Origin: Promethearchaeota archaeon
GTDB taxonomy: Archaea; Asgardarchaeota; Lokiarchaeia; Sigyniarchaeales; Promethearchaeaceae
Length of the DNA stretch: 32,000 nucleotides
NCBI GenBank assembly: GCA_016933055.1
Contig: JAFGBS010000019.1
Span: forward strand, 1 to 32,000
Reading direction: 5' to 3'
Made by a program: the position numbers and the translations under genes. This document shows positions 1-32,000 of the stretch, in pieces (position 1 is the stretch's first letter; every line of letters begins with the position of its first letter). The notes under the pieces were generated by a model, which saw nothing but the letters and a program-made list of their open reading frames with translations, made no database searches and was not told the origin of the DNA.

Positions 1-1
1 T

Positions 2-754
2 ACCACATCTATCTTACTTTTCAATGCCTACAAACGAAAAGTGATTATTCCAAGACAAGAACAGGAAATTAAACTACTAAGAAAGAAAACACAAATTTTT
101 GACGATATTATTAATATAAAAAGCGTTCTCATTATCGAAACTAATACGGGGCGTCTCATGTTTAGACATATTATCGGTGGCCTTGATAAAGATAATGAAG
201 ACATCTTTTCGGGATTTCTCCATGCTATTCTAACGCTTTCAAATAGATTTGCATTGAAAAATGGTGATCTCGGGGAAAAAAGAGAGTATGCGGAATTTAC
301 TCATGAAGTATTTCATGTTCTAGTAGCAAGTGGTGAAAAAGTAATAGTCGCACTTATTTTAGAAGAGGAATCCTCATCAGAACTGCAAGAACGGGCATTT
401 AAGTTTTTAGATGAATTTGAGAGTATCTATGCATCTACATTGAAACATTGGAATGGGGATCGTAATGTATTCAAAGATACTACCCCAAAATTATTTGAAG
501 AAATATTTCACTTATCGCTCTTGAAGCGATACACTTTAACTGATGCGGATAACGTTTATCTTCTCGAAAAAGCCTTAATCACTCCGGGAACAATATCTGA
601 AAGAGTTGCACAGATAGTTAAAACCGTTTCCGAAGATCGCCATGATTTTCGTTTAAAAACTTTAATTTCACTAATTACAGAAGAGGATCGATTGTTAGCG
701 AAAGACATTATATTGCGTTTTATTAAAAATAACTATCTAGTTCCAGTTGAGTGA
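2..754 (+). CDS. 5'-truncated protein: end of a probable TM helix, then a longin/roadblock-like domain and a C-terminal winged-helix-like segment (Asgard-type)
   Basis: The frame is open from base 2 (TTSILLFNAYKRKVIIPRQ), so the GTG at 41 is probably internal. The pattern 'SVLIIETNTGRLMF..EDIFSGFLHAILTLS..EFTHEVFHVLVASGEKVIVALIL..FLDEFESIY..WNGDRNVF' resembles the longin-like C-termini common in Lokiarchaeia proteins. Confidence 0.6.
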   Translation, partial: TTSILLFNAYKRKVIIPRQEQEIKLLRKKTQIFDDIINIKSVLIIETNTGRLMFRHIIGGLDKDNEDIFSGFLHAILTLSNRFALKNGDLGEKREYAEFTHEVFHVLVASGEKVIVALILEEESSSELQERAFKFLDEFESIYASTLKHWNGDRNVFKDTTPKLFEEIFHLSLLKRYTLTDADNVYLLEKALITPGTISERVAQIVKTVSEDRHDFRLKTLISLITEEDRLLAKDIILRFIKNNYLVPVE

Positions 755-791
755 GAGAAACCCTTAAATCTCCATTTTTCTTCTTCTTCTT

Positions 792-797
792 GAGGAG
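792..797 (+). promoter_or_regulatory. Shine-Dalgarno-like GAGGAG upstream of the TTG at 806
   Basis: GAGGAG ends 8 nt before the TTG start, which supports that start. Confidence 0.5.
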
Positions 798-805
798 TTT
801 AGTTT

Positions 806-3244
806 TTGTCTTCCGTATCTAAACACGCAAAAAAACTTGCCATAATTGCGCAAAAATCATATGATAGCTTAAAGCAATTCTATGCACAATTAGATCCCTA
901 TTTAGATAGGCATTCGAAAATCTGGAATATACCACCCATAAATCTTCTCGATACTTACATTCAGTTTTTTATTTATATTTGTTATAAAACTTACATTCGA
1001 TTTCAACAACCTCCTAATTTTGTCTTAATTCGAAAAACCACGAATAACTTAATTATTGATAACCATATTCCATCAGAAATTACCAATTCCCTCATCAGCC
1101 CCTTATTCGATGAAATTAGAGGGTGGGATCTTCCTGATAAGAGAGAAATCGACGCCTTCTTCACTTTTTATGGATCATTTCTAAGGAATTATAAGCCAAC
1201 TATCGCTAAAAATTCCGGAATAGTGTATACACCTAAAATTATTGTAGATTTTATGATAAAAGGAATTCAAAATCTGATTATTCACTTATTTAAGGTGGAA
1301 GATGGTCTTAAAAACAGAGAATTTCCTTTCAAAATAATAGATCCAGCATCAGGCACAATGAATTTCATCATTGCCCTTCTAAATTTCGTCAAAAACTCTA
1401 GTACAGACTTGGGAAAGATATACAGCAATATTTTAACTATGGAATTGAATTCCATCCCGTATCTACTAGGACTTGATGAACTAATGAATATAATTGAATT
1501 TCCCATTGAAAAACATAATTTTCATTTAGGTAATACGCTTACCAAAGAATCTTATAAAATATTCAATGATTTTCTGGAGCTAGGGCAAAAAAATTGTTTA
1601 TCTATCATAATGGGAAACCCCCCCTATTACATAAACACTCAAAATAACTATCCATGGATTCAATCGGAACTATCAGAATATAAACAGGATTTAGCGGAAA
1701 AAAATTTAAAGATTTTGTCGGATGATTATGTAAAATTTTTTCGAGTTTCCCAAAAATTATTTCAAGAGAAAAATAGGCAAGGCATTTTGACATATGTGTC
1801 TAATAATAATTTCTTGGATGGTACTGTGTTTAAATCTATGCGAAAGAGTCTTTTAGAGACATTTAATGCTATCTACATAGTAAATCTTCATGGTAATTTA
1901 CGAAAGAAGGAAACTGGTAACCCATTTAAGATAAAAATTGGCATATCCATCATTTTTCTCGTAAGAAATAAATCAATGTCTCCTCCCAAAACTGATTCCA
2001 ATTCTGAATCCAAGGACACTTCAAAAATTTATTACTTGGATTTAAATTCACCACAATTAAATACTAAATTCACCCAATTAGCAAAAAAATTTGATATGGA
2101 AAACTTTCAACGGGTAAACTTGACACCAGATTACTTTTTTATTCCAAGAGATATGAATAGAGAACAAAGGTTTCAAGAATTTACTGCATTACCTGATCTG
2201 TTTCAAAATTCTCCCAAAAGTGGCATCATGACTGGAAGAGATTCCTTAGTTTCAAATCCAGATGTGAAAATTTTAGAAGAAAACCTTCAGTTGTTCTTTC
2301 ACAGACAGTTTGACAAGTTGAAAATGCTAGATGTGAAAGTCAATAAAACAAAAACTTGGGATCCGGAGAAAGCACTCATATCGAGTTCCTTAGAGAGGGC
2401 TAAAAATTCTATAATTCAATATTATTATCGTGGATTTGTAAAGAGTTATTTAATCTATGAGAAGAATTTAGTAGATGGATGTCGTTTGGGCTATTTAGAT
2501 ACAATTTCCTCAACAAATCCGGCTATTTGCGTAACACGGTCCATTCGCAGTTCTCATTTCAGCCATGTCCTTATGGTAGATGCTCCTCCCGAAAAATGTC
2601 TACTAGGCATACGTGATTCATCTTATGTGTTTCTTCTCAAGACACCGCAGAATCTAAAAAAGTACAATTTATCGCCTCCCTCTCTCGGATTCAACTTTAA
2701 ATCAGAAATGCTCTTTTATTATATATATGGGATTCTGTACAGCTGTGCATATCGAGAACGTTACGTAGAACAGCTGAGAAGACATTTTCCACGTATTCCC
2801 TTTTTAAAAAATAATCCGATTATATTTGAAAAAATGGTCAATTTAGGGATGCACTTAGCAAATATTCATTTAGATAAGCTTGATTTAGACCTAAACGATT
2901 TTGTTATATACAATACATCAAATCGGAAAATTCAAGATTTCCACTACGAACGCAAATCTAATAGATTGTTTTTCGGTTCTCATAAAGATAATGTAGTGAT
3001 TGAGGGAATTACACCAGAAATTTGGGATTTTGAAATCGGATCTATTCGACAATTAGAATATTGGCTCAAGTCCAGAAAATACAAATCCCTCAATATACAG
3101 CATAATAAACGACACTTAGGATTACATCGCCCATTAGATGAATCAGAATTAAAAGAATTGTTGAAATTGTGTTCTAAAATTAAACTTACCTTGGGAATTC
3201 TCCCGAAAATTGATGCGATCTACAAAAAAATCGATGAGATATAG
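806..3244 (+). CDS. N6-adenine DNA methyltransferase with a type ISP-like C-terminal specificity domain; no nuclease or helicase domain
   Basis: Motifs: GIVYTP (X), IIDPASGTMNF (I), GNPPY (IV), LSDDYVKFFR, NNNFLDGTVFKSMRKSLLETF..IVNLHGNLRK, FYYIYGILYS..YRERY..FPRIP, IWDFEIG..LEYWLKSRK. These match type ISP/IIL MTase-TRD proteins. Confidence 0.85.
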   Translation: MSSVSKHAKKLAIIAQKSYDSLKQFYAQLDPYLDRHSKIWNIPPINLLDTYIQFFIYICYKTYIRFQQPPNFVLIRKTTNNLIIDNHIPSEITNSLISPLFDEIRGWDLPDKREIDAFFTFYGSFLRNYKPTIAKNSGIVYTPKIIVDFMIKGIQNLIIHLFKVEDGLKNREFPFKIIDPASGTMNFIIALLNFVKNSSTDLGKIYSNILTMELNSIPYLLGLDELMNIIEFPIEKHNFHLGNTLTKESYKIFNDFLELGQKNCLSIIMGNPPYYINTQNNYPWIQSELSEYKQDLAEKNLKILSDDYVKFFRVSQKLFQEKNRQGILTYVSNNNFLDGTVFKSMRKSLLETFNAIYIVNLHGNLRKKETGNPFKIKIGISIIFLVRNKSMSPPKTDSNSESKDTSKIYYLDLNSPQLNTKFTQLAKKFDMENFQRVNLTPDYFFIPRDMNREQRFQEFTALPDLFQNSPKSGIMTGRDSLVSNPDVKILEENLQLFFHRQFDKLKMLDVKVNKTKTWDPEKALISSSLERAKNSIIQYYYRGFVKSYLIYEKNLVDGCRLGYLDTISSTNPAICVTRSIRSSHFSHVLMVDAPPEKCLLGIRDSSYVFLLKTPQNLKKYNLSPPSLGFNFKSEMLFYYIYGILYSCAYRERYVEQLRRHFPRIPFLKNNPIIFEKMVNLGMHLANIHLDKLDLDLNDFVIYNTSNRKIQDFHYERKSNRLFFGSHKDNVVIEGITPEIWDFEIGSIRQLEYWLKSRKYKSLNIQHNKRHLGLHRPLDESELKELLKLCSKIKLTLGILPKIDAIYKKIDEI

Positions 3245-3278
3245 AAACTTTTAAACTAACTGAAAATGAAAGATTTTT

Positions 3279-4703
3279 ATGGGAATATTAAGACCGAAAA
3301 TCCAAGTTCTTGATGAAGAACACAAGAATCAAATTTTTGCAGAAGCTACAGAAATCCTCGAAACGCAAGGAATCTTTCTTGAAAATAATAATGCCATTCA
3401 ATTGTTTAAGGAGCAAGGATTTAGCCATACGAAAACAAGGTGGATGATCCCCTCAGACATTGTAAAAACCAGTTTAAAATCCACTCCAAAAAGTATTAAA
3501 TTATATGATCGAGAGGGAAAGAACCCACTTCTCTTAACAGGAGATAATGTGCACTTTGATCCTGGGTCCGCTGCTGTAACCATACTAGATGAATCCACAG
3601 GCCAGATTCGGGAACCCAAAAGTAGTGATTTTATTCGATTTACCCAAATCGTTGAACACCTTCGGTATATTGACGCACAAAGTACAAGTTTTATATACGG
3701 AGATGTTCCTATGATGGCGCAAGATTGGCATCGCCTCTTTATTTGCCTATCTTATTGCAACAAACCCATAATAACGGGAACATTTCATAAAAATAACTTT
3801 AAAATCATGCGGGAATTGTTGCTTGCATGCCGTAAATCAGAAAAAGATCTAGCGGAAAAACCTCTTGCCATATTTGATGCGTGTCCGTCTCCTCCACTAC
3901 GATGGTCAGATTTAACTACTCAATCTCTATTGGATGCTGCAGAGAGTATGATTCCTTCCGAGTTCATCTCCATGCCTTTGTCTGGTGCGAGTGCCCCAAT
4001 CACATTGATCGGAAGCATCACCCAACACTGTGCAGAAACCCTTGCTGGTATTGTAATAACCCAGCTGGCAAGAAAAGGAGCACCGGTGATTTGGGGGGGC
4101 TCCCCCGCAATATTGGATATGAAACATGGTACCACTCCCATGGGAGCAATTGAAACTATGTTGATTAATTTAGGGGATGTAGAAATGGGGAAATTTTTCA
4201 ACCTACCCGTGCAAGCATATATGAGTCTTGGGGATGGTAAAATCCCAGATGCACAAGCAGGGTTCGAAGCAGGTATTGGGGCAGTTCTTGCTGCTCTTGG
4301 GGGGATTAATATGGTTTCAGGACCTGGTATGTTGAATTTCGAATCCACCCAGTCAATAGAAAAACTCATTATCGACAATGAGATTGCGGGGATGGCAAAA
4401 CATCTAATACGGGGAATAAATGATTATGATCCTCCCTTTGCTTCGGAAATTCTTAAAGATTATAATGATAAGGAGGAATTGCTCTCGCATCCAACTACTT
4501 TGAAACTATTTAAGAAGGAATTGTTTATTACAGAAATCGTCGATCGATCATCTAAGGAAATGTGGGTAAAAAAAGGAAGTAAAAGTATACGAGGAAGGGC
4601 AAAAGAAAAAGCAAGAAAACTATTGGAACGATTGCCAGAACACCCAATTGACGAGTCTCTGCAGAAAAATCTACAAAGAATTACGAGAGATAATTTAAAT
4701 TAA
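3279..4703 (+). CDS. Trimethylamine methyltransferase (MttB/MtgB) family corrinoid methyltransferase, non-pyrrolysine
   Basis: Motifs: CPSPPLRW, SMPLSGASAPITLIGS..AETLAGIVITQL..KGAPVIWGG, DMKHG..MGAIE, DGKIPDAQAGFE, GGINMVSGPGMLNF..S.EKLIIDNEI, FL.HPTT-like LLSHPTT. No in-frame TAG. Confidence 0.9.
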   Translation: MGILRPKIQVLDEEHKNQIFAEATEILETQGIFLENNNAIQLFKEQGFSHTKTRWMIPSDIVKTSLKSTPKSIKLYDREGKNPLLLTGDNVHFDPGSAAVTILDESTGQIREPKSSDFIRFTQIVEHLRYIDAQSTSFIYGDVPMMAQDWHRLFICLSYCNKPIITGTFHKNNFKIMRELLLACRKSEKDLAEKPLAIFDACPSPPLRWSDLTTQSLLDAAESMIPSEFISMPLSGASAPITLIGSITQHCAETLAGIVITQLARKGAPVIWGGSPAILDMKHGTTPMGAIETMLINLGDVEMGKFFNLPVQAYMSLGDGKIPDAQAGFEAGIGAVLAALGGINMVSGPGMLNFESTQSIEKLIIDNEIAGMAKHLIRGINDYDPPFASEILKDYNDKEELLSHPTTLKLFKKELFITEIVDRSSKEMWVKKGSKSIRGRAKEKARKLLERLPEHPIDESLQKNLQRITRDNLN

Positions 4704-5731
4704 GTGAGTTCTCCTTCCATCTCTTGTTTTGCTTGAGCTAAGTTCCTTAGCTTTCCCTCGACAACTTGCATTCCCATTTCTTCACCAAAAATACTGAGTA
4801 ATGGAGCAAATCCACAATCGGGCTTTAGAATAACATTTTCTTTACCAACTTGATCTACTGCTTCATGAATTGCCTTTTTCACGTGATTTATAGGTTCTAT
4901 GTAGCTATCCGCTGTACTGTCTGCGATCCATTGAATTTGAGTTTGAAGAACGCCCCACGCAAGTGTTTTCTCATATTGTTCGAGCAATTCTCTATCAAAT
5001 AATTTTAGATTATAACCACTCGTCATTTCGTGATCCATAATTTCCACATTGGATTCTAACAGGAGGTTCCGCAATTTTGGAGCTATTCTACCGCATACAT
5101 GAACTGAGGAATGTCTGGATATTGTTGATATAGCTTGGTTGATTATATTTAGAGCTTCATCTTCTGTATGATAATAAGTTTTCCGGCCAACGATAATTCC
5201 TAGCATAGGTTCATCCATTGAGATAATATCCGCTCCCATTTTATCATATTCTGATGCAATTCTACTCATCATCTTTGCTAATCCCATTACCATATCATAA
5301 CTTAAGATGGCAGTAGTATCCCGAAATAATGAGATCTTGGGTTTATGCACTACACTTTCGGGAATAATTATTTCGCTTGCTAGTGTAAATGGACCCGTTA
5401 AACAAGCTTTCCAGCCCTTGATTTTCTTTCGATAATCGGGATTATCTTTAAAGAATTCGACCATGAATTGACCATATTCTAATGCAAATGGGTCTTTTGG
5501 TAATTTCAATTCGTCAGCTTCAAGATAAAATCTCCCATGGTTTTTTACCAATCCCACGTTCATATCCACGATAGGATCTAGAAATTGGTCGATCATTGGA
5601 ACTAATTGGGGATAACAAGGATATTCGATTCCGCAATTGATCTGAGCTTTAACTCCACGAATTAGGTTTTCAGGTGTATTTGTTAAGGGAAGAGACCCAA
5701 CGACGGTGGTCGTCCAACCCAATTTTTTCAT
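4700..5731 (-). CDS. Core (MesA/MetE C-terminal-like) methionine synthase; probable methylcobalamin:homocysteine methyltransferase
   Basis: Single-barrel length (343 aa). Motifs TTVVGSLP, YPQL, KACLTGPFTLA, ISMDEP, plus zinc ligands HVCG, DHE and KPDCG. Confidence 0.8.
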   Translation of the reverse strand: MKKLGWTTTVVGSLPLTNTPENLIRGVKAQINCGIEYPCYPQLVPMIDQFLDPIVDMNVGLVKNHGRFYLEADELKLPKDPFALEYGQFMVEFFKDNPDYRKKIKGWKACLTGPFTLASEIIIPESVVHKPKISLFRDTTAILSYDMVMGLAKMMSRIASEYDKMGADIISMDEPMLGIIVGRKTYYHTEDEALNIINQAISTISRHSSVHVCGRIAPKLRNLLLESNVEIMDHEMTSGYNLKLFDRELLEQYEKTLAWGVLQTQIQWIADSTADSYIEPINHVKKAIHEAVDQVGKENVILKPDCGFAPLLSIFGEEMGMQVVEGKLRNLAQAKQEMEGELT

Positions 5732-5815
5732 ATCCTAAATAATACGATGCTTCACATAAAGTTCTTTTTAGATTATAATGTCAGCAGAGATTGATAATAA
5801 CGAAGGATTAAAAAA

Positions 5816-5914
5816 TGGGACCGGGGTGAATTGAACACCCGACCTCCTGCATTCTACGAAAAAAGAAGTATCTTTCATGTCAGGCAGGCGTCATTACCAC
5901 TAGACCACGATCCC
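5816..5914 (-). tRNA. tRNA-Val(GAC) with an intron at the canonical 37/38 position
   Basis: Minus strand reads GGGATCG-TG-GTCTAGTGGTAATGAC-G-CCTGC-CTGACA-[26 nt]-T-GCAGG-AGGTC-GGGTG-TTCAATT-CACCC-CGGTCCC-A. All stems pair. The anticodon GAC is at 5881-5879. Confidence 0.92.
5852..5877 (-). other. 26-nt tRNA intron forming a relaxed bulge-helix-bulge
   Basis: Intron TGAAAGATACTTCTTTTTTCGTAGAA. Outer helix GAAAGA/TTTTTC. Central helix CTGA/GTAG has 3 of 4 pairs. Both bulges are 3 nt. Confidence 0.8.
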
Positions 5915-6187
5915 ATGGTTTGAAGCGATATGGTTACAGATTAAATGGTGAATGGTTCTAATTCTCCATAACTAAAAAAAATTTCCATCAAACTACTAAA
6001 AACTCCTTCTCACCTATCAAAAATATTTGATGATACTTATGTATCAAATACGAAGTTTTTTAAACCCAGAAATACGAATTTAGTCGGCATTATTACTCGG
6101 TTAAGGCATAATTACTGTAAAATTTAAAAACTGCTCTGAGAAAATTACTGAGATACATTTTAAAAAACACTAAACATACTGAGGAAG

Positions 6188-6373
6188 ATGAATAAAAAAA
6201 TCCAGATCAAATCCATTTATGGTAATCACTTTGTTGTGGAAAAAATTGAAACTGAGAATCCTGACCTCACGGATGAATTCTATCATGTAATTTTTGATAC
6301 CCAAGGATTTGTAATGACCAAGGAGGAATTAAAAAAATTACAGAATTTCTTCAATGAAATAGACTTAGAATAA
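6188..6373 (+). CDS. Small hypothetical protein (61 aa)
   Basis: GAGGAAG lies immediately before the ATG, the composition is protein-like, and the stop abuts the larB stop exactly. Confidence 0.6.
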   Translation: MNKKIQIKSIYGNHFVVEKIETENPDLTDEFYHVIFDTQGFVMTKEELKKLQNFFNEIDLE

Positions 6374-7162
6374 TCACTTTATTTCATGTTTATGTGCACC
6401 TTTGGCGATAAGAATTGCAGATGCAGCAGCACCTACTCCATTATCAATATTGACCACACTCAAGCCTGGGGCACAACTTTGTAACATCGTACTAAGTGCT
6501 GCTTCTCCCTTTCCTTTATATCCATACCCATTTGAAGTGGGTACTCCAATAACTGGGATATCTATCAAAGCCGAAACCACACTTGGCAAAGTTCCTTCCA
6601 TTCCCGCAGCAACCACTATAACATCCACATCCTGTTCGATCATATCTTTCAAAGGTTGAAAAATACGATGAAATCCGGCAATTCCCACATCATATGCAGT
6701 CATTACCTCACAATCCATAGCCTCAGCTATAGTTTTTATTTCTTCAGCAACCATTATATCCGAAGTCCCTGCAGTTATTATCCCGATTTTGCCTTTTATT
6801 GGCGTGTTAGTTCTCGGTTTAAAAATACATGCAATTTTTCCTTTTTTATTGATTTGGACCTTAAAATTAGGATTTTGAACTTGATAGTCTTTAATTACTT
6901 GATATTGTTCCTCTTGTAAACGAGATATTAGGATTGTATCGCGGGATTTGAGATATTTTTCAATTAATTGACCGAGAACCTCCTTTGGTTTCGATTGGGC
7001 AAAAATGATTTCAGGAAATCCCGTACGTTCCATCCTCAGAACGTCGAGTTTTACATTTTGATCGATTTTCTCCAAATGATCCATTTTCAGTAGTTTTAGA
7101 ACCTCATCCTCATTTAAATCTCCTTTTTTATAGGAATGAAGAATTTCGCGGAGATCCATCAT
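6374..7162 (-). CDS. larB: Nickel pincer cofactor biosynthesis protein LarB (PurE-like carboxylase)
   Basis: Motifs: LDVLRMERTGFPEIIF..K, ITAGTSDIMVAEE, DVGIAGFHR, VVAAGMEGTLPSVVSAL..PVIGVPTSNGYG, LSTMLQSCAPGLSVVNIDNGVGAA. Confidence 0.92.
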   Translation of the reverse strand: MMDLREILHSYKKGDLNEDEVLKLLKMDHLEKIDQNVKLDVLRMERTGFPEIIFAQSKPKEVLGQLIEKYLKSRDTILISRLQEEQYQVIKDYQVQNPNFKVQINKKGKIACIFKPRTNTPIKGKIGIITAGTSDIMVAEEIKTIAEAMDCEVMTAYDVGIAGFHRIFQPLKDMIEQDVDVIVVAAGMEGTLPSVVSALIDIPVIGVPTSNGYGYKGKGEAALSTMLQSCAPGLSVVNIDNGVGAAASAILIAKGAHKHEIK

Positions 7163-7204
7163 AAGATGAATAATGTATAGATCAAAAAAAGGTATTCCTA
7201 TAGA

Positions 7205-8146
7205 TCAATTCCAAGTGGCATTTATTTCTGCATCCATTTTTCCATCAAAATATTTATCATACCTTTCCGAGTAATTATGACTTGCCAATTTAGCTCTTAA
7301 CTTGCGTAAAATGTAATGCACTACTCGTTTTCGGATGGGGATGTCCTCGAAATTCTTTATTTTAAATGTCCACGGAACATCAATGTTATCTGGTATTGGT
7401 TGGTATCGTAGCGCTTCAGCTTTATTACTGTATTGGACTCTTAATCCCTTGAAAATTTTTTCTAATAAACCTATATTGTATTCAATTCCTTTCTTATCAA
7501 GAGTGAAGGATTGAGTTTGATGAGCTTTAAGCGCATTCACTAATATATTTTCGAATGCAGGAAAACGAGGGAACCACCAATGATTATAAATGGATTGATA
7601 ATAGAGGAGTTTTGGGATTGTAATATCTACTTCTCTGTTTTTCTTGGCTTTTACTAACCGTTTGAGGGCAAAATATAGGAGTTTTCCCGTATTCACATGA
7701 TCTTTATGATCGTAATATACAAATACTGGTTCGGGTCCAATAATGAAATCGGGTTGTAATTGTACGATATAATTGTATACTGATTGGATTGCATCCTTCG
7801 TAACATTCACATATCCATCAAAAAATCCTAGAAAATCTGGTTTCTTCCCTGTTAGTATCTGTTGACTCGTAATTAGCTCTTGAGTTCTTATTTGTGCTGC
7901 TTTCATGGTAGATCGAACTTCATCAGTAAGTTCAGCCATTTCTCCACGAGTCATACTGACCGCTTTAAAATAGAATTTTTCATTTGGTGTATGAGTAAAA
8001 TATTGCACACTTCTTTGCAGAGCATCTTTAATCTCGGGATCTTTAGAAAAATGATTTGGTTTTCGACAATGGGCTATAGCGAACATAATACTGGGAACAT
8101 TAAATTCAAGATCATCTGGATGAGGAGCAACAAAAAGGAACCGCAT
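7205..8146 (-). CDS. PIG-L/LmbE-family Zn-dependent deacetylase
   Basis: Motifs: N-terminal FVAPHPDDLE, MTRGE, R..E, FLGFFDG, HKDHVNTG, AL.AH.TQ. Confidence 0.8.
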   Translation of the reverse strand: MRFLFVAPHPDDLEFNVPSIMFAIAHCRKPNHFSKDPEIKDALQRSVQYFTHTPNEKFYFKAVSMTRGEMAELTDEVRSTMKAAQIRTQELITSQQILTGKKPDFLGFFDGYVNVTKDAIQSVYNYIVQLQPDFIIGPEPVFVYYDHKDHVNTGKLLYFALKRLVKAKKNREVDITIPKLLYYQSIYNHWWFPRFPAFENILVNALKAHQTQSFTLDKKGIEYNIGLLEKIFKGLRVQYSNKAEALRYQPIPDNIDVPWTFKIKNFEDIPIRKRVVHYILRKLRAKLASHNYSERYDKYFDGKMDAEINATWN

Positions 8147-8213
8147 ATACTATTTCCATATGCAACAAAATATAATTGTTAGTATCCTTAATTCGCCGTA
8201 TATGTAATTGAGT

Positions 8214-8762
8214 CTACGGAATACTTTTCCACAGAGGAATTCCTCTGTTATGATTGAAAATATGTTGCACTAAGTGCTTGAGAGATTCTTCAACATTAAG
8301 ACCAGTTTTTGCGGACGTTTCATAATACCCAATCAAATTTTCATCTGCAACAAAATTCTCTATATCTTCGGGGAATACTTCCCGTACTTCTGCAAGATCA
8401 CATTTTGTGCCCAGCAACAAAATTGGAAGTTCATAATCTTCTTCAGTGGACCGAAGCAAGGTGATCCATTCTTTTAGATTTGAAAAAGATTGATATCGAG
8501 TAATATCAAATAGAAGGAGTGCACCATGCGCTCCGATAATAAAATCTCGCAAAATATCTCGAAAACGACCTTGTCCTCCAAAGTCCCAGATCGTTAAATC
8601 TGCGTGGTCAGAATTATCAAGCTTTATTGATTGAGTAAAGAATCCCGTTCCAATGGTTGATTTAGACTGTTCAATAAATAGTCCAGAAGTAAATCTTTTT
8701 AAAAAACTAGTTTTACCAACTCCTCCATCACCAGAATTTATTATTTTAAACATATATGGCAC
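8214..8762 (-). CDS. Rab-like small GTPase
   Basis: G1 GDGGVGKTS, G2 STIGTGF, G3 WDFGGQGRF, HGALLLFDIT, G4 GTKCD, G5 ETSAK. No C-terminal Cys. Confidence 0.92.
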   Translation of the reverse strand: MPYMFKIINSGDGGVGKTSFLKRFTSGLFIEQSKSTIGTGFFTQSIKLDNSDHADLTIWDFGGQGRFRDILRDFIIGAHGALLLFDITRYQSFSNLKEWITLLRSTEEDYELPILLLGTKCDLAEVREVFPEDIENFVADENLIGYYETSAKTGLNVEESLKHLVQHIFNHNRGIPLWKSIP

Positions 8763-8784
8763 TAAGTATCCTCTCGATTGGTGG

Positions 8785-9399
8785 CTAGTTATTGTATGTT
8801 TTTATAATTGATGTGGGTGTTATAATATAATCCACTTTTTCATCTTTTGCATTGTGGGGGATTTCTTTGGAAAATACTTGAAAATCAAAAGCAAGTCCTA
8901 TAATTGGTGGATTATGGTGATGGGTTCCGAGTTTTTTTAAAAATGTATCATAATATCCCGATCCAAAACCTAGCCGATTCCCATACAAGTCAAAAGCAAC
9001 TCCTGGAACATAGATGATATCTAATTTCTTCATAACTGTGTCTTGATTCTCCCGATTCAGCGTTTTTTTGGGTTCCCTCAAAGAAAATGTTCCGATCTCC
9101 AGTTCTTCTTGAAGGTCTATTATACGAGTGAATTCAAGATCATGAGTTTCCACCATACATCGAGGAAAATATACAATTTTTCCCTCAGCGATGCATTTAG
9201 CAAATAAACTATCCGTATGAATTTCCAGAGAAGCTTTCTTTGATGCAAATAATCCTACTGTTTTAGCGGTATGGTGTAAAGGAAAGTGTAAAACATTATT
9301 TACCATTTGCGATGATAGGGTATAATATTCTTGGTCATTGTTGACAAAACGATCCAGTTTTTCATGTTTAACTAAATCCCGAAGTTCTTGTTTGTTCAT
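8785..9399 (-). CDS. 5-formyltetrahydrofolate cyclo-ligase
   Basis: Motifs: KQELR, EI.T..L, VYFPR, LREP, DIIYVPGVAFDLYGNRLGFGSGYYD, IGLAFDFQ, D..VDYIITP. Confidence 0.92.
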   Translation of the reverse strand: MNKQELRDLVKHEKLDRFVNNDQEYYTLSSQMVNNVLHFPLHHTAKTVGLFASKKASLEIHTDSLFAKCIAEGKIVYFPRCMVETHDLEFTRIIDLQEELEIGTFSLREPKKTLNRENQDTVMKKLDIIYVPGVAFDLYGNRLGFGSGYYDTFLKKLGTHHHNPPIIGLAFDFQVFSKEIPHNAKDEKVDYIITPTSIIKTYNN

Positions 9400-9461
9400 T
9401 TATCATTCCCTATATGTCGCTTATTAGCAAAATTTATTTTGTTCAATTAAAGATTGTTGTT

Positions 9462-10256
9462 ATGGAGAGGTTTTTAGATAAGATAAAAGATACGATTATA
9501 TGCTCAAATTGTGTTGAAATCTTGAAAACTCTCCCTGATAATTGCATTGATTTGACCCTAACAAGCCCTCCCTATGATAACTTGAGAGAGTATAAGGAAT
9601 TCACTTTTGATTTCATAAAAATCTCAACCGAATTGTATAGAGTTACAAAAAGAGGGGGAGTTCTTGTTTGGGTTGTTGGGGACAGCACGAAAAACGGTAG
9701 CGAAACGGGTACATCATTTAGGCAAGCTTTACATTTTAAAAAGATTGGATTCAATTTACACGATACAATGATCTATCAAAAAAGTGGATTTGCCTATCCC
9801 TCTAAAAATCGATATCATCAGATTTTTGAATATATGTTTGTATTTAGTAAAGGTCGACCTAATACATTCAATCCCATCAAAGACAAGAAAAATAAAACGC
9901 AATATACATTTAGTAAGAAAAGACGTAGAAAAAATGGTTCAATAAGTCATGATAACGACACTTCTCGCATAAAAGTCGCACCGTTTGGAATGAGAACTAA
10001 TATCTGGAAATTTAAAACTGGAAAAGGAAACTCTACTAAGGATAAGATTGCATTTGACCATCCAGCGATATTTCCTGAGAGTTTATGTGAAGATCATATT
10101 AAAACTTGGACAAATCCAGGAGATTTGGTATTGGATCCAATGACGGGAAGTGGAACCACAATCAAGGTCGCTAAACAGCTGAAAAGGCATTTTATTGGGA
10201 TCGATATATCTGAGGACTATTGTCATATTGCGCGAGAACGCGTGAAGTTGATTTAG
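9462..10256 (+). CDS. Orphan beta-class amino DNA methyltransferase (N4-C or N6-A)
   Basis: Motif IV TSPPY precedes motif I DPMTGSGTT (beta order); HPAIFPE and GIDISEDY are also present. The ATG at 9462 is preferred over 9414 because homologs begin about here and it leaves room for divergent promoters. Confidence 0.88.
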   Translation: MERFLDKIKDTIICSNCVEILKTLPDNCIDLTLTSPPYDNLREYKEFTFDFIKISTELYRVTKRGGVLVWVVGDSTKNGSETGTSFRQALHFKKIGFNLHDTMIYQKSGFAYPSKNRYHQIFEYMFVFSKGRPNTFNPIKDKKNKTQYTFSKKRRRKNGSISHDNDTSRIKVAPFGMRTNIWKFKTGKGNSTKDKIAFDHPAIFPESLCEDHIKTWTNPGDLVLDPMTGSGTTIKVAKQLKRHFIGIDISEDYCHIARERVKLI

Positions 10257-10344
10257 AATCACATTCATTTTTTAGGATGAATTTCATTCAGATCCTTATA
10301 TAGCCACTGAGTTCTCTTAATGCACTACTAATTAGGGATTCCAC

Positions 10345-13191
10345 ATGCCAGCAAAAGACAATCTCTCCCATGAAATTTTGGATTACATTCCTGCCTATAT
10401 CATGTTACATGATCGGGATAACAGAGTTTCTTGGATAAATAAATACGCTTTAAAAAAAATCGGCTTACGGAAAAATCAAGTGATCAATAAGGAAATTATT
10501 TCAATTTTTAGTCCAAAGCAAGGAGAAATTTTCATTGCTCAAAATAAACAGGTGTTTGAAACCGGGATTCCTTTTGAAAAAAACACGGAATCCATCACTT
10601 TACCAAAATTAGGACAAAGATGGTTTCACACGCAAAAGATCCCCTATTATAATGAAGATGGGATTTTCAGTGAGATCTTAGTATATATGATCGATATTAC
10701 CGATAACATTAATGATATTATTGCGAAAGTCAATAGTGAGGCTAAATATCAAAAATTATTTATGTTTTCTCCTACTCCCATCATAATTTCAGATTTAGAT
10801 GGAAAAATCATTGATATAAATGAAAAAACCAGCGAACTTCTCAGAAAATTCGATATTGAAGAAGAAGATTTCCTCTACAAACACTACTATGATCTTAGTT
10901 TTTTCCAAAAGACACAGATCATAGATTTTGATTCTATTATTCAAAGCGTTCTGTCGTTAAAGATATCTAAACCTATTATAGTCGAACTCGTCCTTAAATC
11001 CGAAAAATTAGTACTCGAAATATTTCCCTCGATACTTCAACAAAATAACGAACCCTATGCAATTCAAATTATAATGCAAGATATCACGGAACGAAAAAAA
11101 ACAGAAACACTATTATTAGAGAGTGAAAGTAAATATCGTTCCTTATTTCAAGATAGTCCAATTTCCTTGTGGAATGGGGAGATCGATAGAGTTATTGATT
11201 ATTTGGATAGCTTGAAACAAAAAAAGGTGAATTTTGAAACTTATTTCGATGAACTGAAAGAAATTGCTAAAGTGATAACAAAAGTTGACATTAAATCTGT
11301 GAATCACGCTACCTTAAACCTTTTCAAAGCAAAATCCCAAGAAGAGCTGATTAAGAATTTTCTAAAGACCTTTCCAAAGGAATCCCTTGCTAACATTAAA
11401 CAAGGGTTAATTGCATTTGTAAAAGGAAATTTATCGCACGAAACTGAATTGCTTGCTAAGACCCTAAATAACGAATTACTTATCCTTGACGTGAAATGGT
11501 CAATTGTTTTGGGAGACGAAAAAAAAACCTCAAATATTTTAATTTCTATGCGGGATATAACCGAACAGAAAAATTTTGAACAAATTCTCCAAATGCAACG
11601 AGATTTTGGCATAGCGTTAAGTAATATTCATGAACCAGATTCGATAATTGAACTCTGTGTAAATACCGCTATTACCGTTTCGGGTATGGAATTTGGGGCT
11701 ATGTATATATATGATCCTAATTCCGACAATCTAATTTTAAAACATCATATCAGTATCGATGATAGTATAATAGATTTTTTAATAGATGGTCTAAAAATCC
11801 CTGCTTATTTTTCCCAAATTAAAAATGGGGAGAATGTATACTGTTCCTACGATGAATTAAAACAAAATCCCGTTTGGACAACGAATTTAAAATCTCTAAT
11901 AATATTACCCGTTAAATATCATGATTACATCGATGGATGCTTCGTGTTTGGATCAATAAAAAAAGAAATTATTCCCGAGGCAGCCCGAAACATTCTTCAA
12001 AGTCTTATTTCCCAAATCGGGAGTGTGTTATCACGCATCCGTATGGAAAAAGATCTGATTGAGAGACAAAGACGGGACTCACTTATCACTCTCGCAAAAG
12101 GAATTGCTCATGATTTTAATAATATACTCACAGCAGCGGTGGGGAGTATTTCCTTAGCAGAATTATCAATAGAGGATCCTATAGAATTACAAAGTCAATT
12201 AAACGAAGCGAAACGCGCGATGATCCGTTCGAGAGAACTTACCAAAAAATTATTGATGTATGGGAATCCACGACAACCTACCATTACACCTCTTCAAAAT
12301 CTATCCATTACCAATTTAATAAAAGATACAACAAAATTTGCTCTGAGGGGATCATCCGTAAATTGTAAACTTTCTCTTCCAAAGGATCTTTGGATGGTGG
12401 TAGGGGATCAAGTGCTATTAGAGCAAGTATTAAACAATATCTTTATCAATGCGGTCCAATCTATGCCATCGGGTGGAAAAATAGAGATATCTGCCGAAAA
12501 TATAGTATTAGATAAACCCCGTTTGCCTTTACAACATGGGCAATATGTTAAAATATCTATTAAGGATGAAGGGATCGGGGTACCAGAGAAATATTTGGGC
12601 AAGATTTTCGATCCCTATTTTACTACAAAAAAGGAAGGTTCAGGAATGGGTTTGGCTATTGCCAATGAGATTATTCGGCAACATGGGGGTACTATTGATG
12701 TAGAATCAACCGTTGGTGTAGGATCAGTTTTTTATGTATACTTACCTGCAGCAATAGAAAAAAGTACTACTTTATCTAAAGAAATCCAATCTGTCTCTAA
12801 CACATTAAAAAAGGGCGCAGGAAGAATTTTGATTATGGATGATGACGGTACCATATTAAGGGTTGCATCCAAGATGTTAGAAAAATTAGGGTATGAGGTG
12901 AATACTGCAAAAAATGGAGAAGAAGCTCTTATTTTGTATAAAGAGGCACTTAAACAGAACGAGAAATATAAAGCAGTAATCATGGATCTAACCATTCCGG
13001 GGGGATTAGGTGGGAAGGAAACTATTCAGGAATTATTGAAAATTGATCCAGAGGTTATTGGCATCGTTTCTTCGGGGTATTCTACAGATTCAGTTCTAGC
13101 TGAATTCAAAAAATATGGATTTGCTGGAATGATTGCAAAACCTTATCGACTCGAAGAAATAAATCAAGTACTTTCAAATTTAAAAATATAA
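10345..13191 (+). CDS. Cytoplasmic hybrid sensor histidine kinase (3 PAS, GAF, HisKA, HATPase, receiver)
   Basis: PAS C-termini (DITD, QDITERK, RDITEQK), H-box GIAHDFNN, N-box EQVLNNIFINAVQSM, G boxes DEGIG / FDPYFTTK / GSGMGL, receiver ILIMDDD..IMDLTIPGG..IAKP. No TM segments evident. Confidence 0.93.
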   Translation: MPAKDNLSHEILDYIPAYIMLHDRDNRVSWINKYALKKIGLRKNQVINKEIISIFSPKQGEIFIAQNKQVFETGIPFEKNTESITLPKLGQRWFHTQKIPYYNEDGIFSEILVYMIDITDNINDIIAKVNSEAKYQKLFMFSPTPIIISDLDGKIIDINEKTSELLRKFDIEEEDFLYKHYYDLSFFQKTQIIDFDSIIQSVLSLKISKPIIVELVLKSEKLVLEIFPSILQQNNEPYAIQIIMQDITERKKTETLLLESESKYRSLFQDSPISLWNGEIDRVIDYLDSLKQKKVNFETYFDELKEIAKVITKVDIKSVNHATLNLFKAKSQEELIKNFLKTFPKESLANIKQGLIAFVKGNLSHETELLAKTLNNELLILDVKWSIVLGDEKKTSNILISMRDITEQKNFEQILQMQRDFGIALSNIHEPDSIIELCVNTAITVSGMEFGAMYIYDPNSDNLILKHHISIDDSIIDFLIDGLKIPAYFSQIKNGENVYCSYDELKQNPVWTTNLKSLIILPVKYHDYIDGCFVFGSIKKEIIPEAARNILQSLISQIGSVLSRIRMEKDLIERQRRDSLITLAKGIAHDFNNILTAAVGSISLAELSIEDPIELQSQLNEAKRAMIRSRELTKKLLMYGNPRQPTITPLQNLSITNLIKDTTKFALRGSSVNCKLSLPKDLWMVVGDQVLLEQVLNNIFINAVQSMPSGGKIEISAENIVLDKPRLPLQHGQYVKISIKDEGIGVPEKYLGKIFDPYFTTKKEGSGMGLAIANEIIRQHGGTIDVESTVGVGSVFYVYLPAAIEKSTTLSKEIQSVSNTLKKGAGRILIMDDDGTILRVASKMLEKLGYEVNTAKNGEEALILYKEALKQNEKYKAVIMDLTIPGGLGGKETIQELLKIDPEVIGIVSSGYSTDSVLAEFKKYGFAGMIAKPYRLEEINQVLSNLKI

Positions 13192-13218
13192 ATCCCCCAC
13201 ATCGATTCACGGAAGAGA

Positions 13219-13241
13219 AATTTATTTTTTGGAAATAAATT
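13219..13241. promoter_or_regulatory. Perfect 9-bp inverted repeat between the two kinases (possible operator or terminator hairpin)
   Basis: AATTTATTT-tttgg-AAATAAATT. It is AT-rich, so a chance occurrence is possible. Confidence 0.3.
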
Positions 13242-13311
13242 ATTAAGTCGGTTGGAAAATCTCCCAATCAATAGAATTATCGGTTGTACATAAGATCGAG
13301 GTAGAGGAATT

Positions 13312-16300
13312 ATGCAAAAATCTCCCTTATTTTATCTTAATAAAGTCCCATTATTGATCATTACGATAGATAATAAACTAGATATTACCTGGATTAACCA
13401 ATTTTTTAGTGATACCTATAATTTTAATAGTAACCATGCTATCGGCAAATCTATTGATTCATTCTTAGAGATAAAAAACAATAACACCTCTGTATTATTT
13501 AATTCCATCCATAATTCCTCACACATATATAAAGTGGATATAAGAGAGAAAGAAACTTTAGGTTGGTTCAGAATTCATCGAATTCCAATGAAATTGGATG
13601 AATTCCATGAACTTGTTCTCTTTATGGATATATCAGAATATATCAATGATATTCGTGAACGAGTGAATTCTGAATTAAATTACCACACTATTTTTCAAAA
13701 TGCTCCATATAGTAATGTTTTACTCACCTTGGATGGCATTGTGATTGATTGTAATCAAAAAACTTGTGACATTTTTGAGCTGTCTGCAGATGACATTATT
13801 GGTAAATCCTATGCTTCTCTTATCGAAATCTCATCAGAACAATACGATAATTATGAGAAAATTGCAGAAAATATTCGTAATGGGGCTGAAGCTACTCCTT
13901 TTCCCACAGAAATAACAACAAATAAAGGGACTCACAAATTCCTTGAAATCTTTCCCTCGTTAATTCGTAGAAATAACCAACCCTATTCTATGCATCTTAT
14001 GATTCAAGACTTAACTGAGGAGAAGTTAACTCAACAAAAATACAGTGAAAGTGTTACAGTTTTTGCTGCATTTATGGAAAATTTTAGTGGAATTGCATTC
14101 ATTAAATCGCCTGAGGGAAAATACATCTATCTTAATAAAACTCTGCTGAAGTTAATTGATCGATCATATGAAGACTGTATAGATAAGACAGATTTTGATT
14201 TATTTCCTCTTGATGATGCAAAACAATTCCGAAAAAATGATTTGCAGGTTTTGAATACTTTAAGTGCAACTCAATTAATCGAAATTACCAGCGTCAAAGA
14301 AGAAAATCGACATTGGCTTGTAAACAAATTTCCTATCGTAAAAGAAAGTGAATATCCTTGGGCTGTAGCAGGGATGGGAGTAGATATATCTGATCAAAAA
14401 GCAAACGAGCATATTTTAAAAATCCAGAGAGATTTTGGTATCGCGCTTAATGAGGTTGTTGAAATTGATGATCTTTTTAACTTATGCATAGATAGTGCAT
14501 TTGAGATCCCAGAGATTGATATGATTGGTATCTATCTCATAAATAAAAAATCTCAGAATTTTGAATTGAAATATCATAAAGGTCTCAAATACTATATATC
14601 AAAAAAAGATCCGATCAATCAGCTCCAAATAAAAGATACTATACTTCTTGATAAACGGCAACCCCTCTATCGAGATTATTGCGATATAGAAAAGAATAAT
14701 TCTAAAATAATTCAAGAAGAACAAATACGATCTTATGCTATAATACCTATACTTATTGGAAATGAAGTTATCGGCGTATTTAACGTAGCTTCTCTATCTA
14801 GTGAAAGCATCTCTAAAGTTGTTCGAAGCTATCTGGAATTGATATCATCGCAACTTGGAACTACTTTATCAAAGATCGAAGCCTACGAAAAAATTAAGCT
14901 TAATGAGAGACGCCTCGAGGCTTTATTAAAATTAAATCAGATGAGCTACGAGTCTGAGGATGAAATCTACAACTTTGCTTTACAAGAAGGTGTGAAACTT
15001 ACCAAGAGTACTCATGGATTTATTGCTCACGTTTCTCAAGAAGAAGAGATAACCAATTTGCGAATTTGGTCAATTCATTCACAAAACACTCCTCCCATTC
15101 ATGAAGTTTCCGAAAAATCTTCAGAATTTATCAATATACATGTATGGGAAGATATAGTGGCAACAAAAAAACCTATTATCGTGAATAACGCTAATGATGT
15201 GGTTCTCGAACAAAGACTGTTTCCTTCCAGCGACCGAAAAATCTTCCGCTATCTTGCAACACCTATTGTAGTTCAAAATAAGATTATTATTGTCGCGGGA
15301 TTGTGGAATAAAGAGGAAATTTACGACGATTCTGATGCCTATCAATTAACCCTTCTCCTTGAAGCGGTAGTTACCTTAATTCAAAAGAAGCAAGATGAGG
15401 TACAACGTGAGAAATACCGACGAGAATTGGAAAAAATCGTTGACGAAATCAGTCTTAATGAATACAGATTAGAAACCTTATTAAAATTAAACCAGATGAC
15501 AGAGGAAACGCAAGATGACATCTACGATTTTGCTCTCATGGAAGGAGTTAAACTAACCAGAAGTGCCAATGGGTTAATCTCTTTCTTGAATTCCGAGGGA
15601 AAAATGAAATTTATGAGAGTTTGGTCACCAGATTTTGGGGGACCACCTAAAATTTTCGAAATTTCTAAGGAATCCCAAGATCTTGATAAAGGGGTTTGGG
15701 TGGAAGCCATCCATAAAAAAGTACCAGTAGTTGTGAACGATGCAAAAACTTCAGAGATTGCCCAACGCTTACTTCATACCAATCACTCGATTCATCGGTA
15801 TATGTTAATTCCTGTGATCATCAGAGATCAGATGTTTGCTGTAGCAGCATTAAGCAATAAGGAAGAGGAATATACCGAGTCAGATGTCAAACAAATTCTT
15901 CTACTGATTGACGGGGTTACTACACTGATTCAAAAAAAACAAGACGAGCAACAGCGCGAGATTTATCGGCGCGAATTGGAAAAGTCTGAAAAAATCAATG
16001 CTCTCGGGATTCTCGCAGGGGGAATCGCCCATGACTTTAATAATATTCTCACTGCCATTCTGGGGAATATATCCTTAGCAGAAATATCTGATGATATCAA
16101 TGAAACCAAAGCAAGATTAATTGAAGCAAAAAAAGCTATTCTTCGTTCTAAAGAGCTTACCCAACAGTTGTTAACATTTGCCAAAGGTGGAACTCCGATA
16201 AAGGTTTTGGCTTCAATCAGTACCCTCCTCCGCGAAACGACCGACTTTGCATTACGTGGTTCCAATGTTAAAGCCGTATATGATATTTCCCAAGAACTAT

Positions 16301-17112
16301 GGTCTGCTGAAATCGATGTAGGTCAAATTAGCCAAGTCATTCATAATCTAATTTTGAATGCAATTCAAGCGATGCCGAATGGCGGTACTTTACAAATCCA
16401 CGCTAGTAATAAAGTGATTCTTGATGATTCAAAGTTGCCCTTGTTTCGTGGTAATTATATTGTGTTTAAAATTCACGATGAAGGGATTGGAATTCCAGAG
16501 AAATATTTAAGTCAGATTTTCGATCCCTATTTCACCACTAAGGAGAAAGGCAGTGGTTTAGGATTAGCAACTAGTTATGCAATAATTACCAAGCATGGGG
16601 GTCATATTACAGTCAAATCTGTCGTAGGAGTTGGTAGTACATTCAGTGTATTCATTCCCGCGATTTCTAAAATATTACTCAAAGAAGTTGGAACCATGGC
16701 GGATAATTTGGTTTATGGAACCGGTAATATCCTACTGATGGATGATGAAGAAATAATACGGAAAGTAGCTAAACGTATGATGGAAAAATTAGGGTATACT
16801 GTTACCACGACCATAGATGGAAATGAAACAGTGGATGCATATAGAACAGCTTTGAAATCGGGAAATCTTTATGATTTAGTTGTGTTAGACTTGACTATTC
16901 CAGGAGGAATGGGTGGAAGAGAAACTATTAAACAACTCAAAAAACTTAACCCTAACGTAAAAGCGGTAGTATCATCGGGATATAGCGTGGACCCAGTAAT
17001 GTCAGAATTCAGAAAATACGGATTTCAAGGAATTATCGCTAAGCCTTACAAAATTGAAGATTTTAGCAAAGTGCTCGATTCGGTAATGAATAGCATCAAT
17101 AGAATAGAATAA
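13312..17112 (+). CDS. Cytoplasmic hybrid sensor histidine kinase (3 PAS, 3 GAF, HisKA, HATPase, receiver); paralog of 10345-13191
   Basis: H-box LAGGIAHDFNNILTAILGN, SQVIHNLILNAIQAM, DEGIG, FDPYFTTKEKGSGLGL, receiver ILLMDDE..VLDLTIPGGMGG..IIAKP. An upstream GAGG sequence is present. Confidence 0.94.
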   Translation: MQKSPLFYLNKVPLLIITIDNKLDITWINQFFSDTYNFNSNHAIGKSIDSFLEIKNNNTSVLFNSIHNSSHIYKVDIREKETLGWFRIHRIPMKLDEFHELVLFMDISEYINDIRERVNSELNYHTIFQNAPYSNVLLTLDGIVIDCNQKTCDIFELSADDIIGKSYASLIEISSEQYDNYEKIAENIRNGAEATPFPTEITTNKGTHKFLEIFPSLIRRNNQPYSMHLMIQDLTEEKLTQQKYSESVTVFAAFMENFSGIAFIKSPEGKYIYLNKTLLKLIDRSYEDCIDKTDFDLFPLDDAKQFRKNDLQVLNTLSATQLIEITSVKEENRHWLVNKFPIVKESEYPWAVAGMGVDISDQKANEHILKIQRDFGIALNEVVEIDDLFNLCIDSAFEIPEIDMIGIYLINKKSQNFELKYHKGLKYYISKKDPINQLQIKDTILLDKRQPLYRDYCDIEKNNSKIIQEEQIRSYAIIPILIGNEVIGVFNVASLSSESISKVVRSYLELISSQLGTTLSKIEAYEKIKLNERRLEALLKLNQMSYESEDEIYNFALQEGVKLTKSTHGFIAHVSQEEEITNLRIWSIHSQNTPPIHEVSEKSSEFINIHVWEDIVATKKPIIVNNANDVVLEQRLFPSSDRKIFRYLATPIVVQNKIIIVAGLWNKEEIYDDSDAYQLTLLLEAVVTLIQKKQDEVQREKYRRELEKIVDEISLNEYRLETLLKLNQMTEETQDDIYDFALMEGVKLTRSANGLISFLNSEGKMKFMRVWSPDFGGPPKIFEISKESQDLDKGVWVEAIHKKVPVVVNDAKTSEIAQRLLHTNHSIHRYMLIPVIIRDQMFAVAALSNKEEEYTESDVKQILLLIDGVTTLIQKKQDEQQREIYRRELEKSEKINALGILAGGIAHDFNNILTAILGNISLAEISDDINETKARLIEAKKAILRSKELTQQLLTFAKGGTPIKVLASISTLLRETTDFALRGSNVKAVYDISQELWSAEIDVGQISQVIHNLILNAIQAMPNGGTLQIHASNKVILDDSKLPLFRGNYIVFKIHDEGIGIPEKYLSQIFDPYFTTKEKGSGLGLATSYAIITKHGGHITVKSVVGVGSTFSVFIPAISKILLKEVGTMADNLVYGTGNILLMDDEEIIRKVAKRMMEKLGYTVTTTIDGNETVDAYRTALKSGNLYDLVVLDLTIPGGMGGRETIKQLKKLNPNVKAVVSSGYSVDPVMSEFRKYGFQGIIAKPYKIEDFSKVLDSVMNSINRIE
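14896..15984 (+). repeat. Intragenic tandem duplication of a GAF module (about 14896-15435 and 15451-15984, period about 555 bp)
   Basis: LNERRLEALLKLNQM..IYNFALQEGVKLT versus LNEYRLETLLKLNQM..IYDFALMEGVKLT; TLIQKKQDEVQREKYRRELEK versus TLIQKKQDEQQREIYRRELEK. Confidence 0.9.
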
Positions 17113-17227
17113 AAAATTGTTTTGGGGGAAATAAAAGAACAGAGACAGTTATCTTGGAGAAACAACAAAATTTATTTGGAATTTTGGATAGCTCTATTTA
17201 CTTGGTGGAAAGGATCATAAAATTCAC

Positions 17228-17299
17228 GCACCGATAGTCTAGTGGTTAGGATCGAAGCCTGCCACGTTTCGGAGCCGGGTTCGAATCCCGGTCGGTGCA
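17228..17299 (+). tRNA. tRNA-Gly(GCC), no intron
   Basis: GCACCGA-TA-GTCTAGTGGTTAGGAT-C-GAAGC-CTGCCAC-GTTTC-GGAG-CCGGG-TTCGAAT-CCCGG-TCGGTGC-A. Anticodon at 17261-17263. Confidence 0.95.
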
Positions 17300-17305
17300 T
17301 ACTCC

Positions 17306-17318
17306 TTCTTTTTCTTCT
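17306..17318 (+). terminator. Pyrimidine/oligo-T tract after tRNA-Gly
   Basis: TTCTTTTTCTTCT directly follows the tRNA, consistent with an archaeal oligo-U terminator. Confidence 0.4.
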
Positions 17319-17338
17319 ATAGGAAATAAGAGGTTCGC

Positions 17339-18112
17339 TTATTCTTTTGTTCTTAAGAACCGGGGGATATGGAAACCGCATTCGGGGCAGAATGCAGACC
17401 CTTCCGCAATATCTTTTTTACACTCAGGACATGATATTAATGATTCTACTTTTTTTGTCACTATTGATTGTGGCACACTAATTGATGGTGATATGTGGTT
17501 GAGGGATTCAGTGGATAATGATTCTGTAGTTGGTGCAGTTTTTTTCGTTCTTAAATGAACTGATCGAACTGAAATCCCTATTATACCGATGATCCACACG
17601 GTTCCTATTATAAGGAGTAATGGCAGTCCCATAATTATGGTAAATCTACCCATTGGAATTTCAAATACTACTTGAGGGATTTGGGTAGTGGCATTAATGT
17701 AATATAGTGTAAATTGATACTGGTATGAGTTGGGAACTACCATCCATTTTATTGGGACCATGATCTCTATTTGGGAATTATCATTCGAGATAATTAACAC
17801 ACTGGAATTAACTGGTAGAATTTTATCCGCATTATTTCCTAAACCCAATAAAGAATAACTCATGTTAATAGGAATGTTAGTTGAAATATTGAGAAGGAAG
17901 CGTGATCGAAACCAACCAAAAGATTGATTTTCCAAAATCTGCACCTCTATGAAACTAGGTTCTTGAAGATCAGAAGCATTATTAGGTTTTGATTCAACCT
18001 CAACCTCTTGACTAATCGGGACAATACTAATCAAAATTAAGACGAACAAGCATACGTCTATAAAAGTGCGCCGTTTGGAATTCGTAAAATCCTCTCCACT
18101 ATTTATTAACAT
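17339..18112 (-). CDS. Membrane protein with an extracellular domain and a C-terminal zinc ribbon
   Basis: N-terminal hydrophobic segment (FIDVCLFVLILISIVPIS), a second TM (IIMGLPLLLIIGTVWIIGIIGISV), an S/T/P-rich linker, then CPECKKDIAEGSAFCPECG. Confidence 0.75.
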   Translation of the reverse strand: MLINSGEDFTNSKRRTFIDVCLFVLILISIVPISQEVEVESKPNNASDLQEPSFIEVQILENQSFGWFRSRFLLNISTNIPINMSYSLLGLGNNADKILPVNSSVLIISNDNSQIEIMVPIKWMVVPNSYQYQFTLYYINATTQIPQVVFEIPMGRFTIIMGLPLLLIIGTVWIIGIIGISVRSVHLRTKKTAPTTESLSTESLNHISPSISVPQSIVTKKVESLISCPECKKDIAEGSAFCPECGFHIPRFLRTKE

Positions 18113-18144
18113 AAATAACGAATATATTACTTAAATAAAATTGC

Positions 18145-19140
18145 TTACACATAAGGAGTCAAATCGATAAATTCTTGAGATAAATTACCGAATTTCATCA
18201 TGATACGGAGATTTTCCGTTATTTTTCCTATTTTAAACACCATTAACCCGTGCTCTTTACCTAGTTTTTGCACTGATTTGTAATCTGAAGAACGTACAGT
18301 TACTAAAAAAGCAGAAGTGAGATACATTTTCACAAACTCCACTAATTGAAATTCCTTAGTGATTAGATGAGGGGGGGTTTTAAGCCATCCAAGATCTAAT
18401 ACAGCTCCCTTTTTGGAATATTGGAGTAACAATATCAGTGTTCCAATTATTCCTCCATTGGAGATATCTTTCGAAGAAGAAACCAGTTTTCGGTGAGCCA
18501 ATTTAGACATAATTTTTCTTTTTCTTAGTATTTCATCTTTTTCTTTGAATGTAACAGTATCCCAGTAATATTTACTGGATTTCCCTACATGACCATCAAA
18601 ATCTGCTATCACCACAATCAAATCTCCATTTCTGGCTCCTCCTGCAGAAACATAATCTTCCTTTTTGATCTTTCCAATAACAGTGGCTGAAACTCCCACA
18701 TTTGAAGTTTTATCAGACGTATGACCTCTTACTAATGGGATTTCAAATCGATGAGTTGCTTCCAATAAACCATTTAAAAGTTGTGTTCGTATTTCTGGTT
18801 GATCAGAACTTATAATAGAACTTGCTGCTATTGGAGTGCCTCCACATGAATAGATATCATCCGCTCCTGCCATAATAGCACTAAATCCGGCTGCCCAAGG
18901 TGATTTTTTGGAGAATTCCTCTGTGATAGAATCCGTTGTGATTAATAACAAGTCTTGACTGTTCTCATTAAAAATAATACCAGCGGCATCCTCTCCAATT
19001 GAACTAAAAACATGATTTGAGTGATAACTTTCCCGACGCACTTTATCCATAATTGGAAATAAAAGTGTCTTCCGTGTCAAATTTTCAAAATTCTGCAAAT
19101 TTTCGATAAAACTCGCTAAAAAGGATCGATCTTCACTCAT
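18145..19140 (-). CDS. AIR synthase-related protein (PurM/ThiL fold; sll0787 / methanogenesis marker 2-like)
   Basis: Motifs: IGEDAAGI, ITTD, WAAGFSAIMAGADDIYSCGGTPIA, PLVRGHT, SKDISNGGIIGTL. Confidence 0.75.
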   Translation of the reverse strand: MSEDRSFLASFIENLQNFENLTRKTLLFPIMDKVRRESYHSNHVFSSIGEDAAGIIFNENSQDLLLITTDSITEEFSKKSPWAAGFSAIMAGADDIYSCGGTPIAASSIISSDQPEIRTQLLNGLLEATHRFEIPLVRGHTSDKTSNVGVSATVIGKIKKEDYVSAGGARNGDLIVVIADFDGHVGKSSKYYWDTVTFKEKDEILRKRKIMSKLAHRKLVSSSKDISNGGIIGTLILLLQYSKKGAVLDLGWLKTPPHLITKEFQLVEFVKMYLTSAFLVTVRSSDYKSVQKLGKEHGLMVFKIGKITENLRIMMKFGNLSQEFIDLTPYV

Positions 19141-19259
19141 CTTTGCTCAACAATTCATATTTACGTAACGTGTTCTTTACCATTTATAGGAATACATCAA
19201 GTGAAGTGTTACCTAATAAAGTATTTTATCCTAACAATTTTTGCGGGTGTTGATGGATT

Positions 19260-20906
19260 ATTTCATCAGAAGAAAAATTCCAAGAAATCTTAGTAACAAT
19301 TCGAGGTGGTACGATTAGAGGTGTTGTTTTTTCCAATTATGATGAATTTGGATACCAAAACTTGTATTCCTTCCCTCCTGCAGTTGAAAATCTTGACACA
19401 CATCTATCAATCCAAAGCTCTCTATTTAAGCAATGGCAATTAGAAAAAGACCAATTTTTCAAAAAGACATTTAATGGACCCGAAATACCCCCCATAAAAC
19501 GTTTTGGTGGATTAAGTGACATAATGTTATTCACTGAACGAGATTTTCTTCAGATAGCCGTGAAAAGTATCAGTTTACTCATTGGAGAAAGGGTTCTGGA
19601 TAAAGATCCTTCCCTTTTGAGGATGCAATTTTATGGGATATTACCCTACCCAGATTTTCAAGTTTATTCCTACACCTTCTTCCGGTTTTATTCAGTAATT
19701 GGAGAAAATATCCCGAGAGCATGCACATTTTCCCTCCTTATCGATAAGAATAAAAAGAACTTCATTTATGAACATCACAAATTTCTTCAGCAGTTGATTA
19801 ATGATACAGTAAATTCACTCGTCGTTCATTTGGAACAAGGAGAATGGACATCGGAAAACATCTCTAAAGCAATTGTCGAAAAGCTACATGGTACGATCTT
19901 CCACTTTTTTCGAAGTTTGTCAAATCTTAGTAAGACAGATCAATTTATAGCACCTCTTACATCTTATAGGACTAAAAAAATCGTATTCACAGGGCTGAAA
20001 CACAGTGAAATTAACAGATTTCTAATTTCTCTCAAACAATGCTCTGCTAAAAAACAAAGATCAGATATAGAAACAGAGATCCCTATTACTCGTCTTTTTG
20101 AGACAACAGTTTTACGATGGGACAGTAACGAAGATGGGGAAAGTTACTTGGACAATATTGATCTCCTCTACTATTTCGTGGATGGAACAGATGTATATAA
20201 GATAGAAGAAGATCAAATCTTTTATAGCAAGATTATCGAACACCTCGGCAAGAAGGAAATTAGGATTCCTATTTTAGTAATTATATCCAAAAATGGTGAA
20301 GATATAATAGATTCCCTCGCCTCACACCAAACTATCTTACGGATAAAAGAACAATTTCAAAGCTTCACATCGAAACATGAGTATCAAGTACGATTTTTCG
20401 AGACTGATAAATTCTCCCCATCTGCATGTTTATCAGTTTTTTCGGAAGGATTATCCTTGCTAATGGGCACCCAAAATGACATAACTCCTATTCTAACAAG
20501 ATTTTCTGATAAGTGGAATGTACCTGCATTATTTTTATATAATCAAACCGGCTTAGCCTTCTCTAAATATATCTCAAAGAACTTGAGCATGAACTATCCC
20601 TCTCCCCAAGGCATCGAATTAACTGGCACTAACCTCGTTTCAATCTTTGATATCAGTAAACCATTGGGTCATAAATCCCCTAATTCTGAAATTTCTGTAG
20701 AGATGGGAAAAAATTACAGCGCAATTTTGAAAAAAATCAATTGGTTTATTCCTTTTTATATTCTTGCTTTCACTTCCCGTTCTACATCAGAATTTGATAT
20801 TGCCAATCTTAATGTATTGGGCATGGAACTGATTGATCTATTTGGGAATAAATCAAATATAAGTTTTCCATATAAAGATCATGGTAAAAAAACCGAAGTT
20901 TGGTAA
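19260..20906 (+). CDS. Multidomain protein: longin/uDENN-like N-terminus, degenerate Arf/Rag-like GTPase domain, roadblock/longin-like C-terminus; start uncertain
   Basis: The frame is open from 19254, 36 codons before the TTG at 19362, and encodes ISSEEKFQEIL..IRGVVFSNYDEFG. The middle has KIVFTGLKHSEIN / LLYYFVDGTD / IPILVIISK. The C-terminus has ALFLYNQTGLAFS. The domain calls are pattern-based. Confidence 0.55.
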   Translation: MSSEEKFQEILVTIRGGTIRGVVFSNYDEFGYQNLYSFPPAVENLDTHLSIQSSLFKQWQLEKDQFFKKTFNGPEIPPIKRFGGLSDIMLFTERDFLQIAVKSISLLIGERVLDKDPSLLRMQFYGILPYPDFQVYSYTFFRFYSVIGENIPRACTFSLLIDKNKKNFIYEHHKFLQQLINDTVNSLVVHLEQGEWTSENISKAIVEKLHGTIFHFFRSLSNLSKTDQFIAPLTSYRTKKIVFTGLKHSEINRFLISLKQCSAKKQRSDIETEIPITRLFETTVLRWDSNEDGESYLDNIDLLYYFVDGTDVYKIEEDQIFYSKIIEHLGKKEIRIPILVIISKNGEDIIDSLASHQTILRIKEQFQSFTSKHEYQVRFFETDKFSPSACLSVFSEGLSLLMGTQNDITPILTRFSDKWNVPALFLYNQTGLAFSKYISKNLSMNYPSPQGIELTGTNLVSIFDISKPLGHKSPNSEISVEMGKNYSAILKKINWFIPFYILAFTSRSTSEFDIANLNVLGMELIDLFGNKSNISFPYKDHGKKTEVW

Positions 20907-21930
20907 CTATGTGGTTGCATTAGGGGAATTGATGTTACGTCTAAAATCACCCTTAACCCAGCGCTTTTTACAAAATTCCCTCTTTGAAGCAACATTTGGC
21001 GGTGCTGAAGCGAATTTTCTTGCTTCACTTTCAAATTATAATGTTCCAACCCGTTATATTACGTGTTTACCAGATAACGATATCGCTAAGAATGCATTGA
21101 GATTTTTGCACTCTCTGAATATTGATACGTCTTGCATTTCCTTTTCAGAAGGAAGAATGGGTCTTTATTATTTAGAACAAGGATCAGGTCCCCGACCTTC
21201 ACAGGTCATTTATGATCGAGCCTATTCGAGCATTTCTCAGTCAAAAATTAACCAATTTCAATGGGATGCTGTATTTGCTGATTCATCGTGGTTCCATACT
21301 ACCGGAATTACCGCTGCGTTGTCACAAAATACGGCCGATCTATGTGAATATGCCATGAAAGAAGCAACGAAAAGAAATATGAAAATCTCCTGTGATTTAA
21401 ACTATCGGAAAAATTTATGGAACTATGGCAAAACTCCAAAGCAAATTATGAAAAAATTACTCTCTTACGTGAATGTTGTAATTGCGAATGAAGAAGATAT
21501 ACAAAATACATTAGAACTGGATAGGTATGATGAATCAGAGAAAATTAGTGCACATAAATACCAACGACTAGCTGAAAATGTTGTGGATGAATTTCCGAAC
21601 ATTGAAGTAGTCGCGATTACCCTACGAGAAAGTTTCTCGGCAGATTATAATGAATGGGCAGCACTTTGTTATGTTTCAGATCATAAGAAAGTGTATATAT
21701 CACAAAAATACCAATTAAAGAACATTATAGACCGAGTAGGTGCTGGAGATGCGTTCGGTGCTGGTTTTATCTATGGATTGCTGATGGAAAAGACGTATCA
21801 AGAAGCATTAGAGTTTGGAGTTGCTGCAAGCGCATTGAAACATACTATTCCAGGGGATATTAACCGTGTAACAGCACAAGAGGTAGAAAATCTCATTGGT
21901 GGCACAGGATCTGGAAGAGTGGTAAGATAA
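20881..21930 (+). CDS. kdgK: 2-dehydro-3-deoxygluconokinase-like PfkB sugar kinase
   Basis: Motifs: ALGELMLRL, FGGAEAN, GRMGLYYLEQG..RPSQVIYDRA, WFHTTGIT, SCDLNYRKNLW, IANEED, DRVGAGDAFGAG, LKHTIPGDIN. An alternative GTG start lies at 20911. Confidence 0.85.
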   Translation: MVKKPKFGNYVVALGELMLRLKSPLTQRFLQNSLFEATFGGAEANFLASLSNYNVPTRYITCLPDNDIAKNALRFLHSLNIDTSCISFSEGRMGLYYLEQGSGPRPSQVIYDRAYSSISQSKINQFQWDAVFADSSWFHTTGITAALSQNTADLCEYAMKEATKRNMKISCDLNYRKNLWNYGKTPKQIMKKLLSYVNVVIANEEDIQNTLELDRYDESEKISAHKYQRLAENVVDEFPNIEVVAITLRESFSADYNEWAALCYVSDHKKVYISQKYQLKNIIDRVGAGDAFGAGFIYGLLMEKTYQEALEFGVAASALKHTIPGDINRVTAQEVENLIGGTGSGRVVR

Positions 21931-21931
21931 A

Positions 21932-22711
21932 ATGGGGAAAACAAAAAAAATAGCTTTAATTACCGGTTCCATTCGAGGAATTGGAAAAGCAATAGCAAAA
22001 GAGATGCACTCCCTTGGCTATTCTCTCATAATCAATGGGGTTTCCCAACATTCTTTACCCGAATCATATTTAGATGAGTTTTCGGGATCAAAAGAAACTA
22101 TCCACTATATTCAAGCAGATATATCCATTGTCGAGGATAGACAAAAATTAGTGGAAAAAATCATCCAGCTTAACCGAATTGACTTATTAGTAAATAATGC
22201 TGGTGTTGCTCCTAAGGAACGTAATGATATATTAGTAGCTACGGAAACCAGTTTTGACCGAGTTATGAACACAAACTTGAAAGGTCCATATTTTTTAACC
22301 CAACAAGTAGCCCAACTCATGATTCAGTTCAAAAACAATCACTTAATTGACTATAATCCAAAAATAATCAATATTGGTTCAAATTCTGCCTACACATCCT
22401 CACCCAATCGAGGAGAATACTGTCTATCCAAGGCAGGAATGGCAATGATGACTAAATTATACGCCGATAGACTTTCAGAATTTAACATTCCTGTTTTTGA
22501 AGTTCGTCCGGGTATTATAAAGACTGACATGACAAAATCTGTCGAAAAGAAATATGATACTCTATTTAAAGAGGGAATAACTCCTTTTTCGAGGTGGGGT
22601 ACACCCATAGATGTAGCAAAATGTGTCAGTGCAATCGTTCAAGGGTACTTTCCCTATAGTACAGGTCAAGTCTTTAATGTAGATGGAGGGTTCCACCTAA
22701 AGCGATTGTAG
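21932..22711 (+). CDS. SDR-family oxidoreductase (PRK12745-like)
   Basis: Motifs: ITGSIRGIG, LVNNAGVAP..R.DIL, NLKGPYFLTQ, catalytic YCLSK, EVRPGII.TDMT, RWGTP.DV, FPYSTGQVFNVDGG. Confidence 0.9.
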   Translation: MGKTKKIALITGSIRGIGKAIAKEMHSLGYSLIINGVSQHSLPESYLDEFSGSKETIHYIQADISIVEDRQKLVEKIIQLNRIDLLVNNAGVAPKERNDILVATETSFDRVMNTNLKGPYFLTQQVAQLMIQFKNNHLIDYNPKIINIGSNSAYTSSPNRGEYCLSKAGMAMMTKLYADRLSEFNIPVFEVRPGIIKTDMTKSVEKKYDTLFKEGITPFSRWGTPIDVAKCVSAIVQGYFPYSTGQVFNVDGGFHLKRL

Positions 22712-22720
22712 GGATTAAAA

Positions 22721-24721
22721 ATGATCTTGGATGGACATACTCTTTATCGCATTAATACTTTAGTTATAGGTTCAGGCACAGCAGGTATGAATGTAGCTAT
22801 ACATTTTGTAGAAGAAGGTGGATCTTCTGATGATATCCTAATCGCTACTGAACTGCTTGGGGGTGGAACCTCATTTAATGCAGGATCAGATAAGCAAACC
22901 TATTACAAACTTTCTTTGGCAGGCAATCAGTCTGATAATATTTACAAAATGGCAGAAACTTATTGGAATGGCGGTTCCATGCATGGAGATATTGCCTTAA
23001 TTGAATCTGCAAATTCAGTACGGGAATTCATGCATCTTGTCTCATTGGGGGTACCGTTTCCTACTAACAAGTATGGTGAGTATGTTGGATACAAAACCGA
23101 TAACGATCCATTACAAAGAGCGACATCGGCAGGACCCCTAACTTCAAAATTAATGGCCGAAGCATTACTAAAAAGAGTAACACAATTAGGAATTCAAATT
23201 TGCAATGAAGTATATTGCTGTAAGATTTTTGATTTAGGTTTGCAAAAACTCGTTATTGGCTTTCAAATTGATGATCTTTTTCAAGATATCTCTAAAAACT
23301 TTATGAAAATCGTTAATCGGAACTTAGTTCTATTTATTGTGGATAACCTTATAGTTGCTACGGGAGGTACTAGTTGTATCTATAGACATTCGGTTTATCC
23401 AAAGAGTCAGTGGGGGAGTTTAGGTGTATTGATCGATTACGGTTGTGAAACTCAAAATCTCACTGAATCTCAGTTCGGGATCGCTTCTACAAAAGTTCGT
23501 TGGAACCTTAGTGGTACCTATCAACAAGTTCTTCCAACTTATCGCTCATATGGGGAGAAGGAAACGATTAGGGATGCTGTAGAATTCCTAAATCCATGTT
23601 TTCAAACTAAATCCCATCTTCTTAATGCTATTTTTCTGAAAGGTTATCAATGGCCGTTTAATGTGGAACGGATAAGTGACTATGGTTCCTCTCTAATTGA
23701 TCTCTTAATTTTTAAAGAAATTACACAGAAAGGACGAAAAGTAGTATTAGATTATACTACGAATCCGTGCAATCTATCCATTAACCAAATTTTGGAATTA
23801 CTTGACGAGGAATACGCGAATTATCTACTGAAATCGAAGATTACTGCAGATCCTTTATATTCTACTCCCATTAGTAGACTTCGGAAAATTAATCCTAAGG
23901 CTTATGATTTATACTTGTCTCGGGGGATCGATCTGGAGCGGGAACAATTGGATATCTCAGTCTGTGCCCAACACAGCAATGGAGGAATCTCGGGTGATAT
24001 TTGGTGGGAATCTTCCAGACCAAGAGTTTTTGTAATTGGAGAAGCAAATGGAAGCCATGGAATTCATCGGCCAGGCGGTGCTGCACTTAATTCTGGTCAA
24101 GTAGGAGGTTTAAGGGCAGCTTTGAAAATTCTGCATGAGTATTATCCCCAACAAAAACAGGAAAAATTTGAATTGGACTCTCAGCATATCTTGGAATTGG
24201 TTAATGGGTACTGTAATTTGATAGCTGAAATAATTCACCATAAATCCAACAAGATTTACCCTTCTCATGTACTTGAAATCATACAGAACCGTATGGCGAA
24301 ATATGGATTTATACTTCGAACAGATTCGAATTTGAAAACGGAAGTTGGAAAAATAGATCATGAAATTCGCACCTATTTTTCAAGGTTATCACTTCAGAAT
24401 CCAACGTGGGGAGAATTTATATATTCTATACGAGTGTATGATGCGTTAATCACCCATGCTGCATATTTACATAGTATTCTTACCTACATTGCTGAAAAAG
24501 GGGGAAGCAGAGGTAGCTATATTATTGACCAATCAGGAAACCGCATTCCACATAATCCAACGCTTGATGAATACATTGTGAAAATCCGGTGGAATTTGGA
24601 AGAAAATTCTAGAAATTTTTCTTCGTTTTTAGAAAAGCGAAAAAATATTCCTCAAGATGAAGATTGGTTTGAAACTGCTTGGCACGTATTTGATTCCGGC
24701 GCAGTATTTAAAGAAGAATGA
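22721..24721 (+). CDS. FAD-binding oxidoreductase of the SdhA/FrdA/NadB superfamily, uncharacterised subfamily
   Basis: Motifs: VIGSGTAG, ATGG, QHSNGG, FVIGEANGSHGIHRPGGAALNSGQVGG, GGSRGS; subfamily-type GSDKQTYYKL and GYKTDND..QRATSAGPLTSK. Confidence 0.8.
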   Translation: MILDGHTLYRINTLVIGSGTAGMNVAIHFVEEGGSSDDILIATELLGGGTSFNAGSDKQTYYKLSLAGNQSDNIYKMAETYWNGGSMHGDIALIESANSVREFMHLVSLGVPFPTNKYGEYVGYKTDNDPLQRATSAGPLTSKLMAEALLKRVTQLGIQICNEVYCCKIFDLGLQKLVIGFQIDDLFQDISKNFMKIVNRNLVLFIVDNLIVATGGTSCIYRHSVYPKSQWGSLGVLIDYGCETQNLTESQFGIASTKVRWNLSGTYQQVLPTYRSYGEKETIRDAVEFLNPCFQTKSHLLNAIFLKGYQWPFNVERISDYGSSLIDLLIFKEITQKGRKVVLDYTTNPCNLSINQILELLDEEYANYLLKSKITADPLYSTPISRLRKINPKAYDLYLSRGIDLEREQLDISVCAQHSNGGISGDIWWESSRPRVFVIGEANGSHGIHRPGGAALNSGQVGGLRAALKILHEYYPQQKQEKFELDSQHILELVNGYCNLIAEIIHHKSNKIYPSHVLEIIQNRMAKYGFILRTDSNLKTEVGKIDHEIRTYFSRLSLQNPTWGEFIYSIRVYDALITHAAYLHSILTYIAEKGGSRGSYIIDQSGNRIPHNPTLDEYIVKIRWNLEENSRNFSSFLEKRKNIPQDEDWFETAWHVFDSGAVFKEE

Positions 24722-24779
24722 TATATTGAATATACAAAACCACATAGGAGAAAAACTCTAATATATACGTAAGTGAAGG

Positions 24780-25364
24780 GTGATGATGAAGAGCGATCCA
24801 AATATGCTTAAACTTTGCGTTATGGGAGAAGGAGGGGTAGGAAAAACCACTCTGGCGAACCGTATATTAACGGGAGTATTCAATCCGGCGACAAAGATGA
24901 CCATAGGCATAGATTTCCACTTATTTCAAATGCAAATCTTGGATCCACGTACCTCTGATGAAAATTTGCTCCCAATTTCTCTCGCGATTTGGGATTTTGG
25001 TGGCGAGGATAGATTTCGATTCATGTTACCTCGATTTGTGAAGGGAGCGAACGGGGGTCTTTTACTATTTGACCTGACCAGATATAGTACAACAAAATAT
25101 TTGAAGGAATGGTTGAACATTTGGAATGAAAATGCAGAACCCCATACTCCATTGTTTTTAGTTGCTTCCAAACATGACAAAATTAATCCCACGTCTCAAA
25201 ATATGATAGAAGTACAGATAAACGAATTGAAGAAATCTCTAAACATCCAAAAACATTTTCTAATCAGTTCTAAAAGTGGATTTATGGTGGATACTTTAAT
25301 TGATTCAATTGCGAAAGATATGTGGCTATTCAAAAATAATATCAAAATATCGCTAACAGAATAA
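24780..25364 (+). CDS. Rab-like small GTPase
   Basis: G1 GEGGVGKTT, G2 MTIGIDF, G3 WDFGGEDRF, GANGGLLLFDLTR, G4 ASKHD, G5 ISSK. No C-terminal Cys. Confidence 0.9.
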   Translation: MMMKSDPNMLKLCVMGEGGVGKTTLANRILTGVFNPATKMTIGIDFHLFQMQILDPRTSDENLLPISLAIWDFGGEDRFRFMLPRFVKGANGGLLLFDLTRYSTTKYLKEWLNIWNENAEPHTPLFLVASKHDKINPTSQNMIEVQINELKKSLNIQKHFLISSKSGFMVDTLIDSIAKDMWLFKNNIKISLTE

Positions 25365-25371
25365 ATTTATC

Positions 25372-27009
25372 TTGTTTTTACGCTTAGTACAAATTACAAG
25401 CAAGTTGCAGATGGTTTCAATGGGAAAAGAATTAACACAAGAAGAGAAAGAAATTACCAAGCGTCAAAAATTAATCGAGGGCTGGGATCAACTCGCATTA
25501 AAAAATAGCACTGTATTTATTGCAGGTGTTGGAGCACTTGGATGTGAAATTGCAAAAGACTTAGCCCTTTGTGGTGTTGGAAAACTGATTTTATGCGATT
25601 TGGATACAATTGAAACCTCAAATCTATCTAGACAAATGTTGTTTTATAAAGGAGATGAGGGTCGACCTAAGGCAGAAGTTGCAGCTGAAAGAGTAAAAAG
25701 AATGAACCCTTTTATAGAAATTCAATATTATTTTAAACCAATCCAAGAACTTCCCATGGAATTGTATAAATCTTGTGACCTCATCATAGCAGCCTTAGAT
25801 AACTTTAAAGCTCGTATTGATCTTAACAAAATCTGTTTGGATCTGAAGATACCAATGATCGATGGTGGTACACTTGGAATGGAAGGTCATGTTCAAGTAA
25901 TCATTCCCGAAGGAACTGTGGACAGTTCTGGAAATCTTCTGGAATATGGGAATCAATCCCGAATGATTGACACTCTCACTCAAAATAAATTATGGGAACT
26001 GGAAGAGTCGAAATATCCGGGCTATTTCGCTGCGATGCGACAAATAGAAGAATTGGAAGAAAAAATAGAACGATTAACTAGTGTGTTTATAGAACCTGTA
26101 GTAGAAAAAATTCGTACACAGACTGCCAAGGAACTTCAGTCCCATTCTAACAATAATTATACTCCTTGTTATCGGTGTGCTGTCCCGGTACCCCCTCCAA
26201 TGGGCAAAATGGCTGCTGCTTGCACCCTTAAAGGTATACCACGGAATAGAATACAATGTGCATTACGAGCTGAAGTGTTATATCATAATCGAGAAGATAA
26301 AGATGTTGATTTCTCGAAAATGGAAGAAGTACAAAAACTGACCCAAATCGCTCAGAAGGAATTGGACTCACTTCGAACCCGTGTATTAAGTGAAGGAATT
26401 AGTCCTGAAGAACAATCTCTCATTAGTACAGAGGAAATGGAAGAACGGAAAAAAAATATTAAAATTACCTTTGGACCAGATTTCTCTCCGGAAGATATGG
26501 AAAATATTCTACAAAATAAAATGCCTGCGATTCAAACAGTAAGCTCTGTGATTGCATCAATTGAATCTCAAGAGGCTCTAAAAATTTTATTTCGGATGAA
26601 AGGCATTGATGTGGGGGAGATTATGGATCCTCCCTATGTGAATTACAATGGGGTTTTTGGTCAATTTGATGCCATTCCCTTATCCCGCCGCGATGATTGT
26701 GTAGCATGCGGAAAAATCGTAGGTGTGGAAAATTTAAGCCTCTTAGTACCTAAAGATGCTACATTTGACACTTTATTTGAATTGATCAAATCTCAGAAAT
26801 ATAACATGAATCCGGATAAATGGTCCATAAGCAACCCAATTACGAAAGCCTATGTTTATCTACCGGGAAATCCCAAATCACCCGGGTTAAAGGATGAAGT
26901 CGCACAAAGTGGCATTGAATCCGGAACTTTTTATACATTTTCCACAGCACCTGCTAATGCAATCGATGGAATCCATACATTCAACATACGAATTGAATTT
27001 GCTGAATAA
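25372..27009 (+). CDS. Ubiquitin-like protein activating enzyme E1, Uba3/Uba2-like, with catalytic Cys domain and C-terminal ubiquitin-fold domain
   Basis: GVGALGCE, DLDTIETSNLSRQMLF, two Zn-binding CxxC motifs (CYRC, CVAC), AACTLKGIPRNRIQC (compare Uba3 PMCTIASMPRLPEHC), MPAIQTVSSVIAS. The real start may be the ATG at 25411 or 25420. Confidence 0.85.
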   Translation: MFLRLVQITSKLQMVSMGKELTQEEKEITKRQKLIEGWDQLALKNSTVFIAGVGALGCEIAKDLALCGVGKLILCDLDTIETSNLSRQMLFYKGDEGRPKAEVAAERVKRMNPFIEIQYYFKPIQELPMELYKSCDLIIAALDNFKARIDLNKICLDLKIPMIDGGTLGMEGHVQVIIPEGTVDSSGNLLEYGNQSRMIDTLTQNKLWELEESKYPGYFAAMRQIEELEEKIERLTSVFIEPVVEKIRTQTAKELQSHSNNNYTPCYRCAVPVPPPMGKMAAACTLKGIPRNRIQCALRAEVLYHNREDKDVDFSKMEEVQKLTQIAQKELDSLRTRVLSEGISPEEQSLISTEEMEERKKNIKITFGPDFSPEDMENILQNKMPAIQTVSSVIASIESQEALKILFRMKGIDVGEIMDPPYVNYNGVFGQFDAIPLSRRDDCVACGKIVGVENLSLLVPKDATFDTLFELIKSQKYNMNPDKWSISNPITKAYVYLPGNPKSPGLKDEVAQSGIESGTFYTFSTAPANAIDGIHTFNIRIEFAE

Positions 27010-27011
27010 CG

Positions 27012-27620
27012 ATGGTAAATTTTGAGGATATTGTAGACAAGTTGCGTTGTAAGCGTCTGTTCATTTTTGATTTCGATGAAACCTTAATTAATTTGAATGT
27101 TGATTGGGAGCAATTAAAGAAAGAACTCTCAAAATTGGTTAAGGAAAGATTTGGAATTACTATGAATTTTACTCCCATTATGGAAAAATTAGAGTACTTG
27201 AAAAATCAGATCACCGAGGAGGAGTATTCCTCCATTATGAATCAACTCAAACAAGGAGAGATAAATGCATTACAAACAAAATCCACTATCCAACCGGTAG
27301 GTCTTGAATTACTAAAAGAAATTCATTCAAATTTGATCCAAAAGTCACAAGAATCCAGATATATTACAATCCTTTCGAATAATTATACAGATACTATTCG
27401 GATGGGTGCTAAAAAATATGGGATTGATAGATTTATAGCATCGTATGTAGGGCGTGATATGGTAACGAAAATAAAACCTGAGATCGAAGGAATAGAAAAA
27501 ATACATAAGCAATTCCCAGATGTAAAGAAATCAGAAATTGTGTATTTTGGGGATAGTGAAAAATATGATAAAATGGTTGCACTGGCATATGGCGTAGACT
27601 TTTTTTTAATTAAAAGTTGA
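27012..27620 (+). CDS. HAD-superfamily hydrolase (phosphatase)
   Basis: Motif I IFDFDETL, motif II ILSNN, KIKP, motif IV YFGDSEKYD. Confidence 0.85.
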   Translation: MVNFEDIVDKLRCKRLFIFDFDETLINLNVDWEQLKKELSKLVKERFGITMNFTPIMEKLEYLKNQITEEEYSSIMNQLKQGEINALQTKSTIQPVGLELLKEIHSNLIQKSQESRYITILSNNYTDTIRMGAKKYGIDRFIASYVGRDMVTKIKPEIEGIEKIHKQFPDVKKSEIVYFGDSEKYDKMVALAYGVDFFLIKS

Positions 27621-27691
27621 TGGAAAATCCATTTTTTTATAAGTCCCAATAAATAAATTTCAGTAACTACTAAAGTACAACGATAAATCGC

Positions 27692-28366
27692 ATGACAGAT
27701 AAGAACGAAAAAAAGAAAAAGAAGAAGAGAAGATCGCGAAAATCAGACAATCCCGATGAATTTGATGAGAAAGATGTGATCGATGACGATGACGATGACG
27801 ATCCGATGAAATATTTCCAAAAAATGATGGATAGCTTGGGCAAGAGAATGGGTGTTGATTTTTCAAAAGTAGTACGGGATTTAATGAAACAATTCTACCC
27901 CGATATGGAAGATATGGATGAGGAAGAATTACAAAAGTTTATGAAAGAAAACCTTGCTCGAATGGGAGCTAAACCTGTGGTATTTGGATTTAATATGACT
28001 CCTGGTAAGGATGGATTTCCAAAATTTGAGCGTTTTGGAAATGTAGAACCCAAACCTTACGGTGAAACGGTTGTCAAGGACGAAAGAGAACCCTTAGTAG
28101 ATATTATGGAAGAGGAAAATGAAGTTATTGTAGTAGCAGAGATTCCTGGATGTGCTAAGGAAAATATTGAATTAAAGGCTACGGATTCGTCATTAACTAT
28201 TATTGCATGTGATGAAGAAGATGTGAGAAAATATAATACTACAGTAGATCTCCCCTCTAGCATCAATCCCGATCATGCTCGCGCGCGATATCGAAATGGA
28301 ATTTTAGAAGTTAAATTAGAGAAAGTTCAAGGGAAACATAAAGGGAAAAAAATCTCTGTGGATTGA
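27692..28366 (+). CDS. hsp20: Archaeal small heat shock protein Hsp20 with a charged N-terminal extension
   Basis: Motifs: PVVFGFNM..G.P.FERFGN, REPLVDIMEE..VIVVAEIPG..KENIEL, LPSSINPD.ARARYRNGILEVKL. Confidence 0.9.
   Translation: MTDKNEKKKKKKRRSRKSDNPDEFDEKDVIDDDDDDDPMKYFQKMMDSLGKRMGVDFSKVVRDLMKQFYPDMEDMDEEELQKFMKENLARMGAKPVVFGFNMTPGKDGFPKFERFGNVEPKPYGETVVKDEREPLVDIMEEENEVIVVAEIPGCAKENIELKATDSSLTIIACDEEDVRKYNTTVDLPSSINPDHARARYRNGILEVKLEKVQGKHKGKKISVD
27782..27802 (+). repeat. In-frame (GATGAC)3GAT microsatellite encoding D7
   Basis: Read directly from the sequence. Confidence 0.8.
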
Positions 28367-28615
28367 ACAATATTTTATTTTTCTATTTTATTATGAAGAT
28401 TTCTCGGTCAATACTAATCCTATGATATTAAAAATAAGAAGAAAGAAATAACGACAAGAAAATCTACGAAATTTAGATCAATAACATCCCCACATTATAC
28501 TTATACTACCTACTTTTATTTTAGAAAGATCATAGTTGTAGATAATCTTAAAGGTCACAAATTTCTATTATCTTTTTGTAAAGACTGTAAAGAGTGAAAA
28601 TAAGACTGATTTGTC

Positions 28616-30436
28616 ATGTCATACGAGAACATTTCAGAGGAAGAGAAAGAACTCTACCTCGAGGTTTTAAGGGAAGGAACCACCCCCTTTGATAGATTTG
28701 TAAGTCGTGGAGATATAGAAGACGTAATAGACATCCCTCGAAGCCGTCAAACTATCGATCGGAACGTTTTCCGAGCTGTGCAGCAGACCCAATTGGATCA
28801 ATCAACACGATTAATTCCCATTCTCGGAGCTGCGGGTACGGGTAAAACACACGCCTATTGGGCTTATAAGGATCGAGAGCGCAAAATGCTCATAACTGAT
28901 GATACCGCGGAAGAACTTGTTTATGAAGGACCTAGTGGATGGACGATTGTGTATGTTCCAAGCCCACCTGCGTCGATTCGTATTTTATTACATGTTTATT
29001 CCTGCATAATTGATGAAATGGGTGCAGATATTCTCAAGATCGTATCCGGTAAATTAGTAAAGAAGTGGGGCGGTAAAAAGAAAAAGCATTTAGGATTATT
29101 TGGTTCAGCAGACATTGAAGAAGTGATTCAGGCTGGCATACGAAACTATCCGGGAGTGTTCGCGGATTGCGTGAAAGCCTTAGTTATTTACGAAATGGAT
29201 AAAGACAGAAAAGTGCTTGCTGAACGTTGGCTACTCGGAGAGGATTTAGATGAAGAAGAATTGGACATCCTTGGTATTAACTCGGTTATTGAAGAAGATG
29301 ATATTTGTCTTGCAATGATCAAACTCCTAACTGAACATACTGATAAAACAATTGTTTTATATTTAGATGAGTTGGAATCCCCATACCGAATGCATGGTCC
29401 CGATGCTGAACGAAAATTTTTGGAAATAATCAAACGGTTATATAATGAAGTCAAAAATCTGGTTATAATTATCGCCGTATTGAAAGAAATCTGGCCACGT
29501 ATTTTAGAAATTGCAGATATGCCCTTGCGATCGCGAATGGAACCAGAACATGAACTTCAAAACTGGACCCATGATGATCTTAAACTATATTTTGCTAAAT
29601 CTATGCTCCATTTCTGGAATCAGAATAATCTCAATCCACCAACATATCCATTATTTCCTCTAAATGACCAAGTATTGAATTCGATTTACCATAAAACTGA
29701 TGGAAATCAGAGGTCTATCATTAAACTCATACGGATATTTGTAGATAAAATTATTTCTGGTGAGATGACCCTTGAAGAACTCATGAAAGACGAATCCATT
29801 GTACCTGTTGCCAAACCGGAGTTGTTTAAAAGCGAAATTGATGAAGAAATCAAGAAACTCGCAGCAGAAGCGAAAAGCCAGGGTTCAACCAAAGAATCTC
29901 TAGCAGAAGCAATTGAAAAAATGATGCAGGAGGAAGATTTTATAATTGAGGTAAATCAACCTTCCGTTGCAGCTGCGGCATTGAAATGCATTAAAATAAT
30001 AGGAGATAAAAACAAATACGATTATAATGTGGATTTGGAATTTAAATTCCCATTAGGTCGTCGTAAAGTAACTCTCGCAGGTTTAGTAACCTATAATAAT
30101 CGTAGAATAGCACTTGAAGTACCTGCTGTAAAAGATTTTGATCGATCAGGGGGAGTTGCTGCATTTTATGCTGCTCAACGCATTCAAAACGCAATTATGC
30201 AAAACCAAATTGATGAAGCCATACTTATCGTTCCCGAAAACACCAAGGGTCAAAAATATCAATCGATTTTAAGTCAATATTCTCAAATTAACATAATCGA
30301 GCTAGATAATGAAGACGGTGAAACATTATTACGAGGAGCTGGAGCAGGAAAACCTTCAGTAGAGGGTTATGAAATTGCACAAATAATATTTCCAGAATTA
30401 CCAGATTACACACCTGAAGAAGAATCGGCTGAGTAA
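28616..30436 (+). CDS. P-loop/AAA+ ATPase, BrxD/DUF2791-like, with an extra C-terminal alpha/beta domain
   Basis: Walker A GAAGTGKT (28826), 'ERWLLGEDL', Walker B VLYLDELES, sensor/lid region LRSRME. The family assignment is by resemblance only. Confidence 0.6.
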   Translation: MSYENISEEEKELYLEVLREGTTPFDRFVSRGDIEDVIDIPRSRQTIDRNVFRAVQQTQLDQSTRLIPILGAAGTGKTHAYWAYKDRERKMLITDDTAEELVYEGPSGWTIVYVPSPPASIRILLHVYSCIIDEMGADILKIVSGKLVKKWGGKKKKHLGLFGSADIEEVIQAGIRNYPGVFADCVKALVIYEMDKDRKVLAERWLLGEDLDEEELDILGINSVIEEDDICLAMIKLLTEHTDKTIVLYLDELESPYRMHGPDAERKFLEIIKRLYNEVKNLVIIIAVLKEIWPRILEIADMPLRSRMEPEHELQNWTHDDLKLYFAKSMLHFWNQNNLNPPTYPLFPLNDQVLNSIYHKTDGNQRSIIKLIRIFVDKIISGEMTLEELMKDESIVPVAKPELFKSEIDEEIKKLAAEAKSQGSTKESLAEAIEKMMQEEDFIIEVNQPSVAAAALKCIKIIGDKNKYDYNVDLEFKFPLGRRKVTLAGLVTYNNRRIALEVPAVKDFDRSGGVAAFYAAQRIQNAIMQNQIDEAILIVPENTKGQKYQSILSQYSQINIIELDNEDGETLLRGAGAGKPSVEGYEIAQIIFPELPDYTPEEESAE

Positions 30437-30444
30437 TTGTTATT

Positions 30445-31134
30445 TTATTTCCTTTTTTCTTTTGTAAAAATTCGACGAATTAGTTTTGCTAGTCCTGTTT
30501 CTTCATCGTAGGAAATGAGGTTCGCCTTCCGTAAGTCAAACACTGCACGCAGTACCATTGCCCCTGATATGCCTGTCGCTCCTTTAATTTCATCTTTACT
30601 CATTTCTTCCTTATCTCCATGTAATAAATCTAAAATTCGGTAATGAGGTGTTGCGTCATAAATTTCACTGATAAGAACTCCATAAATCTTCAGTAAATTC
30701 TTTATCTCCTCTAAATCAAACTCTTTCCGTTGAGCAGCCGTGGCGATTTCTTGAAAAGTCTTTAATTCTTCTTTTAAAATCTCATATTCTTGCAATAGTT
30801 CTTTTTGTTTCGAGGTTAATTCTCCAATTTTTACTTCTTTTTCCTTGGATTCTATCTTTAAAATACGTGCTTCGGTTTTTAACTCATTTTTCTCTAATTC
30901 CAAAGAATCTTTCATATTTTCTATATCTTGTTTCTCAGAACTTAGTCGATTTATTTCTTCTGACAGTCGGATTTTTTCCTCTTCTAATTCATTTTTTTTT
31001 TGTTCCAATTTTTCAAGATTAGTTTTTGTTTCAACTAATATTTGTGAAATTTCAGTGAAAACATTGCTTAATTTTTCTTCTGTAATACCCATGTAGGTGA
31101 TAGCTCGTTCTATCTTGTCAATTTCGTTTTTCAT
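30445..31134 (-). CDS. Coiled-coil protein with a C-terminal winged helix-turn-helix
   Basis: Regular heptads (LEEEKIR LSEEINR LSSEKQD IENMKDS LELEKNE LKTEARI LKIESKE), followed by RILDLLH..MSKDEIKGATGISGAMVLRAVFDLRKANLISYD. Confidence 0.75.
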   Translation of the reverse strand: MKNEIDKIERAITYMGITEEKLSNVFTEISQILVETKTNLEKLEQKKNELEEEKIRLSEEINRLSSEKQDIENMKDSLELEKNELKTEARILKIESKEKEVKIGELTSKQKELLQEYEILKEELKTFQEIATAAQRKEFDLEEIKNLLKIYGVLISEIYDATPHYRILDLLHGDKEEMSKDEIKGATGISGAMVLRAVFDLRKANLISYDEETGLAKLIRRIFTKEKRK

Positions 31135-31179
31135 AATGTAATATCTCCCGATTTTTTATTAATACTAACCCAAATCGAG

Positions 31180-31320
31180 ATTATATTTGTTGTGTTTTTA
31201 TCTTGGTGATGAAATACTTTCATTCAGTTAGGTCCCGAAACTCAAAAGATAATACTTGGGGAAAACGTTTATAGAGCAATTTATCTAATGTATTTAGTGA
31301 TATTATCTTATTATATTTGT
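31180..31320. repeat. 11-bp direct repeat ATTATATTTGT (31180-31190 and 31310-31320) in a divergent promoter region
   Basis: Two exact copies 130 bp apart; AT-rich. Confidence 0.4.
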
Positions 31321-31408
31321 CGGAAGCGACAGAATTAATAAAATGGCATAATTCGATGGCACGTTCCGACAAAAGTCAAAATATCACACACAAAAATGAG
31401 GGCTTAAA

Positions 31409-32000
31409 GTGAAACCAGATCTGTATAGTAGTCTTGGTGCATTTTCGAACAAAACTCGGATGGAAATAGTACGATTATTATTCCAAATCGGCAATCCCGT
31501 TGGTTTTACAAAATTGATGGAAGGGATCGGGTGTGATCCCGCAAATTCCTCCAATCTTGCAAATCATTTAAAAAAATTAGTAGAATTGGGTTTAGTTGAA
31601 AAAGATTCCAGTACCTATGCTCTTACCAAGTTAGGACTACAACTTTATGATCAAATTGATGGTATCGAAAAAACAATAGAAGAACATAACAAGGATATAC
31701 TAGTACGTACTTCCGATTTCTGTTTTGAGTCTTTTGATGAGAGAAAAATCACTGAAAATCTTATTAGAGAGGCTGATTTTTCGGAAGAAGAAGCCTTTTC
31801 TCTTGCAAAAATCGCAAAGCGTAAATTATTAACTGCAGAAATCACCTATCTAACAGCTCCCCTCATCCGTGAGTATATGAATGTCATTTTATTGGAGGAA
31901 GGAAAAGAAGAGGCACGACATAAACTTACACGTTTGGGATTACCTCCGTTTGACGTAAAACAGTTACTACATCAAGGGAATTTTGAAACAAGTATAATGC
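31409..32000 (+). CDS. 3'-truncated ArsR-like wHTH + ATP-cone + NrdD-like (class III ribonucleotide reductase family) fusion; absent from the ORF track
   Basis: GTG at 31409 after GAGGG. Manual translation: KPDLYSSLGAFSNKTRMEIVRLL..LANHLKKLVELGLVEK..YALTKLG (wHTH); VRTSDFCFESFDERKITENLIREA (ATP-cone); LTAPLIREYMNVILLEEG.EEARHKLTRLGLPPFDV (as in archaeal NrdD N-termini). Open to the window end. Confidence 0.75.
   Translation, partial: MKPDLYSSLGAFSNKTRMEIVRLLFQIGNPVGFTKLMEGIGCDPANSSNLANHLKKLVELGLVEKDSSTYALTKLGLQLYDQIDGIEKTIEEHNKDILVRTSDFCFESFDERKITENLIREADFSEEEAFSLAKIAKRKLLTAEITYLTAPLIREYMNVILLEEGKEEARHKLTRLGLPPFDVKQLLHQGNFETSIM

Follow-up and report, generated by a model that had tools for sequence, protein, structure and literature searches.

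The window analysed here, a stretch of 32,000 nucleotides at the start of contig JAFGBS010000019.1 of a Promethearchaeota archaeon, carries a gene, LGR-A, whose product joins a longin domain, a Rag-like pseudo-G domain and a roadblock domain in a single chain. The gene was delimited on the evidence of its reading frame, homologs, tree position and folds; with its parts and two nearby genes it is laid out as follows.

18145-19140, minus strand: AIRS-family gene (methanogenesis-marker-2 / sll0787-like), the divergent neighbour of LGR-A
19260-20906, plus strand: LGR-A gene
19260-19262, plus strand: ATT codon, aligning with the TTG start of a same-genus ortholog (L023 alignment)
19260-19949, plus strand: longin domain, residues 1-230 (model pLDDT 76.5, pTM 0.75; structural matches)
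19389-19517, plus strand: low-confidence insert separating longin strand 2 from helix 1, residues 44-86 (pLDDT below 50)
19971-20465, plus strand: Rag/Gtr-like G-domain fold with eroded motifs, residues 238-402 (Foldseek, model)
19992-20015, plus strand: P-loop (G1) remnant GLKHSEIN (family alignment; independent metagenome contigs)
20118-20138, plus strand: G3/switch II remnant WDSNEDG, with no DxxGQ (family alignment)
20286-20297, plus strand: G4 remnant SKNG, where most family rows read (S/T/N/H)K.D (family alignment)
20400-20414, plus strand: G5 remnant ETDKF, where most family rows read ETSIF (family alignment)
20466-20849, plus strand: C-terminal roadblock domain (CRD), residues 403-530 (aligned with the G domain to Rag/Gtr chains)
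24780-25364, plus strand: intact Ras/Roc-type small GTPase (Roc/Ras match), listed as context and not shown to be part of the module discussed below

Reading frame and translation start

Counted from the ATT at 19260, the LGR-A product comprises 548 amino acids and ends at the stop codon 20904-20906; the 3' end of the gene overlaps the start of a PfkB kinase gene at 20881. The strings from which the initial annotation derived its domain assignments (GVVFSNYDEFG..LYSFP, GILPYPD..YSYTFF, KIVFTGL, LLYYFVDGTD, IPILVIISK and, at the C-terminus, ALFLYNQTGLAFS) are all present in the frame 19260-20906 on the plus strand. GLKHSEIN occupies residues 245-252, W-D residues 287-288 and SKNG residues 343-346. 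The frame is open over its 548 codons, and the other two frames of the interval contain 33 and 50 stops. In this gene of 34% G+C, stops are created by 5% of point changes, and neutral accumulation of 0.1 substitutions per site in the G domain and CRD would leave the frame open at p ~0.01.

A Logan contig from the probable source run is identical to the window over 19000-21000. Over 19886-20203 the window is also matched at 100% identity by short contigs that other studies recovered from two hot-spring metagenomes, the LGR-A sequence being identical in three samples. Almost nothing of this stretch is represented in the two metatranscriptome runs of the source study, a result that has no bearing on expression. 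Because these contigs agree, the degenerate P-loop codons at 19992-20015 are not an assembly artefact. A sequencing frameshift hiding an out-of-frame ATG at 19253 was also considered and is unsupported, since the Logan contig is identical, though, coming from the same run, it is not independent at that point.

In the start region of LGR-A neither a canonical start codon nor a Shine-Dalgarno-like motif was found, and the same-genus ortholog has AGGAG and TTG there. The AGGAG upstream in genome G001 reads TGGAT in the window, an ATC at 19287 stands where most orthologs use a start Met, and the first in-frame ATG, GTG or TTG is a TTG at 19362. Residues 1-34 are conserved with the orthologs and required for longin strands 1-2. 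Over codons 2-34, upstream of that first canonical start, dN/dS against the same-genus ortholog is 0.21; the contig of the same-genus genome G001 breaks off after codon 65 of its ortholog. Within the genus dS already exceeds 1, and synonymous sites are saturated at 50% protein identity. The ATT at 19260-19262 is probably a near-cognate site at which translation begins, or else a lost start. Non-canonical starts are not a habit of this genome, because merely 28 of its 2358 long ORFs have a start-less lead of at least 40 codons. Near-cognate starts are possibly present on two genes of one module, LGR-A and the gene for a plain Rag-like GTPase-roadblock protein (GR), which likewise lacks a canonical start here.

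Domain folds and nucleotide motifs

The modelled N-terminal domain follows the layout strand-strand, disordered insert, helix, three strands and two helices. It holds the most conserved motifs of the family, KS.SLL.GE (helix 1) and FYGILPYPD (strand 3), and in the alignment a clade-conserved PP.KRFGGL..DI (residues 77-88, nt 19488-19523) closes the insert. The best structural match is the Lokiarchaeal longin 8yqg (Z 16.4), and the eukaryotic matches are C9orf72 (Z 12.7), Lst4 (12.4), FNIP2 (12.1) and FLCN (11.7); DENND1A (Z 10.0 over 124 residues, through its longin part alone) and the GATOR1 chain 8fw5_C (Z 10.0) are weaker, and TRAPP, SNARE and adaptin longins, at Z 7-10.6, fall below the four leading eukaryotic proteins. 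Judged by its predicted fold, the LGR-A longin is of the folliculin/Lst4/C9orf72 type. A longin HMM profile run against PDB sequences returned solely 8yqg, at E 0.22, and no FLCN, NPRL2 or SMCR8 chain. Of the earlier comparison of the N-terminus with uDENN/longin modules, the longin part stands on the 8yqg match, and the DENN part does not, a Rag-like G domain and a roadblock coming next in the chain.

The G domain is modelled as six strands with helices at pLDDT mostly 80-90. In Foldseek, residues ~238-548 match Gtr1/Gtr2, RagA/RagC and LokiRagO/LokiRagM over about 310 columns with E of 1e-14 to 1e-11, and the G domain plus CRD reaches TM (target) values of 0.59-0.72 against Gtr1/Gtr2, RagA/RagC and LokiRagO. 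This long match bears out the Rag-like scaffold that had been proposed for the central region; the CRD, which aligns to the Rag/Gtr chains jointly with the G domain, likewise agrees with the proposal of a Rag-type roadblock tail, and it also matches MglB (6hjm_Q, E 1.1e-5). A Pfam scan of the window protein gave no family at E <= 1, and NCBIfam likewise none. Arl3, found by phmmer in PDB sequences at E 0.25-1.5 over residues 294-357, was rejected as too weak a match.

The erosion of nucleotide motifs noticed at the outset is real: GLKHSEIN, WDSNED and SKNG were compared with the 34 other rows of a 35-row alignment of full-length family proteins, the window protein included. The P-loop reads GL..(S/T/A/G)GK(T/S/N)S in 33 of the 35 rows, GR stands in one, and GLKHSEIN, with Gly250 changed to Glu, Lys251 to Ile and Ser253 to Arg, is found in the window alone. 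All ~20 further orthologs read directly from related genomes keep GK, and the P-loop Gly-Lys is lost in the window alone among the ~55 members examined (apart from the single GR row). The window protein has further lost the G4 Asp, the G5 Ser and one switch-I Gly, and its switch II is 10-13 residues shorter than in any homolog, although it retains the switch-I Thr-Thr and the strand-3 W-D. Of 46 columns with at least 85% conservation among the remaining 34 members, 10 differ in the window protein and 2-4 in its clade mates; seven of those ten differences fall in G1, switch I, G4 or G5.

Divergence is uneven along the chain. Identity of the G domain to the outgroup clade is 32.7% in the window against 39.7-43.0% in the clade mates, whereas for the longin domain the figures are 38.5% and 37.7-40.8%; longin identity with the clade mates is 65-69%, with no acceleration. 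The Gtr1_RagA score declines toward the window lineage, from 84.9 bits in P0021, which has all motifs, through 60.8 in P0014 (GKT, no DxxGQ) and 30.3 in P0003 (GKN) to none in the window protein (cutoff 22), which has neither a gathering-level Rag/Gtr score nor intact G1, G3, G4 and G5. Because the closest orthologs keep GK and SK.D, the motif loss is young, having arisen within the genus, and it is seen in one species.

The LGR module and the role of LGR-A

A survey of distribution, suggested in the initial annotation, found the LGR family in 40 of 41 related Lokiarchaeial genomes. Homologs of the window protein reach E values down to 1e-155 at 50% identity, 22 of them carry PF04670/PF00025, and the homologs form only 74 clusters among 1.84 billion representatives. 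In the tree the window protein lies within group A, in a clade with 100/100 support, on a terminal branch of 0.65 that is the longest of its clade (0.21-0.40 in the clade mates). The AIRS gene adjoins LGR-A divergently in every related genome checked (G001, G002, G004, G009, G010, G021, L025 and L026), and because this neighbour is conserved, the window gene is the positional ortholog of the "A" paralog of the family. Relocation of LGR-A into an AIRS neighbourhood is ruled out, since AIRS is its divergent neighbour across the whole order.

Across the order, LGR-A is repeatedly found near the paralog LGR-B, GR and a gene for a zinc-ribbon-roadblock protein (ZnR-roadblock). In at least 17 related genomes LGR-A and LGR-B share a contig, divergently oriented and separated by 4-20 kb; the interval holds GR and ZnR-roadblock in G021 and the GR ortholog in G010. 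In the window genome the GR/LGR-B part sits on a separate contig (LGR-A on C27; on C11, LGR-B at 29796-31160 and GR at 27566-28531), which counts against the explanation preferred below.

Complex prediction supports a heterodimer of LGR-A with LGR-B. For LGR-A residues 13-532 and the LGR-B of the same genome ipSAE was 0.71 (runs 0.66, 0.71 and 0.73), the best control giving 0.00. Among solved complexes 58 of 80 attain this mark, against 2 of 110 mismatched pairs, counts that are only rough here because own alignments were used. The runs share at least 75% of contacts, with partner pLDDT of 76-77. One predicted interface pairs the two longin domains by way of strand 3 (124-132 in A) and helix 1, residues 98-132 of A facing 46-84 of B. 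The other sets CRD strand against CRD strand, with A 447-486 (strand 477-483) opposite B 373-407, and the CRD is predicted to act as a dimerisation module. The pass may reflect likeness to known complexes, because Rag CRD dimers and longin dimers have been solved. A protein closely related to the true partner might also pass such a prediction.

LGR-A is probably a pseudo-GTPase subunit of a conserved Rag-like module of Lokiarchaeia, still working in a fixed state. The module, as reconstructed from related genomes, would comprise LGR-A, LGR-B, GR and the ZnR-roadblock protein. In the window copy the G domain appears to keep its fold but to have lost its contacts for the phosphates, Mg and the guanine base, so that, to judge from its motifs, nucleotide binding and cycling are most likely gone. 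The protein would probably remain a structural and regulatory subunit that dimerises through its longin and roadblock domains, with LGR-B as the predicted partner or, as a candidate, with itself, and switching of the assembly would fall to the partner GTPase or GTPases. Across clades a graded series suggests the path of erosion: DxxGQ would have been lost in the wider clade, the P-loop Ser/Thr would have become Asn in the immediate clade, and G1, G4, G5 and part of switch II would have been lost within the genus.

An alternative, which we regard as unlikely, is that LGR-A is an early-stage pseudogene, switched off by loss of its start and ribosome-binding motif and now decaying, with the G-motif losses as the first damage. 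An absent canonical start and Shine-Dalgarno-like motif are what an early pseudogene is expected to look like; here ATT and ATC occupy both ortholog start positions and TGGAT replaces the AGGAG of G001. All five G motifs are affected, in the window species only, the terminal branch is the longest of its clade, and a short spell of neutral decay could account for the modestly raised divergence of the G domain. That a second gene of the module, GR, is also without a canonical start, a rarity genome-wide, points the same way, but the G motifs of this start-less gene are perfectly intact, and for that reason a missing ATG, GTG or TTG is not by itself a sign of decay in this genome. The frame has moreover stayed open in an A+T-rich gene prone to stops, and the deviations cluster at nucleotide-contacting residues rather than across all conserved columns. 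Because the longin domain is conserved and no more diverged than in the orthologs, the frame is open and dN/dS is 0.21 precisely in the segment upstream of the first canonical start, a working pseudo-GTPase is likelier than a dead gene. The orthologs do have intact G motifs, a situation that the initial annotation had equated with a decaying allele; this holds to the letter, yet with the longin undiverged and the frame intact, decay is not the best reading.

Two further explanations concern what the protein might still do with nucleotide or with a neighbouring GTPase. Some atypical GTPases with degenerate motifs still bind nucleotide, and the well-modelled G-domain fold with its retained switch-I Thr-Thr and strand-3 W-D would be compatible with a domain that still switches, its non-canonical pocket accepting GTP/GDP or some other ligand though it lacks the P-loop Lys and the NKxD Asp. 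We consider this highly improbable: the G1 Gly-Lys and the next residue, the G4 Asp and the G5 Ser are lost together, switch II is shortened, the Pfam G-domain models give no match at a threshold as loose as E = 1, and the accelerated divergence is confined to the G domain. It is also improbable, if a little less so, that LGR-A is a longin-based GEF- or GAP-like adaptor dedicated to the Ras/Roc-type GTPase at 24780-25364, on which the initial annotation had supposed it to act. That GTPase is intact, keeps its orientation and its distance of 4 kb downstream at ortholog loci of 50% and 34% LGR-A identity, where it is well conserved (61% identity), and longin dimers in eukaryotes serve as small-GTPase platforms (PMC3747258; PMC12290439). 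The synteny is, however, limited to close relatives. Three unrelated metabolic genes separate the two in the window; the best homolog of the GTPase lies ~340 kb from LGR-A in G010, ~280 kb away in G009 and on another contig in G004, although LGR-A keeps its AIRS neighbour in all three, and across the order the recurrent neighbours of LGR-A are LGR-B, GR and ZnR-roadblock instead.

The locus is thus most likely to hold a natural "dead-switch" subunit and not a new system. Eukaryotic nutrient signalling is controlled by Rag GTPases and longin-domain regulators, and the Asgard relatives of this machinery are studied for its origin. The locus brings no new architecture to that question, but a dead-pocket LGR beside P-loop-bearing sister species offers a ready comparison for the contribution of the G domain, and the predicted A/B pairing with the conserved LGR-A / GR / ZnR-roadblock / LGR-B neighbourhood names concrete partners. 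It is tempting to speculate, though we give this a low probability, that LGR-A and LGR-B are obligate partners in a heterodimer with two interfaces, longin-longin and roadblock-roadblock, in which A is on a path from switch to fixed partner, with this species as the end point. If so, LGR-A/LGR-B would be a prokaryotic counterpart, fused into single chains, of the Rag heterodimer plus the folliculin-type longin heterodimer, and the same-genus sisters would provide a natural active-versus-dead pair for asymmetric Rag-type dimers and for the origins of pseudo-GTPases.

Relation to known systems

The closest known system is that of the L-G-R Rag-like GTPases of Ca. Prometheoarchaeum syntrophicum MK-D1 (Tran, Akil, Senju, Robinson 2024, PMC10933270), which have the same domain order, a Rag-like G domain close to Arf, and homology to the window protein. 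The window protein belongs with them, having a longin, a small GTPase fold and a roadblock in one chain, together with homology and orthology. The described members keep the P-loop GK, whereas in the window copy G1, G4 and G5 are gone, switch II is partly missing and a canonical start codon is absent. The undescribed system seen here by the initial annotation cannot be upheld, the architecture being already catalogued for MK-D1 and the family being so widespread among related genomes; what is new is the motif-less copy. A search of the literature on Asgard Rag-like, Roadblock-Longin and pseudoGTPase proteins found no description of a dead LGR.

The top structural matches, the Rag/Gtr proteins (RagA/B-RagC/D; Gtr1-Gtr2) and LokiRagO/LokiRagM (8yl2, 9m28, 8zla), consist of a G domain followed by a CRD. 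The window protein differs from them in its added N-terminal longin and in its lack of a Gtr1_RagA match and of nucleotide motifs. To our knowledge, LGR-A has no TORC1/Ragulator context. Rag heterodimers have a roadblock interface built strand to strand with helices, as in the predicted LGR-A/LGR-B dimer, and the P-loop Ser/Thr-to-Asn change of the window clade mimics the GDP-bound RagC S75N mutant (PDB titles).

On the longin side, the best eukaryotic fold matches (Z 10-12.7) are to FLCN-FNIP (Lst7-Lst4), GATOR1 Nprl2-Nprl3 and C9orf72-SMCR8, GAP longin heterodimers that the longin-longin pairing through strand 3 and helix 1 in the LGR prediction would resemble. LGR-A differs from them in having no DENN or other such C-terminal module, and no sequence-level match to them was found. 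A Gly-Pro motif immediately before strand 2 has been reported as specific to GAP longins (PMC12290439). It is present in all 30 other family members, and the window protein and its four clade mates have G-Y (FGYQN) there. A candidate for the catalytic arginine finger of GAP longins is R153 of the window protein, just before strand 5, but group A varies at this position among R, K, H, I, S and N; the LGR-B group, own-genome paralog included, has a conserved A-R-G loop between strands 4 and 5, and LGR-B gives a weak Pfam Folliculin match (E 0.016). FLCN R164 may be the structural counterpart of the arginine in this loop. As for DENN-domain Rab GEFs, LGR-A has none of their central and downstream DENN modules, and DENND1A matches through its longin part alone.

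PseudoGTPases such as the pG domains of p190RhoGAP and CENP-M keep the fold, have lost the motifs and are presumed to serve in scaffolding or dimerisation. By its sequence LGR-A appears to be a protein of this kind, with a Ras-like fold retained and G1, G3, G4 and G5 lost. It differs from other pseudoGTPases in that the active ancestral state persists in a same-genus sister species, which makes the transition very recent and datable.

Domain folds and reading frame of the window protein

The feature at 19260-20906 (+) is real and was correctly described in the initial annotation, whose reading of a longin/uDENN-like module, a G domain and a roadblock tail is borne out by AF2 models, Foldseek and a library-wide structural search. 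The full-length AF2 model (mean pLDDT 73.6) has three parts.

Parts of the window protein in the AF2 model
Residues 1-230: N-terminal (longin) part; strand-strand, disordered insert (44-86), helix, three strands, two helices
Residues 240-402: G-domain part; six strands alternating with helices, Ras-like
Residues 403-530: roadblock part (CRD); helix-strand-strand-helix-three-strand-helix

Over ~310 columns, the parts spanning residues 240-530 aligned in Foldseek to Gtr1/Gtr2, RagA/RagC and the Asgard crystal structures LokiRagO and LokiRagM (E 1.5e-14 to 1e-11), and MglB was also matched (E 1e-5). The N domain modelled alone (pLDDT 76.5, pTM 0.75) had as its best match in the library-wide search the longin domain of a Lokiarchaeal Roadblock-Longin protein (Z 16.4, 150 residues, 2.6 A), with C9orf72 at Z 12.7, Lst4 12.4, FNIP2 12.1, FLCN 11.7, and the GATOR1 complex chain 8fw5_C and DENND1A both at 10.0; Foldseek was consistent with these matches. 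The window longin is closest to the folliculin-type group. Where strand 2 leads into helix 1, its disordered insert contains a PP.KRFGGL..DI motif (19488-19523, +) that members of the window's clade share, possibly a short linear motif.

The frame 19254-20906 (+) is open between a TGA at 19251-19253 and the stop at 20904-20906, and all strings quoted in the initial annotation lie in it. Since no in-frame ATG, GTG or TTG precedes TTG 19362, the ORF listing starts the gene there. The 34 residues encoded upstream of this first canonical start (19260-19361) are nevertheless conserved among homologs, and the models place strands 1 and 2 of the N-terminal domain there. The TTG start of the ortholog in the same-genus genome G001 aligns exactly with ATT 19260 of the window, with AGGAG upstream in G001 versus TGGAT in the window, and the Met used by most other orthologs has become ATC (19287). 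Codons 2-34 give dN 0.23, dS 1.12 and dN/dS 0.21 against G001, and the segment has therefore been under protein-level constraint. By homology the start proposed at 19260 is right, although its codon is non-canonical.

Over 19000-21000 the window is identical to a 196,707-nt Logan contig (depth 19) from the run that is its probable source. The spans 19886-20203 and 20550-20654, which take in the degenerate P-loop codons 19992-20015, recur at 100% identity on short contigs of hot-spring metagenomes from two other studies (2017, one metagenome each); only the source run covers the start region. The window probably comes from a sediment metagenome (2021), and because the hot-spring contigs are 100% identical to the window, the same strain or species occurs in several samples.

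Erosion of the nucleotide-binding motifs within the family

A word-indexed search returned 22 proteins homologous to the window protein, from Promethearchaeota/Lokiarchaeota wherever a source was named, all carrying PF04670 (Gtr1_RagA) and most PF00025 (Arf), while an exhaustive search of 1.84 billion representatives yielded only 74 clusters at E <= 1e-3. This family, here LGR (longin, Rag-like G domain and roadblock in one chain), is present in 40 of 41 relatives searched as whole genomes, which belong to four families of the order and usually encode two paralogs, one about 500-580 and the other about 475 residues long. In a maximum-likelihood tree built from 35 full-length members, group A (23 rows) separates from group B (12 rows) with support 100/99, and the window gene, LGR-A, falls in a 100/100 clade with P0003, P0006, P0007 and P0008.

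The initial annotation's eroded nucleotide motifs stand out against the 34 other members. The P-loop reads GL..(S/T/A/G)GK(T/S/N)S throughout the 35-member alignment, except in one row with Gly-Arg in place of GK and in the window (GLKHSEIN). G4 is SKNG versus (S/T/N/H)K.D in most rows, G5 is ETDKF versus ETSIF, the Gly of switch-I L-G-T-T is replaced by Glu, and switch II lacks 10-13 residues. Conservation among the other 34 sequences reaches at least 85% in 46 columns; the window departs from these in 10 and its clade mates in 2-4, and seven of the ten are G1, switch I, G4 or G5 residues. Intact motifs in orthologs, which the initial annotation would have taken as the sign of a decaying allele, were looked for and found: GK is kept in all of ~20 further orthologs read from genomes, and the P-loop in the sister species. 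The homolog P0003 matches the G001 fragment at 61/65 positions of the shared N-terminus; the sister species therefore has the intact P-loop state, and full loss falls within the genus (for scale, the AIR-synthase-related protein, AIRS, is 66% identical between the two genomes).

Erosion is graded across clades. Roughly half of the family has an intact DxxGQ, which is gone from the window's clade and its sister clades; GKN, with Asn at the Mg-binding Ser/Thr, occurs in the window's four clade mates and in P0024 of a sister clade; and Pfam Gtr1_RagA scores are 84.9 for P0021, 60.8 for P0014 and 30.3 for P0003, with no match to this family for the window protein.

Working pseudo-GTPase, decaying gene or dedicated regulator

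Comparison of each clade member with the outgroup clade, domain by domain, shows no acceleration of window divergence in the longin, a clear one in the G domain and a slight one in the CRD.

Identity to the outgroup clade
Longin: window 38.5%; clade mates 37.7-40.8%
G domain: window 32.7%; clade mates 39.7-43.0%
CRD: window 20.0%; clade mates 22.9-26.3%

These data bear on whether the gene or merely its switch is dead. A young pseudogene in early decay would account for the loss of both the start codon and the Shine-Dalgarno-like motif, but it is rather unlikely given the unaccelerated longin and the open 548-codon frame. Stops number 33 and 50 in the two remaining forward frames, 5% of point changes would create one, and the G domain and CRD staying open at 0.1 neutral substitutions per site has p about 0.01. 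That the protein binds nucleotide in a non-canonical way seems very unlikely. Partly overlapping the pseudo-GTPase reading is the suggestion, made in the initial annotation, that the protein acts on the Ras/Roc GTPase at 24780-25364 as its dedicated regulator. This GTPase has intact motifs and is syntenic in the P0006 and P0014 loci, but its best homolog lies ~340 kb (G010) or ~280 kb (G009) from LGR-A and on another contig in G004. Linkage is thus common only to near relatives, which share many unrelated genes too, and a dedicated regulator is quite improbable. On balance, the window protein is probably a working pseudo-GTPase.

A gene of the same genome for a Rag-like GTPase-roadblock protein, GR (L024:567-1532, contig C11 27566-28531, +), has flawless GLDSAGKTS, DLGGQ and HKLD, with no ATG, GTG or TTG upstream of its P-loop; counted from the upstream stop, 99 codons pass before a canonical start appears. 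In G010 the ortholog begins with a normal ATG, other GTPases checked in the window's genome have normal starts, and only 28 of 2358 long ORFs genome-wide have at least 40 start-less leading codons. Two genes of one module, LGR-A and GR, thus lack a canonical start in a genome where such genes are rare, and near-cognate initiation on both is possible.

Gene neighbourhood, predicted partner and known systems

Features flanking LGR-A
17228-17299 (+): tRNA-Gly (GCC), between a hybrid histidine kinase gene and the zinc-ribbon membrane protein (ZnR-TM) gene
18145-19140 (-): AIRS gene; nearest the methanogenesis-marker-2 and sll0787 families, scores below their cutoffs
20881-21930: PfkB kinase gene, present in L025, absent from L026
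21932-28366 (+): SDR, FAD-binding protein, Ras/Roc GTPase, ThiF-type E1, HAD and HSP20, in an order kept in L025 and L026, loci of relatives whose LGR-A is just 34-50% identical to the window's

The gene directly next to the A paralog, in divergent orientation, is AIRS in G001, G002, G004, G009, G010 and G021 and likewise in the metagenomic P0006 and P0014 loci, which makes the window gene the positional ortholog of LGR-A across the whole order. The divergent pairing recurs in every related genome checked. A and B lie divergently on one contig, 4-20 kb apart, in at least 17 genomes. Between them are, in G021, GR and a zinc-ribbon-roadblock (ZnR-roadblock) gene along with SLOG, NERD/Mrr and ATP-cone genes, and, in G010, the GR ortholog with NERD/Mrr, SLOG, SCP2 and GDPD genes; in both a transglutaminase-like gene lies past LGR-B. 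The window's genome has the block split, with ZnR-TM, AIRS and LGR-A on the window contig, C27, and GR, ZnR-roadblock, LGR-B, a transglutaminase-like gene and a wHTH protein on C11. Comparison of window 17339-19140 and L024:567-6142 with L033 (G021) and L032 (G010) gives an ancestral block LGR-A / AIRS / ZnR-TM / SLOG ... GR / ZnR-roadblock / (NERD) / LGR-B / transglutaminase-like.

Complex prediction for window residues 13-532 and LGR-B of the same genome, each given as an alignment, reached a median ipSAE of 0.71 (runs 0.66, 0.71, 0.73; best control 0.00). Of 80 solved complexes 58 attain that mark, as do 2 of 110 mismatched pairs, counts that are rough here with self-made alignments. At least 75% of contacts agree between runs, and partner pLDDT is 76-77. 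One confident interface joins longin helix 1 and strand 3 (A 98-132) to the equivalent elements of B 46-84, with the lowest-error pairs at A 126-129 and B 67-72; the other joins CRD strand A 477-483 (plus helix 447-469) to B 397-405 (plus 373-395). The longin interface lies on KS.SLL.GE and FGILP.PD, the best-conserved motifs of the family, and this would explain why the longin is the slowest-evolving part. Since solved Rag CRD dimers and longin dimers exist, the model may owe its pass to resemblance, and these surfaces could also serve a homodimer or a different paralog. The window protein would dimerise without binding nucleotide and be the fixed partner of a GTPase that still switches, LGR-B and/or GR. 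LGR-B (L024:2797-4161, +) keeps GKT and HKFD and has lost DxxGQ (WDYKPKE). The partner model is testable.

The strand 4-5 loop of LGR longins is presumably the FLCN R164 / Nprl2 R78 loop. It reads D-E-L-A-R-G-K in this LGR-B, which has a sub-threshold Pfam Folliculin match (E 0.016, residues 81-158), and A-R-G is conserved there across group B; in the window, P-R (R153) directly precedes strand 5. A built-in GAP is a lead rather than a finding, because R153 is at a position variable within group A, the loop equivalence is presumed, and A-R-G is absent from the confident contacts of the complex model. A Gly-Pro before strand 2, reported as specific to FLCN, NPRL2, SMCR8 and C9orf72 and noted in some Asgard longins adjoining an arginine finger (PMC12290439), is found in all LGR members of the 35-member alignment except the window's clade (G-Y).

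The GKN of the window's clade mates is the change carried by the GDP-bound RagC S75N mutant (PDB titles). The longin-GTPase-roadblock architecture, put forward in the initial annotation as an undescribed system, is already known from MK-D1, whose 74 small GTPases were modelled by Tran et al. 2024 (PMC10933270), and the window gene is a lineage-specific, dead-pocket variant of it.

Follow-up and report, generated by a model that had tools for sequence, protein, structure and literature searches.

We propose that E1-545, a Uba3/SAE2-like protein encoded within a 32,000-nucleotide stretch of Lokiarchaeia DNA (the window), activates the modifier of a second ubiquitin-like (Ubl) conjugation pathway, a reading to which we assign a probability of roughly 60%. 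As we reconstruct it, the pathway is confined to a single Lokiarchaeia order, stands apart from the canonical ubiquitin operon found on contig C16 of the same genome, and has dispersed genes for its three components, which we term Ubl-84, E1-545 and E2-169. The HAD phosphatase encoded directly after E1-545 would be an old companion of this pathway, and the Rab-like GTPase encoded before it would be an addition made in one family, f1.

Asgard ubiquitin systems have usually been treated as one operon, and orthogonal Ubl pathways (those of ubiquitin, NEDD8 and SUMO) define eukaryotes. By the evidence described below, a single Lokiarchaeia order would have two E1/E2/Ubl sets in parallel, the second of them dispersed yet extremely conserved across families (approximately 80% identity for the Ubl and 72% for the E2), and this resembles an early instance of such orthogonality. 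Its conserved HAD neighbour and its family-specific GTPase neighbour are two candidate accessory factors; if the GTPase is indeed wired to a Ubl pathway, it would provide a prokaryotic precedent for crosstalk between GTPases and ubiquitin. In the full-text literature on Asgard archaea that we searched, the coverage of which was incomplete, neither this second system nor any link to a GTPase or a HAD protein was found described.

Layout of the three-gene unit

Three genes lie head to tail on the + strand at positions 24780-27620: the GTPase gene (24780-25364; GTG start, TAA stop at 25362-25364), the E1 gene (25411-27009; TAA stop at 27007-27009) and the HAD gene (27012-27620; ATG start at 27012). 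The E1 gene has three candidate starts, a TTG at 25372, an ATG at 25411 and an ATG at 25420, which would leave 7, 46 and 55 bp, respectively, after the GTPase gene. The N-termini of orthologues favour 25411 or 25420, and the gaps within the unit are therefore 46-55 bp and, between the E1 stop and the HAD start, 2 bp. The first-pass annotation of this DNA had reported the same gene order, with gaps of 7 bp (46 bp from 25411) and 2 bp, and all of these ORFs and gaps were confirmed. It had also reported that the window holds no ubiquitin, E2, RING or JAMM gene. Our family scan agrees, in that no Ub, E2, RING or JAB match was returned among the scanned window ORFs of at least 100 aa, and genome-wide ubiquitin and UQ_con searches gave zero matches on the window's contig.

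Two short elements read off the nucleotide sequence flank the unit. A TATA-like TAATATATA (24759-24767, +) in the 58-bp gap 5' of the GTPase gene is a possible promoter, and a T7 tract (27632-27638, +) located 12 nt past the HAD stop resembles an archaeal terminator; the pair would be compatible with a single transcription unit. The triplet is embedded in a longer same-strand array of nine genes (19362-30436), and because the gaps upstream in this array are equally short (1, 9 and 58 bp), gap length alone fails to set the triplet apart. A check of the triplet's conservation, which the first-pass annotation had recommended, found the unit kept in a sister genome of the same genus, but the full three-gene arrangement is specific to that genus. 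We regard the GTPase, E1 and HAD genes as a real operon-like unit, and within the genus the GTPase is probably co-transcribed with the other two.

The putative activating enzyme E1-545

E1-545 (532 aa from the ATG at 25411) matches the Pfam ThiF family (PF00899) at 2.7e-59, with the domain interrupted by an insertion of approximately 190 aa, and its sequence matches in the PDB are Uba1, Uba6, SAE2 and UBA3. The best Foldseek matches of its AF2 model (pLDDT 74) are UBA3 and SAE2, over the full length and at 2e-25 to 1e-22 (entries 2nvu_B, 3gzn_B and 9if6). We aligned 22 orthologues and called invariant columns on that basis. The ATP-binding GVGALG (G39-G44; 25525-25542, +) is invariant, as are the longer GVGALGCE and the segment DLDxIExSNLSRQ, giving the adenylation domain its GxGxxG motif. 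Both Zn pairs, CYRC (C253 and C256; 26167-26178, +) and CVAC (C430 and C433; 26698-26709, +), are likewise invariant and supply the zinc site of two CxxC pairs that characterises eukaryote-type E1s. The putative catalytic Cys271 (26221-26223, +) lies in AACTLKGIPR, which at the sequence level carries the CT..xPR pattern of the catalytic-Cys segment; AACTLKGxPR and C271 are invariant in the 22 orthologues, and the corresponding loop of the model is of low confidence. The form AACTxxGIPR is common to E1-545 and the E1 of the C16 operon. Residues ~439-532 (26725-27006, +) are modelled as a ubiquitin-fold-like C-terminal domain of mixed strands and one helix (pLDDT 73-92), and the full-length Foldseek alignments with UBA3 and SAE2 span this domain. 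Judged by its sequence and predicted fold, E1-545 appears to be a complete eukaryote-type E1.

The resemblance to UBA3 (NEDD8) and SAE2/UBA2 (SUMO) covers the ThiF domain, the CxxC...CxxC zinc site, the CT..(G)xPR segment and, as predicted, the C-terminal ubiquitin-fold domain, and UBA3 also aligns end to end with a homologue of E1-545 from family f4. There are differences as well. Identity in the structural alignments is approximately 20%, and E1-545 contains two additional inserts, one helical and ~85 aa long ahead of the first CxxC and the other within the Cys segment area. The first of these (25909-26160, +), situated between the GHVQVIIP segment and TPCYRC, is coiled-coil-like, with AF2 helices at residues 182-195 and 203-242, and is kept in all orthologues across the order. 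Unlike UBA3 and SAE2, E1-545 is a single chain (545 aa), and no APPBP1- or SAE1-like partner gene was recognised in its genome; it is possible that the protein acts as a homodimer. The f4 homologues bear a fused SAE1-like domain.

Candidate partners and phyletic range of a proposed second pathway

The premise that the E1 lacks partners had to be corrected, and left uncorrected it would steer readers to exotic substrates: an E2 and a Ubl that look cognate to E1-545, and whose phyletic range is the same, are encoded on other contigs. The search for Ubl and E2 genes that the first-pass annotation had recommended located a solo Ubl, Ubl-84 (84 aa, C-terminus GG-N), at 520649-520900 of contig C17 and a solo E2, E2-169 (169 aa), at 160044-160550 of contig C22, in addition to the complete Ub-E1-E2-JAB operon on C16 (Ub, 123 aa; E1, 415 aa; E2, 175 aa; JAB, 266 aa).

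E1-545 is encoded by a single-copy, highly conserved gene that is present order-wide, in ~58 of 61 genomes of the order when partial and fused forms are included. Among 151 sampled genomes of the phylum it was detected in 27, all of them from families f1 and f3, and in none of the 123 genomes from 27 other families (E<=1e-55). Orthologues of E2-169, at 67-74% identity, occur in 26 of the 28 f1 and f3 genomes, and matches elsewhere reach at most 47% identity. Ubl-84 (72-93% identity) was found in 53 of the 61 order genomes and in 0/123 outside the order.

Gene neighbourhoods in sister lineages add to this picture, as E2-169 and Ubl-84 are linked there to E1-545 or to each other. E1 and E2 share the same 20 kb in all ten of the f2/f3 loci examined, the usual layout being E1-> <-HAD <-E2, and the E2 of these neighbourhoods has the UBC fold with HPN and a catalytic Cys. 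In genome G002 the genes for the Ubl, for a 379-aa protein with a Ubl domain and for the E2 share one strand, and in one f4 genome the Ubl is 1.4 kb from the fused E1. From the matching distributions and the one clear f4 neighbourhood we infer that E1-545 and Ubl-84 are paired; the operon E1 (415 aa) could activate Ubl-84 too. We also considered a 288-aa ThiF protein encoded directly after Ubl-84 in genome G041 as an alternative E1 for this Ubl, and set it aside, as it turned up in just one of 61 genomes. No RING or JAB partner of the second pathway was identified.

In the mechanism that we envisage, the terminal Asn of Ubl-84 would be removed first, after which the ThiF domain of E1-545 would adenylate the C-terminal Gly of the Ubl. 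E1-545 would then carry the Ubl in thioester linkage to Cys271 (AACTLKG) and hand it to the E2, which would be docked at the C-terminal ubiquitin-fold domain.

Archaeal ubiquitin operons of the Ub-E1-E2-(RING)-JAMM type are known from Candidatus Caldiarchaeum subterraneum, whose system has been reconstituted (PMC5654768), and have Asgard equivalents (PMC9192718). The C16 locus is this genome's own copy. The proposed E1-545 pathway comprises the same enzyme classes, but its Ubl, E1 and E2 genes lie on three contigs and form no operon, its range is restricted to one order, and it is accompanied by a HAD gene and, within family f1, by a GTPase gene. The contrast with archaeal operons that had been drawn from the window holds, in that no Ub-like, E2, JAMM or RING gene adjoins E1-545 there.

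We weighed whether E1-545 is instead an adenylyltransferase of the MoeB/ThiF type that acts in sulfur transfer or in a metabolite pathway, with the HAD protein stripping phosphate, and we judge this to be very improbable. The NCBIfam ThiF and MoeB models do match its Rossmann part, and the HAD resembles small-molecule phosphatases; however, these models score far under their cut-offs and cover residues 6-169 only, and the Cys segment, the two CxxC pairs, the UFD-like tail and the full-length alignment to UBA3 and SAE2 all argue for an E1. So does the conserved neighbour in f2 and f3, a UBC-fold E2 with HPN and catalytic Cys, and the genome encodes a separate MoeB-like protein of 251 aa on C17. 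Assignment to the CBASS Cap2 or Bil-type defence E1-E2 systems was rejected as well: the matches to the PADLOC E1-E2 models do not extend past the generic ThiF part (residues 11-166), and the gene is single-copy, strongly conserved and order-wide.

The HAD phosphatase and the Rab-like GTPase as neighbours

The 202-aa HAD protein is a phosphatase of HAD subfamily IA whose C1 cap is helical. It matches Pfam HAD_2 at 6.6e-16, and its AF2 model (pLDDT 93) places four cap helices at residues 32-109, as in a C1 cap. All of motifs I-IV are present: motif I, DFDET (nucleophile D20, with D22 and T24; 27069-27083, +), and motif IV, GDSEKYD (G180, D181 and D186; 27549-27569, +), are invariant in 16 orthologues, as is K155 of motif III, and S122 of motif II is nearly invariant (at least 90%). 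The Foldseek matches are phosphoglycolate-phosphatase-like and beta-PGM-like HADs, indicating an ordinary small-molecule phosphatase fold. The four motifs and the four-helix C1 cap are shared with HAD-IA C1-capped phosphatases in general (phosphoglycolate-phosphatase, PpaX and beta-PGM-like proteins), but the window HAD matches no equivalog. PpaX, the best named family, was rejected as its identity: the NCBIfam cut-off of 218 bits lies far above the scores of the window HAD (38.6 bits) and of the f3 orthologue (71 bits).

By reciprocal best matches, the window HAD is orthologous to the HAD that adjoins E1 and E2 in families f2 and f3. There the gene is placed between E1 and E2, and the HAD link is therefore order-wide. 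Orientation varies, the HAD gene being convergent to E1 and co-directional with E2 in f3 and co-directional with E1, at 2 bp, in the window; it looks to be co-transcribed with E2 in f2 and f3 and with E1 here. Family f1 includes closed genomes, and two of these keep the HAD orthologue on the strand of E2, at distances of 11 and 18 kb, with E1 more than 1 Mb off. The searched literature yielded no description of a HAD gene kept next to an E1/E2 pair. Most likely, the HAD would hydrolyse a small-molecule phosphate ester or phosphoanhydride in service of the Ubl pathway, the removal of PPi or of a nucleotide product being one candidate role.

The GTPase (194 aa from the GTG; alternative ATG starts at 24783, 24786 and 24804) is Ras/Rab-like, matching Pfam Roc at 8.3e-24 and Ras at 8.5e-23, with Ypt6, Rab27B and Ypt7 as its best PDB sequence matches (2.5e-21 and weaker). 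With these proteins and the Thorarchaeota Rab 7ezb it shares the Ras-superfamily fold and the order of G1, G2 and G3-G5, including the G1 P-loop GEGGVGKT (24825-24848, +) and, in TIGIDF (G2), the switch I Thr. It differs from them in an extra loop before beta-3, in the absence of a prenylation Cys, and in the two substitutions that the first-pass annotation had pointed out, both of which are present. In G3, DFGGE (24993-25007, +), Glu76 (25005-25007) replaces the catalytic Gln of the Rab DxxGQ, and in G4, SKHD (25167-25178, +) replaces NKxD, with Lys and Asp retained and Asn lost. WDxxGE is conserved subfamily-wide and (S/T/A)KxD is general among related Asgard GTPases, paralogues unlinked to E1 included in each case. 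Paralogous GTPases of this genome are encoded at C35:36247-36795 and C36:16419-16967. The tail, ...NNIKISLTE, has no C-terminal Cys prenylation motif, and orthologue tails are variable and without Cys. A role for the GTPase as an E1 substrate via its own C-terminus was rejected, as it has no Gly-Gly tail.

The E1-linked GTPases of f1, to which the window GTPase is orthologous, form one clade (support 91/89). An orthologue lies upstream of E1 on the same strand, at 0.05-7 kb, in 9 of 13 f1 genomes, representing 5 of 7 genera. The distance is 46-274 bp in G000, G001, G007 and G008 (three genera) and 0.6-7 kb in G010, G005, G009, G006 and G011; one to five unrelated genes are interposed in five genomes, with opposite-strand genes among them in G010 and G011. 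G003 lacks the linkage, and in G002 no GTPase orthologue was found. Both the orthogroup and its E1 linkage are confined to f1, being absent from f2, f3 and f4, and no match between the distribution of the GTPase and that of E1 was found. The Rab-like GTPase would be a gene that joined upstream of E1 in the ancestor of f1. Other window genes have no homologues in the E1-linked 20-kb loci of f1, save for weak restriction-enzyme-like matches (26-35% identity). Other Ras-like genes located 4-9 kb from E1 in f3 and in genus g4 were rejected as the linked GTPase, as they belong to different orthogroups. The E1-neighbouring GTPase of f3 is 87-100% identical across genera, and its f1 orthologues still lie 51-58 kb from E1, which we read as long-range synteny and not as coupling. 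Given such synteny in the order, the HAD and GTPase linkages could themselves partly be inherited gene order without function. No fusion of E1 and GTPase was seen among 101 longer E1 relatives (932-2660 aa; 8000 candidates scored), all of which are Uba1-type and a few of which have an E2 domain.

The first-pass annotation had suggested that Ubl conjugation may be coupled to a small-GTPase switch, a suggestion that is supported in part, by the conservation of the unit in the sister genome and by the linkage in 9 of 13 f1 genomes. Under such a proposal the GTPase would be devoted to the E1 pathway as its switch, regulator or substrate, either gating Ubl activation by nucleotide-state-dependent binding to E1 or serving as the main conjugation target. 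It draws on the tight adjacency in three genera and on a same-strand linkage that persists in five of seven f1 genera despite surroundings that have been almost wholly reshuffled. We nevertheless find it doubtful: E1, E2 and Ubl are order-wide whereas the GTPase orthogroup is restricted to f1, unrelated genes intervene in five genomes and G003 has lost the linkage, the odd motifs are common to unlinked paralogues, none of the 101 longer relatives is a fusion, and the genome carries ~44 Ras-family genes. The opposite proposal, that adjacency has no function and reflects inherited gene order and accidental co-transcription in a compact same-strand array, seems to us somewhat unlikely. The similarly short gaps among the nine genes, the restriction of the exact triplet to one genus, the persistence of long-range synteny across the order and the generic, small-molecule HAD fold are consistent with it, but the HAD stays by E1 or E2 even where orientation and partner have changed, and the GTPase alone of the window genes stayed with E1 in other genera, the weak restriction-enzyme-like matches aside. 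The fullest combination, in which the f1 GTPase is wired to the orthogonal Ubl-84/E1-545/E2-169 pathway as a nucleotide-dependent E1 regulator or prime target and the HAD is a third, order-wide component, we consider unlikely.

A further Ras-like gene lies near the pathway at the solo Ubl locus, in a context that is conserved in the genus only and so lends no support to a general GTPase link: Ubl-84 on C17 sits in a same-strand cluster with genes for a 197-aa Ras-like GTPase and for thioredoxin-like, V4R-domain and AsnC-type ligand-binding proteins.

A eukaryote-type E1 and its immediate neighbours

Open-reading-frame and junction reading together with Pfam bore out the first-pass description of three genes head to tail on the forward strand at 24780-27620: a Ras/Roc-family GTPase of 194 aa (24780-25364), a ThiF-family E1 that ends at 27009 and could start at TTG 25372, ATG 25411 or ATG 25420, and an HAD_2 hydrolase of 202 aa (27012-27620). 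The GTPase-E1 gap is 7, 46 or 55 bp depending on the E1 start, and the E1-HAD gap is 2 bp. Because aligned orthologues start near MGKxLT, either ATG is likelier than the TTG. The DFGGE and SKHD motifs reported for the GTPase are also present. Two elements read from the sequence would be compatible with a single transcription unit: a TATA-like one (24759-24767, +) 5' of the GTPase gene and, 3' of the HAD gene, a T7 tract (27632-27638, +). The triplet belongs to a longer run of nine genes on one strand (19362-30436), and the gaps upstream of it are equally short. Next after the HAD gene comes an HSP20 gene (27692-28366, +) whose product is extended at the N-terminus by an acidic, Lys-rich stretch; an HSP20 orthologue is found directly 3' of the E1 in G002 and 3' of the HAD in G001.

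The E1, here E1-545, is by sequence and modelled fold a complete eukaryote-type E1. Approximately 190 residues interrupt its Pfam ThiF domain, its sequence matches in the PDB are Uba1, Uba6, Uba7, SAE2 and UBA3, and alignments of its AF2 model (pLDDT 74) with UBA3 and SAE2 span the whole chain. An alignment of 22 orthologues shows no variation in the ATP motif, the two CxxC pairs or the AACTLKGxPR cysteine segment. We rejected a defence-system E1, as PADLOC models match just the generic Rossmann part of the protein.

A probable second ubiquitin-like pathway

As the first-pass annotation had stated, no ubiquitin, E2, RING or JAMM/JAB gene was found in the window: scans of its ORFs of at least 100 aa gave no match to the ubiquitin, UQ_con, RING or JAB families, and whole-genome ubiquitin and E2 searches yielded zero matches on the window's contig. 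The picture of an E1 without partners does not hold for the genome (3.76 Mb, 36 contigs), in which Ubl and E2 genes were located on three other contigs. C16 carries a canonical operon, separate from E1-545, that encodes Ub (123 aa), E1 (415 aa), E2 (175 aa) and a JAB protease; C22 encodes a solo E2 of 169 aa (E2-169); and C17 encodes a solo Ubl of 84 aa with the C-terminus GG-N (Ubl-84), as well as a MoeB-like protein.

From these comparisons we read E1-545 as the predicted E1 of a second Ubl pathway, one that is specific to the order and has its genes scattered over this genome, because E1-545, E2-169 and Ubl-84 have one common phyletic range and are linked pairwise, each pair in a different lineage. 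E1-545 occurs in nearly all of the order's 61 genomes (in family f4 as a fused form with two ThiF domains) and, at E<=1e-55, in none of the 123 genomes sampled across 27 other families. Orthologues of E2-169 (67-74% identity) are present in 26 of 28 sampled genomes of families f1, to which the window's genome belongs, and f3, and the best matches in other families reach at most 47% identity. Ubl-84 is 72-93% identical in 53 of the 61 genomes and was found in none of the 123 sampled outside the order. Each of the ten f2/f3 loci examined has E1 and E2 within 20 kb of one another, most often in the arrangement E1→ ←HAD ←E2; Ubl, a Ubl-domain protein and E2 share one strand in G002; and in one f4 genome the Ubl is 1.4 kb from the fused E1.

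In the G002 cluster (L141:366-3218:+, on G002:C630), all on one strand, the orthologues of Ubl-84 and E2-169 are accompanied by a 379-aa protein that ends in a ubiquitin domain and by a calcineurin-like metallophosphoesterase; a phosphoesterase again adjoins E2, of a superfamily different from that of the HAD. The Ubl-84 cluster of C17 (G000:C17:520649-523739; L091:3647-5739:-), on the same strand throughout, includes AsnC-type ligand-binding, V4R-domain and thioredoxin-like proteins and a 197-aa Ras-like GTPase, and is kept within the genus only. In G041, 47 bp downstream of Ubl-84, a gene encodes a 288-aa MoeB/ThiF-like protein (L128:5320-6186:-); it was ruled out as a general E1 for this Ubl, being present in just one of the 61 genomes searched.

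Conservation of the HAD and GTPase associations

The exact triplet is genus-specific, the E1-HAD pairing order-wide and the E1-GTPase pairing family-wide in f1. The window HAD and the E1-adjoining HAD of f2/f3 are reciprocal best hits. The HAD gene begins 2 bp after E1 in the window's genus, and is co-directional with E2 and convergent to E1 in f3. Two closed f1 genomes have it on the strand of E2, at distances of 11 and 18 kb, with E1 more than 1 Mb away. Every HAD motif is invariant or nearly so, and the model (pLDDT 93) is that of a C1-capped HAD-IA enzyme of small-molecule phosphatase type; of the named families PpaX pyrophosphatase fits best, with a score far under its cut-off. We hypothesize that the HAD might clear a phosphorylated small-molecule product of the Ubl pathway.

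In most f1 genomes the best homologue of the window GTPase shares contig and strand with the E1 and lies upstream of it. The distance is 46-55 bp in the window's genome, 57 bp in G001, 154 bp in G007, 274 bp in G008, 0.6 kb in G010, 1.8 kb in G005, 2.5 kb in G009, 3.9 kb in G006 and 7 kb in G011; the two genes are at matching contig ends in G004 and unlinked in G003, and G002 has no GTPase orthologue. In a maximum-likelihood tree the E1-linked GTPases form one clade (support 91/89), sister to the genus's own paralogues. Apart from weak restriction-enzyme-like matches, the 20-kb loci around E1 in other genera contain no homologue of any further window gene; the pair has therefore remained together amid changing surroundings.

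The first-pass interpretation is supported in part: the GTPase-E1 linkage is borne out within f1, and functional coupling of the two is possible but rather unlikely. Several observations weigh against an obligatory tie. Both the GTPase orthogroup and the linkage are limited to f1, and unrelated genes intervene in five genomes, with opposite-strand ones in G010 and G011. The whole GTPase subfamily has Glu in place of Gln and the (S/T)KxD motif, this genome has approximately 44 Ras-family genes, a search for E1-GTPase fusions found none among 101 longer E1 relatives, and the GTPase's C-terminal tail lacks Gly-Gly. Some long-range synteny is also retained in the order, as shown by a 175-aa Ras-like GTPase: it is 87-100% identical across f3 genera, 5-34 kb from E1 (L068:15689-16219:+ and orthologues), and its f1 orthologues (68-72% identity; one at G000:C22:51273-51776) are, in two closed genomes, 51-58 kb from E1.

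A Type ISP-like N6-methyltransferase is encoded in the window (806-3244, +), 21 kb from the GTPase gene. Its homologues, at 26-35% identity, adjoin the E1-linked GTPase in G005, G009, G010, G011 and G006 (L055-L059, L061), and one lies approximately 7 kb upstream of that GTPase in G007.

Related E1 and E2 loci

The f4 E1 is a single chain of 732-985 aa (L134:1613-4555:- in G016; likewise G018, G020 and G022), in which an inactive ThiF domain of SAE1/Aos1 type (aa 270-447) is N-terminal to a UBA3-like half, whose aa 558-944 match residues 37-419 of UBA3 from end to end; the layout is that of a Uba1-like pseudo-heterodimer, here in an archaeon. E1 genes of genus g11 (L036, L037; also G017 and G019) contain an in-frame insert of ~36 nt with two stop codons, which splits the ATP motif (GVGAL|SLL*LITYT*|GCE) and looks like a mini-intron. 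In f3, giant MIT/TPR-repeat proteins of 843-2552 aa are encoded directly upstream of E1 (including L067:2814-9179:+, L068:10833-13364:- and L073:2976-7901:+), with an S8 subtilase between in some genera; their MIT domains suggest a link to ESCRT-III. Finally, f3 E2 orthologues such as L070:11496-12002:- (G021) have no ATG, GTG or TTG at the conserved N-terminus (…V*KIREETDY), a reading frame consistent with a non-canonical ATT/ATA start.
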